DNA of 64,000 bases from Bdellovibrionota bacterium. Lineage in GTDB: Bacteria > Bdellovibrionota_C > UBA2361 > JBGSMV01. Below the pieces are notes generated by a model, which saw nothing but the letters and a program-made list of their open reading frames with translations, searched no databases and was not told the origin of the DNA. Made by a program: the position numbers and the translations under genes. Below are positions 1-64,000 of this stretch, piece after piece (position 1 is the first letter of the stretch; each line of letters begins with the position of its first letter). The stretch covers positions 24,471 through 88,470 of the forward strand of contig JBGSMV010000043.1 of the NCBI GenBank assembly GCA_041739995.1, read 5' to 3'.

Positions 1-914
1 CTTCCTCGATGTTCTTCTACTGTCTTGTCCTTCGCTCGAGTAGACCAGCGTCTAAATGAAAGTTTGTGGTCCTGCAAACTCCGCGCAAAATACTCGAACT
101 TCTCCTCGTGACGAGGGGCAACTACGAACCCAACTCTTCCCGGGTACTGCGCTACGCACCGGGCCATCTCAGGAAACCACTCTTCCTCCTCTCCACAACG
201 CAAACTTCCGAGCACCACAATCGGACGATTATCAGGAAACAACTCGGCGCGCCGCTGCGCTCGTTGCGCGTCGCTAAGTAAGCTCCCGCCAGAGTCGTAC
301 TTGGTATTCCCGGTCGTCACTGCACGCTCTGGCCTCACCCCTAGGCCTAACAGTCTCTCGCGCGCCTCCTCGGACTGGATGCACACCACTTCAAGCTGCT
401 TAAGCCCCTCTCTAACAATATCCCCAAGGATCGTGTATCTGCGTGCGGAACGCGCGGACATCCGCCCGTTAACCAATCCCATAGGCACCGCGCGGCGATG
501 CAAGCAGGAAATGAGTTCCGGCCACAGCTCGGTCTCACTAAAGACAAAACCCACCGGGGTTCGATTTCCAATTGCCTTCGAGATCCAATAGGAATGATCA
601 AAGGGAAGCAATCTTAAGTGTAGCCAAGCTTTATCGTCTAAGCGCGTCGAAGCTTGCTCAAGTCCTGTAATAGAAACGGCCGTCACCAAGATCTCCATCT
701 CAGGGCAGCGCTCTCGCAACGCGAGAATCAGAGGAACTATCCCATTAATCTCTCCGACCGAAGCGCCGTGAAACCAAAAAAAGCGTTTTGGAAGTTCGCC
801 CCAAAAGCCACACCGCTCCATGAATCTCGATCTACCGCGACGCGATAGTAGAAAAGCTGGAAGCGCGGCGAACGGCGTCAAAAGCATGACTAAGCGATAA
901 AGAAATCGAATCAA
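1..914 (-). CDS. waaA: 3-deoxy-D-manno-octulosonic acid (Kdo) transferase, 3' end runs off the window
   Basis: Not in the ORF track because there is no stop in the window. Manual translation from TTG at 914 (overlapping the upstream TGA) gives MIRFLYRLV...WFHGASVGE...LPFD...SETELWPE...VNGRMS...TGNTKYD...VAPRH, all WaaA/KdtA motifs; follows msbA and DUF374. Confidence 0.93.
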   Translation of the reverse strand, partial: MIRFLYRLVMLLTPFAALPAFLLSRRGRSRFMERCGFWGELPKRFFWFHGASVGEINGIVPLILALRERCPEMEILVTAVSITGLEQASTRLDDKAWLHLRLLPFDHSYWISKAIGNRTPVGFVFSETELWPELISCLHRRAVPMGLVNGRMSARSARRYTILGDIVREGLKQLEVVCIQSEEARERLLGLGVRPERAVTTGNTKYDSGGSLLSDAQRAQRRAELFPDNRPIVVLGSLRCGEEEEWFPEMARCVAQYPGRVGFVVAPRHEEKFEYFARSLQDHKLSFRRWSTRAKDKTVEEHRG

Positions 915-1645
915 TGTGATGCTCCCCCCACATTCCCCAGCCCGGCGTGTCCGTTTGAACGAGACTCTCTCACCGCAGACTTCGCGAGAGTATGGTGCAG
1001 GCCACCAAGAGCATTGAGGGCACTCTCAACCTCAAGTCGCTTGGCCTCCATCTCATCCTCATCAGCATCACGACTCACCACAATCGGGGCACCATAGGTC
1101 GCATAAGCTTTAGCAAATGGTTTCGGAAGTTCCATCCGATCCCAACTCCCAAACACCCATTTGTGACTAAAGCGACACGATATCGGAATAATGGGAACTC
1201 CGGATAGTCGGGCCAATACAATCACACCCTTTTTGCATATTTGCCTCGGACCCTTTGGCCCGTCCGGAGTAAGCGCTATGTGCTTTCCTGATTTAAGCAC
1301 TCGTAACAATCCTCTGGTCGCTTCGCTTCCTCCCCGAGTGGAAGACCCAGCCACCGAATCCATACCGATTCGATCAATCACATCTGCAATGAGTCGTCCA
1401 TCGCTGTGTTGACTAATCAGAACCGCGAAGCTTCTTGGTGGCGCTCCAGTACGCATCACCGAGAAGGTCATGAGCAGTTGCTCAGCATGCCAAAAGGCAA
1501 TGATGTGCGGAGTCTTGAGATCGCGGAAAAAATTCTTGGCATCACCATCCGCCGATTGGAACTCCCATCGCAATGTAGCGGACAAACCACGAAGAAACAT
1601 CGCTGCCGTCCAGATCAAAGTGCGCTCAAAAAAGGTGCGAAGCAT
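911..1645 (-). CDS. Lysophospholipid acyltransferase family protein (DUF374)
   Basis: FWH, ISQHSDG, GSSTRGG, TPDGPKGP, SWDRMELPKPF motifs; lies between msbA and waaA. Start at ATG 1645 preferred over 1765, which overlaps msbA. Confidence 0.88.
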   Translation of the reverse strand: MLRTFFERTLIWTAAMFLRGLSATLRWEFQSADGDAKNFFRDLKTPHIIAFWHAEQLLMTFSVMRTGAPPRSFAVLISQHSDGRLIADVIDRIGMDSVAGSSTRGGSEATRGLLRVLKSGKHIALTPDGPKGPRQICKKGVIVLARLSGVPIIPISCRFSHKWVFGSWDRMELPKPFAKAYATYGAPIVVSRDADEDEMEAKRLEVESALNALGGLHHTLAKSAVRESRSNGHAGLGNVGGASH

Positions 1646-1706
1646 TACTCGGGTCCTAATTACGTGTTTGATTCCCCATGCGCATGCCTCGGCTCCTAAA
1701 CGTTCC

Positions 1707-3671
1707 TTACGTCTCAGTTGTTGCTTGGAACTGCAGCGCATGTAATTTGGAGAACTCCCCTCCAAGCTTCAACAATTCGTCATGCGAGCCACGCTCTACA
1801 ATACGTCCCTGTTGCATCACCAGAACCAAATCGGCTGCTCGGATCGTAGACAAGCGATGGGCAATGACGATTGAAGTTCGCCCGCGCGAGAGGGCATCAA
1901 GAGCGAGTTGAACCTCGCGCTCTGCCTGGTTATCCAGTGAGGCCGTCGCTTCATCCAGAATTAAAATGGGCGCGTCCTTAAGAATCGCTCTTGCAATGGC
2001 AATGCGCTGTCGCTCACCACCAGAGAGTGACAATCCGCTCTCTCCGATCACGCTGTCAAAGCCCTGCGGCAAGCTCATAATGAAATCATACGCATACGCA
2101 GCTTTCGCTGCCTGCTCAATCTGCTCACGAGAAGCGTCCTGGCGACCATAGGCAATGTTCTGCGCAATCGTATCGTGGAAAAGGAATGTGTGCTGATTCA
2201 CCATCGCAATCTGTCCGCGCAGATCATTTAAAGAAATCCGCGAAACATCAATGCCACCGAGTCGCACTACCCCTTGTTGGGGGTCAATCAAGCGCGAGAT
2301 CAGGTCCACCAGAGTGCTCTTGCCGGCTCCGGAAAAACCTACAACCGCCACTTTTTGCCCTTCCTCAATGCGAAGCGAAATATCACTGAGCACTCGCTCG
2401 CCATTCTGCTTACTTTGAAGCATCGCCTTGCTTTGGTCCATGTCAGCAGGTCGAGCGGGATAGGCAAACGAAACATGCTCAAGCTCGATTGTGTGACTAC
2501 CACTGAGAGGCAAAGGCGCTAAGGGCTCAAGAATGGAGGGTGGAGTATCAAGGACGTCAAATAGCCGCTCGGCACCGGCAAGCCCCTGCTGCACCACACT
2601 GCTAATGCGCGAGAGCTTTTTGAATGGATCGTAAAGCAGAAACACCGCCAATAGGAATGCGATGAAATCACCTTGGGTGCGTAGATTTTGAATAACCGAG
2701 TAGCCCCCGTAAAGAATAACTCCACCGATGACGGCAGTGGCCAACACTTCATTGACGGGACCCGTGAGCGCTTTGACCCGCTCTGCTTTGAGGAAGGTAG
2801 CGGTAAGATGGTCGTTCTCTGCTGCAAAGCGTCGATGCTCCGTCTCTTCTCCGCCGAAGATCTTTATCACTCGGCACCCAAGAGCGGTTTCCTGCATCAC
2901 CGCAGACAATCTGCCCGTCACATCCTGGCCCACTCGGCTCAGTTTTCGCATGCGCTTTCCGAAGCGATACACTGGATAAATTCCTATGGGGAACACCACT
3001 GCAGCGATGAGCGCCAGAGTCGGATCAAGGGCGATTGCGGCAACAAGCAACGCGACGATTCTGATTGAGTCCCGCACAATGGCAGCCGCCGCATCGGTCA
3101 GGAGCGTTCGAACAAGCAGCACGTCACTAGTCACACGCGCCACGAGATCGGCAGACGAACGACGCACATAAAAGTCAGCGGAAAGTTTTAGGAGATGTCG
3201 GTGCATCTCATTTCTGATGTCACGAACGATCGAGAGTCCGATTTTCGACATCAAATATGACTGAGTAAAGTCCGCGACACCTCGCACGATAGCGAACAAA
3301 AAAAGCACCACAGGCAAAATCCATAACAGAGTGGTGTTCTGTTCGGTAAAGACTCCATCGAGCATGTACTTCACCAAGAACGGCACCGCGCCGTCCGTGG
3401 CGCCAAACAACACCATGCACAAAGCTGCCCCGAAAAAAATTGCTCTATAGGGTTTAAGATAAACAAGGAGTCGACGGTAAATGCCGGGTGTATTTTCGGA
3501 GCTGGTCTCAGACCCCCTCTTTGACGCAGCAGTAATCTGAGGCCTGGCGGTCTCAGCATGCACTGGAGGTTGACCCGTCGACGTGGCTATCGAACCGCCG
3601 TCTAAGACGGCGCTCTCGGCAACGCGAGCACCAAGGTCCTGACTATCTCTCTCAGCGCTGGCGTTCGGCAT
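1707..3671 (-). CDS. msbA: Lipid A export ABC transporter permease/ATPase
   Basis: ABC TMD plus NBD (GFSGAGKS, LSGGERQRIAIARA, ILDEATA); context next to waaA. Confidence 0.88.
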   Translation of the reverse strand: MPNASAERDSQDLGARVAESAVLDGGSIATSTGQPPVHAETARPQITAASKRGSETSSENTPGIYRRLLVYLKPYRAIFFGAALCMVLFGATDGAVPFLVKYMLDGVFTEQNTTLLWILPVVLFLFAIVRGVADFTQSYLMSKIGLSIVRDIRNEMHRHLLKLSADFYVRRSSADLVARVTSDVLLVRTLLTDAAAAIVRDSIRIVALLVAAIALDPTLALIAAVVFPIGIYPVYRFGKRMRKLSRVGQDVTGRLSAVMQETALGCRVIKIFGGEETEHRRFAAENDHLTATFLKAERVKALTGPVNEVLATAVIGGVILYGGYSVIQNLRTQGDFIAFLLAVFLLYDPFKKLSRISSVVQQGLAGAERLFDVLDTPPSILEPLAPLPLSGSHTIELEHVSFAYPARPADMDQSKAMLQSKQNGERVLSDISLRIEEGQKVAVVGFSGAGKSTLVDLISRLIDPQQGVVRLGGIDVSRISLNDLRGQIAMVNQHTFLFHDTIAQNIAYGRQDASREQIEQAAKAAYAYDFIMSLPQGFDSVIGESGLSLSGGERQRIAIARAILKDAPILILDEATASLDNQAEREVQLALDALSRGRTSIVIAHRLSTIRAADLVLVMQQGRIVERGSHDELLKLGGEFSKLHALQFQATTET

Positions 3672-3828
3672 TTTTATCCTTTATGGTTCTCGCAACCATA
3701 CGATATGAAACTAGATTTTTCAAAGGAGCCGCTCTTACCATAGTGGCTTGTACTCTGGGCGAATGACCCTCAAGAGCATCGCCTACTTAGCGCTTTTTGC
3801 GCGTGAGCCGGCAAGGAGAAAGGGAGAT

Positions 3829-5760
3829 ATGAAGAAGGCCATATTGATTATTCTAAGCGCGATAGTCCTCCTATTGGTGGGGGTGTTTGTCCTGGCAATG
3901 GTAACCGCCAATTCGCTAGTGGCCTCCTTCAAGCCAGAAATCGAGCGCATCGCGGGCGAGGCTCTGGGGGTAAAAGCTCAGATATCAGAGATTGATGTGT
4001 CCGTAGTGCCAAGCACTTATTTCATGCTGAGAGGCCTTACCCTTTCGGATAATGAACACAGCGATGAGACTTTCTCCCTAAAGGAAGTCAGACTCGACGT
4101 TCGGCTCTGGGATCTGCTGAGCAAGAAACTGAGCATCTCCTCCCTCTCGGTTATCTCCCCCGATATTCTTGCGATTAAGGGACCTGAGGGAATCCGTATC
4201 GCTGGTCTCCCGAGCGGCTCCGCTTCTAAGGGAAAGAAGGCCGCGCGCGAAAGAAAGCAAAAGGAAGAACCGTCTGCGCAAACTTCTCCTAGCGAATCTC
4301 CGATATCTGTTGCTCTAGAGGAGATTCGAATTGAAAACGCAACGCTGCGTCTAAATGACACCGTAGCTAAAAATGAAAAGAAGTTCGATCGCGTTAATCT
4401 ACGTGCCGCAGTATCCCTCTCGGGGAAAGAAATTGTTATTCCTAACTTCGACCTATCCTTACGCGCGCTGGAGAGCGTTGAATTTTCTGCGACTGGCCAG
4501 GACATTACGATGAAAGGTGATGTGCTTGACGCAAAAGCCATCGACATTTCACTTCTCGGAAATCGCTTCGCGCTTTCAGGTCGATTCAACCTAGCAGATA
4601 AATCTGGGGAAGCACGCGTCGACACCACTGGCGTAAAGATAGAGTCACTCCTTCCCTTAGCCGCTTTCGGCCCCCCTGATGCAAAGAAGACCGTCGACAA
4701 TTTCCGTCCTGCTGGATCCTTTGGGCTACGTGCTCAAGGAAATTTTGGTCCCGGAACCTACGAGTCCGATGGGACTTTGGCGCTTTCTGACATCAGTGCT
4801 CACGTAGGCACAATGGTGGTGAGCGCTCTTTCTGGGGATCTTGCTTCAAATGCCACTCACGAGAAGGCGGAGGTTTCAACCACAAATCTTACCCTCAAAC
4901 TGAATGACCAGCCGATAGCGGTGCAACTTAAGGGAACCTTCAAAGCCCCGGTTGCTTCGATCGAGTCCCTTAAACTGAATCTATTTTCTGGCACCGCCGA
5001 CATCAGCGGAGACTTGCGTCTCGAGGATAAACAGCCTTTACGCGCGACGTTTGGACTTAAGGGTATCAACGTAAGTCAGGCGCTGCTGGCTATCGGGCAA
5101 CGCCCGGATCAACAAGCTTTTTCGGCTCTCGTAGATGAAGTCGATGGCATGGCTAGCTTTCCACTAAAAGGAGTACTTCCGCAGGATGCGACCGCCAACG
5201 CCAAGGTGTCTCTATCGAAGGCTGAGCTCAAGGGCTTCAATCTTGCGGGTGCGGTGTTGCGCGCGGTTAAGGGTCTTCCTTTCCTTAGTGGAGACCTTTA
5301 CGAGTCTGTTCCGCCAGAACAACGTGGGGACGTCGATGGCCCGAACACAGCCATATCTAAACTGACCGCTTCAATCACAGTCTCTGGTGGAAAGATTAAA
5401 ACTCCAGACCTCCGCGCACAAAGCGCACTGTTTAACCTAGAGGCTGACGGCACGATCGGTTTTGATTCAAGCATGGATCTCAATGCCACGCTGTTGTTCA
5501 ATCCAAAGTTTTCCGAAAGCTTGGTGAAACGCTCGAAGGGGCTCAAAGGACTGCTCGACAGCGAGGGACGGCTTGTTGTCCCGCTTGCGATTAAAGGCAC
5601 TGCTCCAAAACTTATTGTGCTTCCGAATATCGAGCGCCTACTTAAGACAGGTGCCGGTAAGGCTCTCGAGGAAAAAGCTTCTGAGTTTCTTGGGAAGGCA
5701 CTCGGCGCAGGAAATAAGGAAGGCGGTAAAAAGGGGCTCGGCGGGATGTTTGGGTTCTGA
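3829..5760 (+). CDS. AsmA family protein
   Basis: N-terminal anchor, beta-rich body and AsmA-like C-terminus (GRLVVPLAIKGTAPKL). Start ATG 3829 follows a GGGAGA RBS. Confidence 0.8.
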   Translation: MKKAILIILSAIVLLLVGVFVLAMVTANSLVASFKPEIERIAGEALGVKAQISEIDVSVVPSTYFMLRGLTLSDNEHSDETFSLKEVRLDVRLWDLLSKKLSISSLSVISPDILAIKGPEGIRIAGLPSGSASKGKKAARERKQKEEPSAQTSPSESPISVALEEIRIENATLRLNDTVAKNEKKFDRVNLRAAVSLSGKEIVIPNFDLSLRALESVEFSATGQDITMKGDVLDAKAIDISLLGNRFALSGRFNLADKSGEARVDTTGVKIESLLPLAAFGPPDAKKTVDNFRPAGSFGLRAQGNFGPGTYESDGTLALSDISAHVGTMVVSALSGDLASNATHEKAEVSTTNLTLKLNDQPIAVQLKGTFKAPVASIESLKLNLFSGTADISGDLRLEDKQPLRATFGLKGINVSQALLAIGQRPDQQAFSALVDEVDGMASFPLKGVLPQDATANAKVSLSKAELKGFNLAGAVLRAVKGLPFLSGDLYESVPPEQRGDVDGPNTAISKLTASITVSGGKIKTPDLRAQSALFNLEADGTIGFDSSMDLNATLLFNPKFSESLVKRSKGLKGLLDSEGRLVVPLAIKGTAPKLIVLPNIERLLKTGAGKALEEKASEFLGKALGAGNKEGGKKGLGGMFGF

Positions 5761-6067
5761 GCAGTGACTAGATGGCAAGAAGATTATTGTCGAAATCTCG
5801 GCTAATCTTCGCCGTTATAGTCTGTGGGGAGCTGAAGTAGCCGGCAAGGCTTTGTTCTGAATTAGATTCGAACGACCAATGTCCCCGCCCACAATTTCAG
5901 AAGTCTTCACGGCGCACTAGCTGCCAAGACTTAAATCACAATATGGAAATATTAAGCTGAATCGGCCCATTTTCCGAAAAACTGCCCCCTCTGCTACGAT
6001 GGAAAAGTCACACACTTAGCGTTTTGCTTCATACTAGATCAAAGGAAAAGGAAGTCCGGAGTAGAAT

Positions 6068-6994
6068 ATGGAACCAAGTCGAGACTCAGGGAAGGGCCCG
6101 AGGAACGCCTCTCACCTACTCAACCCATCCGAAACGCTAAGAAGTCAGCTTCACCTTAAAAGGATTGAAGACGGGATCCCCGCGGCCATTTCAGAGCCAC
6201 TATCCCAACTGATAAACGCGAGAGGATTCGACGCCGCCAGGCGGATTCCTGGTGCGCAGTGCCTGCCTTTCTACGAGGAGAGTTATGCGGGCACCTTCAA
6301 CGCAAGCGCTTCTAAGGCCTTACCGGACATGATTCCAGGCTTTAGGCCACCCACGGACGAACAAATCGCAAAAATTGAACAGTGGAAAAAGGCCGAGCCC
6401 TCAAGAGCAGATCTTGCTTACGGCACTATGAACTCCAAAGAATCAGCGCTGGTGCAATGCGTTATTAGAGCCCTAAATCCACGCACCATGTTTGAATTTG
6501 GAACCCATCAAGGAATCCTTACAAACAGGATGATTTCTGCTGCTCCAGAAGATTGCGTGATGCTTACTCTAGACATTCCTCCGAGCGAGCTTTCGAGCGG
6601 ACGCGGAATTATCGCTTCGGATCGAACCAACCTGGACTACGTGCGGCATTCTGACGATGCCATGGGAATTCATATTGAAGATAAGTACCAGAATAGAGTT
6701 ATCCGTATGATCGGCGATTCTATGCGGCTAGACGTAACTCACCTGCGTGAAAAAATTGATTTAGTGGTTGTTGATGGCGGCCATCAGTACCCCGTAGCAG
6801 CTCGAGATATCAAAAACGCTTGGGAAATGCTGTCACCCGGTGGCGTCTTGCTCATTGATGACTATAAGACTCTGCGAACCGAAGGAGTGATGCTCGCAGT
6901 TATGGAGCATCGACGGAATACCGGTGCACCTGCGTATCTAATCAATTTCTTCAAGGATCTCGAGACGGACATGGTTATGTTCATAAAAGAGTGA
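6068..6994 (+). CDS. Class I SAM-dependent methyltransferase (Methyltransf_24-like)
   Basis: FEFGTHQG motif I, VVDGGH, LSPGGVLLIDDY. Confidence 0.8.
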   Translation: MEPSRDSGKGPRNASHLLNPSETLRSQLHLKRIEDGIPAAISEPLSQLINARGFDAARRIPGAQCLPFYEESYAGTFNASASKALPDMIPGFRPPTDEQIAKIEQWKKAEPSRADLAYGTMNSKESALVQCVIRALNPRTMFEFGTHQGILTNRMISAAPEDCVMLTLDIPPSELSSGRGIIASDRTNLDYVRHSDDAMGIHIEDKYQNRVIRMIGDSMRLDVTHLREKIDLVVVDGGHQYPVAARDIKNAWEMLSPGGVLLIDDYKTLRTEGVMLAVMEHRRNTGAPAYLINFFKDLETDMVMFIKE

Positions 6995-7001
6995 GTCGCC
7001 T

Positions 7002-7604
7002 ATGCCAACTCAATCTCCATCGACACAACAGCTCGTAACCGACATCAAAGAACTGATTAAGCCTTTCCTGAATGCGCAAGATAGTTGGCATGGATTCCAA
7101 CATGTCAGTCGTGTAGTTGCGTTCGCTAAACAAGTTAATCAGGCTGAGAAGGCGGATCCTTTCCTAGTCGAGGTTGGAGCTTGGCTTCACCAGTTGCATG
7201 ATCCTAACCTCGACAAATTGAAACAAATTCTCGGTGCACTTCGCATCTCTCCTGTCCAAAGGCACAAATTATTCGAGATAGTAGAGCAGTGCCGTCCTAA
7301 TAAAATTTCGCCTCAATCCAGCCATGAAGCGCGTGTGGTGTTTGATGCTGATGCCGGTGATTTGATGGGACCGGCTGGAATTTTGCGCGAAGTACTTTGC
7401 AACTACGGAGATAGAAAGCTGTCCCCAATCGACGCGATTACTGGAGCTCGATCAGTACAGCTTCTCTTTGTAGAAAAGCTTCAAACAGTTGGGGGACGAG
7501 AGCTCTTTCGACCTCGAATTGAAGCTGCGAGTCACTTCTGGGATTCTCTCAGCAGGGATGAAGGAGCTCTAGAAGAGATTCTTCGGATTGCTCCTAAGCC
7601 CTAA
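7002..7604 (+). CDS. HD-domain protein (variant)
   Basis: HGFQHVSRVV, AWLHQLHD and VFDAD..D.MG pattern typical of HD phosphohydrolases; 7 bp after the methyltransferase. Confidence 0.7.
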   Translation: MPTQSPSTQQLVTDIKELIKPFLNAQDSWHGFQHVSRVVAFAKQVNQAEKADPFLVEVGAWLHQLHDPNLDKLKQILGALRISPVQRHKLFEIVEQCRPNKISPQSSHEARVVFDADAGDLMGPAGILREVLCNYGDRKLSPIDAITGARSVQLLFVEKLQTVGGRELFRPRIEAASHFWDSLSRDEGALEEILRIAPKP

Positions 7605-7639
7605 ACACCAAAGGTTCACTTACCCCGTTAGTGACCGCA

Positions 7640-9853
7640 TCAGTGCCGAAGAGCGCGCAAACGCTCAATTGATTGTGTAGGAAGCACCGTGCGCGCAAGG
7701 CGCTCAACCCCCGCACGAACGCCACAGCGATCGAGCACTTGAATACCCTGATTAACCAGATGCGAGACCGCACGGCGCAAGATTCGCTTGGGCCCGTCGC
7801 GCGCTAAGAGGCCGCGATCTGAAACGAGTTGCCAAAGCACTGCGCTGTCCGTTGCATGCCTAGCCCCTACTTCTTTGTAAATCTGCTCGTAACTTTCCGC
7901 CCACGTGGAACGACTATCTTGAACAATGCGGGCTGCCTGGTCACGGCAAGCACTCCACTTTTCAGAAGACCCTGCAATCTCATTAAGCAAAGCCAAGCAC
8001 GGCTCTAATTTCATTTCGTTCAGCACCCACCCGCATTGGCGTTCTTGTACTCGCTCAGCGGGACCGCCCTCAGGGCCAACTATGACCGGAACCCCAAAAG
8101 ACAAGGTTTCTTCAACCGCAAGTCCAAAAGTCTCAGGACACAGCGACGGGAAGAGTGCCACATGCGGCGAAAAGCTCTTTAGCTGTTCTCGTAGCTCTGC
8201 ACTCGAGTGGTAGGCCCCATTGGAACTGAGCTGCAACGAGCCATCTAATGGAGTTCCATGAATGCCTCCAAAGACCCTCAGCTCTAGCGGCTTTCCACAC
8301 GAAAGCTGGCGCACAGCCGCTAGTTGATTCGCAAGGTCTAGCCCCTTATGCGGTGCGAGTGTTCCAACCAGAGCTACTCTAAAAACATCCTCATTTTCCG
8401 GGGGAACAAGCTCAATCTGCTCTCCTCGATCCACCACGTGATGAAGCAACTTCAATCGCGGAAGTGCGCCATACGTAATTTCAAAGACATCTTTCGAGAA
8501 GCTAGAAAAATGAATTGTGGCCTTCGCTGACTTAAGCAGCTCCCCATGCGCCTTTCGATACTGGTCAACATAGCCTTGCTCAAACCCGCAAGCCTTGTGG
8601 CATTCAAAAAGTCCGCAGCGACGAAGCTCAGGTGTCAGCAGATAGAATCGCGGGCAAACCGAAGAGTGATCATGCGCACTCACTACTACTCGTGAATGCT
8701 TTCTGAGTGCCTTGGAAAGATCCACAGCTTCGAAGCCGCGCGTATGGTGTACATGGGCAATTGAGAATAATTCCGGTGCACAGAGCAACTGTAAAACTTC
8801 AAAAGTAGGCTTAAGACGCCAAGTTCGTTCAAAGGCTCCAATGTGGCAGGTTAAATGAAAGGCTCCATCAGCACACACCAGGGAAAAATGGGAAAATTTG
8901 CCGAGCGACTCAATCTGCTTTTGAACAACGCGCTCAGTGCCCCCGACATTATGGCGCAGTGCTTTGGTGGGGCCGTTATGCAGAATATGCAGAACAGACG
9001 AAGGTCTCACGTCAATGAGCTTTTGAATCAGTGCTTTCTCAATACGATCATGCACTGCGCGCAGAGGGTTCGTCTGTCGAAACCGCTGCACCGCTCCAAA
9101 GTAGCGCGGATAGCGCTCGGCTATGATGCGGCTATTATCAACTTGAAGTTGCTGCTTCTGTTCAGAAAATGACTTACTGCCTTCGTGATACACAAACGTG
9201 GCGTCATCCAGGATATCCGCAAAGCCAAGCTTCTGCGCCCTTAGTGAGAAGTCGTTTTCTTCGCCGTACCCTTTGCCAAACGCCGCTTCATCAAACAATC
9301 CGACCCGCTCCAGCACCTCGCGCTTGATATACACACAGAATCCTACGCACGTCGGAAGCTTTGGGTATTCACGGGCAGAGACGTTCTCTACTAGAACACC
9401 CATCTGGTCTACATCAAGAAAAGGTGGAATTTCGTTTTCTTCAAAAAATGACGGCACTGAACATACCGTGCCGTTGTTGGTCAATGGTGTAACGGTCCCG
9501 ACTCGTGGGCGTGAGTAGGCGGCGCGGCTAAGTTTCGTAAGCCAACCCTTAGTAACAATAGTATCACTATTTAAAAGCACTACGTCGTGCGGGGACTCCC
9601 GGCACATTCCCTCGTTGCAGCTGGCGACAAAGCCAAGATTGCGTTCGTGGCGAATCGAGGTGACATTCGAGTTTTTGGCAAGCAAGTCCGAGATACATGC
9701 GCTGAATATGCCCGCGGTACTCGCATCATCGATCACGAGTACTGCTTCATTCGAACGGTGTCGAAGCACGCTCTCAAGGCAGCGCCTCGCTTCACTAAAA
9801 GCGTTGAAGACGGGGATGATTACCGTCACTGCTGCAGAAACAGGGCTATTCAC
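7640..9853 (-). CDS. Bifunctional glycosyltransferase (GT2 + GT4-like)
   Basis: N-terminal VIIPVFN/IDDAST/LLNSDT/GYGEENDF; C-terminal GT-B with PHKG and PSLCPETFGLAVEE. Confidence 0.88.
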   Translation of the reverse strand: MNSPVSAAVTVIIPVFNAFSEARRCLESVLRHRSNEAVLVIDDASTAGIFSACISDLLAKNSNVTSIRHERNLGFVASCNEGMCRESPHDVVLLNSDTIVTKGWLTKLSRAAYSRPRVGTVTPLTNNGTVCSVPSFFEENEIPPFLDVDQMGVLVENVSAREYPKLPTCVGFCVYIKREVLERVGLFDEAAFGKGYGEENDFSLRAQKLGFADILDDATFVYHEGSKSFSEQKQQLQVDNSRIIAERYPRYFGAVQRFRQTNPLRAVHDRIEKALIQKLIDVRPSSVLHILHNGPTKALRHNVGGTERVVQKQIESLGKFSHFSLVCADGAFHLTCHIGAFERTWRLKPTFEVLQLLCAPELFSIAHVHHTRGFEAVDLSKALRKHSRVVVSAHDHSSVCPRFYLLTPELRRCGLFECHKACGFEQGYVDQYRKAHGELLKSAKATIHFSSFSKDVFEITYGALPRLKLLHHVVDRGEQIELVPPENEDVFRVALVGTLAPHKGLDLANQLAAVRQLSCGKPLELRVFGGIHGTPLDGSLQLSSNGAYHSSAELREQLKSFSPHVALFPSLCPETFGLAVEETLSFGVPVIVGPEGGPAERVQERQCGWVLNEMKLEPCLALLNEIAGSSEKWSACRDQAARIVQDSRSTWAESYEQIYKEVGARHATDSAVLWQLVSDRGLLARDGPKRILRRAVSHLVNQGIQVLDRCGVRAGVERLARTVLPTQSIERLRALRH

Positions 9854-10166
9854 TAAAGAAACGACCTCGCGATATCAGACACCAATCTCTCGCGCCTCAG
9901 ACTACCAAGTTCTTAGTCCGTCAGCAGCGGCTGGCCGCCACTCACTCCAGGGCCTGCCGTAGTACACATTAGACCGCCCAGGCATGAGGGGATAGCTCCT
10001 GCGCTTCGGTAAATTCGAGCGATTACGCAAGCTCCCTGCCCACCTAAAGCGCCTTCCCATTATTTGAAAGTGGCTATAGCGGCCTCCTCGGTCGGACAAG
10101 CCTCGCAGGACCGACGTTTTACGAAAGGCACTTAAGAAGATCACCCCCAGAACCGACGACCTGTAA

Positions 10167-11945
10167 ATGAACAACGCCAACCCAAAGATCCCCAAAGCTA
10201 AGAGTGGCCGGTTCACTTGGACGGCGTTCTTCTGCTTAACTACACTTCTGGCCACCTTTGATCCAAACTTGGCACATGCCCAATTCGTTCCGGCTGGTCC
10301 CGCGCCGCTTTCGCGCGGCGTGGCGGGCAGTGTTTCAAATGGGGCAAGTGTGCGTCCCTCCGTGGCGCCAAATGGGCAGTTTGCTGCCTTCGCCAGCTCA
10401 GCTTCCAACCTCGTTCCCATGGATACAAATGGTGTCTCTGACATATTCGTCGCCGACACCGACCAACGTAACTTGACTCGCGTCAGCGTGAACAACCAGG
10501 GACAACAAGGCGATGCCGCATCGACTGAACCATCAATTAGTCCGATCGCGCCCGATGGATTCTACGCGGTGACTTTTGTTTCGAGCTCTACCAATTTCGG
10601 CCGGGCACCAATGCCGAACGCCCCCCAAAATATTATCTTTCGAGCACCTACGCTCAGTCTTTCAGCAATCGTTACATTTGGAACAGGCCCAACCGCCGCG
10701 AATGGAGATAGCGAAAGTCCCTCAACCACGATTATTCCAGCACCAAATCGCATTTTAGTCGCTTATGCCTCAAACGCGTCGAACCTGGTCACCAACGATG
10801 CTAACTCCTTCAAAGACGTCTTCTTTGCTTCAATCCGACGGCCTGAAAAAGCTGCAGGAGAGGAATTCCCGGACCTGGTAAGCACAACCTTGGTAAGTAT
10901 CAACTCGCTTGGTGAGGCGGCAGACGGCGAGAGCAGCACTCCTAAAATTAGCGGCGACGGAAAGATGATCGTTTTTTCCTCGGTCGCGTCAAACCTTCTT
11001 GCAGGACGAGAAATCTCGGGAACCCAGATTTATCTGTATAATATTCAAAAACGGAGCCTCAGCATCGTAAGCCAAGATTCCGGGGGAAATGAGGCGAACG
11101 GCACCTGCACCTCACCGTCCATCAGCTTCAATGGCAGATATGTTTTGTATAATACCACCGCCACCAATATCGTCTCCAATCCAGAAATGGACGGGGTAGC
11201 TTTAGTGCTCTACGACACGTTTACGGGAGTGAGCCAGCGTGTGAATAGCGCCGTGGGCGGGGAGCCGGGAGACGGGGTTCCCGATGGAGCCAGCGTCTCT
11301 CCCGATGGCCGCTTTGTAGGATTTTCAGACACCTCCACCAATCTGATACCGAATGACACGAATGCAGTGGAAGATATTTTCATTAAAGATCTTGAAAGCG
11401 GTGCAGTAGAGCGCATTAGCGTCGGGCCTAACGGACAAGGAAATGCAACGAGTGACAGCCCAAGTTTCGGTGGAGCCTCGTTTAATAGCAGCACCGGCCT
11501 CTTTACGTTCCGCTCGTTCAGTACGAACCTTGGAGATCCAAACCTGCCTCCACCGTCTGGACTCGGGGACATCTTCCTTGTTCGTATTGGCCTCCCTAAG
11601 CCACCGCTTACCAGAGATACCCGCCTCGAAGTTCCGGCTGACGTGTCTGTCTCCAAACGTAAAGCCATCGTCTCCACTCTAGAATTCGGAGAGGTCGATC
11701 TTTCCGCCGAGGGCAGCCAGGTCGAAACCAGTGCTACCACGGTGAAGTACGATGTGAGGGTGAACGGCACGGGAAGCATCAAAAACGAACGCTACCGAAA
11801 GGTCTCCAAGCGAAATACCACGACCTTTCGGAATTTGCCTTCCGGAACTTATAAATCTCGCTATCGCGTCGTTTCTTCAACTGGAGGTGGTACGACTTCG
11901 CGCTCCAGCTATAGCCCTATTCAGCGGTTTAAGATCAGTCGGTAG
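10167..11945 (+). CDS. Secreted TolB/PD40-like beta-propeller protein with a basic C-terminal beta domain
   Basis: Signal peptide (AHA|Q); repeats of SxxGxFxxFxSxAxNLxxxDTNxxxDIFxxD. Confidence 0.8.
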   Translation: MNNANPKIPKAKSGRFTWTAFFCLTTLLATFDPNLAHAQFVPAGPAPLSRGVAGSVSNGASVRPSVAPNGQFAAFASSASNLVPMDTNGVSDIFVADTDQRNLTRVSVNNQGQQGDAASTEPSISPIAPDGFYAVTFVSSSTNFGRAPMPNAPQNIIFRAPTLSLSAIVTFGTGPTAANGDSESPSTTIIPAPNRILVAYASNASNLVTNDANSFKDVFFASIRRPEKAAGEEFPDLVSTTLVSINSLGEAADGESSTPKISGDGKMIVFSSVASNLLAGREISGTQIYLYNIQKRSLSIVSQDSGGNEANGTCTSPSISFNGRYVLYNTTATNIVSNPEMDGVALVLYDTFTGVSQRVNSAVGGEPGDGVPDGASVSPDGRFVGFSDTSTNLIPNDTNAVEDIFIKDLESGAVERISVGPNGQGNATSDSPSFGGASFNSSTGLFTFRSFSTNLGDPNLPPPSGLGDIFLVRIGLPKPPLTRDTRLEVPADVSVSKRKAIVSTLEFGEVDLSAEGSQVETSATTVKYDVRVNGTGSIKNERYRKVSKRNTTTFRNLPSGTYKSRYRVVSSTGGGTTSRSSYSPIQRFKISR

Positions 11946-11977
11946 CGCGACCGACTCATTTGGTGACCTTTTGAAAC

Positions 11978-12099
11978 CTGGTGTGGGACTACTTTACTGC
12001 TGGGTTGTTTTACTCACCGGCGCTTGCTCCCTGGTAGGTAACCCATTGGAGTTATTAGCTAATATTTCAGATACACAGTAAAAAGTAGCCCCGCACCAG
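11978..12099. repeat. About 120-bp element bounded by imperfect 22-24 bp inverted repeats (MITE/REP-like)
   Basis: CTGGTGTGGGACTACTTTACTG (11978-11999) versus CAGTAAAAAGTAGCCCCGCACCAG (12076-12099); lies between convergent genes. Confidence 0.5.
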
Positions 12100-12194
12100 T
12101 AGACGGGAACAAATTCTAACGCCTGACGCGAAGCGCCGAGCGACGCAACGAGGAACTCCCTCTAGCGAGAAATGGCTGCGCACCAGCAGAGAAA

Positions 12195-14558
12195 CTACCG
12201 TGGGTGCTTGCCGCCGTCGGTGAACCCGGCAATGAATGATCGAACGCGACTCGGTCCCCATCCAGGAAAATAGCCGCGGTCCTTATCCAATCGTCGCAAA
12301 CCACTCCGCCCCCTCCGAACAAGCGAATCTCCAGCCACAGCACCCAAACCTAGAAAGCTGCCCAACAGGACGTACGCCGACCAGGGATGCGCCAAGATAG
12401 CTCTAGACAGATTTTCGACGCGAAGATCGTTAACGGACTTCCCTGGGATAGTTTCAATCATTCGCGTGCTGGGTGAGTAGCGCCGCATATCAGCTCCCAC
12501 GTAAGTAAAACTTAAAAAGCGCCCGTCCTGATCAAGCTCCATTTCAGGGGCAGCGGTCGTTCGATTTGGTGCTATCACGTAACAGTCGGGAGCAGCGTCA
12601 ATAAACAGTTGCTGAATATTTCTTACCCCGCCTTCTTGTCCGCCCGTCGAACAGCTCACAAAAGCTATCGTACCACCGGGCTTCATGAACTTTCCTATAT
12701 CCTGCACGTACTTGTCATCCGTAGACTCCAGTCGCTCGTCCCGAACGAATGCGGAGAAGCTTCCCCAAGCGATCTGTCCCTCAAACCCGTGTGCAATCGG
12801 TATGAACAGCTCCACCTTTCCTGGTAGTTCCGAAGCAACCTGCTTCATAGTTCTCGCAAACTCATCCTGTTTTCCAAGCTCAAAATAAACTACTCGATAT
12901 GCTGCGGTGAGCCTATCGATGATATCCGACTTTCGGTGTTCAGCAGGATTGTTGAGTGTCGCAAAAGCGTCGTTGTGATCACTCTGCGAAGAGGCCGCTA
13001 TTACAAGCGCGAAGGGACGATCGTCCTGCGTTCGCAGTGATATGAGATCGGAGAGAGGAGTGAGTGGCGACAGTCGTTCGCGAGTCTCTGCATCGGACAG
13101 GAGTGTTCGCTGGCGAATAATCTCCCCTGCATTATCAAACCGCTCAATCCCCTGAATGTTAAGAATCTCAAGTGACTTAAGGCCATTAAAGGCACTCCTA
13201 AGCTGCGCAGAGTTGACCACTCCGAACCGAAGGATCTCAGCTGCTACCGCCCTCGGGTTCGAAAAGAATAGGTCCGCACTCAATCCAGCCCAGCCCCCAC
13301 CGCGCTCCCCAAATTCCGCCTCGCCAGCAGTGATAAGCCAGGCCAACTCAGGGACGCGCAGACCCCATTCAGCCATGAAGGGTGAATACGTGACGGAATC
13401 CAGTTCATCAGTACACCCCGCCTGAAGGTACCGATTGGCAATTAATCGAACGTGTAGAACGACGTCCGGATACACCGACAACACTGGCGAGAGATCGGCT
13501 AAGTCATCAAGACGCTGCATCGAATCAAGAAGCTCTTTGCGCTTCGTTCGATCTGCGAAGCGCTCGATCAGGATCGAACGAACTTCCGGGAGCATGTACA
13601 TTGTTCGCAAAAATGGAGAGTTCGGATCGTCCCGAATGTCCTCAAGCTTTAGGGCCTCAGTAGCGCCGTACAATTCCGGTGGTAGAAATGGCATGAAGCC
13701 CGCCTTCTCTGAGATTGCCATGGCCTCCCTAACCAACCGGCCAAGAATCGGGTCCTCAAACGACTGTGGTTCAAGGTCAGAAACAAGAAGCTCGATAACC
13801 AGCCGAGCGACTATCGGCCTTTCAGAAAGTGGTATTGCATCAAGCAACTGCCTACAATTTTCCGCCACTGCAGTGAGGCTCAGCCCGAACCTTCCTCCGA
13901 GAAGGATCGCGCGAGCTCGATCCTCAACAGTCCCTTGTTGTGTCGTCTCTTCCCAAAACTGCCGAACCGGCTGGGCGGAGAGTGTCCAAATTGGCATTGC
14001 TTCAAGGCACACTAACCTTTCCGAGACCGAATGAGTGTCCATTGAGCGAAAGCCATTCGAATATACCTCTCGCAGGTCATCCTCTAAACGCTTCCGCGTA
14101 GCGAGATCTGGCTCAGCTTCCACTATCCTCTCTAAAACGAATGAGACATTAGGATAAAATAAATTTTCTCTCTGCCAAATCAACGGATTAGACGAAAACA
14201 CCTCCAACGGGATGACCGCTAGTTCCTTGCGGGTGAGCTCATAGAAGATTTCTGTGAGTGCCGATGCAATCTGCGGACTCGCCCAAAGTGCGGGTGGCAT
14301 TTCGGTGAGAAATTGTTTGCGTTGCGATCCGGTAAGCAGCGCAGCAGCTACAAGATCGGCGTCGGACTTTTCTGCTTCGGTAAGCTCCTCCCAACGAGTG
14401 ATACCAATCCGGACTTCTCGAATCGTCTCAGGTCGATCGCGCTGTCGAGTGACACCGACCGGGGGCTCCCCTCCTTCTTGCGCACACGTTAGCGGTGGCA
14501 TACTTAGGGCAGCCATGGCCACGAAAGCAGTCGCACTTCTATTCTGTTTCATAAGCAT
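12195..14558 (-). CDS. Large exported protein with putative His-Cys (caspase-hemoglobinase-like) domain and C-terminal TM helix
   Basis: Signal peptide; DHNDAF, IPIAHG and IAFVSCSTG; hydrophobic WSAYVLLGSFLGLGAVA followed by a basic tail. Confidence 0.6.
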   Translation of the reverse strand: MLMKQNRSATAFVAMAALSMPPLTCAQEGGEPPVGVTRQRDRPETIREVRIGITRWEELTEAEKSDADLVAAALLTGSQRKQFLTEMPPALWASPQIASALTEIFYELTRKELAVIPLEVFSSNPLIWQRENLFYPNVSFVLERIVEAEPDLATRKRLEDDLREVYSNGFRSMDTHSVSERLVCLEAMPIWTLSAQPVRQFWEETTQQGTVEDRARAILLGGRFGLSLTAVAENCRQLLDAIPLSERPIVARLVIELLVSDLEPQSFEDPILGRLVREAMAISEKAGFMPFLPPELYGATEALKLEDIRDDPNSPFLRTMYMLPEVRSILIERFADRTKRKELLDSMQRLDDLADLSPVLSVYPDVVLHVRLIANRYLQAGCTDELDSVTYSPFMAEWGLRVPELAWLITAGEAEFGERGGGWAGLSADLFFSNPRAVAAEILRFGVVNSAQLRSAFNGLKSLEILNIQGIERFDNAGEIIRQRTLLSDAETRERLSPLTPLSDLISLRTQDDRPFALVIAASSQSDHNDAFATLNNPAEHRKSDIIDRLTAAYRVVYFELGKQDEFARTMKQVASELPGKVELFIPIAHGFEGQIAWGSFSAFVRDERLESTDDKYVQDIGKFMKPGGTIAFVSCSTGGQEGGVRNIQQLFIDAAPDCYVIAPNRTTAAPEMELDQDGRFLSFTYVGADMRRYSPSTRMIETIPGKSVNDLRVENLSRAILAHPWSAYVLLGSFLGLGAVAGDSLVRRGRSGLRRLDKDRGYFPGWGPSRVRSFIAGFTDGGKHPR

Positions 14559-14901
14559 TCTCTAATTCAATTGTTCTTAAGTTCAGGCCCGCTCAGATAT
14601 ATAGTCAGAACATTCGTGCCGCAGTTGAATACCTACGCTGTTTGTCTTAATGCGACGTCCCCCACTGCACCGTCTCGGGATCCAGCGACGGGCTGTTAAG
14701 GAGAAGATTTGCCCCGCACCAGAAGGGAAAGAGGTGAAATTTGAGAATTTGGCTAATCCTAGGATGAGGAGCCCGGCTCTAGCCGAGAATTCTGACGAGG
14801 GAGCGATACCGGCGTTTCCTCGGACCGCCCCCCTCGATTAACGATTCCTTAGCGATTAGGGCACTAGGAGAAGGCTACCTCGAGTTATTGATCATGAACT
14901 C

Positions 14902-15363
14902 TCAAGTCTCCCCCGACCCTACCTGCATCACTCGAACTCTCAGGTATTTGGCCTTTGGAGCTATGATGACCTTTGCTGAAAGATACTCGGGAGATTCCCA
15001 TCCCACTGTTCTTGACTTGAAAACTCTCCAGTTTAACTTTGTGTCGCTTTCATCCCTCCGTCCGACCGCCTGAAGAAACATGACTTCAACATCATCTGCG
15101 CCGTATTCGATCTGACCTTTAAGTACACTTACTCGGCACGTGATCTCCTCCGGGGCTCTGCGAACTTGACGAAGCTGAAAGCCAGAAGGGACGTGCTCAA
15201 TGAAAAAGTACGAACGGCATTTTTCACTCACGAAGGGAATCAGATAGGCATCAGAAGTCGGATGCAGCCCCGGCGATTCACTCTCGGCATGTACCCGAGC
15301 CGCTCCGCTCAGAAGAAGCAGAGAAAGAACAACTCCGATGGTGCTTAGCCTGTTGGTGGTCAT
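14902..15363 (-). CDS. Hypothetical secreted protein
   Basis: Signal peptide (VHA|E), AGGAGA RBS, two Cys. Confidence 0.7.
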   Translation of the reverse strand: MTTNRLSTIGVVLSLLLLSGAARVHAESESPGLHPTSDAYLIPFVSEKCRSYFFIEHVPSGFQLRQVRRAPEEITCRVSVLKGQIEYGADDVEVMFLQAVGRRDESDTKLNWRVFKSRTVGWESPEYLSAKVIIAPKAKYLRVRVMQVGSGET

Positions 15364-15418
15364 ATGCTTTGGTCTCCTTTAGTGTTTTACGGTTTGACAA
15401 TACAAAATTATTCAACAA

Positions 15419-15892
15419 TTACTCGCTTGCAGTGCTTGAAGGGTATTTAAGATTAGTACTAGCTGTGATGAGTCTTCGCTGTCCCGGCAACAACTCAAGC
15501 GAGGCATATAGGTCGCGGGACACTTGACCGGAGTTTGTCGGGGCCACACTTCGCCTTGCGAATACTTGGGACTGGAGACGCCCTTGGGGGCGTACCGGGT
15601 GAGAGAAGAATGCCACGTTATAGCGTTTCGGAAGTTCGGGGAGATTCTGCTGGGCGATGCGAAAGGTGCAGGCCTGCCGAGATCTGACTTTTCGTCTCTG
15701 GGACAGTATGCCGTCGATATGGCTACGTCCCTTGAAGAGTCCTCGACATGGGCGCATAACTTCGACCTTCAGAAGCCCTGGGCGTAACCCTTCTAAGGGC
15801 AACGGCTCGATATCTGCTGCCTGAGCGTTTTGAAGAGTTACGAGGAATGCAGCCATCGTGATCGCGAAGAAGACCGTGCGGTTCATATGCAT
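15419..15892 (-). CDS. Hypothetical secreted basic protein
   Basis: Signal peptide (AQA|A), GGAGAG RBS, two Cys; 55 bp upstream of the next gene. Confidence 0.7.
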   Translation of the reverse strand: MHMNRTVFFAITMAAFLVTLQNAQAADIEPLPLEGLRPGLLKVEVMRPCRGLFKGRSHIDGILSQRRKVRSRQACTFRIAQQNLPELPKRYNVAFFSHPVRPQGRLQSQVFARRSVAPTNSGQVSRDLYASLELLPGQRRLITASTNLKYPSSTASE

Positions 15893-15987
15893 CTCTCCAA
15901 ATTAGACTAACAACCTTTCGGGGCAGCAGAACTCACCGCCGCTGTTTTCAAAAAGGTTATTCGCCACCGGCCGCACTCCGTAACTTA

Positions 15988-16012
15988 AATACTGGCTGTT
16001 TCAGCCATTACT
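15988..16012. promoter_or_regulatory. ACTGG-N9-CCA(G/T)T palindromic site, copy 3
   Basis: AAT ACTGG CTGTTTCAG CCATT ACT, about 100 bp upstream of the gene starting at 15892. Confidence 0.5.
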
Positions 16013-16351
16013 CTAATTCGACGCTTAGAACTACTTGTAAGAGATATTAAATTATATATCATAATATCAATGGATTAACTTGGTTTTTGCCAAAACTCGC
16101 GTCCACAAAGACTGGCTGAAAAAACCTTGAATATTGCTCAAAGGCGCGTCCTCTTTGCGCTAAACTTAAACGAAGGCCGAGCGGCAGACAGGTGCCGGGA
16201 GTTGAATGTCTTCGTTAAAACGTCCTTTTGTACGTAGAACTGGAATGATTGAACCAGGCACCGCAAAGGTTACGGGTACAACACAGTGAAAGTGCTCGGT
16301 GCAACAATGGCACTATAGAAGACTCTAGGGATTTGGCAGAACTAGATCGAG

Positions 16352-16600
16352 CTAGGGCACCTCAGCCACGACACAGGTTGCAGTGAGCGTTTCTTCGCAT
16401 TTCTCGCCGGGGTTTCCGTTGCTCTGGGTCGGTCCACCTGTTGTGGCATGCTCGCCGCCGAGTGATGCAACCTGAAGAGAGGCATTCCTTACTTGCAAAT
16501 TGAGAGCGCCGCCTAAGGTCGAGATGGCGAATAACCCGATAGAGAATACCGTGACGATGAGAAGGGCGTATTCAGTAATGGAGCCGCGGTCATTTCTCAT
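16352..16600 (-). CDS. Flp/Tad-like prepilin with Cys-containing C-terminal extension
   Basis: MRNDRG|SITEYALLI followed by a hydrophobic helix (Flp-like EY motif, E at +4 rather than +5). Confidence 0.6.
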   Translation of the reverse strand: MRNDRGSITEYALLIVTVFSIGLFAISTLGGALNLQVRNASLQVASLGGEHATTGGPTQSNGNPGEKCEETLTATCVVAEVP

Positions 16601-16928
16601 TTCAACCTACCAAACAATAAAGACACCCCCATTTCTCTGGATTCTGGTCGCTTGCTTCTCTCGCTTTTAAGAAAGCGCCTCAATTCATTGTTTCGCCTAA
16701 CGGGCATGTAGGAAAAAACCGTAGTCCAACCACTCGTAATGCACTTGCGGTCGAATTAAATAGACTCCCCACTCCCACCAAGCTCAGAACCCGTTCCCAC
16801 TCTGGCGAGTTTGGCCTGGAACCCCGAGCAATGACTCTACGCCTCAACTATTTAGCTGAGAGGTTTTAAATGCCCTCTATTCACATAGCTATCTGCTGGT
16901 TCAGGACCTCGAAACCCACCATACTCAT

Positions 16929-16953
16929 TTCACTGGTCATTTTAGCCAGTATT
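16929..16953. promoter_or_regulatory. ACTGG-N9-CCAGT palindromic site, copy 2
   Basis: TTC ACTGG TCATTTTAG CCAGT ATT in the divergent intergenic region between the Flp-like gene and the 17479 gene. Confidence 0.55.
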
Positions 16954-17478
16954 AAGACACATCGCCGCGCCCCCTCAACATAATCCTCTTTATTGATTCT
17001 AACCTCTGTCGAGAGCTTGCAGAATGAAACGTCAAAGCGGTCGCATTTCCTTCCTCATCACTTCGCTGAGTGCTCACAGGCCTTCCTTTCTGAGAGTCAC
17101 TTCAATACCCGATTCGACGTTTTTCTGTTGGGGGACCCATCTCACTCAAAGGGTGCGCAGTATGTCCACAATCCGCACGAATCCGTCACTCCGAGCCGCA
17201 CAGAACTTAAGAACCTATCAGGAATTCCCCACCAGCGATTCGTCCTCATTACTCCACGCTAGGAATGTTTGTACCCGGCCACTTCTCTCGCCACGCCATA
17301 TCTTCGCCACCATCAATAGCACTTCGCTCTCGACCTCAAGCGATCTTACGCCAAACTCGCCGCACGGAGATTTCAACAGCGTTGAAAGATTTAGTTCTGT
17401 AGTTTTCTCGGGTCGGGTCGGGGATTTCGCCCCAACACGAGCCTCTAGGAGCTGCAGGTTTTTGTATAGGAATAGAAA

Positions 17479-17892
17479 ATGAAACTGATGAATGTACTTA
17501 TTCTTGCATTCTTCGCTACTTTCTCGGGAAGCGCCTTTGCGCAGTCTCAATCGGATAGTGGCCCCACGAGTTCAATGACCCGCACGCCCACGGCACGCGC
17601 CTATGGCTACGTACGGGATGGGCAAGTGGACCGCTCCCGCTCAAGTCGAAATCTACAGGTGCGACAGGTCGGCGTAGGACACTACTGCCTACGGGTACGA
17701 GGACTCTCACGAACAGAAGTTCTTCCGGTCATCTCACCCGACTTTAGTTTTACGGATTGTCTCCAGACTTTCCCAAAAATCATAAGCTCGATGAACAGCG
17801 GGTGCGAACAGGATGAGTTTGGAGTGCTGAATTTCTGCACCGACGAGCTCCCCACCGCAAAGGATCTCGCCTTTACAGTCATATTTCCTTAA
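17479..17892 (+). CDS. Hypothetical secreted protein with small beta-sandwich domain
   Basis: Signal peptide (AFA|Q); AYGYV...VRQVGVGHYCL...FTVIFP resembles C-terminal heads of collagen-like/tail-fibre proteins; four Cys. Confidence 0.7.
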   Translation: MKLMNVLILAFFATFSGSAFAQSQSDSGPTSSMTRTPTARAYGYVRDGQVDRSRSSRNLQVRQVGVGHYCLRVRGLSRTEVLPVISPDFSFTDCLQTFPKIISSMNSGCEQDEFGVLNFCTDELPTAKDLAFTVIFP

Positions 17893-17906
17893 TATATAGA
17901 GATTTT

Positions 17907-17960
17907 TGAGCCTCCCCATTTGCGGAGCGTCCAGTATTGGCTCCAAAGGGGGGAGGCTCA
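17907..17960. terminator. Long hairpin between convergent genes (probable bidirectional terminator)
   Basis: TGAGCCTCCCC ... GGGGAGGCTCA outer stem and GGAGC/GCTCC inner stem. Confidence 0.55.
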
Positions 17961-17971
17961 TTTAGTCGAAA

Positions 17972-18805
17972 CTAGGTATCTTCCTCAGTAGATCGCGCCT
18001 CGGTCACGCTAAAAGCCGACAGGCAAACCTTCCCCCCGCCTTGGGCCGTTGTCAGATCAGGGTTCAAATCTTTATCAAACTGAGCGATGAAAGCTCTTGC
18101 TCTCGAATGGAAATCCTTGCCTTCTTCAATCAACCATTGCCGAATCGTCGTGAGGTTACGAGGCACGATATTATCGAACTCGGTATGTATATGAAGATTC
18201 GTGATGTGCTGAGGCGCAAGAATATTTTCCTCCGTACTCCGTATCAGCCCGTCTATATCCTTTGCCACCAGATCGAAGGCCTCAAGCGGCTCTTGGTCAA
18301 GCGGCACGACTTTATAGATAAGCTCAAGCGAGTCGTCGACTCTCTGCACAAACTTACGCCTCTCAAACTCGAACTGAACGGTTCCAGGATTTAAAGTCGT
18401 GCTCACTCTCTCACAAAGACGCTTAAATTCAGCACTTCGCCCTTTGAAAGTAAGAATACGAGGAACTCCTGGTTTCTCTGAAAAATGTGGGTCAAACTGC
18501 CACTGCGCTATCACACGTGCCAGCAGGTTCTTAGAAGGAGAAACATCCTCCTCATTCATCTTGAGCAAACGACGAATCTCTGGTCGGCGGATTCCGGTAA
18601 CGGCGCTTAACCTACTCACATTAGGTTTAAGCTGTTGCGCCCCCAAGTCTTCGGCCGCAACCTCGACAAACCCCTGCTTAAGAATTTCTACCAGATCCTG
18701 CAGGGAGCAGGACGAGCGCACACACAGACGCACAAGCGGTAGGACAAGCCGCTTCAACGCCTTGCTCTTTAGCGTCGGATCTATCTTCGCCCAGTGACTT
18801 ACCAT
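17972..18805 (-). CDS. DUF6502 family protein (HTH-like N-terminus)
   Basis: PLVRL...EILKQGFVEVA...NVSRLSAVTGIRRPEIRRL...RVIAQW..DP.F...F..L...S pattern recognised as DUF6502. Confidence 0.8.
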   Translation of the reverse strand: MVSHWAKIDPTLKSKALKRLVLPLVRLCVRSSCSLQDLVEILKQGFVEVAAEDLGAQQLKPNVSRLSAVTGIRRPEIRRLLKMNEEDVSPSKNLLARVIAQWQFDPHFSEKPGVPRILTFKGRSAEFKRLCERVSTTLNPGTVQFEFERRKFVQRVDDSLELIYKVVPLDQEPLEAFDLVAKDIDGLIRSTEENILAPQHITNLHIHTEFDNIVPRNLTTIRQWLIEEGKDFHSRARAFIAQFDKDLNPDLTTAQGGGKVCLSAFSVTEARSTEEDT

Positions 18806-18969
18806 GCGTTTTTGGATGAATTGGCCATTAAATGTCCTTCGACACGACTACGACTTAGCTGGAGAACTAGCGGCCAAATATCTCCTAAGATTAAATATAT
18901 TAGCGTGTTAAATCAGAAAGCAGAGCGTATCAGCTAAATACTCTAAGTCGCATATGTCAGGCTATACCA

Positions 18970-18998
18970 AAATTACTGGTCACAGTGACCAGTAATTT
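18970..18998. promoter_or_regulatory. Perfect 29-bp palindrome (14-1-14), candidate operator
   Basis: AAATTACTGGTCAC-A-GTGACCAGTAATTT between the divergent DUF6502 and secreted-peptide genes. Confidence 0.75.
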
Positions 18999-19011
18999 GT
19001 GTCCTCCTACC

Positions 19012-19027
19012 TGGCACGCCCTTTGCT
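19012..19027 (+). promoter_or_regulatory. sigma54 (-24/-12) promoter
   Basis: TGGCACG-CCCT-TTGCT matches TGGCACG-N4-TTGCW exactly, about 90 bp upstream of ATG 19116. Confidence 0.75.
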
Positions 19028-19115
19028 TTACTCTTTCCTCGACGCACGCTGCCCCACCACCACGGTGAGCCTCGCGGCTCACAGGCGTGCGTCACATTTT
19101 TTCCAAAGAGGTTTT

Positions 19116-19511
19116 ATGAAGTACATACGTCGTTCAGGGATCTACTTTGCACTTGCTCTCTCATTCGGAGTCGTGACTGCGGCTCACGTAGCTGTTGCTC
19201 AAGAACGCAGAGTTTCTGGAGCCCAGGAAGATCTCGCTACTCTTGGAGCCGCGATTGAACAGGCTACCGGTGCAGTCTTCTCAAGAAAGGAACTTAAACT
19301 CCTCACCGAGATCGATCCACTTCCGCCAGTGAACACTCAGGGAACCGAGCCTGCGAACCACCAATCGGGCGATCCCTTCACACGTTGCATGGGCGGGTGT
19401 GATGCAGCTCACGCCTCTTGTCTTAATCGCCTGTGGTTCTTTGTACAGTTTCGCTGCAACAACTTAAGGCAAAACTGTCAGATGGCTTGCGCCATAGACG
19501 CACTCGATTGA
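19116..19511 (+). CDS. Secreted protein with six-cysteine C-terminal domain
   Basis: ATG 19116 after AGAGG; signal peptide (AVA|Q); C-terminal CX3CX6C-X11-CX6CX3C. Confidence 0.75.
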   Translation: MKYIRRSGIYFALALSFGVVTAAHVAVAQERRVSGAQEDLATLGAAIEQATGAVFSRKELKLLTEIDPLPPVNTQGTEPANHQSGDPFTRCMGGCDAAHASCLNRLWFFVQFRCNNLRQNCQMACAIDALD

Positions 19512-19572
19512 TGACCTGCCACCCGAGAGTGTCTGCAGTTTAGAATGCGAAGAAGTAAGGGCTAACAGAGCT

Positions 19573-20898
19573 TTAAGATCTCCGTTGCACCTTATTCTGC
19601 GATTTCCTCAAAGCCTCAAGCGGCGCAATAAAATGCTGCTCCACTCCACGTTCGCTCGGATTATAGAAAGTCTGATCCGCAATCTCATCAGGGAGATACT
19701 GCTCGCCATACACCGTACCTTGGGCCGCATCATGCGGATATTGATAACCTTCACCGTATCCAAGTTCTCGCATGAGCGCCGTGGGCGCATTCCGAAGGTG
19801 AGCCGGCACCGATGTTTTTGGGCTGCGTTCAATCACGGCGCGCACTTGCTTCATTGCTTGATAGGACCGATTAGATTTCGGCGCGCAGGCCAGATAGCAA
19901 ATACACTGCGCAATCGGAATACTGCCTTCCGGCATGCCAATACGCTCGAATGCTTCGCTGGTCGAAACTGCAATTGTCAGTGCGCGCGGATCTGCGTTTC
20001 CGATATCCTCGCTGGCAAAAATTATCATGCGACGAATAACAAAACGGGGATCTTCTCCGGAATCTATCATGCGGAATCCCCAATATAGGGCCGCATCAGG
20101 GTCGGAGCCGCGCAGACTCTTAATAAAGGCCGAGGCAATATTATAGTGCTCTTCGCCTCCACGATCATAAAAGCGCTTACCGTCCGTGCTCAGAAAATTC
20201 TCAAGCACCTCACGCGACAACGTTCCGCCTGACACCACCGCACCAGTCTGCACAAGGGCTTCTAGGGTATTAAGCAACTGCCGCGCATCACCGCCACACA
20301 GCTGCGAAAGCAATGACTCGACCTCAGCACCCACAGAAACACCAAGCGCTTGAGCGGCACGCGTGAGAATCTCGAACAGGGCTGGTACCCCGAGCTCAGG
20401 CAGCACCACTACGCGCGCGCGTGAGCGAATGGCATTCGTCAAATAAAAGGACGGGTTCTCAGTCGTGGCGCCAATTAAAATGAAAGTGCCGGCTTCGACG
20501 TGTGGAAGAAAAGCATCTTGCTGGGCTTTGGTAAGGCGGTGGATCTCATCTACAAAAAGAATCGTGGCCTTCACTTCCTTTTTTGCAGTGTTCGCTATCT
20601 CACGAATCTCTTTGACCCCCACCAGCACCGCCGAGACCTCGACGAAGACAGCGTCGAAACATTTTCCCACAAGTCGCGCCAATGTGGTCTTTCCAGAACC
20701 GGGCGGCCCCCACAAAATCAATGACGGCGGCCTCCCTCGCCCAGAACGCAACTGTTCAATCAAGCGCTGATCAAGGCCACTCAAGCCTTGAAAATCTTCC
20801 CAGGTTTGCGGACGCATACGCTCGGCAAGCGGCGCGTCGGCACGCGTTTGTCTTTTTGGCCGGTCCTCTGGGAATAGGTCTAACGTCTTATCTGTCAT
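19573..20898 (-). CDS. rarA: Replication-associated recombination protein A (MgsA)
   Basis: PLAERMRP, WGPPGSGKTT, VDEIHR, GATTENP, SAFIKSLRGSDPDAA, ASEDIGNADP. Confidence 0.95.
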   Translation of the reverse strand: MTDKTLDLFPEDRPKRQTRADAPLAERMRPQTWEDFQGLSGLDQRLIEQLRSGRGRPPSLILWGPPGSGKTTLARLVGKCFDAVFVEVSAVLVGVKEIREIANTAKKEVKATILFVDEIHRLTKAQQDAFLPHVEAGTFILIGATTENPSFYLTNAIRSRARVVVLPELGVPALFEILTRAAQALGVSVGAEVESLLSQLCGGDARQLLNTLEALVQTGAVVSGGTLSREVLENFLSTDGKRFYDRGGEEHYNIASAFIKSLRGSDPDAALYWGFRMIDSGEDPRFVIRRMIIFASEDIGNADPRALTIAVSTSEAFERIGMPEGSIPIAQCICYLACAPKSNRSYQAMKQVRAVIERSPKTSVPAHLRNAPTALMRELGYGEGYQYPHDAAQGTVYGEQYLPDEIADQTFYNPSERGVEQHFIAPLEALRKSQNKVQRRS

Positions 20899-20906
20899 GA
20901 ACTTCT

Positions 20907-22307
20907 CTATGAGGGAGCAGAGAGCTCTTCAAGCATCTTTGAAGCATACAAGAACCCAAGTTCAAACTGTGAGAGCGCGAACGATTCATTTGGTGCATGC
21001 GCCTTATCGCTTTCAAGCGCAAAACCAACTAACAACGGCGTAGCTCCTGCCACATCGGCCAGTCGCTCGACTACTGGAATCGAGCCGCCCTCCCAGGTGA
21101 ATTGAGTCTTAGCGGATGAAAGTTGATCAAGAACCTTGCGTGCTCTTGAAATCAACGGGTCTGTGCTCGAAAGCGCAACGGCCCTCCCTCCGACGTGTTT
21201 TGAAATAACGCTGAACTCCAGGCCATCGGGCGCTTTCGAACGCAGAAAATCTTCGAGCAGCGTAAGGCACCGCTCAGCGTTCTGATCACTCACCAAACGC
21301 GACGTGATCTTGCAGGTCGCAGTCGAAGGGATAATGGTCTTCCCTCCGGGACCCTGGTACCCAGAATAGAGTCCGTTTACCTCAATCGTTGGTCGCATCC
21401 CACGTCTTTCTGCCGGTGGAAGATTCACTTCTCCGCCTTTAGCTTCAACTCCAACCATGGCTTTAAATACCTCAGCTGGCGGCCACGGGGCGTTGGCAAG
21501 AGCGCGGTCGTCTGAGGAGAACTCTTTCACTTCGTCGTAGTATCCAGGGACAAGAATGCGCCCATCGGGCCCATGCAAAGCAGCGATCAGTCGCGCCATT
21601 TCTGTGGCGGGGTTTCGCACCACTCCGCCCAAAGCTCCAGAATGAAGATCGTGATGCAACCCACCGAGTTTGACTTCAATCGAAACCAGACCTCTTAAGC
21701 CCATGGTGATAAAAGGCACACCTGGCATTAAAGCTCCCGTATCGCACACCATCAGAACATCGCTCTTCAATTTCGGAGCCCACTCGACGAGCTTTTCTGA
21801 TATTCCCTCGCTGCCACACTCCTCTTCACCTTCGAGAACGACAGTGACTCCACACCCAAGCTCCCCAAGCTTAATCAAGCGCTCCAGTGCTTTGAGAAAG
21901 TACATAGTCTGCCCCTTGTTGTCAGAAGAGCCGCGCGCATACAGCCGCCCTTCGCGAAGTTCTGGGGTAAAGGGAGCAGAGATCCAATCCTCTAGCGGGT
22001 CTACTGGCTGAACATCGTAGTGCCCGTAATAGAGCACTTGCGGCTTACCCTTGGGGGCGGGGATATTTCCGAACACCACTGGCTTCCCTGGTGTCTCCAG
22101 CAACTGAGCTTTCAGTCCAATCTTGGTCAGGTACTCAACCGTCCATTGAGCACAGTGCTCGCAATCTTTGGCATACGCTGGGTCTGTGCTTATGCTCGAA
22201 AACCCCAACCAAGCCTTCCAGTCGGCTAGAATCTCTTCAGTCTTGCTCTCAAAATATCCGCGAAGTTCTTCAACTGTGGCCATCTCTCTCCTGGGGGAAT
22301 GGGACAA
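20907..22307 (-). CDS. M20 family dipeptidase
   Basis: YGHYDVQP, YARGSSDNKGQ, EGEEE, DLHSG, GGSIP, HAPNE. Start may be the second Met. Confidence 0.92.
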   Translation of the reverse strand: MSHSPRREMATVEELRGYFESKTEEILADWKAWLGFSSISTDPAYAKDCEHCAQWTVEYLTKIGLKAQLLETPGKPVVFGNIPAPKGKPQVLYYGHYDVQPVDPLEDWISAPFTPELREGRLYARGSSDNKGQTMYFLKALERLIKLGELGCGVTVVLEGEEECGSEGISEKLVEWAPKLKSDVLMVCDTGALMPGVPFITMGLRGLVSIEVKLGGLHHDLHSGALGGVVRNPATEMARLIAALHGPDGRILVPGYYDEVKEFSSDDRALANAPWPPAEVFKAMVGVEAKGGEVNLPPAERRGMRPTIEVNGLYSGYQGPGGKTIIPSTATCKITSRLVSDQNAERCLTLLEDFLRSKAPDGLEFSVISKHVGGRAVALSSTDPLISRARKVLDQLSSAKTQFTWEGGSIPVVERLADVAGATPLLVGFALESDKAHAPNESFALSQFELGFLYASKMLEELSAPS

Positions 22308-22671
22308 GTCTCCGTGACTGGTCTTGGTTGTAGTTTAGTAATTCTAACCCTACCTTTCAAAAAGTAAGAACTATCGCTTGGGTTGAGGGAAGCAGCAGAG
22401 CAACTCTCAAGAGGCTCTCTAGCCCCTATGAGCCGGGAAAGGGAGAAAAAGTTCGGATAGAGTATCCCCGCCAGGCCGACCGACCTTGGCTCGATCCCAG
22501 GTCTTCCTGCGCCCAAACTTGCCCAGAAAATCGTACCAATTAATCCGAACGCCAGTTGCGCTCTCTAAGAACCCCGTCTAAGAATCGATAGATAGTTTCA
22601 CTGTCCGAGAGATTACCGACTTCCTTAATAGATGGCGCTTTGGATATACCGTCAGGTTATTTAGGCACTAT

Positions 22672-22706
22672 CTAACCGGATTCACGATTTGGCTAACCGG
22701 ATTCAC
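22672..22706 (+). repeat. 14-bp direct repeat with 21-bp period upstream of pal
   Basis: CTAACCGGATTCAC at 22672 and 22693. Confidence 0.6.
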
Positions 22707-22721
22707 AACTTAGGTTTATTT

Positions 22722-23276
22722 ATGACCACCAGACTTCGCATCCCGTTCTATCTCACACTCGCCCGTCTCGTATTGGTATGTGCTGCCTGTGCGCTGCTCG
22801 TGACTGGATGTTCATCAAAGGGCAAGGGAGCAAAGGGTGCTGATGGCTCAGATCTCTCTGAAGCTGCATTGAACGCAGAGCGCGAGGGACGCTTTGGCGA
22901 AGGTGGCATTCCTAACGCTGAAGGGGAGAGCATGTTTAGAAACGTGCCATTTGGATTTGACTCAGCAGAGCTCGACTCATTCTCCCGCCAAAATGTAGAA
23001 TTCAACGCTGAGATTCTTCGTGAGTACCCGAACTTAAGAATCGTACTCGAGGGGCATGCTGATGAACGCGGTACCGTAGAATACAACTTAGCACTTGGCG
23101 CAGAGCGTGCCCGATCCGTGCGTGAAGTACTCGTATCACTTGGCATCTCGCCCTCTCGCTTAGAAACAGTGAGCTATGGTGAAGAAGTTCCTCTCGACCC
23201 TGCACATGATGAAACTGCTTGGGAAAAAAACCGTCGCGTGCATTTCTCTGCATACAGCGATCAAGCTCGGCGATAG
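22722..23276 (+). CDS. pal: Peptidoglycan-associated lipoprotein (OmpA C-like)
   Basis: Lipobox VTG|C; FGFDS, EGHADERGTVEYNLALG, SYGEE, NRR. Confidence 0.9.
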   Translation: MTTRLRIPFYLTLARLVLVCAACALLVTGCSSKGKGAKGADGSDLSEAALNAEREGRFGEGGIPNAEGESMFRNVPFGFDSAELDSFSRQNVEFNAEILREYPNLRIVLEGHADERGTVEYNLALGAERARSVREVLVSLGISPSRLETVSYGEEVPLDPAHDETAWEKNRRVHFSAYSDQARR

Positions 23277-23515
23277 CGCTACTCAAGTAGAGTCGAACCG
23301 ACTAAGCGCTCTGCAGTAGTGTCCCGAGTCAGAAGTGAATTGCATAATAGAAAACCTGGTGGCTCGGGCCACTAGGCATAGTTGTTTTGACTCCGGACTC
23401 CTGTCCTTCGTCAAACTCGCTCCAAGCTCCTTTCCCGCGACGAGCGGCGCCAAATCTAGTTCGCTTCGCGTACTTACGCTTTGCTCCAGTCCGCGGTCGG
23501 ACATCCTGTCCTCTC

Positions 23516-23555
23516 CTATCACGGTCGTGAAAAGAGTTTTTAATGACCGTGATAG
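23516..23555. other. Stem-loop in the pal-dxs intergenic region
   Basis: CTATCACGGTC ... GACCGTGATAG 11-bp perfect arms, extendable inwards. Confidence 0.5.
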
Positions 23556-23773
23556 AAGGCTCAGAGCCGCAGCGTTCGGAGGATGCGGATCAACTCGTAT
23601 CCAGGGTGAACCTGCGCGGTGATGCCCAAGAAGGGCCTCCCCCTTCCATCTATCGCATTTTCATGGGTGTTTCTGGCTGTTTGCCTCAAAAACGAGCCCC
23701 CGTTATACTTCGCTGGTTCTAGACCTCTAGGTCTAAATTTCATTAGCGAACGAGGAAATCGGGAAATACCTCC

Positions 23774-25840
23774 GTGAATGCAAAACCCCTCACCACTGCT
23801 TCAGGCGACACGTCGGCCATGAATGGAGCTGCTCCTCGCACCCTGATTAACTCACTCGACCTCCCCAAAGGGCTCCGTAAACTCTCCATAGCGCAACTTG
23901 AGCAGGTCAGCCAAGAACTACGGGACGAACTAATCGACTGCATTTCAAACGCCGGTGGACATTTCGCCTCTAGTCTCGGCACCACAGAACTTTCCGTAGT
24001 CCTTCACCACCTTTTCGAGACTCCTAAAGATCGTCTTATCTGGGACGTCGGACATCAGGGCTATATCCATAAGATGCTGACCGGCCGTCGCTCTCGGCTT
24101 AGCTCCATTCGAAAGCGTGGTGGAATTTCTGGATTCCTGAAACGTTCGGAATCCGAGTTCGACGTGTTTGGTGCCGGGCATGCCGGAACCAGCATCTCCG
24201 CAGCCGTTGGCATTAGCGCAGCTCTGCACGAACAAAAATCCGATGCATATACAGTTTCAGTTATTGGCGACGGATCCATGACTGCCGGTATGGCATTCGA
24301 GGCTCTGAATCATGCCGGGTCTCTCGGACTGAAACGATTTATCGTGGTTCTCAACGACAACGAAATGTCGATTTCACCCAATGTCGGCGCGCTTAGCTGG
24401 TTGTTTTCTACTGCGGTTACGTCGAAGACTTCGACCTTACTTCGCTCTCGCTTCAAGGATTTATTCAAGCAGGGCTACGTCCCGGAAGTTCTTTACAAGG
24501 CGATCGATCGCGCCGAAGAAGTTACCCAAGGGTTTTTCTCCAGTGCGTCGATGTTATTCGAAGCTTTTGGTTTTCGTTACATTGGTCCCGTTGATGGGCA
24601 CAACGTGTCAGATCTTGTCACCGCGCTTGCTCGCGCAAAGGACCAGGACGTTCCTGTGCTGGTCCATGCCTATACCACCAAAGGCAAGGGTTACGAGCCC
24701 GCAGAACAAGACCCCATTACCTGGCACGGAGTGTCTCCTTTTGATCGCTCACGCGGTGAGTTCCACAGACCCTCCGCTCCTCCGGTAAAAAAAATCCCCT
24801 CCTACACCCAAGTCTTCTCGGACACGCTTATCTCAATCGCCAAGGAACGATCCAATGTCGTTGCCATCACTGCGGCCATGGCGGGCGGCACTGGGCTTGA
24901 TAAATTTCAAAAGGAACTTCCTCAACAGTTCTATGACGTCGGTATCTGCGAACAACACGCGGTAACTTTTGCGGCTGGGCTTGCATGTGAAGGACAGCGC
25001 CCCGTCTGCGCTATCTATTCAACCTTTCTGCAACGCGGCTACGATCAAGTAGTCCATGACGTGTGCATTCAAAGTCTGCCGGTGGTGTTTGCCATGGATC
25101 GTGGTGGTGTCGTAGGAAATGACGGAGAGACGCATCAGGGCGTATTCGATATTGCTTTCCTCAGAACACTTCCCCACATCGTCTTAATGTCACCAAAAGA
25201 TGAAAATGAGTTGCGACACATGCTCCACACCGCAACCTTGACTGATGGACCTGTTGGGCTGCGCTACCCTCGCGGTAATGGCTGTGGTGTGGCGCTTGAT
25301 GAAACATTACAAAAACTTCCGATAGGAAAAGCAGAAGTCATGTCGCGCGGGTCTGAGGTGCTCTTTTTGTGCTATGGCCCACTTACCTATCGCGGTCTTG
25401 AAGCCGCTGCGCGCCTTCATGAAGAATACGGAATTTCAGCAACCGTAATAAATGCGCGCTTCGCAAAGCCGTTGGACGAGGAGCTCTTTTCAGAAGAGAT
25501 TCCTCGGCATCGACTTGTTTGCACCCTGGAAGATCATGCGATTCAAGGCGGATTCGGGAGCGCGGTGTTAGAATTCGCGAACGACGCTCACCTGATACTT
25601 GATCAGCCAATCTTGCGATTTGGCGTGCGAGACGCTTACGTCACGCATGCCAGCCAAGATGAGCAGCACACAATGAATGGCTACGACTGCGACACGATCG
25701 TACGTCTTGTAGGGCAAGCTCTCGGAGCTACTGGAAGAGCTTCGGGTCCACTTTCAATCGCGGAAACCTCTTCCTCCGACAAACGCGAGAATTTGGAACA
25801 CGCCCACCGGGACTCTCCGCCGCTTGCTAAAGCAGTTTAG
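23774..25840 (+). CDS. dxs: 1-deoxy-D-xylulose-5-phosphate synthase
   Basis: GGHFASSLG, WDVGHQGY, GDGSMTAGMAFEALN, DVGICEQH, IYSTFLQR, RYPRG. Confidence 0.97.
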   Translation: MNAKPLTTASGDTSAMNGAAPRTLINSLDLPKGLRKLSIAQLEQVSQELRDELIDCISNAGGHFASSLGTTELSVVLHHLFETPKDRLIWDVGHQGYIHKMLTGRRSRLSSIRKRGGISGFLKRSESEFDVFGAGHAGTSISAAVGISAALHEQKSDAYTVSVIGDGSMTAGMAFEALNHAGSLGLKRFIVVLNDNEMSISPNVGALSWLFSTAVTSKTSTLLRSRFKDLFKQGYVPEVLYKAIDRAEEVTQGFFSSASMLFEAFGFRYIGPVDGHNVSDLVTALARAKDQDVPVLVHAYTTKGKGYEPAEQDPITWHGVSPFDRSRGEFHRPSAPPVKKIPSYTQVFSDTLISIAKERSNVVAITAAMAGGTGLDKFQKELPQQFYDVGICEQHAVTFAAGLACEGQRPVCAIYSTFLQRGYDQVVHDVCIQSLPVVFAMDRGGVVGNDGETHQGVFDIAFLRTLPHIVLMSPKDENELRHMLHTATLTDGPVGLRYPRGNGCGVALDETLQKLPIGKAEVMSRGSEVLFLCYGPLTYRGLEAAARLHEEYGISATVINARFAKPLDEELFSEEIPRHRLVCTLEDHAIQGGFGSAVLEFANDAHLILDQPILRFGVRDAYVTHASQDEQHTMNGYDCDTIVRLVGQALGATGRASGPLSIAETSSSDKRENLEHAHRDSPPLAKAV

Positions 25841-25972
25841 TGGGCCTTACGTAATAATTCTCCCGAAAGCGTTCAACATTAGATATCTCTACGCGGTCGG
25901 ATCTTGGGCTGGTAACAGTAGAGCGTGCTCGATCTCTCCGCCTCAACTCAATTCGCTCTTCGTCCAAGAAAA

Positions 25973-26446
25973 CTATTCTTCCTTTTTATTAATCTCAATC
26001 AGATGCTGACTTTGCTCAGTGTAGCTCGTGTGGCACTCATCAATCGTACGAGTCTTCTCCTCGCAGTATCGACGAAAACTTTCAAGCTCAGCCGAAGAGA
26101 AACCAACTCCACCGTTCCGTTTGTGTTCGTCGCTCTCTCGACGCAGTCTTCGCGCTAGTTCAGAGCGCGGAGCAAGCGGCGCCGTTATAATTTCCGAAGT
26201 TCCAATGTCCGTAGCTGCCTCGGAAGATGCCTCAGGAGATGCCATAGAAGGTTCCTGAGCAGTCGTCTCTGGACGCACCCGAATGACTCTCTTCGATTCT
26301 TCAACAGAGTTCTTGATAGTCCCCGTGCAAGGTAGATTCGTCCATTTGCCGTCACATTCGTGCAACTCTCCGTATGCAATGCTGGTCCCAAAAGCGGGAA
26401 CAATCGTCAAAACGAAGAGCAACTTTCTTACGCACTGAATTTTCAT
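25973..26446 (-). CDS. Secreted hypothetical protein (DUF4124-like N-terminus)
   Basis: ATG 26446 with AGGAGG RBS; signal peptide; ELHECDGKWTNLPC. Confidence 0.65.
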   Translation of the reverse strand: MKIQCVRKLLFVLTIVPAFGTSIAYGELHECDGKWTNLPCTGTIKNSVEESKRVIRVRPETTAQEPSMASPEASSEAATDIGTSEIITAPLAPRSELARRLRRESDEHKRNGGVGFSSAELESFRRYCEEKTRTIDECHTSYTEQSQHLIEINKKEE

Positions 26447-26731
26447 TGCACGCCTCCTATCCAAATTCCCTAGCTGATCCGCTGTAACCCACAGCGCTCT
26501 GCCAATGGTACTTATATCGAGCTGCACGAACCAGACAATCTTATGACCCTGAAGCCCAGGCGTTCAGAATTGGGATCGCGGTTTTAGTAGAGCCTTTGAG
26601 ATTCTTCGTGCTCAAGTTTCGCCTACTGGGATATAACCTTCAGGCTTAGCGTTGACGAACTTTTACACATTCTGTCCCGGTGGCTTAAGCAGCTGGCTGT
26701 CATTAGCGGTAAAACCACAACCGCGTGCCAG

Positions 26732-27085
26732 ATGCGGTTAGGGAACAAGAGAGGATCTATGGATGCGCGTACACTAAGGCGAAACTTCGTTATCAGCCTA
26801 TTCATCGGCTTGCGAGTCTTATGGCCCATCTTGTCGGGCCTGCTGATGCTTATGGCCGCGCTCGGCAGTGTCATCGGTTGGCTTGAAGGTTGGAGAGTTT
26901 CAGAGGCGATCTATTTTACCCTAGTAACCAGCTTGACGGTTGGCTACGGCGATCTTGTTCCATCCATGTTGAGCACACGCTTGCTCGCCATTCTCATTGG
27001 GATCTGTGGAGTAATATTTTCTGCACTTTTAGCAGCAGTTGCTGTTAAGGCGTTCGTAGTAAACAAACCGGGAGGTGAATCGTGA
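26732..27085 (+). CDS. Minimal two-TM potassium channel family protein (Ion_trans_2)
   Basis: YFTLVTSLTVGYGDLVP selectivity filter flanked by two TM helices. Confidence 0.88.
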   Translation: MRLGNKRGSMDARTLRRNFVISLFIGLRVLWPILSGLLMLMAALGSVIGWLEGWRVSEAIYFTLVTSLTVGYGDLVPSMLSTRLLAILIGICGVIFSALLAAVAVKAFVVNKPGGES

Positions 27086-27393
27086 AGCACTCCAGGGTAT
27101 CACTTACAAGTCGGCTGGGTGTTTAGTATTCAAACGACCGCTCACAATCAAATGGCACCTTCTGGCGACGAAGTCATAGCGCTTGGGTGGATGCATAATA
27201 GGTCCGTAAATCCTGGTGCGGGTTACGTGCATTCTTCGGCAGACTCTTTGCGACCTTTTCCTACCTAGATCCCAGACCAGAGACGGGCTCCCACGCACCT
27301 CATCCTGCGGCGAGCCTGTTGAACGATAGGACAGTGTCGAAAAAAAGGGCAGTACGGCGTGGAAATTTCGCTGCCATTCTAGGTAGTTAGCAA

Positions 27394-27409
27394 TGGCGTG
27401 GTGCTTGCA
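27394..27409 (+). promoter_or_regulatory. Probable sigma54 promoter
   Basis: TGGCGTG-GTGC-TTGCA with correct GG-N10-GC spacing, about 95 bp upstream of ATG 27504. Confidence 0.55.
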
Positions 27410-27503
27410 ATGAACAATTATCGGGGTGGCATGGAGCAATTTCGTAGTTGCTATGGATTATTCTCAGAGCACCGCGCTGACTGTTGTTTAAGGTGTGTAG
27501 CGT

Positions 27504-27956
27504 ATGTCTTCTAAAGATACTGGCACTTTCTCTCTCGGACTACGAAGCTTACAGCTTCTAGTTGATAGTCTATTCGACGGCTGCGGCGGAGCTGATGCTC
27601 TTCAGTTGCTGGATCAGCTCGGCGATTTAAACCAGAAGGAACAACGATCGACTCTGGCACTCTTCTCGAAAGTGCTCTCACGACTAGTTGAGCACGGCGA
27701 ACGGCTCAGTGACAAAGATGAGTCCGGCCTGCAAGATTTCGAAGAAGCACTTTACAAAGAACTTCTAAGCTCAATGCGAGAAGCTGAGCAGATTGATTCT
27801 GATACTGCTTCCAATATCGAAAATTCTGATATCTCTGGTTCTCGTCGTCCGATCCGCCGACTCAAATTAGTTGGCGCTAAAACAGACGTGCCTGCCGAGA
27901 TCCTCCCGCTGGACCTTGACGCAGCAAGACGCCGTCGCGTAGCGCGCATTAACTAG
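27504..27956 (+). CDS. Hypothetical helical cytoplasmic protein
   Basis: 150-aa ORF with protein-like composition, preceded by a sigma54-like promoter. Confidence 0.65.
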   Translation: MSSKDTGTFSLGLRSLQLLVDSLFDGCGGADALQLLDQLGDLNQKEQRSTLALFSKVLSRLVEHGERLSDKDESGLQDFEEALYKELLSSMREAEQIDSDTASNIENSDISGSRRPIRRLKLVGAKTDVPAEILPLDLDAARRRRVARIN

Positions 27957-28261
27957 AGCTCTATCCAATTCTGAGAAAAGAACTACTTCGGTGGGTGCTG
28001 AAGCTGGGTGAAATCCCCTCGCGCATCGAATATTTCACGAGCAATCGCATCCTCAGGTCGAGCAGTCAGGCCTTCAAGCCCTTGAGTATTGACGACATGC
28101 CTTGCCAGCAATTGCGCATCGCTTGGGCGCTTCGCATCCGAATGACCCACGAGCTCCTGCTTTCGTGGCGACCAGATGCCATCTAGAGGCGCATTCTGTG
28201 AAAAGGAAGGCATGGGGAGAGTATGCAAAAGGTCGCGATAGATGGCAAACGAAACTCAATG

Positions 28262-29947
28262 CTAAGCAGCGATATCACGGCAATGCGCACTCCAAAGATC
28301 TTGTTCGATTGAAGGTGCCATTACTTTCGTTTCAATCGCAGAAGAGCTTGGTAAGCGGTGGGATTGAAGAATTTCCCAACCTTGCGTTTTGAATATGCTT
28401 TCGAAGTCGGGGAAATCTGCTAGGCCCGAACCACTCGTCACGTTTCGAATCAGTATGTAGTCAGGGCTCACCCACTCCAATGATTCCAGGTGCTGCGGAT
28501 GTGTTGTATCAACCGCCGCGAGCGACCGCAGAAATGTTTCTTCCGGATAAACCTCTTCGTAGCGCCCATCAATCGCCACTTTGAACGAGCCGCGCAGCGC
28601 CCAAAGCACATAGCTCGCTTCGTTGAAGTGCACGAGAATATTTCCACCCTGACGATTGGCGCATAGCCAAGACACCGCTTCAGCAGGGTAACTGCGGTAG
28701 TCGAACGCAAAGGGTTTAGTGCTCGATCGAATTGAAGTCGCCACCTCGACCGACAGAGATCCTAAAGCTACGAGAACAAGCAGCACAAAAGCTCCGCTCG
28801 CCGCATCTCGAAACTTTACGAACTGCACGCGCCAAGCTTTTAAAACTCCGCCCAAAGCTGAATGCACGAGCGGTAGCGCAAGTCCAGCAGCAATGATTGC
28901 GAATATAGGCATCAAACGACTGTTCGAGAAGCTCTGCCAAAGGGCAAGAAACAAGAGTGCGGAATCTTCAAAGCGTAACAGCCGAGGAGCTCGATAGATG
29001 CCCACAATGAATACGAGTCCCAGAATGCCGCCGATCCACCATCGCATGGAAAAAAGTGGCAATGGCCCCCACTCAGTAATCAGAGGGCGGGAATGCAAGG
29101 CCGCATCAATCATGAATTGAACGTAAGAAACACCCCACGGATTTATCAGAACTGCGGCGATACAGCCTAAAAGGCTCAAAATTGCTACACCGCAGAGTCT
29201 ATCCCGTCGCAACAAACACCCCATCAAGAATATCGCACTCTGCGCGAGACCAACTACGAATCCTCCGTGAGAGTTCACCCAAAAAATCATCATGAGGGGA
29301 AGCAACAGCGGCAGCAGGCTTCGCCTATTCTCTGTTGCACTCACTGAACGCGTCCGTGCAAAGACGAACATCCAAAATGCCACGCCCAACATGGTGGCCA
29401 TCTGGCAACGAACATTAGGAAGAAACCCATTAAGGATCTCTGGAAGCATCACGAGCAGCCACACAAATCCTGCTACTAGAGTGTATTGTCGCTGATGGTC
29501 CGCACTTGCGGCTCCTCGTGCTCGCGCTTCGGCAGACACGGCGCTCTGCGTACGAATAATCAAGAAGATTGAAAGCGCGAACATGCCGACTTTTAGGAGA
29601 AAGAGTGCGGCATCACCTCCTAAGCTTGCCAGAAAATAAAACAGTACGCTGATCAACCACTCGTGATCATGCCATACCGCTTTGATCGGAGTGAACGCGA
29701 ACTGATCAGACACCGGCATGGTTCCAACTTGTTGGATCAACTCGCCGGTCGCAACCCGAGCAAACAGGTCAGGATCTGCCGAGCGAAACCAAGGAAAGGC
29801 GCCAATAAGCAGCAGTGTGGCGACACCTACCATCAGGTAATCTGCATGAACGCCAGAGAGCTTTCTTACAAGCCAAGCAGAGAGCGCACTAGGGAAACCG
29901 GTGGCACGTGTCTCTTTCACGTTCCTCTCATGGGTTAAGACCCACAT
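28262..29947 (-). CDS. Polytopic membrane protein, GT-C-like conserved family
   Basis: Many TM helices; DPDLFARVATG, W.DHEW, WVNSHGGF, INPWG, EWGP, IDGRYEEVY. Confidence 0.7.
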   Translation of the reverse strand: MWVLTHERNVKETRATGFPSALSAWLVRKLSGVHADYLMVGVATLLLIGAFPWFRSADPDLFARVATGELIQQVGTMPVSDQFAFTPIKAVWHDHEWLISVLFYFLASLGGDAALFLLKVGMFALSIFLIIRTQSAVSAEARARGAASADHQRQYTLVAGFVWLLVMLPEILNGFLPNVRCQMATMLGVAFWMFVFARTRSVSATENRRSLLPLLLPLMMIFWVNSHGGFVVGLAQSAIFLMGCLLRRDRLCGVAILSLLGCIAAVLINPWGVSYVQFMIDAALHSRPLITEWGPLPLFSMRWWIGGILGLVFIVGIYRAPRLLRFEDSALLFLALWQSFSNSRLMPIFAIIAAGLALPLVHSALGGVLKAWRVQFVKFRDAASGAFVLLVLVALGSLSVEVATSIRSSTKPFAFDYRSYPAEAVSWLCANRQGGNILVHFNEASYVLWALRGSFKVAIDGRYEEVYPEETFLRSLAAVDTTHPQHLESLEWVSPDYILIRNVTSGSGLADFPDFESIFKTQGWEILQSHRLPSSSAIETKVMAPSIEQDLWSAHCRDIAA

Positions 29948-30809
29948 TATCTATCAGGCGTACACCTGAGACTTGTGCCGCGACCAAAATCCTCGCGGGA
30001 ACGTTCACGACTTCGAGCGGTTCAAGTGTGGATTCGGCGGCACAACCAACATATTCGACTTCTATGAGCGGGCTGCGTTTTAGCTCAGCTGCAACAAGTC
30101 CACAGAGACTTGCGCAGTCACGCGCACCCTCCTTAAAGCGTTTGTTTGCCGAAACCAATCCGCGCGAGATCAGAAGGCTGGCCTCTCGAGCTTCCGGGCT
30201 CAGTCTTACGTTTCTCGAACTCATCGCAAGGCCGTCAGGTTCTCGAACGAGAGCTCCGCGAACAATTTCGACCGGCATCTTCAAGTCGTCAACCATGCGC
30301 TCGATGACTCGTAGTTGCTGGAAGTCTTTCTCCCCGAATATTGCGAAGTCGGGTTGTACAAGATTTAAAAGGATTGAGACGACCGTGGTGACGCCTCGAA
30401 AGTGCCCTGGACGCATTGCGCCTTCCCAAAGTTGAGTCAACTGCTCGACCGTGACCCAACTCTGAAACGCCTGCGAATCCCCATAGATGTCAGATACAGT
30501 AGGAAGAAAAAGTGCTGCCGCCCCACACTCAGAGAGCAGCTTTAAATCTCGAGCAAGATCTATCGGATACTTCTTGAAGTCTTCAGGATTATTGAACTGT
30601 GTGGGATTTACGAAGATTGAAACAATCGATGCAGCACCGCGCTCATGGACCTCGCGAACGAGGCTTAGGTGGCCTTCGTGCAAGAATCCCATCGTCGGAA
30701 CAAATCCGACTGTCCGACCGCTCGCTCGCAGGCCACGCACATACTGCCTAAGCTCTAAAGTCGACTGAATCTGTATTGTCATCACCACGACCTCTTTCGC
30801 TTTGGCCAC
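29928..30809 (-). CDS. panC: Pantoate--beta-alanine ligase
   Basis: VPTMGFLHEGH, SIFVNPTQF, RPGHFRGV, FGEKDFQQ, GLAMSSRN, RLIDN. Confidence 0.97.
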   Translation of the reverse strand: MAKAKEVVVMTIQIQSTLELRQYVRGLRASGRTVGFVPTMGFLHEGHLSLVREVHERGAASIVSIFVNPTQFNNPEDFKKYPIDLARDLKLLSECGAAALFLPTVSDIYGDSQAFQSWVTVEQLTQLWEGAMRPGHFRGVTTVVSILLNLVQPDFAIFGEKDFQQLRVIERMVDDLKMPVEIVRGALVREPDGLAMSSRNVRLSPEAREASLLISRGLVSANKRFKEGARDCASLCGLVAAELKRSPLIEVEYVGCAAESTLEPLEVVNVPARILVAAQVSGVRLIDNVGLNP

Positions 30810-31093
30810 TAAGATTCGCCGCAGAGTGCCTCGATGCTCGGCACAAGACCAGCACCCGCAAATTCCTCGTACCCGATGGGGATACCGATGCTTCTCCCTC
30901 CCTAAACTGATCGCACGGCACTATAAGAACGTCCACTACCGACTGTAGCAACGGTCGGGGGAGCGCTATGAGCCATTCCCCTCATCTCGCGATGACAATT
31001 GTTCTCGTGCTCATGGCTCCCAAGAGTGTAATCCCGGAGAAAGTAGGGAGGTCAGCAGTTGCCTCCTGATCGGGGTTGGACTAGGAAGGCTAT

Positions 31094-32365
31094 ATGCCTA
31101 CCCCGAATGGTCACCCCATGGTTCTACCCAGAAGTCGCGCCTCCTGCAGGAAGCTAGTGAACGGCGGAGGACGAACTGCTCAATTCAAGCTGTCGGCCAT
31201 TATATGCGTCGCGCTACTAGTAGGGTGTTCTTCCTCTGATAAAGTATCTCCAGAGCTAGAACCTCCTCAAGAACTCACTTTGGGGTCCAAGGCGGCTGTC
31301 GAGACGCCAGAGGCTGAACTGTTACGGGAAGCGCAACGCTACTTTGATTCCGGAGTATATAGCGTTGCCAAAGATGTCTTCGAGCGTCTGCGCGATGGGT
31401 ACCCGCTTGGGGCCTACGCCGAATTTGCCGCGATTAAAGTCGCTGATTGTGAATTCGAATCCTCTAACTTTCCTATCGCAGCCGCGCTCTATGAAGAGTT
31501 CTTAAAAAATCGTCCCGCCTCCCGTTCCACTCCCTATGTGCTTCTGCGAGCAGCCAGGAGCAACCAACTGGCCAATCAGGGGATAGGTCGCGATGACACC
31601 AGCCTCCGGCGTGCTCGTGATTTATACTTAGAATTGTTGGATAAGTATCCTAACTCACCATTTGCAGAGGGGGCGCGTACGCTTTTGCAACAGGCTGAGC
31701 TGACGCTTTCTGAGAATTACGTCCTCATTATTGAGTTCTACCGCAAGCAGGGTAAAGATCCTGCGGTCCTCGCGCGCGAGGAAAAATTTCGTGAACACTT
31801 TGGTGCTGAAGCAATATTGCGTGAGACTGGTGAACCGCCCAGCGCGCCTCGTGAGATGGTGGCCGAGGCACCGGTGGGAACACCGGTGTTGATCGAGCAA
31901 TCAGTGCTCGCCGCGATCCCCGAATCCGGGGAAGACGGCTCTGATAACTCGAGCGATCGCATGGCGAGAGCTTTTGGCACGAATGACTCCGATGCCTCCA
32001 TCCACTCAATTGCGGGAGCACATGCTGCCCGGCGCGCTCGCGCAAGCCTTCCCGTTGTCCGCCTGGTGGAATGTGATCGTGCGCGCGGCTTTATTTTCCT
32101 TCACCTGAGTACCGACATCCCTTACCCAGGATCAGTAGAAGCGCTTGGCCCCTTGGTAGCCTCTGACGGCGTGTTCTCCCTTCGTATTGAAGGAGTTTCA
32201 ACGCCCGGCAAAGATCAGCTCGAACGTGATTGCTTCGGAAGCGGCGACGTCACGATCTCTCCCGATGGCAACGTAGCCATTCACTCCTCGAGACCCACTG
32301 GGGCAACTGCTCAGGTGCTCGAGCTGACCAGTCCAAGCCGAATTCTGGTGGCAATCGACGGATAA
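31094..32365 (+). CDS. bamD: Outer membrane assembly lipoprotein BamD with C-terminal extension
   Basis: Lipobox LVG|C; TPR-like helices (F..L...YP...YA..A; RDDT..RRA...Y..L...YPNS.F); about 170 extra residues. Confidence 0.75.
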   Translation: MPTPNGHPMVLPRSRASCRKLVNGGGRTAQFKLSAIICVALLVGCSSSDKVSPELEPPQELTLGSKAAVETPEAELLREAQRYFDSGVYSVAKDVFERLRDGYPLGAYAEFAAIKVADCEFESSNFPIAAALYEEFLKNRPASRSTPYVLLRAARSNQLANQGIGRDDTSLRRARDLYLELLDKYPNSPFAEGARTLLQQAELTLSENYVLIIEFYRKQGKDPAVLAREEKFREHFGAEAILRETGEPPSAPREMVAEAPVGTPVLIEQSVLAAIPESGEDGSDNSSDRMARAFGTNDSDASIHSIAGAHAARRARASLPVVRLVECDRARGFIFLHLSTDIPYPGSVEALGPLVASDGVFSLRIEGVSTPGKDQLERDCFGSGDVTISPDGNVAIHSSRPTGATAQVLELTSPSRILVAIDG

Positions 32366-32605
32366 ATCGGCCTAAAGCGCGAGTAGATCCACGCTGCCAC
32401 GCTGAGCTGCCAAGGAAGTTCACGTCTCGACCAAGGCCAATCGCCTCAAAACTTAGGGATTGCGCTTCTACATGGCTAGCTTAAACTGATGTTTGATTTT
32501 GAGATTCGTCCATTGCGCTATGCTCTCTGACCGGATCTAATTACCTATGTACGTTCGGGATTTCGGCTGAGCTTACTTTCCAGTGATATCTTAATTTGAA
32601 CGATC

Positions 32606-33517
32606 ATGATTTCCACCTTCTCGCTCAACCGCTTTGAATCAATGAACTTTCAACGGTTTCTGCGCCGAAAGATCGTCGCTCAAGCGGTGTTCGTCGGTAG
32701 AATCATTCTCATTCTGTGTTCGATTGGACTCCTTGGCTATTTCGCTTACGACATTTGGGAGGTCAACAACGCCTTCGAGAACCAAGTCTCCACCTTTCAT
32801 CAACGCCTCTCAGATTCGTCGACCTCTCCTACTCAGAAAAAACCTAAGACTGCACCTAATTATGGGGTGATCGCTCAACGCGCCGTCTTCGGCGCACTTG
32901 GGCAGGCCGCTATTAAGTCCCCAACATCTGCGCCAAAAGCCTCGTCCAACTCCAAGTTCGCCTTGGTCGGGACCTTTGTAGGCTCCTCACAAGTCGAATA
33001 TGCGATCATCGAAGAGCCCAAAAAGAAGGATCAAGAGATCTTTTTGCTTAACGATAGCGTCTTTGGTGAAGCTCAACTTACTGGTATCTTCTCGGATCGA
33101 GTAGAGATTCGGCGAGACGGCCAAGTTGAAATATTAACCCTAGACTCTGCCCCGGACACCAGCGCTCCGATAGAAGGCGGCGTGGCGCAGCTTGACGGAG
33201 ACGAGTACACGGTCGAAGAAGCGGAGCTTGATAAGGCGCTTGAGAACCTTCCTCTGTTGCTCACTCAGGCTCGAGCGGTACCATTCTTTAAGGAAGGACG
33301 AGCAGTGGGACTGCGGTTGTTTGCAATTCGGTCGGGAAGCCTGTTTGAAAAGATTGGGCTTCAAAATGGAGACGTATTGAAATCAGTGAATGGAAATAGT
33401 CTCGCAGATCTTTCCCAAGCAATGCAGCTCTTCCAGAAACTGAAAGAAGAACGATCGATTTCAGTGCTCCTTGAGCGAAATGCCGCGGAGAGGCAGTTTC
33501 GCTATGAAATTCGATAG
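32606..33517 (+). CDS. gspC: Type II secretion protein C (HR + PDZ)
   Basis: TM helix, LVGT..AIIE HR domain, QARAVP...GLRLFAIRSGSLFEKIGLQNGD PDZ. Confidence 0.9.
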   Translation: MISTFSLNRFESMNFQRFLRRKIVAQAVFVGRIILILCSIGLLGYFAYDIWEVNNAFENQVSTFHQRLSDSSTSPTQKKPKTAPNYGVIAQRAVFGALGQAAIKSPTSAPKASSNSKFALVGTFVGSSQVEYAIIEEPKKKDQEIFLLNDSVFGEAQLTGIFSDRVEIRRDGQVEILTLDSAPDTSAPIEGGVAQLDGDEYTVEEAELDKALENLPLLLTQARAVPFFKEGRAVGLRLFAIRSGSLFEKIGLQNGDVLKSVNGNSLADLSQAMQLFQKLKEERSISVLLERNAAERQFRYEIR

Positions 33518-33546
33518 GTCACACGTAAAAACGAGCGGCAGTCTAT

Positions 33547-36500
33547 TTGTTTTGTTTGAGTCCTGAAGAAATGGTTGAGTCCCAAAAAATGCAAATGCCC
33601 ACTTCTCTACGGCGCTGGTGCCCGCATCCTCCTATCGTGCTTTGTGCAGCGCTTGTCGTGGCGCTTTGTCCTGGCTTCGCTCGAGACTCGATTTTTCCAC
33701 TCGTTCAGCACCTCTCTATCTCGCGTGCATTTGCTCAAGACACCCCCGCAACCAGCGGCAGCTCAATGGCTGATTCGGTTGTTGACGAAGAAACGCTCGC
33801 CAAAGATTCCTCCACGGAAATCAATGTAAAAAACGCTGATCTTACTGCGATAATTCGCATATTTAGTAAGAAGACCCGCCGCAACTTCATCCTTGATGAG
33901 CGCGTAAAGGGAAAAGTCTCAATCTACCTTCCCGGCAAAGTATCTGCCGAAGAATCTCTCCGAATCCTCGACTCCGTGCTCATGTATAAAGGCTTCGCTT
34001 CAGTTCCGATCGGAGAGAATCTATGGAAAATTGTCCCCGCCAAAGAAGCACGTACCAGCACTATCCCTACTCAACGAACGGCACCTGATGGAACCCCTGG
34101 GCCGGAGATCGTCACGCGGCTGGTAAAGCTCAAATTTGTTGGTGCTGACGACGTACGACAACTTCTCCAGCAGTTGGTTTCGAGCGACGGATTTATAAGT
34201 TCATATCCGTCGACCAACTCTCTCATCATGATTGATTCGGCAGACAACATCGAGCGCTTAGTCGACATCATGGGCACGCTCGATGTCCCGTTCTCCAACC
34301 GCGAGATGACCATCATTCCCGTTCTGTATGCAGATGTTAAGGACATCTCTGAGAAGCTTTCCGACATCTTGGGTATTGGCGCTTCAGGCAGCTCAGATAG
34401 CGGCTCAGCGCCTGCACCTCTCGACTTCGGACTTGAACTAGCCCGTGCTCGGGTGCGCCAAATCGCGTTGCAGGGCGCTGCTCAAGGAGGCCAAGCTTCA
34501 GGGCAGAACCTCGCCTCGGGCGATGGAGACCTCGGTGCTACTTCTGGCAGTACCACACGAGCCATGGAGCCAAAGATTATTCCGGATGAGCGAACCAATA
34601 GCATTATTGTGGTGGCTGACGACGACACCACCGCACGCGTTCAAGCGCTTATCTCTCAACTCGATAGTGAAGTTGATTTATCGGGCTCTCAGTTTTGGAT
34701 TTACCGCTGCCAACATGCCAAGGCAGATGAACTTGCTGAAGTTCTTGGTGGCCTAGTTGGTGGAGGTTCTTCCAATAATAGAACAGATTCAGGTGGCGGC
34801 CTCTTTGACACTTCTCAAGACCTGATTAGCGGAGGGACGCGAAGTGACAACCGAAATAGAACTAGAGATCGCCTTCAGAGTCAGAATCGCACGCCAGGTA
34901 TGCCGCGAACTCCATTGAATCAGCGCAAAGCGGTGGGTTCCGTAGAGTTAGGGGAGGACATTTCGATAACGGCGGATCCTGCGACCAACACTCTAATCAT
35001 ACATGCAAGCAAAGCCGATTACGGAAAACTAAAAGAGCTATTGCAAAGTATCGACATCAAGAGACGTCAAGTGCTTGTCGAAGCGATGTTGCTCGAGGTC
35101 GGCATAGACGACACTCGTTCCTCCGACGTGAGCTGGATCGCTTCAGGCGGTGGTGCAGACGGTGGTATCGTCGCTTCAAACAATGCCGGGAATATTGGAT
35201 CATTGCTGAGTAATCCCACCGGCGTGCAAGATTTTGCCATTGCAGCAGCGAGCGCAGGAACCCTCACTATCGGAGGAGGAGATTCCGCCATCACATTGCC
35301 GACCCAATCGATTCTGCTCAACGCGGTACGATCTAACTCAAATGTAAATATTCTTAGCGCCCCGACGATCCTCACTACGGACAACGAACAGGCTGAGATT
35401 GTGGTTGGTTCAAATGTTCCGTTCGTCACGAGCACCGCGACGGACAGCGACAACTTAAACAACACCTTCAATCAAATTGAACGCCAAGACGTTGGTATCA
35501 CGCTTCGGCTCACTCCTCAGATAAGCTCAGGCGACAGTGTCACTCTGAAGCTTTTCACCGAAGTCTCAAGCATTCTGGCACTCGATCCACAATTTGGCCC
35601 CACCACATCTGTGAGAACCAGCGAGACTTCGGTTATTACCAAAGATGGGCAGATGATCGTGATTGGTGGCCTCATGTCAGATGACATTAACGAAGCGGAG
35701 CGCGGAGTACCTTTCCTCAAGGACATTCCCGTTCTTGGCTTTTTATTCAAGACGACAATAGAACGTAGGCGTCGTACCAACCTCTTGATACTTATCACCC
35801 CTCGTATCATTCGAGACCAGTATGATGCGCGCGACGCAACTATTCAGAATCGTGACCGCCTCGAATACGTAATAAAAACCGATGAAGTTGAACCAAATAG
35901 GGGTGGGGTATTGAGGAACCCAGACATTGACCGCGTCTCTGAATCCAGCACGTACGAGGGGCCGCTTCCGTCAACAATCTCTGATCCTAAATCCAAGTCC
36001 CTTTCCAACAGTGCCCCTCAAGCTCCATCAGAATCGAACTCCACGCAGAGCTCAGATGCCACCAGCCTGGAGGACGATATTCCGGAGTTTGAGGTCGAAC
36101 CACAGTTCATGGCGCCCGAAGGTTCAGAGGCGCAAGACTCTGCCGCCCTTGGCTTCGCCCAGAAGAGCCTCGCCCAACAAAATTCTCTGGACTCGAAAAT
36201 CCATCGATCCGTCGCAAAGTCAGCTGAGCAGTCAGACATGCTAAGCCCACGCTTCATCGTCCTTCGAATTGAGCAACCTCGCGGCGGTGCCGCGCCCCTA
36301 CCATTCCCTGTAAGCGAAACCTCCAAACTGGCCGCCATAGTCCTTCCAAAGGAGTATGATGCCTCCTCTGGTGGCTACTTCTCAGTCGGGCAATCTGGAA
36401 CCTATGAAACTTCTTCTGGAAATGCATCGTTCACGGCAATAGGAGCCTTCTTTTCGCAATCTGATGCTCTCACCATGTTTCCCGACCTCAAGAATGAAAC

Positions 36501-36576
36501 AGGCTCCGCAGCGAGTCCCTGGTACACACTTTCCCCGTATGAAATAATGTCTCTAGGCGATGGTCCTTGGCGCTAA
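33547..36576 (+). CDS. gspD: Type II secretion secretin with long C-terminal extension
   Basis: N0-N3 domains, RRQVLVEA, ILSAPTILTTDN, RQDVGITL, VPFLKDIPVLGFLFK, LLILITPRII. True start probably slightly downstream. Confidence 0.93.
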   Translation: MFCLSPEEMVESQKMQMPTSLRRWCPHPPIVLCAALVVALCPGFARDSIFPLVQHLSISRAFAQDTPATSGSSMADSVVDEETLAKDSSTEINVKNADLTAIIRIFSKKTRRNFILDERVKGKVSIYLPGKVSAEESLRILDSVLMYKGFASVPIGENLWKIVPAKEARTSTIPTQRTAPDGTPGPEIVTRLVKLKFVGADDVRQLLQQLVSSDGFISSYPSTNSLIMIDSADNIERLVDIMGTLDVPFSNREMTIIPVLYADVKDISEKLSDILGIGASGSSDSGSAPAPLDFGLELARARVRQIALQGAAQGGQASGQNLASGDGDLGATSGSTTRAMEPKIIPDERTNSIIVVADDDTTARVQALISQLDSEVDLSGSQFWIYRCQHAKADELAEVLGGLVGGGSSNNRTDSGGGLFDTSQDLISGGTRSDNRNRTRDRLQSQNRTPGMPRTPLNQRKAVGSVELGEDISITADPATNTLIIHASKADYGKLKELLQSIDIKRRQVLVEAMLLEVGIDDTRSSDVSWIASGGGADGGIVASNNAGNIGSLLSNPTGVQDFAIAAASAGTLTIGGGDSAITLPTQSILLNAVRSNSNVNILSAPTILTTDNEQAEIVVGSNVPFVTSTATDSDNLNNTFNQIERQDVGITLRLTPQISSGDSVTLKLFTEVSSILALDPQFGPTTSVRTSETSVITKDGQMIVIGGLMSDDINEAERGVPFLKDIPVLGFLFKTTIERRRRTNLLILITPRIIRDQYDARDATIQNRDRLEYVIKTDEVEPNRGGVLRNPDIDRVSESSTYEGPLPSTISDPKSKSLSNSAPQAPSESNSTQSSDATSLEDDIPEFEVEPQFMAPEGSEAQDSAALGFAQKSLAQQNSLDSKIHRSVAKSAEQSDMLSPRFIVLRIEQPRGGAAPLPFPVSETSKLAAIVLPKEYDASSGGYFSVGQSGTYETSSGNASFTAIGAFFSQSDALTMFPDLKNETGSAASPWYTLSPYEIMSLGDGPWR

Positions 36577-36705
36577 AGTGGCGATTTGCTCCAAGGGAGA
36601 GCCGTTCGATACCCTCTCGCTTGGTTGTCAGGTCTATCCTTTACATGCCTCCTAAGATCCACGAGCAAGCGAGTTTGTAATAAAATGGCCCAATCTTCGA
36701 AATAG

Positions 36706-36756
36706 TGCAGCAGTGTGACCTTCATGCAACAGTGTGACCTTCGTGCAACAGTGTGA
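36706..36756 (+). repeat. 19-bp tandem repeat (about 2.7 copies) just upstream of gspE
   Basis: TGCAGCAGTGTGACCTTCA / TGCAACAGTGTGACCTTCG / TGCAACAGTGTGA. Confidence 0.8.
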
Positions 36757-36771
36757 GCAACGAGCAGCGAT

Positions 36772-38469
36772 GTGACCAACGAAACCTTGAATAACCCGGA
36801 CGCTCAGATCGAGATCACCAGCTCGTCAGCGCTTGGAGAGGAGATATCAGACGCGCCAGTTGTGGTCGCGTCCTCCGACGTTTCGCCTCGTCTTGTCGCC
36901 CAGCTTCTCGGACTCCCCTTTGTCGAGCGTCTGCCGGACCCCTCTCCGCCACGTACCATGATTCGCGGAGACTTTGACCGTATCGTCGGCTCGTGGGGAC
37001 GCCAAGTGGCCACCATTCCTTTTTCAACAGACGATGACTACGTGATAGTTGCTACGTCGGACCCGTACAATATCGAAGCTGTTGATCAGCTACGTCTCTG
37101 CTATGGGAAGCCCATTCGGGTGCTGGTAACGACGTCCAGTGAGATTCAAAGAGCAATTAACGCCATTCGAACCAGTTTGATGAGTGACAGATCTTCTGCG
37201 CTTTCCTCTGAGGAAGACGAGTCAAAGTCGAATGAATTTGATGCTCCTCTGAAGGTCGATGTAACGGACGCAGAGGACGACGACGCCCCCATTATTCGCT
37301 ACGTCAACGCGATTATTTTCAAGGCCAACTCAGAACGCGCTTCCGATGTGCATATTGAAGCCTATGAAGATCGCCTTAAGGTTCGTTTCAGAATTGACGG
37401 CGTTCTCGCTGAAATCGCGACCGAAGACAAAGCCTTTCAAGCCTCAATCATTTCTCGCGTAAAGGTTATGGCTGGACTGAACATCGCTGAGAAGCGCCTT
37501 CCGCAAGACGGACGTATCGGCCTCAAAATCGCTGGCAGAGACGTAGATATCCGTGTTTCCACAGTACCCACGCAGTTTGGTGAGCGTGTGGTAATGCGTC
37601 TCCTTGATAAAAGCGCCACAGTGCTCGATCTTGAGCAACTTGGCATCGAAGGCAAGAACAAAGAAACGGTCGAGCGCCTGATTCAGAAGCCCAACGGCAT
37701 TGTTCTAGTAACTGGCCCCACTGGATCTGGAAAAACCACTACCCTCTACTCGTGTCTGGCACGCATCAACACTGCCGACCTAAATATCCTAACGGTCGAG
37801 GATCCGATCGAATATCAGCTCGACGGTATTGGCCAGATGCAGGTGAACCCGAAGATCAACTTTACTTTCGCCTCTGGGCTTCGTGCGATTCTACGTCAGG
37901 ATCCGGACGTGGTGATGGTGGGAGAAATTCGTGACGCGGAAACCGCGGAAATTGCGATTCAAGCTTCGCTTACCGGTCATCTTGTTCTTTCTACCCTGCA
38001 CACCAATGACGCTTCTGGCGCAGTAACTCGCTTGCTCGATATGGGGATAGAGCCATTCCTCGTGGCGTCCAGTCTTTTAGCGGTCATGGCACAACGCTTG
38101 GTGCGTCGTTTATGTCCCGCGTGTAAGGAGCCCTACGAGATTTCTGATGACGAGTTGCGTGAACTTGGGGTCAACCCTGCCTCGGTTTCGTCGAGACAGG
38201 TCTTTCGGGCGGGACAAAGCACGGGGCATGGAGACTGCACACGCTGTCATAACGTGCGCTATACCGGCCGTACCGGCATTCATGAAATGTTGATCATCGA
38301 CGAGCAGGTACGCAGCCAGATTCTACAACGGGTGGACTCCGGTTCCATCAAAAGTGCTGCCATTCAACGTGGGTTCACTACCTTGAGAGTTGATGGTGCC
38401 CACAAGGTTCTTGCGGGAATAACTTCAGTGGAAGAAGTCCTTCTCGCGACTCACGAAGAAATGGGATAG
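36772..38469 (+). CDS. gspE: Type II secretion ATPase
   Basis: ASDVHIE, EKRLPQDG, GPTGSGKTT, EDPIEY, LRQDPD, TGHLVLSTLHTN, CxxC...CxxC. Confidence 0.96.
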   Translation: MTNETLNNPDAQIEITSSSALGEEISDAPVVVASSDVSPRLVAQLLGLPFVERLPDPSPPRTMIRGDFDRIVGSWGRQVATIPFSTDDDYVIVATSDPYNIEAVDQLRLCYGKPIRVLVTTSSEIQRAINAIRTSLMSDRSSALSSEEDESKSNEFDAPLKVDVTDAEDDDAPIIRYVNAIIFKANSERASDVHIEAYEDRLKVRFRIDGVLAEIATEDKAFQASIISRVKVMAGLNIAEKRLPQDGRIGLKIAGRDVDIRVSTVPTQFGERVVMRLLDKSATVLDLEQLGIEGKNKETVERLIQKPNGIVLVTGPTGSGKTTTLYSCLARINTADLNILTVEDPIEYQLDGIGQMQVNPKINFTFASGLRAILRQDPDVVMVGEIRDAETAEIAIQASLTGHLVLSTLHTNDASGAVTRLLDMGIEPFLVASSLLAVMAQRLVRRLCPACKEPYEISDDELRELGVNPASVSSRQVFRAGQSTGHGDCTRCHNVRYTGRTGIHEMLIIDEQVRSQILQRVDSGSIKSAAIQRGFTTLRVDGAHKVLAGITSVEEVLLATHEEMG

Positions 38470-38475
38470 CGCAAC

Positions 38476-39702
38476 ATGCCCGTCTTTGAATACACCGCGA
38501 TCTCCTCCTCCGGCAAAACGTCCCGTGGCTCCGTTGATGCGGAGAACGTTCGTGTAGCGCGACAACGCCTGCGCCAACAAGGTGTTTTCCCCACAGAGAT
38601 CAAGGAAGGGATGGCAGCAAGAAAGGCTGCCACCCGCGACGTCAGCAAGTACTTTCAATCAGATAGTATTTCTACTGGAGATCTTGCGATCGCCACCCGT
38701 CAACTCGCCACTCTCTCAGGCGCAGGACTCCCTCTCGTTTCGGCCCTCTCTGCTTTGGGAGACCAGACGGAGTCACAGGCACTTAAGAGAATCATCGTCG
38801 ACGTGAAGGAGAAGGTAGAGGAAGGCACCTCGCTCGCTAAGGCCATGGGCGGATTTCCAAAATCTTTTCCAAAACTGTACGTCAATATGGTAGCCTCGGG
38901 CGAAGCCTCAGGCACGCTGGATGCGGTGCTCACGAATCTTGCCGACTATCTCGAAGCGCAACTCGAACTGAAACGAAAAGTCACCGCAGCGCTCACCTAT
39001 CCGATCCTCATGTTGGTGATATGCAGCCTGGTGGTGGTGGTGCTGCTCGTATGGGTTGTTCCGAAGATCGTGGATATTTTCATCAAGCAGAAGATCGCTC
39101 TCCCGCTCCCCACCCGCATTATGCTGGGGATTTCGAACGGAATAATTGACTATTGGTTTGTACTCATTGCCCTTGGCGCGCTGCTGGCCTGGTTGATGCG
39201 CTGGTACTACGCCCAACCACATGGGCGAGAACGCATAGATCGTCTAATTCTACGCGTGCCAATTTATGGACCTGTGTTCTTAAAGGTGAACACCGCGCGC
39301 GTTATGCGCACCCTTGGAACGCTTCTTGAAAGTGGCGTTGGATTGCTCGCCGCCCTCGATATAACAAAAAATCTCGTCAATAACGTTCACCTTGTACGCG
39401 CCATCGAGGATGCACGCGAGGGCGTTCAAGAAGGCCGCTCCCTGGCTCGCGAACTATCGAAAAGCGGGCTGTTCCCTCCCATGGTGGGGCACATGATCGC
39501 GGTGGGAGAAAAGAGCGGCGAGCTAGAAGGCATGCTTACAAAGGTGGGAAAGATCTACGAGAATGAGGTTAATGCTATCCTTGGTGGTATCACTCGCCTG
39601 ATTGAACCTCTTATGATGGTCGGTGTAGGGCTGGTGGTGTTTTCCATCGTCATGTCGGTGCTTATGCCCATGACCGAGCTCATCAACCTGGTTGAGCAAT
39701 AG
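38476..39702 (+). CDS. gspF: Type II secretion inner membrane protein F
   Basis: TRQLATL..AG.PL, GEASG.LD..L, ALTYP, GEKSGEL, LIEP. Confidence 0.96.
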   Translation: MPVFEYTAISSSGKTSRGSVDAENVRVARQRLRQQGVFPTEIKEGMAARKAATRDVSKYFQSDSISTGDLAIATRQLATLSGAGLPLVSALSALGDQTESQALKRIIVDVKEKVEEGTSLAKAMGGFPKSFPKLYVNMVASGEASGTLDAVLTNLADYLEAQLELKRKVTAALTYPILMLVICSLVVVVLLVWVVPKIVDIFIKQKIALPLPTRIMLGISNGIIDYWFVLIALGALLAWLMRWYYAQPHGRERIDRLILRVPIYGPVFLKVNTARVMRTLGTLLESGVGLLAALDITKNLVNNVHLVRAIEDAREGVQEGRSLARELSKSGLFPPMVGHMIAVGEKSGELEGMLTKVGKIYENEVNAILGGITRLIEPLMMVGVGLVVFSIVMSVLMPMTELINLVEQ

Positions 39703-39770
39703 GTACCGAATCGCTCGCTTGTGCTCCGACGGGGCTTTGGATATCCTCTGAAGATACAAGGGCTTGCATT

Positions 39771-40232
39771 ATGAAACACAATTCGATCTCAAGTATTTTC
39801 TCTCGTCTCACTTCCCGTTCGGGTACTCGAAGAAGTGAGACCGGCTTGACCTTGATTGAAATCATGGTGGTGCTCATCATTTTGAGCCTCGTAATGGCTT
39901 GGCTTGGGACCGGACTTTTTGCTAAAGGCGATGAAGCAAAGCAGCGTCTTACACAGCTTAAGATCAAAGAGGTCGGCAATCTTATCGGCCAGTTTCAACT
40001 ACAGTATAATAAGCTTCCCACCTCGCTAGAGGATCTGACCCGCTGCACCGAGGCTACTGGACAAAATTGCATACCAGTCACCTCAGAAGACAAGTTAGCC
40101 GATGCGTGGAACAACAAGTTCACCTATTCGACCGAGGAGTCGGGCAGACGTTACCGTATTAAGAGTCTCGGTCGTGATGGTCGAGAAGGCGGCGAGGGAG
40201 CTGATGCAGATCTTTTTGGTACTGGCCCTTAA
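39771..40232 (+). CDS. gspG: Major pseudopilin
   Basis: G|LTLIEIMVV; DAWNN...SLGRDGREGGEG.DADL C-terminal motif. Confidence 0.92.
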   Translation: MKHNSISSIFSRLTSRSGTRRSETGLTLIEIMVVLIILSLVMAWLGTGLFAKGDEAKQRLTQLKIKEVGNLIGQFQLQYNKLPTSLEDLTRCTEATGQNCIPVTSEDKLADAWNNKFTYSTEESGRRYRIKSLGRDGREGGEGADADLFGTGP

Positions 40233-40292
40233 TGCACCTGAGGTGGCACAAAGCACCTCGAATGTGGTTCTAAAACATGAGTCAGAGTCCCT

Positions 40293-41069
40293 GTGATTCA
40301 AGCCAGGCCACATTGCATTCTTGAGAAACCACAGACGCCTCGTCCCTCACCTGCAAATTTGTCTTACGCTCCATTACACGGCTCGCCCCCTACTTCAACA
40401 CGACGCACCAACACACCAAGAAGCAACAAAAACTTATCCTGCTCGCCTGGGTTCACCCTAATCGAACTCGTAGTAGTGATCGCCATCATTGCGGTGCTTC
40501 TCACATTGTTCGGCCTCCGCACTGGTACCTTTAGCTACTGGAAAGACGAGGGATTCCTTCGTCGCCTGTCCGAGACCATGACGTTTCTTCATCGTCAGGC
40601 AGTGATTGATGGCTCTTTTTACCGCTTGGAGTTTGATTTCGACCGGCGCGAGTACAAAGTTGGAATGATCGTGGGCAGTACTGGCAACGCCCAAGGGACG
40701 ACGGGGGCCACATCAAGTCTATTGGGAAACTTAAGCATTGAGCTCAACGAAATTATAAGCCCGGCCCTCGGCAGCACTCAGGTACTGATTGATCCGCCCT
40801 CATTCCCTTCTCTGGCTCAAGCAGTCGAGTTTCCCGGACAGATCGTACTTGAGCGCATTCGAAATCCTCGAGGCGAGTTCGTCGCTAGCGACGGAGAAAA
40901 GCCCTTTATTTTATTTTCCCCGCGTGGCTTCTCGGAGTTCGCCGTAATTAACTTTAGAATGAGTGACGGGAATCCAGTCACTCTTGCAGTCAATTCGTTT
41001 ACCGGATTAACCGACGTCTATAGAGAGGAGAGAGATTTTGAGTGGTCCTATGGTCGCTCCCCTTCTTAA
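40293..41069 (+). CDS. gspH: Minor pseudopilin H-like
   Basis: G|FTLIELVVV; F..RG motif; position after gspG. Start uncertain. Confidence 0.72.
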   Translation: MIQARPHCILEKPQTPRPSPANLSYAPLHGSPPTSTRRTNTPRSNKNLSCSPGFTLIELVVVIAIIAVLLTLFGLRTGTFSYWKDEGFLRRLSETMTFLHRQAVIDGSFYRLEFDFDRREYKVGMIVGSTGNAQGTTGATSSLLGNLSIELNEIISPALGSTQVLIDPPSFPSLAQAVEFPGQIVLERIRNPRGEFVASDGEKPFILFSPRGFSEFAVINFRMSDGNPVTLAVNSFTGLTDVYREERDFEWSYGRSPS

Positions 41070-41082
41070 CCTGGGAATATTT

Positions 41083-41613
41083 ATGCTGAAGGCGCCAGCA
41101 CGTGCGTGCCGGTTTTGGCTACCCAGCACTATTGGTAAGCAGCCTCGCTCCCGAGAAGCGCTGGCACTCACCCCTAGAATCCGGGGCCAGGCGGGCTTTA
41201 CCCTCATCGAGATTACTGTGGCAATTGTGATTCTTGCCACGTCTCTGATTATCCTGCTTGGGCTTCAATCCTCCTCGGTGCAAAGAGCGGTCTATGATCG
41301 CAACGCGCAGCAGGCGATGCTTATTGCTCGTGAGATACTTTCGGCGATCGATATCGCCAAGGACCCGGGGCTTCTTGGTGAGGCCTTCGGCAGCCCAGAA
41401 GAAGTGCTAAGAGACGTGCTGGGATCCGCTTCACTCCCTGCTGATGGGCTTGACCCGGCAGGAAAGTTTGATGTTGATCTGAAATTTGAAGAAATCGAAC
41501 TGCCGATTCCCAATCTTGGCTCCGAGCACCTGCGAAAGGCAACTTTGGCGATACGATGGCCAGGCAGCCCGGAACAAGGCCTCGTAATCGACTACTATCT
41601 GGTGGTGGGATAG
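41083..41613 (+). CDS. gspI: Minor pseudopilin I-like
   Basis: G|FTLIEITVA; short beta-rich C-terminus (LRKATLAIRW); gene order. Confidence 0.72.
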   Translation: MLKAPARACRFWLPSTIGKQPRSREALALTPRIRGQAGFTLIEITVAIVILATSLIILLGLQSSSVQRAVYDRNAQQAMLIAREILSAIDIAKDPGLLGEAFGSPEEVLRDVLGSASLPADGLDPAGKFDVDLKFEEIELPIPNLGSEHLRKATLAIRWPGSPEQGLVIDYYLVVG

Positions 41614-41614
41614 G

Positions 41615-42490
41615 ATGAGCAAACCATCCTTCAATAGGACTGGCCACACGGAGACGGCGAGGACCGTAAACGCGCTCCACTGTACGATGCAGCATAGTTC
41701 AATACGACACAGTGAAATACAACACAGTGCAATACGACACAGTGCAATACGACATAGCGCAAAACGTAACTGCGCTGCTGGTTTTACGCTAATCGAGCTT
41801 GTGATCTCTATCGCACTTCTCACCGTAATCATGTCGGTGGCCTATTCGTCGCTTACCGCGATCGTAAGCAGCAAGGCTGCGCTTGACGATGGGCGAGACG
41901 CTGATCTTGCGGCCAACTCTCTATTGCTACGCATGACTCGGGAGCTTGGAAGCATTGAGCTTAAGCCGTCAAACGGTAACCTTAATCCTTGTCCTCCTTC
42001 ACCTCCTGCTTCGGCCAGTCATACTCCAGTCCTTGGACTTCGGGAGACGCTTAGGAATGGAGAGCGAGGTGACTCGATAAGCTTTATCGCTTCTAATGTA
42101 GGGCAGTACCTGCCAGACGGGGGCACGCACACGGGACTTGTACAAATCACGTATCGCGTCGAAGAGGTATCGGAGAACCCGGAGGCGATACAAAGTTACC
42201 GAATGCTGCGAGAAGAGCTGCCCTATCCTGGCCCAAGCAAAGCGAAGGCAGGCTCGAATCTCCCCCCAGGTGCATCCCCGGCATGCTCCGAAATGTTTCG
42301 CTTTGCTCTTACCGAGCGGCTCACGAGCCTTAAATTCGAATATTACGATCAGCAGAATCAACGCTGGGAAGACTCCATCGGATCAGGCAGCGTTCCGGCT
42401 CGAGCGCGCCTGGTAAGATTTTCCATCAAGCTCACCTCACCTCTGGGCATTGAACGCCTCTACGCATCTTCGGTTCCGATCCAAGAGTAA
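41615..42490 (+). CDS. gspJ: Minor pseudopilin J-like
   Basis: G|FTLIELVIS; M.REL, ITYRV, L.SLKFEYYD...W; gene order. Confidence 0.78.
   Translation: MSKPSFNRTGHTETARTVNALHCTMQHSSIRHSEIQHSAIRHSAIRHSAKRNCAAGFTLIELVISIALLTVIMSVAYSSLTAIVSSKAALDDGRDADLAANSLLLRMTRELGSIELKPSNGNLNPCPPSPPASASHTPVLGLRETLRNGERGDSISFIASNVGQYLPDGGTHTGLVQITYRVEEVSENPEAIQSYRMLREELPYPGPSKAKAGSNLPPGASPACSEMFRFALTERLTSLKFEYYDQQNQRWEDSIGSGSVPARARLVRFSIKLTSPLGIERLYASSVPIQE
41693..41760 (+). repeat. In-frame 15-bp tandem repeat in the GspJ leader (HSAIR-like x4.5)
   Basis: CATAGTTCAATACGA CACAGTGAAATACAA CACAGTGCAATACGA CACAGTGCAATACGA CATAGCGC. Confidence 0.85.
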
Positions 42491-42743
42491 TCATCCTCGG
42501 ATCTGGGTTCCGCGACGGATTAGATGCAAGCTCCCTGATAAATCTAAAAATCAAGAACGAAAGCTTCCTCGACGCTTACGAGGAAAATGCGCGCAGACAC
42601 TTCTGATTGCCTCACCTACGAAGTTCCCCTACTCACCTTCATAGAGTCCGCCTAAAACCTCGTAAATTCTCCCATGGAGCAAGGCTTCAACGAAGAGGAC
42701 TAGAGAACAGAAGAACTAGTGTTGCCTGTGATCCCTACATCCT

Positions 42744-43094
42744 ATGAAGGCTCAAAACGTTATCCGCAAAATTGATTCATCTTGCTCCGCCGGCGCAAGC
42801 ATTGCCGAAGCTCTGCTGCTGGTTAGCTTTTGCTCGCTCTTCGTGGTCGCAGGCCTCAATATTTTCTCCAAGGGAGTTACTTACTCATACTGCAAAGCCG
42901 CCCTTGAGGTAGCCAGTGTAAATGGTGGAGGTACGGATGAAGCGACTGAGGGCGAAAGCGGAACCGACCGTTCCCCAGATCGAAGAAGACGTTCTGACCT
43001 CGAGGCTTCAGAAATATCGATTCAGACTTGTGTCGCCACTGCCCGTGGCGCGCGTGGAGTTTCCGGCGGTGGGAGATTCGGCAGTCCTCGATGA
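42744..43094 (+). CDS. Flp/TadE-like prepilin
   Basis: G|ASIAEALLL (E at +5) followed by a hydrophobic helix; resembles 16352-16600. Confidence 0.55.
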   Translation: MKAQNVIRKIDSSCSAGASIAEALLLVSFCSLFVVAGLNIFSKGVTYSYCKAALEVASVNGGGTDEATEGESGTDRSPDRRRRSDLEASEISIQTCVATARGARGVSGGGRFGSPR

Positions 43095-43312
43095 GGCGAA
43101 ACCACTTCTCTCAAAAAATTGGGCTACGTGCATTTGCCCAGTAAGCTTCGCACCGATCCAATGCACCAGGGGCAATCCTTCGTCAACGAATGGTTTCAAC
43201 CTCATGCCTTGCCCTCTAACCTCGACCGACACGGCTCGCATCATCCGATATAGAATTCTCTATTGACGTCTTAAGAAATAGTCGCCAACTTTATGCAGTC
43301 CTCTCCTTCAAA

Positions 43313-43948
43313 TTGCTTTTAAACGACGAGAATAGCATGGAAAACGAAGCAGCCCTTTTCCACCAGCGGTCCGCTCCTACTCCTGGAAAATTAGCGCCCT
43401 CTCCTATAGGAAGCATGAACTTCAATGTTCTCCGCGCAATACTGGAAGAACATCGACTGTTAAAGCTAAATCGCGGTGCGGAAATTGGGGTGTTCCGGGC
43501 AGACACCTCCTCCCACCTTCTTCAGTCTTTTCCTGAGTTACAGATGTACTGCATAGATCCGTATGTAGCCTATGTCGAACACGAGGGCGACAAGACCCAG
43601 GCAAAGATGTCTGAGTGCGAGACCACTGCTCGCTCCCGACTTGCTCCATTTGGAGATCGCGTCACCTTGATTAAGGATTTTTCGCTCCAGGCTGCCTCCC
43701 GTATCCCTGACGCCGCACTCGATTTCGTCTTTATCGATGCTATCCACTCCTTCGAAGCAGTCTCAGCCGACCTACAAGCTTGGTTTCCAAAAGTCCGGCC
43801 TGGGGGAATGATTGCGGGTCATGATTTTCGGTGGGGCGGGATTCAGGAAGCAGTCGAACAGTTCATCGCCCCGCTTGGCATTGGAGGATTTTTCTCTCCA
43901 TCCACAAGCGATGTGTGGTTTTTCCAAAAAGGAAATGTCGCTCCCTAA
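43313..43948 (+). CDS. Class I SAM-dependent methyltransferase (Methyltransf_24)
   Basis: GAEIGV, CIDPY, DFVFIDAIH, W.PKVRPGGMIAGHDF. Start may be ATG 43337. Confidence 0.88.
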   Translation: MLLNDENSMENEAALFHQRSAPTPGKLAPSPIGSMNFNVLRAILEEHRLLKLNRGAEIGVFRADTSSHLLQSFPELQMYCIDPYVAYVEHEGDKTQAKMSECETTARSRLAPFGDRVTLIKDFSLQAASRIPDAALDFVFIDAIHSFEAVSADLQAWFPKVRPGGMIAGHDFRWGGIQEAVEQFIAPLGIGGFFSPSTSDVWFFQKGNVAP

Positions 43949-44081
43949 AGACGACCATCGCCGTTGCCACATTTCAAAGCACCTTTATCTTATTGCTCTT
44001 GAATCAAAGAGTTCCGCTGTGAGGCATAGAGAAACGACCCCAAGTACTTAAGTTTAGTACGGCTACAAAGTCTGGAGAACT

Positions 44082-45005
44082 CTAGCTGGCCTTCTTGGTA
44101 TCAAGCAGCTTAGTCGCCAGCGCAAACATAGAACCTAAATCAGTCAAATTTGCAGGCAGAACGATGGTGTTGTTCGTCCGCGCGATATTTCCAAACTGTT
44201 GAATGTACTGCTCGGCAATTCGAAGCTTCATGGCCTCTTGCCCACTCGCATCCCCAAGCACCTCACCAACACGACGCAGACCCTGCGCGGTTGCTTCAGC
44301 CACTGAAAGAATCGCGGCGGCTTCGCCTTCTGCTTCATTGATTTGAAGTTGCTTATTTGCTTCTGATTCTTTGATGACTTTTTGTTTGTCACCTTCTGCA
44401 GAGTTGATCGCTGCGTCGCGCTCACCTTCTGAGGTCAGGATCTTGGCGCGTTTCTCTCGCTCTGCGCGCATCTGCTTTTCCATGGCCTGTAACACTTCAT
44501 GCGGCGGATTGATGTTCTTAATTTCATAACGAAGCACCTTAACGCCCCAAGAAGTAGAGGCCTTGTCAACCTCCGCCACTACCGATTGGTTAATAAGGGC
44601 GCGCGCCTCAAAAGTCTTATCAAGATCAATCTGGCCGACCTCACTTCGAAGCGTGGTTTGTGCCAATTGAATCAAGGCATCAAGGTAATTAGAAATACCG
44701 TAAGAAGCATCATGCGGATCGAGAACCTGCAGATACAGAACCCCATCAACGCCGACCTGTACGTTGTCCTTGGTGATACAAACTTGCTCGGGAATATCGA
44801 GCGCCTGCTCTTTAAGAGTATGGCGGTAACTGATTTTATCCAAAAAAGGGATAAGGAAGTGAAATCCTGCGTATAGCGTCCCACGGTACTTTCCCATGCG
44901 CTCAACGACAAATGCGCTCTGCTGAGGAACAATGACTGCTGTCTTGAAGAGAACGACAACGAAGAATATAGCGAACGCAATGACTATAAAAATAACCGGT
45001 CCCAT
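44082..45005 (-). CDS. SPFH/band 7 protein (QmcA/paraslipin)
   Basis: VPQQSAFVVERMG, QVCITKDNV, AQTTLRS, QMRAEREKRA. Confidence 0.93.
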   Translation of the reverse strand: MGPVIFIVIAFAIFFVVVLFKTAVIVPQQSAFVVERMGKYRGTLYAGFHFLIPFLDKISYRHTLKEQALDIPEQVCITKDNVQVGVDGVLYLQVLDPHDASYGISNYLDALIQLAQTTLRSEVGQIDLDKTFEARALINQSVVAEVDKASTSWGVKVLRYEIKNINPPHEVLQAMEKQMRAEREKRAKILTSEGERDAAINSAEGDKQKVIKESEANKQLQINEAEGEAAAILSVAEATAQGLRRVGEVLGDASGQEAMKLRIAEQYIQQFGNIARTNNTIVLPANLTDLGSMFALATKLLDTKKAS

Positions 45006-45029
45006 ACCTGCTCCTACACTTCGACTAAA

Positions 45030-45479
45030 CTATTGATTGTTTTCAGAGGAAGGACTTCCCCCGACAACCAGCATAATTCCCTCAACGCGGGTTACCACAC
45101 AGCGCTGACCAACTTTTAGCGATTCTGCTCCATCATTCCGCAAGCTCCAAGACGCCCCGCGGAGTTCGCCACTACCCACCCCTCTCGGTTCAACATCAGT
45201 AGTGAGAGTAACCGTCTGACCCTGAGGGCCACGATCTGCATCCTTTTCGCCTGAATCCGTCCGCCCCATCATGTAACTGCGCACGTACATCAAAAGGGCA
45301 GACGAGAACAAGACGAATAGAATCCAATGCAACCAGGCAGGACCGCCGAGACCAATAAAGACCACTAATCCGGTCGCGACCGCTCCAATGCCAATAAGAA
45401 AGACGAAGAAACCCGTCGGTAGAAAAAGTTCGAGGGCCAGCAACGCCAAACCAAAGAAAATCCAAAGCCACCATTCCAT
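45030..45479 (-). CDS. NfeD family membrane protein
   Basis: WWLW...ALEL, TM helices, C-terminal OB-fold (G..W...V..V.G..L.V); paired with the SPFH gene. Confidence 0.9.
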   Translation of the reverse strand: MEWWLWIFFGLALLALELFLPTGFFVFLIGIGAVATGLVVFIGLGGPAWLHWILFVLFSSALLMYVRSYMMGRTDSGEKDADRGPQGQTVTLTTDVEPRGVGSGELRGASWSLRNDGAESLKVGQRCVVTRVEGIMLVVGGSPSSENNQ

Positions 45480-45735
45480 GGCTCCGTCTTAGGTCAGGAC
45501 TATAAAATTGTCAAAGAATTTCAATGTGCTGCCCCGATTCCACGCAGGCTGAGTATCGTCGATTCCTTCCAAGCCGCTACTATAAATGATCTAGATTGCC
45601 TGGAGGTATTTTGAGAGAAGGGGTCGGGCCAGCTCTGTCCAGCTACGGATAGCTGTTTACTCGCTTTCCTCAGAGGCTGAAGCCTTCTATCACTCCTAAT
45701 ATCTGGTCGAACTTCCTACATGAGTGGCCCCTGAT

Positions 45736-46755
45736 ATGCCTAGAGAACGAATTCATTGGGAGTTGATGAGGCAAGCGAGCGCCAAACTCAACCACCAGCA
45801 TGGCTTCGGAAAAGTGCTCTCTGAACAACCAAGGCTCTCGATGCTGGGGGCTATTTTGCCGGACGTGCCCTATTACCTCGAGAGAGGGAAAAGCCAGGAC
45901 GGAAATGCACTTGGCGACTTTCTGCATGGTCGGCATGGAGAAGACACCTTCGAGCCACTAAGGCACTGGTCGTCGTCGATCCGAGAACTCCCAGAGACCC
46001 AGCAACCGGCGTCTTGGGCCTTATGGGCTGGGTTCCTTTCCCATTGCATTGTGGACCAAACCTTTCACCCAATGGTTTATTGGCACACTGGCGACTATCA
46101 CGCTCCAGACGAAACGGAGAAATCTGACGCTCGAATAAACCATCGGGTATTCGAGGTACTCCTCGACTCACTAGTGCGCGAAAGATCACTTCCATCGACA
46201 GTCGAAGAACTGCGCTCGCAAGTGGATTGGCAATCAGGGGCCGCACTACATATTTTTACCAAATCCATAGATCCGCTCTTTGCGCAGAGGAAACGAGAAC
46301 ACGATGGTTCGATAATTTCGATCTCAGATCTCAGCGCAGCATGGAGACAGGGCTTGGCTGCATACTCAACGATACATCGTTTAGCACAGTCTTGTTTGGT
46401 CGGGGCAGGGCTGCGCACGATCGCGTATGTCTCCGCCAACAGGCGCTTTCGAGAGATCTCAGCCTTATGTGCGTTCGGGCGCACGGCTGAGGCGTCAGCC
46501 TATTCAAAAAAAGTTAAATTCCAGAATCCAGTCACGGCTCAAGCACTCGAGACTTCGATCTCTGATTTAATGGAGGTCGCCCGCGCCCGCTTTTTATCGG
46601 AACTAATGCTCTGTGATGACTTCATTGAAGGGCGCACTTCTTTGCAACACGCCCCCCTTTCTGTGCAAGGAGGCACCTCCCTCGCCTACGGAGTGTTTGG
46701 GGCAAGTGATTGCGACGGGAAGTACTTTGCACCCGCGCTCACTCCATTTTTCTAG
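45736..46755 (+). CDS. Zinc-dependent phospholipase C family protein
   Basis: MP....H, LGAILPD.PYY, GFLSH..VD..FHP.VY, H..FE..LD. Confidence 0.8.
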   Translation: MPRERIHWELMRQASAKLNHQHGFGKVLSEQPRLSMLGAILPDVPYYLERGKSQDGNALGDFLHGRHGEDTFEPLRHWSSSIRELPETQQPASWALWAGFLSHCIVDQTFHPMVYWHTGDYHAPDETEKSDARINHRVFEVLLDSLVRERSLPSTVEELRSQVDWQSGAALHIFTKSIDPLFAQRKREHDGSIISISDLSAAWRQGLAAYSTIHRLAQSCLVGAGLRTIAYVSANRRFREISALCAFGRTAEASAYSKKVKFQNPVTAQALETSISDLMEVARARFLSELMLCDDFIEGRTSLQHAPLSVQGGTSLAYGVFGASDCDGKYFAPALTPFF

Positions 46756-46831
46756 AATTCTTAGGTTCTAAACTCTCTAGGCGTCGGTGACACAACCCTA
46801 TTCATGAGGCTTCGGCGGGACGTCGTCGGCT

Positions 46832-47779
46832 GTGCCTGTGTCACAGACTCCTAGAAAACTACCTTTGAACAAGGTCTTCGCTGTCCTATCATGCCGTGCA
46901 GCACATAACTCTATGAACAAGCTGAAAGAAATATCGAGTGAATCTTGGGCACCGCCGCCGACTTGTATTCCTGTTTCAAGATTTGAGTTACCTCCGAATT
47001 CCTCCAGCTCCGAAATCTCTCGAGTTGCTCTGCTCATTCATGGACTTACTGGCTCTCCGGAAGAGATGCGACCGATAGCTGCACAGCTTGCGGCCCATGG
47101 ATATCATTGCGTAGCTCCGCTTCTTTCAGGACACTGCACTTCCCTCGACGACTTGAGCAACACGCCTCTCACAAGTTGGCAGGCCACAATTCTCAATGAG
47201 CTCGAACTTATCAAAACAAATTCGCCAACCGCGCAGGTGGTGCTGATAGGACTGTCCCTCGGTGCGCTGCTCTCGCTTTGGCTTCTGCTGGAACGCCCCC
47301 ACCTGATAGCGTGCACGGTGCTTCTTTCTCCGCCACTACGCCTTCGTTCCCCAAGAGATGAGGTTCTGCATCGATTTCTCTCATTCCTCCCCGAGTGCCT
47401 TTTGCCGCTTCTGGGTTCGCGAGCGAAGAGTCGACGTCCTGTCGGATATCTTCAATATCGTCATAATGCCTACCCCCGTCATTCAATTGCAGCGGCGGAG
47501 CGGGTTCTCCGGCTGCGCGATAGGCTGCTGAGCTCCCTGCCCAGCGCATTTCAATCTCCAGGCTCTGCCCCGCGCATTATCGCGGCCTTTGACCCACAAG
47601 ACCATCTCGTAGACGCTCAATGGTCCGAGCGTTGGATTTCGACACACCTCCCAAACGCTGAAAACTTGCGCCTTGCAGGCGGGCAGCATGAGCTGCCTAT
47701 AGGGCATCGTTCTAACGAACTTAGTGAGATTCTTACGGCAAAGCTCGGTCCGTCCCTTGCGAGCCCTGGGTCTAAATGA
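46832..47779 (+). CDS. Alpha/beta hydrolase (carboxylesterase-like)
   Basis: LIHGLTGSP, GLSLG nucleophile elbow, DHLV, GQHE. Start uncertain. Confidence 0.87.
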   Translation: MPVSQTPRKLPLNKVFAVLSCRAAHNSMNKLKEISSESWAPPPTCIPVSRFELPPNSSSSEISRVALLIHGLTGSPEEMRPIAAQLAAHGYHCVAPLLSGHCTSLDDLSNTPLTSWQATILNELELIKTNSPTAQVVLIGLSLGALLSLWLLLERPHLIACTVLLSPPLRLRSPRDEVLHRFLSFLPECLLPLLGSRAKSRRPVGYLQYRHNAYPRHSIAAAERVLRLRDRLLSSLPSAFQSPGSAPRIIAAFDPQDHLVDAQWSERWISTHLPNAENLRLAGGQHELPIGHRSNELSEILTAKLGPSLASPGSK

Positions 47780-47812
47780 GATCGTTTCGATTGCACAAGG
47801 AAGGATTATCGC

Positions 47813-49438
47813 GTGCCGGCACAGTTTATTCTCAGCGTTGATGCGACCGTCAACCCCGCTTCTCTCCAGGTCTCAGAAGTCGATGGACGGTCGGTAAGAG
47901 TAGTAGAGTCTGTCGAAGCAGACCTGCGGGGGATGTTTGATGTCCGCGATCTGGATAACCTGCCGTCCAGTGAGAACGATCTTTCAAAAGCCGGCACTTC
48001 CGAGACGCTTCGAGCTGCCCATGGGTCTCAGGACCATGGATCACAGGAGCCTGGGTCTTCAGATCAACCATCGGCCCCCTCCTCGAACCCGCTGGGAACT
48101 CTGGTCAGCTGCACATCCTCATTACGCGAAGCTCTATCTCAACTTCAAACCCCTTACACCTCTTCCATCCTAATAATTCCAACGGACGAATATCTATCAC
48201 TCAATTTAGATCTCCCGTTTTCGGATAATCGTCAGATCCAAAAGATTTTGGAATTAGAAGTTCAAGACCGCGTCCCGTTCGACACCTCCGAATTTCTTTT
48301 GGAGCATCGTTCGTTGAACGGTCTCAGTGGAAATCCTCGCGCTCACGGACACGACGTGCACGTGAGCATCGTTCCCCGCAAGCTTCTTTCTCGCGTGACT
48401 AGAATTTGCAAGGGCGCATCGTTCGAACCGCTCATCATCACCACTGCCAGCAGCATTCTCGAAGGTCTCTTCATTCTCGCCCCCGACTATTTTAAAGATA
48501 ATTCAGCAGTAATTCTTGTTCGCCCTCCATTCGTCTATGTCGCCTTGCAAGTAGACGGTCGAGTACGCGTTGACCGAGTAATCAATGCCGAACAACTGAC
48601 CGGAGACGAATCTGAACGTATACGATCTTTAAGCACAGAGTTGCGCCTCACTCTTGTCTCAGTTGAAACGCGCTACGGAGTAAAAATTGACTCAGTGTAT
48701 GCACTTGGGGACGGTATCAACTTACGAGAGCTGCAGCAGCACCTTGGGCGAAATGTGGAGTCCGTAGACATTTCTGAGTTGGTGAACCTCCCTCCAGAAA
48801 CGCGCGGCATTTCGGCTCTCGGCGTGCCCTTCGCCTATGATGATACTCCGCATCAAATCTTAACGAACTTCCGCACTCGAGAATTCTCTTACAGCCTACA
48901 ACTTAGCGAACTGGTGCATGGATTACGTAAGCTCGCTCCGCTGTTCGCCATCACCTTTTTCTGCAGCCTACTATTAGTCGTCGGTTCCTATTTCTTTAGA
49001 GAAACAAAAATTGACTTGATGGAAGCTAACATTCACGAGGCAATTTCAGCTTCGTTTCCTGGAACAAGCATTGGAATAGGAGAAGAAGTTAGTGTCATTC
49101 AAGCCGAGAATTCAAAGCTTGATAAGGCACTCGAAAGTCTTGGCTCTGGATCCCTTGATCAGTACACGGCCCTGGACGTGCTGCGCGAAATCTCAGTGGT
49201 CATGCCTACAAACCCTGCAATAACCATTCGCAACATCGCCATTCGCGGGAACCGGGTGAAGATTAGTGGTAGCGCTCCTGAGTACAAAGACGTTGAAGCA
49301 ATAGAACGGGCTCTACAACGAAATCGTAGTATGAAATTTCGTGCTAAACCTCCCGAAATCACGGCGGGAATGGGATCTATCCCTGGCGGCGCTCGCTCGT
49401 CTCAGAATTTTACCTTTGATATTCGAGTGGAGGATTAA
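47813..49438 (+). CDS. gspL: Type II secretion protein L (PilM/PilN-like)
   Basis: L.LPF.D.R.I..IL..E....PF cytoplasmic domain, NFR..EF, TM helix, periplasmic L.EIS...I.G..A ferredoxin-like domain. Confidence 0.8.
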   Translation: MPAQFILSVDATVNPASLQVSEVDGRSVRVVESVEADLRGMFDVRDLDNLPSSENDLSKAGTSETLRAAHGSQDHGSQEPGSSDQPSAPSSNPLGTLVSCTSSLREALSQLQTPYTSSILIIPTDEYLSLNLDLPFSDNRQIQKILELEVQDRVPFDTSEFLLEHRSLNGLSGNPRAHGHDVHVSIVPRKLLSRVTRICKGASFEPLIITTASSILEGLFILAPDYFKDNSAVILVRPPFVYVALQVDGRVRVDRVINAEQLTGDESERIRSLSTELRLTLVSVETRYGVKIDSVYALGDGINLRELQQHLGRNVESVDISELVNLPPETRGISALGVPFAYDDTPHQILTNFRTREFSYSLQLSELVHGLRKLAPLFAITFFCSLLLVVGSYFFRETKIDLMEANIHEAISASFPGTSIGIGEEVSVIQAENSKLDKALESLGSGSLDQYTALDVLREISVVMPTNPAITIRNIAIRGNRVKISGSAPEYKDVEAIERALQRNRSMKFRAKPPEITAGMGSIPGGARSSQNFTFDIRVED

Positions 49439-49442
49439 ATAA

Positions 49443-50081
49443 ATGTCCTCGAAACTAACGGCACCGAAGTTTGCGCTCAATTCACAATGGACGAGGACGC
49501 TCTCGGAGGCTCTGCGGCCTCATATCAAGCACGGCAAAGAATACTATGCCAAGCTTTCTGGGAGGGAGAGGGTGCTGGTCCTGTTCGGGGCATTGGCTCT
49601 ATCGATCAGTGCTCTTTATCTGGTTTATTCCCCAATTGAGGAGGCTTTCGTCATTCAGTCCCAAGCACTGAACGATGTCTCACTCAAGCTCCAAAACGTC
49701 TCTGCTGCCCTCGCGCGACATCAAAAACTTCGTGCTCGCCGCGAAGAAGTGGAACGGGAGTTTCGGGAGGTAGAAATCGCTGAGGGCGCGTTGTCCTACC
49801 TCGAAGAACTGGTGAAGACCAAAGCGGGTGTACTCAATCCTCAAATTAGTCCTCGCGATATTCGAGAGTTCGGTTCCGATTATGAACAGGCGCCCTTCCT
49901 CATCCGGTTTCCTATAGTAGATCTTGCTCGCCTTGTTCAGTTCCTTGAAACCCTAGTAAATGGACCTAAACCCTTCATCCTCGCGAGTCTAGATATTAAG
50001 CGCCGTCCCGCCGGCGACTCTCTAGACGTAGAACTTGAAGTAAGTAGCATTCGGCGGAAAAAGTTCCAGGTTGATGGTTAA
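49443..50081 (+). CDS. gspM: Type II secretion protein M
   Basis: LS.RERVLV + TM helix + coiled coil + L..FL..L; follows gspL. Confidence 0.78.
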   Translation: MSSKLTAPKFALNSQWTRTLSEALRPHIKHGKEYYAKLSGRERVLVLFGALALSISALYLVYSPIEEAFVIQSQALNDVSLKLQNVSAALARHQKLRARREEVEREFREVEIAEGALSYLEELVKTKAGVLNPQISPRDIREFGSDYEQAPFLIRFPIVDLARLVQFLETLVNGPKPFILASLDIKRRPAGDSLDVELEVSSIRRKKFQVDG

Positions 50082-50985
50082 GAAACTACTTGTTTGGGTG
50101 CTCGTGCTGCTGCTTCTCGCAGGGGCCCTTCTGTGGGGGGTAAGAAACTTTCTGGTATCTTCTACCCTCGAGCGGCTGCGGTCTGGCGCCGCTACTCAAG
50201 GAGTAGTTTTTTCATTTGGTGCGCAGCGCACTAACCTATTTACAGTAACCCTCACGGACGTACGAATTGATGGCGTGCTGCGCCGATTTCCGATCACGCT
50301 GCGTATTGATGAAATTTCCATTTCACCCGCCTGGAACTCCTTCTTTGAAGGGAAGGTCGGCGTGGAGTTGATGGCAAGAATGTATCACGGGGATATTCAG
50401 GGATCTGCCTCTGCGAGTTGGAACGGAAACAGTATCTCACTTGCCGCTACCGCGGAGCGCCTTGAGGTTTCAGAACATCCGATGATTCAAGCTCTGGGCA
50501 TTAATCGAGGGCAAGTCTCGCTTTTTATCCCATCCCTCACTTCAGATCCAAGCGGCACCACTGGTAGTTTCGTTCTGAAAGTCATTCGCCTAGGCAAGCG
50601 CTCGGCTACCAAATTTCCTGGAGGTTCTCTCGGACCAATCACTGTGCCAGCTTTTGAGAGAATCAATGCGGAAGTGAAGGGCGGAATTCGCGATCGAACC
50701 TTTGTGGTTCGTCCGTTAGAGATTGAGTCAGACTTCGGAAGCTTCAAGGGAAACTTTGCAATCGAGGACTCAGGGTCTCCTCGCACCGACACGGAAGCTC
50801 CGCTCGTTAGTGGAAGAGCAACCGCTCACCTATCCAGCTCAGGACAACAGCTAATCGGACAATGGCTCCCGGTCATTAGCAATGGAACCGTTACGGCCGA
50901 CGTATCGAGGTTTGAAATTCACGTTTCGGGCTCGACTAAGCACCCGGTAACAAAAATGCTCCCTCAACAGTTGGCAGGAAACTGA
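50071..50985 (+). CDS. gspN: Type II secretion protein N-like
   Basis: N-terminal TM, beta-rich body, C-terminal I.G....P; follows gspM. Confidence 0.65.
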   Translation: MMVKKLLVWVLVLLLLAGALLWGVRNFLVSSTLERLRSGAATQGVVFSFGAQRTNLFTVTLTDVRIDGVLRRFPITLRIDEISISPAWNSFFEGKVGVELMARMYHGDIQGSASASWNGNSISLAATAERLEVSEHPMIQALGINRGQVSLFIPSLTSDPSGTTGSFVLKVIRLGKRSATKFPGGSLGPITVPAFERINAEVKGGIRDRTFVVRPLEIESDFGSFKGNFAIEDSGSPRTDTEAPLVSGRATAHLSSSGQQLIGQWLPVISNGTVTADVSRFEIHVSGSTKHPVTKMLPQQLAGN

Positions 50986-51319
50986 CGAGACTCCCAGTCT
51001 ATGCCCGTCTATCCTTCCCACACTAGGCGGCTCAATTACGACGGGGACGCCTGCGTCAACGACATTTATTCAGCCTATAGGGGCATCCTCCAGACCCTAA
51101 AACTATTCTGAGCCCTCAGAGGCCTTCCTAGGGGACCAGCCCGCTCTATATTGAAACCGAGTCCCCACTCATCGGGGCCATGTTGTGCCTGCGGTTCTCC
51201 ACAGGGGCTAGCGTTTAGAGACCGAGCCTTCAGCTCCAGGAATACCGGCGCCACAAAAGAACTGCTTCAGCATGTAGTCCCCTGTTTCCAGTAAGTCGCA
51301 GTCTAGGTACAGTGCCCGC

Positions 51320-51976
51320 ATGCTTTTTGTAGGAATTTTATTCGGTCTTGTCGGCGGAGCACTGGTTTTCGGCATTCTCTTTGCTTTGAGAAAGAAAGCA
51401 AGCTCTTCCGTCGGCGCCGAGGTAGGCGCGATTGCGCAAGACATTCCTAAACTTGAGGCCGACATTGATCGCCTGATTTCCGGCGCTAGCTCACTCGTCA
51501 GCGCTGGACAGGTTTCTGCAGTTGAGGGCCAAATAGAAGCGGCTCAAGTCGAATTCGAGAAAGAGAAGGCAAACCTTAAGGAGATTGAAACGAAGCTTGA
51601 CGAAGCTCAAAAGCATGTCGAGCAGAAAGAGGCAGTTCATCAGGAGATGAAGTCCTCAAAGGAAGAGGACGAACTCAAGCTTAAGGAAATAAGCGAGAAA
51701 TTCTCGGATCTTTCCTCGGAATCAATGTCCTTGGAACAAAAGCTCGCGAATTCCATGAAGAACCTTGATCAGTTGATGAAAGACGTCAAATTGACCGACG
51801 ACCAGAAGGCGTTGTTTGAGGATCTTTCCAACGGATTGTCGGCGGCTGGCGAGCGCATGAGAGATTTACTCACCGAGTACAACACCGTGAACGAGCGTCT
51901 TGAACTGCTCCAGCAGCAACATAGAGATCTCGAGGACGAGTACACCAGACTAGTAGAGCAACAATTGGGCGAATAG
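51320..51976 (+). CDS. Membrane-anchored coiled-coil protein
   Basis: N-terminal TM helix followed by about 170 aa of heptad-rich E/K/L/Q sequence. Confidence 0.8.
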   Translation: MLFVGILFGLVGGALVFGILFALRKKASSSVGAEVGAIAQDIPKLEADIDRLISGASSLVSAGQVSAVEGQIEAAQVEFEKEKANLKEIETKLDEAQKHVEQKEAVHQEMKSSKEEDELKLKEISEKFSDLSSESMSLEQKLANSMKNLDQLMKDVKLTDDQKALFEDLSNGLSAAGERMRDLLTEYNTVNERLELLQQQHRDLEDEYTRLVEQQLGE

Positions 51977-52174
51977 CAGCCCTTGCTAGCTCACGAACTG
52001 ATACGGCACACTTAATAATACGCTATTTGAGTCAGTAGAACGGATTTGCGTGAGATCTGAATGTAAGGTACCCTACTGCACCGTAAGAAGCTCAGGAACG
52101 ATGTCTTCCAACGGACGATTGCACGCGAAGCGCTATCACAATTTGATCCGATTTTCCTTTCAAGACAGGAGTCT

Positions 52175-52579
52175 ATGAGTCAAGAAAACAAAAAGAGCCA
52201 AGAAAACAAAAAGCCCCAGGAAAACAAGAAGTCCATTCGCCAGCTGAGCGAGTCTTATATAAGCCAGATAAATGTGCTTCGCGCCATGTGCTCGGGTAAC
52301 TCCCTCCCACCAGTAGAAAGCAAACCGGCCGACACGGCATCTGCTTCAAATGACACAGCTCCCGTCCCCCGTTCAAGAACTCTAGATGTAGAACAAGTCG
52401 CTCAAATGAGTGGTCTCGGCGACGAAAAGGAAGCCTTACGTTTTCTCTATATCCTCGAAGGACACAAACTTGTCAGTCCCTTTCCTAAGGGTGACTTCAC
52501 CTCCAAGTCGTGGCAAGTCACCGACGAAGGGCTGAAAGTCTGGGCTTCGATTTCGTCCGAAATGGACGTGGCCGCCTAA
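52175..52579 (+). CDS. Small hypothetical protein, winged-helix-like
   Basis: AGGAG RBS; VEQVAQMSGL.DEKEALRFLYILEGHKLV...WQVTDEG; N-terminal QENKK(S/P) x3 (18-bp repeat 52181-52234). Confidence 0.7.
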   Translation: MSQENKKSQENKKPQENKKSIRQLSESYISQINVLRAMCSGNSLPPVESKPADTASASNDTAPVPRSRTLDVEQVAQMSGLGDEKEALRFLYILEGHKLVSPFPKGDFTSKSWQVTDEGLKVWASISSEMDVAA

Positions 52580-52646
52580 CGCGCTATTAGCCTCGTCTAG
52601 CCTTCTATTCTGCGGCAGTGCTTTGTGCGTTCAGCTTCTTCACAGC

Positions 52647-52669
52647 GAGCTTCCTCACAATGGAAGCTC
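52647..52669. terminator. Hairpin between convergent genes
   Basis: GAGCTTCC-TCACAAT-GGAAGCTC. Confidence 0.4.
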
Positions 52670-52702
52670 TCCCCTGTGGAAGATCTTCTCGATGGAAGAA
52701 TG

Positions 52703-53731
52703 TCAGCTATTCGCGTGAACTTTTAGGTACCATTCAACCTCGTGCCGACCGCCGGTAATAAAGACCGTGCGCTCGTGGATGCTGGTTGGCTGCTTATCGA
52801 GAATCGGTGCAAGGTCATCAATAGCCATTCCACCTGCCTGCTCTGCAATAAAGGCCAGCGGGATGCACTCATACAGCAGTCGAAGCTTCCCATTCTTTCG
52901 CTTGTGATCGGAAGGGTGCAGAAACACCCCTCCATTTCTCAAATTTCTATCAAAATCCGCTACGAGAGACCCCACATAGCGGGTGGAATACGGTGTCCCG
53001 GATTCGTCTCCCGTAGAGCGTAACTCATTAAGAAAGTTGCGCACCGCTGGAGTCCACTGATTTACTCGGCCCTCGTTCGCACTGTACACACTACCGCGCC
53101 GTGGCGTTTGAATTTGCTCTTCAGTCAAAACAAACTCCCCGATTGCAGGATCGAGGGTAAATCCATGCACTCCCTGGCCCGCTGAGTATACAAATGAAGT
53201 CTTTGCCCCATACACGGAGTACCCTGCGGCCACGAGCTGTCTACCAGGCTGCATAAAGTCAGCTTCCCCACTCGTAGCCGAGCCCTGCTTGCGAGCGAAA
53301 ATAGAAAAGATCGTCCCCACCGGAATACTTGTTCCTATGTTGCTAGACCCGTCGAGCGGATCGAAAGCTACCACATACTTTGCACTATCTGAGTGTCGCC
53401 CCGCTTCGATTACGGTGTCTTGCTCCTCTGACACCATCAATCCGAAATGCCCGGAAGCCCCGAGGAACTCTGTCAAAATTCGATCTGCTTCTTGATCAAG
53501 TTTTCGAACGCTTTCCCCCTGCACGTTTACGGTATCGGTATAGCCCGTCAGGCCTTTGAATCCCGCAGTAGCAACGAGACTGCTGATAATTTTGACCGCC
53601 ACCACGATGGATGAGAGCAGTTCAGACAGCTCTCCAGAACTATGAGAGTAAGCCCGCCCTCGATTATGAATAAACCGATGCAGTGTCTCAGTGGGGACAT
53701 GATTAACTCCCTGTTGACCTGACTCTGACAT
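52703..53731 (-). CDS. fbp: Fructose-1,6-bisphosphatase class I
   Basis: NVQGE..KLD, SEE, FDPLDGSSN, RYVGSLVAD, GKLRLLYEC. Confidence 0.96.
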   Translation of the reverse strand: MSESGQQGVNHVPTETLHRFIHNRGRAYSHSSGELSELLSSIVVAVKIISSLVATAGFKGLTGYTDTVNVQGESVRKLDQEADRILTEFLGASGHFGLMVSEEQDTVIEAGRHSDSAKYVVAFDPLDGSSNIGTSIPVGTIFSIFARKQGSATSGEADFMQPGRQLVAAGYSVYGAKTSFVYSAGQGVHGFTLDPAIGEFVLTEEQIQTPRRGSVYSANEGRVNQWTPAVRNFLNELRSTGDESGTPYSTRYVGSLVADFDRNLRNGGVFLHPSDHKRKNGKLRLLYECIPLAFIAEQAGGMAIDDLAPILDKQPTSIHERTVFITGGRHEVEWYLKVHANS

Positions 53732-53805
53732 GCAAATTCTCCTAGGAAACTTGAATTATCTTCGCTTCGTCCGCCTCCGATACAGACGTTCTATTTGGCA
53801 CGACG

Positions 53806-56097
53806 TCAGGCAGCAAAACGCCGCTGAGTACCCCTTTGAGGCTTGAGGGGAAGCTCTACCACAAAACGCGCTCCATGCGGATGATTATCAAAGACCCGCA
53901 CTCTTCCCTGATGCTCGGACACAATCGAAGTGACTATAGCAAGCCCCAAGCCCGTGCCGCCCTTCTTGGTGGTGACGTATGGTTCAAATATACGTGGCTT
54001 CGCATCCGTAGAAATCCCCGGCCCAGTGTCTGAAACCTCGAAACTCACCGTGCGGGCATTCGCATCGCGCATGGTTCTGACGGTAATACCCGCCCTCTCT
54101 AACTCGCTCTGTGGATTGGACTCACGCGCCTCTGCGATGGCGGCAATTGCATTATCAAACAAGTTAATGAGCACCCTTCGCATTTGCTCCCTATCAATCG
54201 GGACCAATGGCAAGGAATCATCCTTTATAAACTGCACTACAAGCTCTACGTGTGCGGTCGCAAACGGTTCAATTGTGACCGCAATAAGCTGATTGAGGTC
54301 TGTCGGCGCAAACTCGGCGGGGGGCATTCGAGCAAACTGCGAGAATTCATTCGCAAGTCGCTTAATTGAGTCAACATGAGTCACTATAGTTTCCGAGCAC
54401 TCAGTAATCTTAGAATACAACTCAGGTCCTCGCTCGGCGCTTTGATCATCGCGAACAAGCCGCTCAAGGCGCTGAGCAGAGAGTTGAATCGGCGTTAGCG
54501 GATTCTTGATCTCGTGAGCAATTCGCTGCGCAGCCTCTCTCCAGGCTGCCATATGTTGAGCCTTCGAAAGCTCTGTCACATCATCAAACAATAGTGCAAA
54601 TCCCGTATCTCCTCCGTCTTCAGAAAGGATCTTTCCTACGGTGCAAACAATCTTAAGCTCTCTTCCCATACTCCGGACTACTAGCTCTCGCTCTACCGCG
54701 CGCGCAAACCCTTCTTCTAACTTCGCTGACTCCTGCACTTCGACGATCATTGAAGCAAGCACTTCGTACTCCGCCTGAGGAAGAACGTCCTTCAGCAGCG
54801 CTCCGAGCACACGATCACCATTTGCTATGCCAAACGTCTCTGCAGCAGCCGCATTTATCGAAGTGATTCGGTATTGCTCATCGACACCGACAACGCCTAC
54901 CGCGAGATTCTTAAGTAAGGTCTCAAGGTAGGCGCGGTGCCTTTCTCGCTCCTGACGCGAACGACGCAAGTCGGCCGTCATGCGATTAAACGCGCGAACC
55001 AACTGCCCCATCTCGTCATTTCCCATGTCGCGCAGCTGAATATCGTCACGGCCCTTGGCTACCAGACGCGTAGCATCGGCAACGCGTTGGATAGGAACAG
55101 CTAGCTCTCGCGCGATGTAAAATGCGATCCAGATTGCTGAGAACAACAACAACCCCGTAATCAAAGCTAGCGTGAGAAGATAGTTTGATCGCAGCCCGCC
55201 TCTAAAGAGCTTGAGCTGTTCATACTCGCGGAACGAGTCGTTCACTACGGCAAGTCCCTGTGCAAGTTCAGGCGACATACGGAGCGACGCGACTAATGCC
55301 AGTGGTGGTTGTGCAGCGAGCGCTGCCGCTATTTCCTTGGTCAGTGGGCCGTATGCTCTAATAAATTGACTACTTTCTCGCTCCTCAAAACGAACCTGAA
55401 TTTCGCCACCGAGCGCTTTTGCAAGAGTGTCTCGGTCTAAATCAGGCTCTTTAAATGGTTCAACTTGAGCGATTGCATTTTCTACACGTAGCGCATCTCG
55501 GCCATCACCAGAAACGACACTAACTGAAAAGAGTCTCCAACGCCGCCGCTTGGCATCAATAATCTTCTGCACCCCTTCGGCATTAAGGCCGACACTGGCT
55601 TGCGCCTCGAGCTCAAGACGAAGCTCCTCGAGCAGATAGCCCATCTGCTCTCGCGCAAGCGTATGGTGCCGCCTAGAGACTTGCACAGCCCCTCCAACGG
55701 CTCGCTCAACAGTGGTACTGAACCAACCCTCCATCGCCCGGGCGAGCAATCCGCTGGCGGAAAAGAAGAGGATTCCGGTAGGGATGAGAGTCAATCCTAC
55801 CAAGGCAAACAGAAGGCGGGTACGAAGTTGGGTTCCTAAAATGCCTTTTCGACGGTCAAAGATGAGCTTGACGATGTTTCGGCCGATGAGAAAGGCAAGT
55901 ACGCACAGCACCACCACGATGAAATTGATCAAGGTGATGATCAGTAAGCTGTCCCCGGGTCGAACAACTTCGTCATCAGGTTGTTGTACGAATACCAGAA
56001 AGGCGAAGAGTGCAATTCCGAGAAATAGCGTAAAGCCCCTCAATCCAAGGCCGGCTCTACGCCATACTAGGGCGAAACGTCGCTTTTTGCTTACCAT
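53806..56097 (-). CDS. NtrY-like HAMP/PAS sensor histidine kinase
   Basis: TM helices, HAMP, PAS, AWREAAQRIAHEIKNPLTPIQLSA, NLFDNA, DTGPG, GTGLGL. Confidence 0.9.
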   Translation of the reverse strand: MVSKKRRFALVWRRAGLGLRGFTLFLGIALFAFLVFVQQPDDEVVRPGDSLLIITLINFIVVVLCVLAFLIGRNIVKLIFDRRKGILGTQLRTRLLFALVGLTLIPTGILFFSASGLLARAMEGWFSTTVERAVGGAVQVSRRHHTLAREQMGYLLEELRLELEAQASVGLNAEGVQKIIDAKRRRWRLFSVSVVSGDGRDALRVENAIAQVEPFKEPDLDRDTLAKALGGEIQVRFEERESSQFIRAYGPLTKEIAAALAAQPPLALVASLRMSPELAQGLAVVNDSFREYEQLKLFRGGLRSNYLLTLALITGLLLFSAIWIAFYIARELAVPIQRVADATRLVAKGRDDIQLRDMGNDEMGQLVRAFNRMTADLRRSRQERERHRAYLETLLKNLAVGVVGVDEQYRITSINAAAAETFGIANGDRVLGALLKDVLPQAEYEVLASMIVEVQESAKLEEGFARAVERELVVRSMGRELKIVCTVGKILSEDGGDTGFALLFDDVTELSKAQHMAAWREAAQRIAHEIKNPLTPIQLSAQRLERLVRDDQSAERGPELYSKITECSETIVTHVDSIKRLANEFSQFARMPPAEFAPTDLNQLIAVTIEPFATAHVELVVQFIKDDSLPLVPIDREQMRRVLINLFDNAIAAIAEARESNPQSELERAGITVRTMRDANARTVSFEVSDTGPGISTDAKPRIFEPYVTTKKGGTGLGLAIVTSIVSEHQGRVRVFDNHPHGARFVVELPLKPQRGTQRRFAA

Positions 56098-56125
56098 CGA
56101 TGGGCTCTACGGACTTATCAAATGT

Positions 56126-56698
56126 CTATGACCGTGCATCATCCAACCCAAAGCTAATCCAGCCCGAGTCGAATCCATTGCTTCGCACCATGCCTAACGA
56201 AAGAAAGTAAGAGAGCTTCTCAACCGTTCTACTACTCACTCCTTTGCATTGGGTCAAAAGACGAACTTGTATGTAGCGTCTGGGCTCTCCGAGCAAATCC
56301 GCATCATCAGAAAAAAGTTCGGAGAGTATCACTGGTGAGATTTCGGAGAGGACCTCCGTGGCGACGTGCTCTTCCTCAGTAATAAGAACCTTGGGATCAA
56401 GCTCATCGCCAATTGTATCGCTAATGGTTTTGAAAGTTTCGGCGATTGGATCCCATTGTACAGAACGATTTATTACTCGATTAGAACCACATCGGTCATA
56501 CCAAAAACTTGCTCGTCGGCAGATGCGAAGTTCATAGCGGTACTTTAATTCGAGGCCTGAGCCTAGGCACTGCTCGGCCACTTGATCAACGCCTCGGACA
56601 GAGACTGCAAGCACGTCAAACGAGCCCGGTGCCATCCAATGCACCACGAGCTCGGGAAGCGTTAAAGCAAAGGCAAGCAAGAATGAGAAAAACGTCAC
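56126..56698 (-). CDS. DUF4390-like exported protein
   Basis: SGL...Y.Y.L.I.R....W....V.WDPI...F pattern; position upstream of ntrY is typical. Confidence 0.6.
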   Translation of the reverse strand: MTFFSFLLAFALTLPELVVHWMAPGSFDVLAVSVRGVDQVAEQCLGSGLELKYRYELRICRRASFWYDRCGSNRVINRSVQWDPIAETFKTISDTIGDELDPKVLITEEEHVATEVLSEISPVILSELFSDDADLLGEPRRYIQVRLLTQCKGVSSRTVEKLSYFLSLGMVRSNGFDSGWISFGLDDARS

Positions 56699-57894
56699 TA
56701 TTTTACCCCCCGGTCGTCTCGAACGAGATCTTCTTGAGAGGCTTTCCCTTGCTCACTACTCTCCGCGCTAAGCACCAGAGGCATTTGCGCCGAGCTCTGA
56801 TGCGCACCACCGTTGGAAAGCTGACGTCCATGCCATGAACGTCCACAGTGATTATATCCCATTTCTGTCACCTCACGCCCACGTCTCGTGCGAGCAATAA
56901 ACCCTTCTTGCACCAGATACGGCTCGTACACGTCTTCAAGAGTATCTCGATCCTCTCCTATCGCCGCAGCGATGGTGTCAACGCCCACAGGCCCGCCATC
57001 AAAGCGATCAATGATCAGTTCAAGTATTGCGCGATCCATTTTCTCCAAGCCCACGGAGTCGATATCAAGCAATGTCAGCGCCTGGTATGCTACTTCAATC
57101 GTTACAATACCCTGTGCTCGCTCTTGCGCAAAATCCCGTACACGCTTCAATAGTCTGTTGACGATTCGAGGAGTACCTCGCGAACGTCGTCCGAGTTCCT
57201 CTGCTGCTGCGTCGTGCATCTCGATACCCATGATCTGCGCTGAGCGCTTCGCGATGCGAGTTAGCTCCACAGGTGAATAGTACCCAAGCCGCATTACCAT
57301 TCCAAATCGGTCACGAAGAGGCGACGTAAGCAAGCCTGTGCGCGTCGTTGCCCCAACCAGAGTAAATGGTTTTAGATCAAGCCGGACCGCTTTGGCCGCA
57401 GGGCCATGCCCAATAAGTATATCAATGGAGAAATCCTCCATCGCAGGATACAGCACCTCTTCCACAACCCTAGGGAGGCGATGAATCTCGTCAATGAACA
57501 AAACATCGTGTGCTTCAAGCGAGGTCAGAATAGCAGCGAGGTCACCTGGCCTCTCGATCACCGGGCCAGAGGTAGAACGAAAGCCCACCCCCAACTCATG
57601 CGCCACTATCCTTGCAAGCGAAGTCTTTCCGAGTCCAGGAGGACCATGAAGCAGCACATGATCAAGCGCCTCTTTTCGTCGTCCGGCTGCACGACAACCA
57701 ATCAGTAGGTTTTCCTTTATTGCCTCTTGCCCAACATATTCATCAAATTTACTTGGTCGTAGCGAAGGTAGGTTTGTAGTCTCGACCTCTTCTTCCGCGC
57801 GGTCACGCGCAAGCGCACTCAGGCCGAGCCAGCGCTCCACCTCTCCGCTATCTTCGGAGGCTAACACTTTTTTACCCTGTCCTTCGTCGACCAT
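56698..57894 (-). CDS. ruvB: Holliday junction branch migration helicase
   Basis: [39 protein letters not shown]. Confidence 0.97.
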
Positions 57895-57948
57895 CTCCCT
57901 ACTCTTGAATCTTTCAACGTCGCCTAGCGTCTCGCTAAAAAGTCTCCG

Positions 57949-58548
57949 CTAAACGTAACGCAATGCTTCCTTAACAAGGTTCCCCACATCAGAGTCTTTG
58001 GACACACCGCTCTGCACTGCTTGGTCGACCGCACGCTCGGCATCTTTGCGAATGAAGCCAAGCGCCTGAAGCGCTTCCACTGCATCCTCCACTGGTTTTA
58101 CTTCCCTCTCCACCTGACTCTCAAGGGAAATGTGCTGCTCAACCACGTACGCGCCTACTTTGTCCTTCAGCTCAAGAACGATTCGCTCTGCGGTTTTCTT
58201 GCCGATGCCTCTGACCGATTGAAGCTTTACCGTTTCGCCAGCAGCTACGAAGCGAAGCAATTCTCGACAACTAATTCGTGAGATAATTTCAGCAGCGCTA
58301 CGCGGCCCAACACCCTTCACTTTGGTAAGTAGCAAGAAGACTTGTTTCTCAAGAACATCTTCGAATGCGTAGAGCCTCAGCAGATCCTCGGCTACATGAG
58401 TAAATACTACTACATGGGCCTCCTCGCCCACTTGTAGGCGTTCTAGTAGGCGCTCAGTGATGGTGAGTTCGTAACCAACGCCTCCCACAGAGAGAATGGC
58501 CACACGACCTGCTATCGACTCTACAATTCCACGCAAACTTCCGATCAT
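57949..58548 (-). CDS. ruvA: Holliday junction DNA-binding protein
   Basis: MIGSLRG, GVGY, V.GVGP, GIGKKTAERIVLEL, AL.ALGF. Confidence 0.97.
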   Translation of the reverse strand: MIGSLRGIVESIAGRVAILSVGGVGYELTITERLLERLQVGEEAHVVVFTHVAEDLLRLYAFEDVLEKQVFLLLTKVKGVGPRSAAEIISRISCRELLRFVAAGETVKLQSVRGIGKKTAERIVLELKDKVGAYVVEQHISLESQVEREVKPVEDAVEALQALGFIRKDAERAVDQAVQSGVSKDSDVGNLVKEALRYV

Positions 58549-58800
58549 GACCGAACTCGCCCTTCGCTTGAGCCTACTTTCAATTGAGACATTCTGTTCA
58601 ATTCAGAATGCGCTCCAAAGAACGCCCCCGCACCGCACTCTTATGCTTGCCCTAAGACTACATTTCTAACCTAGCTGCGCACAGGCGTGAAGCACTCGGC
58701 CCAAAGAGACTGGTCCCGGTGCAATCGCAGGAGTGATAGACTTTTGCCCTGGTGGTAAAGTACCACAAAATCAACTAAGTACAGCCACAAGAGCCGCTTT

Positions 58801-61152
58801 TTGAGTTCACCAGAGCGGTCTAGACTTTCGCCTATGCGCTTTCTGCTGGTCTTCTCAGGTTTCTGTGTCTGTGTCATTGGCGGGCTGCTTGCGGTCGGGT
58901 TCTATATTGTCGACGGACAGGTCACCGCAAGGCTTGCCTCCTCAATGGAGACCAACGTCTCCGCAATCTATTCGGATATCACTCGCGTGGATCCGCTCAC
59001 GCCGTTGGAAAGAGTTGAGACTCAGCTACTTAAAAGACGTTACCGCAAGGTAGACCAGGACCCAAACACTCCTGGAGAGTTTTATCTCACCGCACGATCT
59101 CTGCAAGTATACACCCGAGAGTTTTCGGCTCCCGATGGCCGCTCAATCCCCGCACAAAAGGTTATTTGGGGAGCGCAGAAAGACAGGCGTCCTTTTGCTC
59201 TCGAGCCACAAGCCATTTCAGTTCTCGGCGAGAGTACGAGGTCTTCTAAAAACCGTTCGCTCTCAGCGTTTCCCAATCATCTAGTGCAGGCCATCGTCGC
59301 TATCGAGGACGAGCGCTTCCGAAAGCACATCGGCCTCGACTTTGAAGGAATTCTGAGAGCTGCACTCACCAACCTTCAGGCCGGGAGAGTGGTACAGGGG
59401 GGAAGTACTATTACCCAGCAACTCGCTAAGAACTTGCTCTTTACCAGAGAACGTAGCTTCAAGCGGAAAATTCTTGAGGCACTTGCCGCGCTCAGTCTCG
59501 AAAGACACCTCTCGAAAGCAGAGATTTTACAAATGTACTTAAACGAAGTTTACCTCGGGCAAGAGGGAGCTGTGGCACTCCATGGAGTTGAATCAGCAGC
59601 TTCTGCGTTTCTTGGCAAAACCGTTGAACAACTCACCCTGCCTGAATCCGCACTGTTAGCAGGAATGATTCAAGCTCCGTCCCTTTACTCTCCGCGTCGG
59701 CACCCAGAGCGCGCCAAGGCGCGCCGCGCAGTGGTCTTAAAGAAGATGCGCGAAAGAGGCTACATCACCGAGAAGCAATTGCGACTCGCACTCAACTCTC
59801 CGTTGAACATCATCAAGGAGCGCTTCCACCAACGAAGAGCTCCGCACTTTGTTACTGAGGTTTCTAATTCCCTAGTTGGGCTATTTGGCGAGGGATCATT
59901 TCAAGGGGCTGGAATTAAGGTCTTCACTGGCCTCGATATGGATCTTCAGCAATGCGCCGAGGAGGCGGTCAGCAGCTCCATCGAGACACTTGAAGCCACC
60001 CATAAAAAACTCGTTCGTGGCAAAAAATCGCTAGAGGTTGGGCTTGTCGCACTCGAACCATTTAGTGGGAAAGTGCGCGCGTGGGTGGGGGGTCGCGATT
60101 ATGCAAGCAATCAATTCGACCACGTGGCCCAAGCCGAGCGACAGATTGGCTCCACTATCAAGCCTTTTCTCTACCTGACAGCCCTTGATGGCTCTCTGAA
60201 TTCGTATCGAGTCGCAACCCCTATTAGCATTTTGACCGACGAACCAGTGAAAATTGATTTAGTTTCGAGCAAGGCTTGGGCGCCAGAGAACTACGATCAC
60301 GAGTTTCGTGGCGATGTAACACTGAGATACGCGCTTGAGCGTTCGCTTAATATCCCCGCAGTTCAGATTCTTACACGAGTTGGAATCCCCTCGTTCGTTC
60401 AAACCCTGGAGCGTTTTCGTCTTGGCTCTCACATTCCAGAGGTTCACTCTCTCGCCCTTGGAGCACTAGACACTTCCCTACTCAATTTAACCGCATCATT
60501 TGGTGCACTCGCCAACGGAGGCGTGTATGTCGGACCACGAGCCTTCGTGTCGGTGCTCGACCGAGACCTAAATCGAATTGGAACAAGCGACATTGTTGAG
60601 GAGCGCGTTGCCAACGAAGCTCCGGTGTTCGTTCTCACTGATATACTTCGTGGAGTAGTCGACCGTGGCACAGGTACGAGCATTCGCGCATCCGGTTATA
60701 CCGGGGTGGTAGCTGGAAAAACTGGCACCTCGAACGAGACTCGCGATCTGTGGTTTGTTGGATTTAGTCCGGATCTCGTCACGGGAGTGTGGGTTGGATA
60801 CGACGACAATGCCAAGGTGGGCCTAACCGGGGGTACTGGTGCTGCCCCGATCTGGGCCGAGTTCATGAAATGCGCCTCCACCTTCGGTACCCCGAGTTCC
60901 TTTATCGCACCCACAGGAGTAGTCGCTGCTGATATCGACATTAGTTCTGGATTACGCGTCAATAAGGACTGCCCTGGCGCTCAGACCACCCGCGAAATAT
61001 TCGTGGCTGGAACCGAGCCTCGCACTCGTTGTGAGATTGAATCAGCGAAAAGTAAAGAAGGTCCTGAATCCAGTGAACATCCACGCGAGGAAGAGGGTTC
61101 CGAGGAGGAAGAGCCACGCAGATCCTTCTTCGAAAGAATTTTTGGCTTGTAG
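58801..61152 (+). CDS. mrcB: Class A penicillin-binding protein (PBP1b-like)
   Basis: UB2H-like region, EDERF, GGSTITQQ, RK..E, YLNE; STIK, SLN, KTG motifs. Confidence 0.85.
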   Translation: MSSPERSRLSPMRFLLVFSGFCVCVIGGLLAVGFYIVDGQVTARLASSMETNVSAIYSDITRVDPLTPLERVETQLLKRRYRKVDQDPNTPGEFYLTARSLQVYTREFSAPDGRSIPAQKVIWGAQKDRRPFALEPQAISVLGESTRSSKNRSLSAFPNHLVQAIVAIEDERFRKHIGLDFEGILRAALTNLQAGRVVQGGSTITQQLAKNLLFTRERSFKRKILEALAALSLERHLSKAEILQMYLNEVYLGQEGAVALHGVESAASAFLGKTVEQLTLPESALLAGMIQAPSLYSPRRHPERAKARRAVVLKKMRERGYITEKQLRLALNSPLNIIKERFHQRRAPHFVTEVSNSLVGLFGEGSFQGAGIKVFTGLDMDLQQCAEEAVSSSIETLEATHKKLVRGKKSLEVGLVALEPFSGKVRAWVGGRDYASNQFDHVAQAERQIGSTIKPFLYLTALDGSLNSYRVATPISILTDEPVKIDLVSSKAWAPENYDHEFRGDVTLRYALERSLNIPAVQILTRVGIPSFVQTLERFRLGSHIPEVHSLALGALDTSLLNLTASFGALANGGVYVGPRAFVSVLDRDLNRIGTSDIVEERVANEAPVFVLTDILRGVVDRGTGTSIRASGYTGVVAGKTGTSNETRDLWFVGFSPDLVTGVWVGYDDNAKVGLTGGTGAAPIWAEFMKCASTFGTPSSFIAPTGVVAADIDISSGLRVNKDCPGAQTTREIFVAGTEPRTRCEIESAKSKEGPESSEHPREEEGSEEEEPRRSFFERIFGL

Positions 61153-61261
61153 CACCTACCTATGTAGATCCTTCAGCGCCTCTATTGGCGTTAGCTTCCA
61201 TAATCGTGAGACTCTGACGATCAGAATGGCCTATAGGTTTAAATAAAAAGCATCGAAAGAT

Positions 61262-62242
61262 ATGCTCCTTCCCATACGCGACCCTGAATTTTGGATTCGT
61301 CGATGTCTTGCTCTCGCCGCTAAAGGAGCAGGAACGGTCGGCGCTGGTGTAATGGTCGGTAGTGTTCTCGTTCGTGATAACTGCGAGATAGCATGCGGCA
61401 TTCACCATGCCTTTGGTGCTGCCCACGCAGAAAGAGACCTACTTCAGTCATTCAGTCACCAAATACAACCTACTGACACTCTCGTTATCAATCTCGAGCC
61501 TTGCGCGCCACACCCGACCAAAAAAACTCCGCCCTGTACGGAAATTATTATCGAGCGCGGAATTCGAAATGTCGTCTTTGGGATGATTGACCCTGACCCG
61601 CGCGTTGCTGGTCGGGGGCTTACGCTACTTAAAGAAAATGGCGTGTCCGTTTTCGGGCCATTCTTAGAAGAATCTGCTAAGGATTTCAATCGAGGTTTTA
61701 TATGCCTACGGTTACATCAACGACCGTGGCTATCTTTGGTTTCCTCACCCGAGAATCTGACTGCCGTCCCAGACTGTTCTGCCTGGCAGGTGAAAGGACG
61801 CTCTCACCTCTTCGCCTCAGTATTGATACACGAGGATGAGCTTCAATCCATCGCGTCAACCCTGAGTTCCCTGGCGCCCAATGACTCAAAACTGTCTTCC
61901 CAGCTTCTCATTGTGATCGATTCCGGTTCCTGTTTTGGAATGCCTCAATTCAAAGAAATATGTGAGAAGTTCCAAGTAACTCTTCTTGTTTCTGCTTCGT
62001 CCAAGAAAAGCAGTCTCATCACCAAGGTTGAAGAGTTTTCTCGGGGCTGCTCGGCTCAATCTATGCGCGTACTCAAGGAGCCCCCCCCGGCAGGTATTCA
62101 GTTCCTCGAAGCTTTGGGTCGTCCGGTCCTGCGCTCAGCTCACGGAACTCCCTTTTCGGGTGTTGCTTCCGTCATCTTGAGAGAGTCGTCTCCCCTTGTG
62201 GCTACACTCGGAAAGTCTTGTATCGATGAGCACTTGAATTAA
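61262..62242 (+). CDS. ribD: RibD-like deaminase with divergent reductase domain
   Basis: HAE, LEPC...TPPC, DPDPRVAG.G; C-terminal half lacks recognisable reductase motifs. Confidence 0.75.
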   Translation: MLLPIRDPEFWIRRCLALAAKGAGTVGAGVMVGSVLVRDNCEIACGIHHAFGAAHAERDLLQSFSHQIQPTDTLVINLEPCAPHPTKKTPPCTEIIIERGIRNVVFGMIDPDPRVAGRGLTLLKENGVSVFGPFLEESAKDFNRGFICLRLHQRPWLSLVSSPENLTAVPDCSAWQVKGRSHLFASVLIHEDELQSIASTLSSLAPNDSKLSSQLLIVIDSGSCFGMPQFKEICEKFQVTLLVSASSKKSSLITKVEEFSRGCSAQSMRVLKEPPPAGIQFLEALGRPVLRSAHGTPFSGVASVILRESSPLVATLGKSCIDEHLN

Positions 62243-62343
62243 TGACCTCGCTTTGAGTGAAATACCTATTTTCGCTCCTCAAAACCACAATATTTTCAAT
62301 AATCTAACGGCATTAGAGGCAGAATCCCGGACTTTCCGGATAT

Positions 62344-62616
62344 GTGGCTATGAAGAGAACTGTGGTCAATGGTCGGCACATCATCGCCGCGGGAGAAGTC
62401 GGAGAGTTCACCGTCTGTCCTGAATCGTGGCGACTTCGAATGATTGCGGCGGTGAAGCGCGAACGCTCGGAGAATAAGAGGGAAGGCATCCGACTACACG
62501 CGCAGTGGGCAAAGAATTACGACGAATCACACTCGTTGAATCGACTAGTCCGAATTCTTCTACTTTCACTTTTACTTGCTGGAATGCTCTACGCCCAGCT
62601 CTCGTTGGGAACTTAG
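62344..62616 (+). CDS. N-terminal half of a split Cas4-like nuclease with C-terminal TM helix
   Basis: IAAGEVGEFTVCPESWRL (first Fe-S Cys), EGIRLH (GxxxH), then ILLLSLLLAGMLY. Start may be ATG 62350. Confidence 0.75.
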   Translation: MAMKRTVVNGRHIIAAGEVGEFTVCPESWRLRMIAAVKRERSENKREGIRLHAQWAKNYDESHSLNRLVRILLLSLLLAGMLYAQLSLGT

Positions 62617-62627
62617 AGAAATCTGTC

Positions 62628-63284
62628 ATGCTGGAATCCATCATCAACTATTTTGCGAATACCTGGCATCAAGCGCTGAACGCTGACTATGGCATCATGC
62701 TCTTTTGCATTATTGGCATAGCGACCATGATCGTTCTCGACGCGGTAACTCTCGCCATCTCGAAAGCTCGGCATCAAACTGGATTAGATCCTCGGGCGCG
62801 TGGCATAAGTGTCGACGGAAGTTCTGCGCTCCCTGGCAAAAGCTACCTATCAGAGCGACAAGCACTTGCAGGTCGGCCAGATGCGGTGATCTATGAGGGT
62901 GGCTTTATAATTCCTGTTGAGCGCAAACCGTTGGCCCGCAAAGTACGCGATCGCTATGTCGCGCAGTTGCTCATTTACATGCGACTGATTGAAGAGTTTG
63001 AAGGCAAAAAACCTCCATACGGTTATTTGATTCTCGGTCAGAATTGTCGAAAGGTTCGCATTGAGAATACGCCGGAGCGCCAAGCCTGGGTGGATTCCAT
63101 GCTGAACGAGATGCGCGCCATTCTCGGTGGCATGCCTGCGAAGGCCACTCCCCATGAGAGCAAGTGTCGAAAATGCGATGTGCGCGCCCACTGCGCATTC
63201 GCCGGAGAAGCCGTCGCCGGGCAAAAAATTTTGGGTACCGCAACCAGGTCTTCTGCACAGCTCAAACAGAGAGCCACTTCGTAG
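62628..63284 (+). CDS. C-terminal half of a Cas4-like PD-(D/E)xK nuclease with N-terminal TM helix
   Basis: TM helix, LAGRPD, PVERK, QLLIY, PPYGYL, CRKCDVRAHC. Confidence 0.85.
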   Translation: MLESIINYFANTWHQALNADYGIMLFCIIGIATMIVLDAVTLAISKARHQTGLDPRARGISVDGSSALPGKSYLSERQALAGRPDAVIYEGGFIIPVERKPLARKVRDRYVAQLLIYMRLIEEFEGKKPPYGYLILGQNCRKVRIENTPERQAWVDSMLNEMRAILGGMPAKATPHESKCRKCDVRAHCAFAGEAVAGQKILGTATRSSAQLKQRATS

Positions 63285-63409
63285 ATGCACGTTACAAGAT
63301 AGTGATCCTAAGGAACTCCTCGTCACTCAGATACCTCGCGCACTGGTTTGTAGGCCCGGCGATGCTCTGAGGCCGAGTTGGTTCGAGAGACCTTAGAAAC
63401 TCTCAGTGC

Positions 63410-63859
63410 TTAGGCACTCTTGAAGACTGCAGTGTGTGCTATGCGATCATGAAGCGCCTGTTTTAACTGGCCGAGCACAAAAAAGCAGCCAATGAACACC
63501 ACTACACTTGCGAGGGTTCCAAGTACTGAAAGAACGTTCATGGCCGTTAACGCCACGCCTAGTGTCAGTATCTGACCTGATGATTTGATCGCCTAACGTG
63601 TCGCCAACGTCTACGTAGTTGCGTCGCTACCATCCTCATTACGAATTTTAAGTCCCAAAATCAGCTTACCTGGAGTGGCTGCTAAGAAGACCTCCGTCGA
63701 CGTATAAGCGAGGGGGATAAGAGCTAATATCAAGGCGACTATCGTAGCACTTAGCGCACCAGTCGCCTGAGCAACATCGGTCTGTGCAACCGCCAGGGAA
63801 TCGCCTCCTAAAATGGCCAGCGCGCTGAATCCAAATATCATGGCAAGCCCGAACCGCTT
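63410..63859 (-). pseudogene. RDD family membrane protein, 5'-truncated, two in-frame TAG stops
   Basis: ...EVFLAATPGKLILGLKI...DATT*TLATR*AIK...KQALHDRIAHTAV; TAGs at 63611-63613 and 63593-63595; final TAA at 63410-63412. Confidence 0.8.
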
Positions 63860-63994
63860 CTGTACCGGGGCTACTCTCCCTAGCGAGGTAGGCAGCGCTC
63901 CGCCCGACTGCACACCCGAAGAGTCCCCCCCCCTGTACCGGGGCTACTCCCCCGACCCCCCAATCACTCTCATCCCTCCCTGTACCGGGGCTAC
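63860..63994 (+). repeat. Three direct copies of CTGTACCGGGGCTAC with irregular spacers; may continue past the window edge
   Basis: Copies start at 63860, 63933 and 63980. Confidence 0.85.
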
Positions 63995-64000
63995 AGCGAG

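Follow-up and report, generated by a model that had tools for sequence, protein, structure and literature searches.

Two adjacent reading frames with Cas4 motifs

Within the 64,000-nt stretch of DNA analysed here (the window), two neighbouring open reading frames on the forward strand, ORF A (62350..62616, 88 aa) and ORF B (62628..63284, 218 aa), divide the motifs of a Cas4-family nuclease between them. The longest reading of ORF A (62344..62616) begins at an alternative GTG at 62344; the ATG at 62350 was chosen as the start given that homologues begin at this position, resulting in a candidate small subunit of 88 aa that ends at a TAG stop codon (62614-62616). It consists of a Cas4 N-terminal segment followed by a C-terminal tail anchor. 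Cys23 (TGT, 62416..62418) is the predicted first ligand of a 4Fe-4S cluster and is a cysteine in all 70 A parts from related loci. The G..LH motif extends from Gly46 to His50 (62485..62499), with the histidine (codon 62497-62499) predicted to be an active-site metal ligand. Gly46 and His50 are each present in 68 of the 70 A parts, the exceptions being loci L061 and L064, where the histidine is absent from the A homologue. When a profile of relatives carrying both parts in a single frame (fused relatives) was aligned with the Cas4 structure 8d3l, Cys23 fell on the N-terminal cysteine and the G..LH motif on the G..LH motif of that protein. In the main text of PMC13621843, His62 of SSO0001 is a metal ligand. 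Residues 66-84 of ORF A (62545..62601) form a hydrophobic helix after which only four residues remain, with a 19-residue Kyte-Doolittle maximum of 1.99; a value of at least 1.6 was reached in 35 of 35 A homologues. ORF A alone gave no significant match in Pfam or NCBIfam, and its homologues gave a weak PDDEXK_1 match in 12 of 36 cases and a Cas_Cas4 match in 3 of 36. A gene this small is easily missed in annotation or labelled hypothetical.

ORF B, the candidate large subunit, starts at the ATG at 62628 and is composed of a short N-terminal head, one membrane helix, a Cas4 PD-(D/E)xK core and three cysteines. The catalytic residues Asp85, Glu98 and Lys100 (62880..62927) lie within LAGRPD (Asp, 62880-62882) and PVERK (Glu, 62919-62921; Lys, 62925-62927), followed by an invariant QLLIY from Gln113 to Tyr117 (62964..62978). 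This last element corresponds to the QxxxY motif, a name which we take to come from the RecB-family nucleases. Towards the C-terminus, Cys180-x2-Cys183-x5-Cys189 (63165..63194) provides the predicted cluster ligands 2 to 4, and the stretch containing this triad aligned with the C-terminal cysteine triad region of 8d3l in the profile alignment. Without variation, all 17 aligned homologues and all 34 fused forms carry these eight residues (D85, E98, K100, Q113, Y117, C180, C183 and C189). The four cysteines for a predicted 4Fe-4S cluster are thus present, but divided over two chains, one in A and three in B.

Family searches placed ORF B, for which 428 homologues were found, with Cas4. The Pfam model Cas_Cas4 matched with an E-value of 8.1e-08 and 32.9 bits (gathering cut-off 22.7) and PDDEXK_1 with 2.7e-06, and the PADLOC matches were to Cas4 models (best 1.5e-15) and DruK models. 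Because the Cas_Cas4 match spans profile positions 54-159 of 160, B lacks the N-terminal third of Cas4, and by itself would pass for a truncated member of the family. The score against NCBIfam TIGR00372 (55.4 bits) is below the equivalog cut-off of 65, as are those of three fused relatives (61.9, 62.7 and 64.3 bits).

The topology of both proteins was assigned from hydropathy and charge counts. The membrane helix of B comprises residues ~22-44 (62691..62759) and is preceded by a 21-residue head without Lys or Arg. Its 19-residue Kyte-Doolittle maximum (residues 22-40) is 2.43, and 34 of 35 B homologues reach at least 1.6. Given that the combined Lys and Arg fraction is 0.08 in the B head and 0.26 past the helix, the N-terminus of B is predicted to lie outside and the core in the cytoplasm. 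Every element that the initial annotation had listed was seen again, namely the Cas4 N-terminal Cys, G..LH motif and hydrophobic C-terminus of A and, 11 nt later in another frame, the helix, LAGRPD/PVERK/QLLIY and CxxCx5C of B. Its proposal of one membrane helix in each half agrees with the hydropathy maxima of the two proteins and their homologues, and its proposal of a single Fe-S nuclease of the Cas4 family, with the break after the His motif and before the PD-(D/E)xK core, agrees with both the profile and the fold alignments.

The A-B junction and its history in the phylum

The stop codon of A and the start codon of B are separated by an 11-nt spacer (62617..62627), with the B frame one base behind that of A. 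The B frame is open from 62505 and therefore overlaps A for 112 nt (62505-62616), such that one missing base would join the frames, as expected if a single true gene had been broken by an assembly or sequencing frameshift or were decaying as a pseudogene. However, contigs from four of four public runs (all from one study, in which run X1 possibly represents the source sample) cover 62575-62650 without a single difference, and none carries an indel fusing A and B. An extra G behind 62479 in one low-depth contig of run X4 might be read in favour of a frameshift, but this insertion precedes a B-frame stop at 62502-62504 and would truncate A, not fuse it to B. The split is also found at 35 other loci, in all three frame offsets and with differing stop codons, the catalytic and Cys residues are invariant, and B is annotated in the database as a protein of 218 aa, among relatives of 192-230 aa. 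The separation of A and B is not an assembly error, and frameshifting or decay as its origin retains next to no probability. The same 112-nt overlap, for which a shift of -1 would be needed, and the existence of single-chain relatives could instead point to programmed frameshifting that yields one chain from the two frames. Against this, no slippery heptamer of the form X XXY YYZ was found by eye in the A frame between 62540 and 62616. The 35 split relatives have frame offsets of 0, 1 and 2 (8, 19 and 8 loci, respectively), so that no one recoding mechanism can be conserved among them. Shine-Dalgarno-like 4-mers are located upstream of B in 16 of these 35 loci, compared with a fraction of 0.127 for random 15-mers, which suggests that B may be translated independently of A in split relatives; the window's own locus has no such 4-mer before B. 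Recoding is hardly credible as the explanation of this junction. A scan of 61100-63700 gave two promoter-like sites (2.0 on average in shuffled sequences) and three terminator-like sites (2.5 on average), none of which adjoins A or B. The two adjacent genes are probably co-expressed.

At all 70 related loci, 35 split and 35 consisting of a single ORF, B is immediately preceded by A, and no B homologue among these loci is without an A-like neighbour. Among the 124 phylum genomes examined, 110 contain B, and these same genomes also contain A; the other 14, including family f28 (0/6), have neither. Pairing at all 70 loci and in the same 110 genomes is far beyond chance, and the conserved two-subunit system suggested by the initial annotation is seen across the phylum. 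As read from the list of hits, with 40 loci checked directly, the fused form is present in 58 of the 110 genomes and the split form in 51.

At a threshold of 1.6, two separate hydrophobic segments are present in 30 of the 35 single-chain relatives. Together the two membrane helices make up a hairpin that interrupts the Cas4 fold after the His motif and is shared by the single-chain relatives; the break between A and B is in the loop joining the hairpin helices. The idea that each half gained a membrane anchor at the break is at odds with the occurrence of the same hairpin in the single-chain forms (35 of 70 loci, 58 of 110 genomes). A first tree (68 rows) suggested a single change between the fused and split states, which was overturned by a wider sample in which the best tree requires nine changes; interchange on more than one occasion was indicated by the AU test (p 4.4e-06). 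These trees are unrooted, no outgroup having been used because canonical Cas4 is only ~15-20% identical in structural alignments. The pair is mostly single copy, a second, split copy being present in one genome (G022), and its presence follows taxonomy among the 124 genomes. On these grounds A/B behaves as a single-copy, vertically inherited core gene.

Fold and complex models of the two halves

Fold comparisons were made on a fused relative as a stand-in for the A/B pair of the window. In the profile alignment with Cas4 8d3l_I, positions 10-58 and 174-275 of the fused family matched 8-53 and 102-203, with a whole-sequence E-value of 3.5e-05, of which the N-terminal stretch by itself is weak (7.2 bits). 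The AF2 model of the fused relative (pLDDT 74.8) superposed on Cas4 7mi4_A with a Z-score of 17.1 (rmsd 3.4, 167 aligned; model residues 6..276 on chain residues 5..201) and on 8d3l_I with 16.5 (rmsd 3.9, 175 aligned). Foldseek searches with this model returned Dna2 5ean (2e-06) and Cas4 8d3l (3.6e-06), and further superpositions were obtained with Exo5 (Z 14.4, rmsd 3.3, 158 aligned) and AdnA (Z 13.4, rmsd 5.1, 197 aligned).

The window's own A and B were modelled as a complex together with a 4Fe-4S cluster, as the initial annotation had suggested for the heterodimer. A score of 0.78 was obtained in three runs, compared with 0.02 for the best control. This mark is reached by 116 of 157 solved complexes and by 2 of 215 mismatched pairs, a calibration that holds only roughly here given the custom alignments and ligand used, and the score may partly come from likeness to solved single-chain Cas4 structures. 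Partner pLDDT was at least 75 and contact agreement at least 88%. The predicted interface joins A 3-60 with B 74-86, 99-117 and 155-191, within which A residues 9-30, including Cys23, contact B 171-175, 179 and 183-189. The membrane helices are not part of the confident interface, B47 being the only residue named near them. The model supports binding of A to B through the soluble domain.

The best explanation of these observations, which we consider likely, is that A and B together make up a two-subunit Fe-S nuclease of the Cas4 family that is anchored in the inner membrane, with the fold rebuilt from both halves. A would provide the N-terminal helix with the first cluster cysteine and the histidine metal ligand, whereas B would provide the Asp/Glu/Lys residues, the QxxxY motif and the other three cluster cysteines. 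The soluble parts of both chains would pack on the cytoplasmic face into a complete Cas4 fold containing a single 4Fe-4S cluster and a single active site. A would be held in the membrane by its C-terminal tail anchor and B by its N-terminal helix, with the N-terminus outside. The gene would have been cut or rejoined several times in the loop of the membrane hairpin. The sequence features and their conservation, the joint occurrence of A and B, the fused relatives and the separation from CRISPR are observed here; the association of A with B, their topology, Fe-S binding and nuclease activity are all inferred.

Two other readings accept the same genes but assign the halves differently. B might act as a membrane nuclease on its own, with A as a small accessory or regulatory membrane protein that plays no part in completing the fold of B, as could be argued from the lack of a significant family match for A and from an extra cysteine of B, Cys140, conserved in the split clade. 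Several fused relatives (L019, L029 and L031 among them) have another residue in place of Cys140, however, and B is without profile positions 1-53 of Cas4, the site of the first cysteine and the histidine. Both missing residues are carried by A, where they are invariant or nearly so. In fused relatives the chain begins with the A part, and the model of one covers the entire Cas4 fold; of the 124 genomes, none has A without B or B without A (110 have both). A self-sufficient B is therefore very improbable. The initial annotation had instead favoured a switch gated by dimerization, in which the halves remain separate until the membrane helices pair, and only this pairing allows the enzyme and its cluster to assemble. 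The presence of one helix in each half and the retention of the split form in many lineages (51 of 110 genomes) fit such a mechanism, but in 58 of 110 genomes and 35 of 70 loci the same hairpin is found in one covalent chain. Since the halves are covalently joined in about half of the lineages, their association is not the family's conserved control step. Repeated interchange is what functional equivalence of the fused and split forms would lead one to expect, the confident contacts in the complex model are predicted to lie between the soluble parts, and A and B are adjacent and probably co-expressed. Gating by helix pairing is accordingly not supported, and we regard it as improbable.

Genomic context and relation to known nucleases

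The locus is a solo one, as the initial annotation had stated. The window contains no cas1 and no array-like tandem repeat, and no cas1, cas2 or array is near A/B. In this genome cas1 occurs only on contigs C19 and C24, the former with a separate, canonical cas1-cas4 pair. Across the phylum, Cas1 was found in 20 of 124 genomes compared with 110 of 124 for A/B. A/B is independent of CRISPR.

The neighbours of A/B include c1, two genes which, from a reading of their sequences, we take to be fmt and def, and a deaminase identified with Pfam. The c1 protein (~170 aa) has no Pfam or PADLOC match and is encoded directly upstream in 61 of the 70 loci. It was considered as a required partner of A/B and rejected: in this genome it is on another contig, 122 of 124 genomes have it, among them all six of family f28, which have no A/B, and it is unlinked in other orders. 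An AF2 model of c1 (pLDDT 75.4) gave no Foldseek match at E ≤0.001 and no usable Atlas match, and the best result of a wide VIA search (Z 6.2, rmsd 3.3, 79 aligned) was within the background range. No clue to a pathway was found in the A/B neighbourhood.

The cellular role is the most speculative part of this interpretation. A core, vertically inherited gene suggests housekeeping at the inner membrane in preference to mobile defence, and the enzyme might process DNA ends or flaps at the inner membrane face, in repair or on DNA that is attached or entering there. A function in CRISPR adaptation or as a mobile defence gene is, at the same speculative level, not favoured. Cas4 relatives do occur in defence systems, the PADLOC matches of B are to Cas4 and DruK models, and a membrane tether would put the enzyme where foreign DNA enters, all of which would suit the anti-phage or anti-plasmid defence at the site of DNA entry that was put forward initially. 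The gene is nevertheless mostly single copy, is present in 110 of 124 genomes and follows taxonomy, unlike mobile defence islands, its neighbours are housekeeping or lineage core genes (fmt, def, c1 and the deaminase), and PADLOC returned no match for A, c1 or c2. Solo-cas4 genes are, according to the abstract of PMC5704561, mainly vertically inherited and evolve like regular cellular genes. Defence in the form first proposed thus fits a core gene poorly and is unlikely, but is kept as one option beside the housekeeping role.

Members of the Cas4 family are in general single soluble polypeptides. A/B resembles CRISPR Cas4 (PF01930/TIGR00372/COG1468; structures 8D3L, 7MI4, 4IC1 and 4R5Q) in its predicted fold, as judged from the fused-relative model against 7mi4_A, and in the D..ExK and QxxxY motifs, the 1+3 Cys pattern and the N-terminal His. 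It differs in its division into two polypeptides, in the membrane hairpin of two helices that follows the His motif, in lacking cas1, cas2 or an array nearby and in scoring below the TIGR00372 cut-off of 65 bits. The Fe-S PD-(D/E)xK nuclease domains of AddB/AdnAB, Dna2 and Exo5 belong to the same fold class and have the 4Fe-4S 'staple', but A/B has neither a helicase domain nor a helicase gene beside it in the window, and the sequence profiles favour Cas4. The solo-Cas4 genes of Hudaiberdiev et al. (2017; PMC5704561) are, like A/B, outside cas loci and vertically inherited according to the main text of that study, which contains neither 'split' nor 'Bdellovibrio' and uses 'membrane' once, and the supplementary trees of which could include members of this family. 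No description of a transmembrane or split Cas4 was found in the full-text literature, including the main texts of PMC5704561 and PMC13621843.

We tentatively raise the possibility, which we hold with some doubt, that A/B represents a previously undescribed class of the Cas4 family, a membrane-integrated Fe-S nuclease that couples DNA processing to the inner membrane, and whose gene belongs to the near-universal core of a phylum-level lineage (Bdellovibrionota or Oligoflexia) and has been repeatedly cut and rejoined in the hairpin loop. If so, the enzyme could, for example, trim DNA being taken up or anchored at the inner membrane, and the repeated cutting and rejoining would be a natural test case for split membrane enzymes. 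Apart from this possibility, a Cas4-like enzyme with predicted membrane anchors is present in nearly all genomes of a lineage in which most lack CRISPR, which suggests that the Cas4 fold has a function in the cell that has nothing to do with spacer acquisition. The family also offers a predicted Fe-S enzyme in natural one-chain and two-chain versions that can be compared directly, split exactly between the hairpin helices, and with them a system in which to ask how a cluster and an active site assemble from two membrane-anchored pieces.

Two open reading frames and one predicted Cas4-like fold

ORF A occupies positions 62350–62616 of the forward strand and encodes 88 aa. Its start was taken as the ATG at 62350 because homologues begin at this position; a GTG at 62344 also opens the frame, and the TAG stop lies at 62614–62616. 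Its product carries a C-P-x-x-W-x-L motif that includes the Cys, then G..LH, and at the C-terminus a hydrophobic stretch with four residues behind it. ORF B (218 aa, forward strand) starts at the ATG at 62628, 11 nt past the stop of A and one base behind its frame, and carries in order a hydrophobic helix near the N-terminus, LAGRPD, PVERK, QLLIY and CxxCx5C. These features, obtained by reading positions 62000–64000 and from an ORF listing, bear out the description of both sequences in the initial annotation. The assignment of both ORFs to a Cas4-like nuclease was recovered by profile searches for B only, which matched PDDEXK_1 and Cas_Cas4 of Pfam (8.1e-08; 32.9 bits against a cut-off of 22.7), covering only profile positions 54–159 of 160, and NCBIfam TIGR00372 cas4 at 6.5e-15 (55.4 bits, below the equivalog cut-off of 65), whereas A had no match in either the Pfam or the NCBIfam library searches.

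The A part was compared across 70 loci, whether encoded alone or as the N-terminal end of a B chain: the Cys, the Trp and Leu that follow it and the Trp after G..LH are each present in all 70, and the Gly and His of G..LH in 68 each. In two loci forming a well-supported pair in the tree (L061 and L064), the His is replaced by Met or Lys with the Cys retained, and the metal site may be altered or inactive. Invariant residues of B are D85, E98, K100, Q113, Y117, C180, C183 and C189. Cys140 is invariant within the split clade and replaced in some single-chain relatives, in which both halves form one ORF, so it is not a general cluster ligand. The metal ligands of SSO0001 are given in PMC13621843 as His62, Asp99, Glu113 and Lys115.

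A profile of 34 single-chain relatives aligned to the solved Cas4 8d3l_I (E 3.5e-05) in two stretches, with profile positions 10–58 on residues 8–53, matching the Cys and G..LH (weak alone, at 7.2 bits), and positions 174–275 on residues 102–203. One single-chain relative was modelled with AlphaFold2 (mean pLDDT 74.8; 51–72 over the hairpin), and the model retrieved Dna2 (2e-06) and Cas4 (3.6e-06) with Foldseek, and superposed on Cas4 7mi4_A with a Z of 17.1 and an rmsd of 3.4 over 167 residues (model 6–276 to chain 5–201). About 100 middle residues, left unaligned, form two long helices (41–84 and 103–131). On this reading of the alignments, A would supply the His and first Cys and B all other active-site and cluster residues, and neither half alone would be a complete enzyme.

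Complex prediction took as input an alignment of 36 for A, one of 17 for B, and a 4Fe-4S cluster, in three runs with three controls. Each run scored 0.78 against 0.02 for the best control. In the calibration, 116 of 157 solved complexes and 2 of 215 mismatched pairs attain that mark; this job departs from the calibration in its custom alignments and ligand. The partners had a pLDDT of 75 or more, and at least 88% of contacts agreed between runs. The confident interface joins A 3–60 with B 74–86, 99–117 and 155–191, the membrane helices lying outside it. Within the model, the Cys helix and His of A pack on the catalytic strands, QxxxY helix and Cys triad of B. The pass may reflect likeness to solved single-chain Cas4 structures.

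The break and the membrane hairpin

A search of 5.8 billion proteins gave 428 relatives of B, the best 120 of which are 192–230 aa long and therefore also 'B-only' proteins. Scanning one genome per species gave 70 loci, all in metagenome-assembled genomes that bear the labels Bdellovibrionota, Oligoflexia or 'Deltaproteobacteria'. Each of the 70 has an A-like sequence immediately upstream of B and in the same orientation. A single open frame of about 275–295 aa was found in 35 loci (including L071, cut by a contig end), and in the other 35 a TAA, TAG or TGA stop separates the halves, with A-to-B frame offsets of 0, 1 and 2 in 8, 19 and 8 loci. In the window, contigs from four public runs of one study, one of which may be the source sample, bridge positions 62575–62650, each without difference or gap. 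Given the 70 conserved pairs, the varied offsets and stops, and these bridging contigs, a split arising from assembly error or a pseudogene is excluded for practical purposes. In the public run X4, one contig (depth 3.6) carries an additional G behind 62479, within ORF A. This G would run A into the stop at 62502–62504 of the other frame, so no fusion would be created; it may be an error due to low depth or, alternatively, a strain variant with a truncated A.

Hydrophobicity was measured as the Kyte-Doolittle 19-residue maximum with a threshold of 1.6, and reached 1.99 in A (residues 66–84) and 2.43 in B (residues 22–40). Among homologues from split loci, 35 of 35 A proteins and 34 of 35 B proteins attain the threshold, and two separate segments do so in 30 of 35 single-chain forms. 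The helices are a hairpin insertion of the whole family, with the break inside the hairpin loop, rather than anchors gained by each half at the break as had been suggested. Few residues follow the helix of A, which is therefore a tail anchor. The head of B comprises 21 residues with no Lys or Arg. Family-wide, Lys and Arg make up a fraction of 0.08 of this head against 0.26 of the 15 residues past the helix, which predicts that both soluble parts are cytoplasmic with the A tail and B head facing outward. This predicted topology is the only arrangement that lets the two halves share one cluster.

The first tree, built on the B core from 68 rows (without L071, and without L069 and L070, whose sequences were too short), has one branch parting single-chain from split forms. 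Adding 40 loci gave 107 rows, L105 being left out, and a best tree with 9 changes between fused and split states, at least 2 of which are forced by well-supported branches alone. Constraining all single-chain rows together cost 130 log-likelihood units (p-AU 4.4e-06), in a test run after the tree was seen and with several long branches present. The fused and split states have thus been exchangeable in the course of evolution; lacking an outgroup, the tree gives no direction for the individual changes. A single substitution would switch the state in 8 of the 35 split loci, where the halves are in frame with one stop codon between them, and the window's arrangement is a 'hard' split, out of frame with an 11-nt spacer. 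The initial annotation had further proposed that activity is switched by bringing the halves together. They are permanently joined in about half of the lineages, so such a switch cannot be the conserved mechanism.

Distribution, neighbourhood and role

Of 124 genomes examined from the window's phylum, 110 contain B (67 of 73 of high quality). These 110 also contain A, and the remaining 14 lack both. One family (f28; completeness 82–96%) accounts for six of the 14 with its entire membership, and its absence looks like true loss. By A open-frame length, 58 genomes are single-chain, 51 split and 1 undecided, with A and B on contig ends; 40 fetched loci were checked directly, 37 with both halves found by tblastn and 3 by profile match. 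In the window's own order, 44 genomes are split, and the 40 single-chain ones belong to families f3 and f18 and to a single genus of f21. Other orders have 7 split and 18 single-chain genomes. In another order, genome G022 carries a second, very divergent split pair (C24:19079–19806, locus L091), the longest branch of the tree, beside a single-chain copy on contig C31. Searched against 1.84 billion representative proteins, the A profile had 457 matches with E at most 0.001; among the best 150, 119 are at most 130 aa, 27 at least 240 aa and 4 intermediate, and 26 of the 27 long proteins contain CxxCx4-6C.

Cas1 was found in only 20 of the 124 genomes. A canonical cas1 and cas4 adaptation pair lies near the start of contig C19 of the window's own genome (1041–2535, reverse strand; loci L073 and L075), with Pfam matches of 1.9e-102 for cas1 and 6.1e-24 for the adjoining complete cas4 (profile positions 3–159). 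A CRISPR-type Cas4 and the split membrane form thus coexist in this genome. Their coexistence, together with the far wider distribution of A and B than of Cas1, places the A and B enzyme outside CRISPR adaptation. The core of the initial annotation stands, namely one Cas4-like enzyme in two genes with two membrane helices and no CRISPR. Close to the window's end, within its final 140 bases (63860–63994), a 15-base motif occurs three times where 0 are expected, with spacings of 73 and 47 bases unlike those of a CRISPR array. It occurs 14 times in the genome, at ends of contigs C22, C23 (both ends), C32, C55 and C60 among others; for at least 10 copies the distance to a contig end is about 400 bases or less, further copies are on C42 and C78, and the motif is probably part of a multi-copy repeat that breaks assembly.

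Just upstream of A is a 326-aa ORF (61262–62242, forward strand) with a zinc-binding cytidine/dCMP deaminase domain at residues 9–108 (3.7e-10) and a C-terminal part of roughly 200 residues without a Pfam match at E 0.01 or better. Convergent with B is a 100-aa ORF with a match to the RDD family (63611–63913, reverse strand; 1.7e-06), whose members are small membrane proteins. Neighbours in relatives include genes that we take, from reading their sequences, to be methionyl-tRNA formyltransferase-like and peptide deformylase-like, and two lineage-specific unknown proteins. The most frequent neighbour, family c1 (61 of 70 loci; for example L003:3069–3578), has about 170 aa with many invariant residues, no match in Pfam or PADLOC, and a model without a clear match to a known fold in structure search. 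With 122 of 124 genomes encoding it, c1 belongs to the core proteins of the whole lineage. It lies away from A and B in the window's genome (C77:66318–66803, reverse strand), is kept where they are lost and is unlinked in other orders, so it gives no functional lead.

Full-text literature searches gave no account of a transmembrane or split Cas4, and the main text of a Cas4 phylogenomics study (PMC5704561) contains 'split' and 'Bdellovibrio' 0 times each and 'membrane' once. PADLOC matched B to Cas4 and DruK nuclease models only, and nothing to A, c1 or a second neighbour family, c2. A role in defence at DNA entry is possible but fits less well than a housekeeping nuclease with the behaviour of a core gene: most genomes that have the gene carry one copy (a second, split copy occurs in one genome), nearly every member of the lineage has it, and its distribution tracks taxonomy. 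A two-subunit, membrane-anchored nuclease architecture is likely. Its specific role can be proposed only tentatively, the best reading being that of a housekeeping enzyme which would cut back DNA ends or flaps on the inner side of the membrane, during repair or the handling of membrane-attached or incoming DNA.
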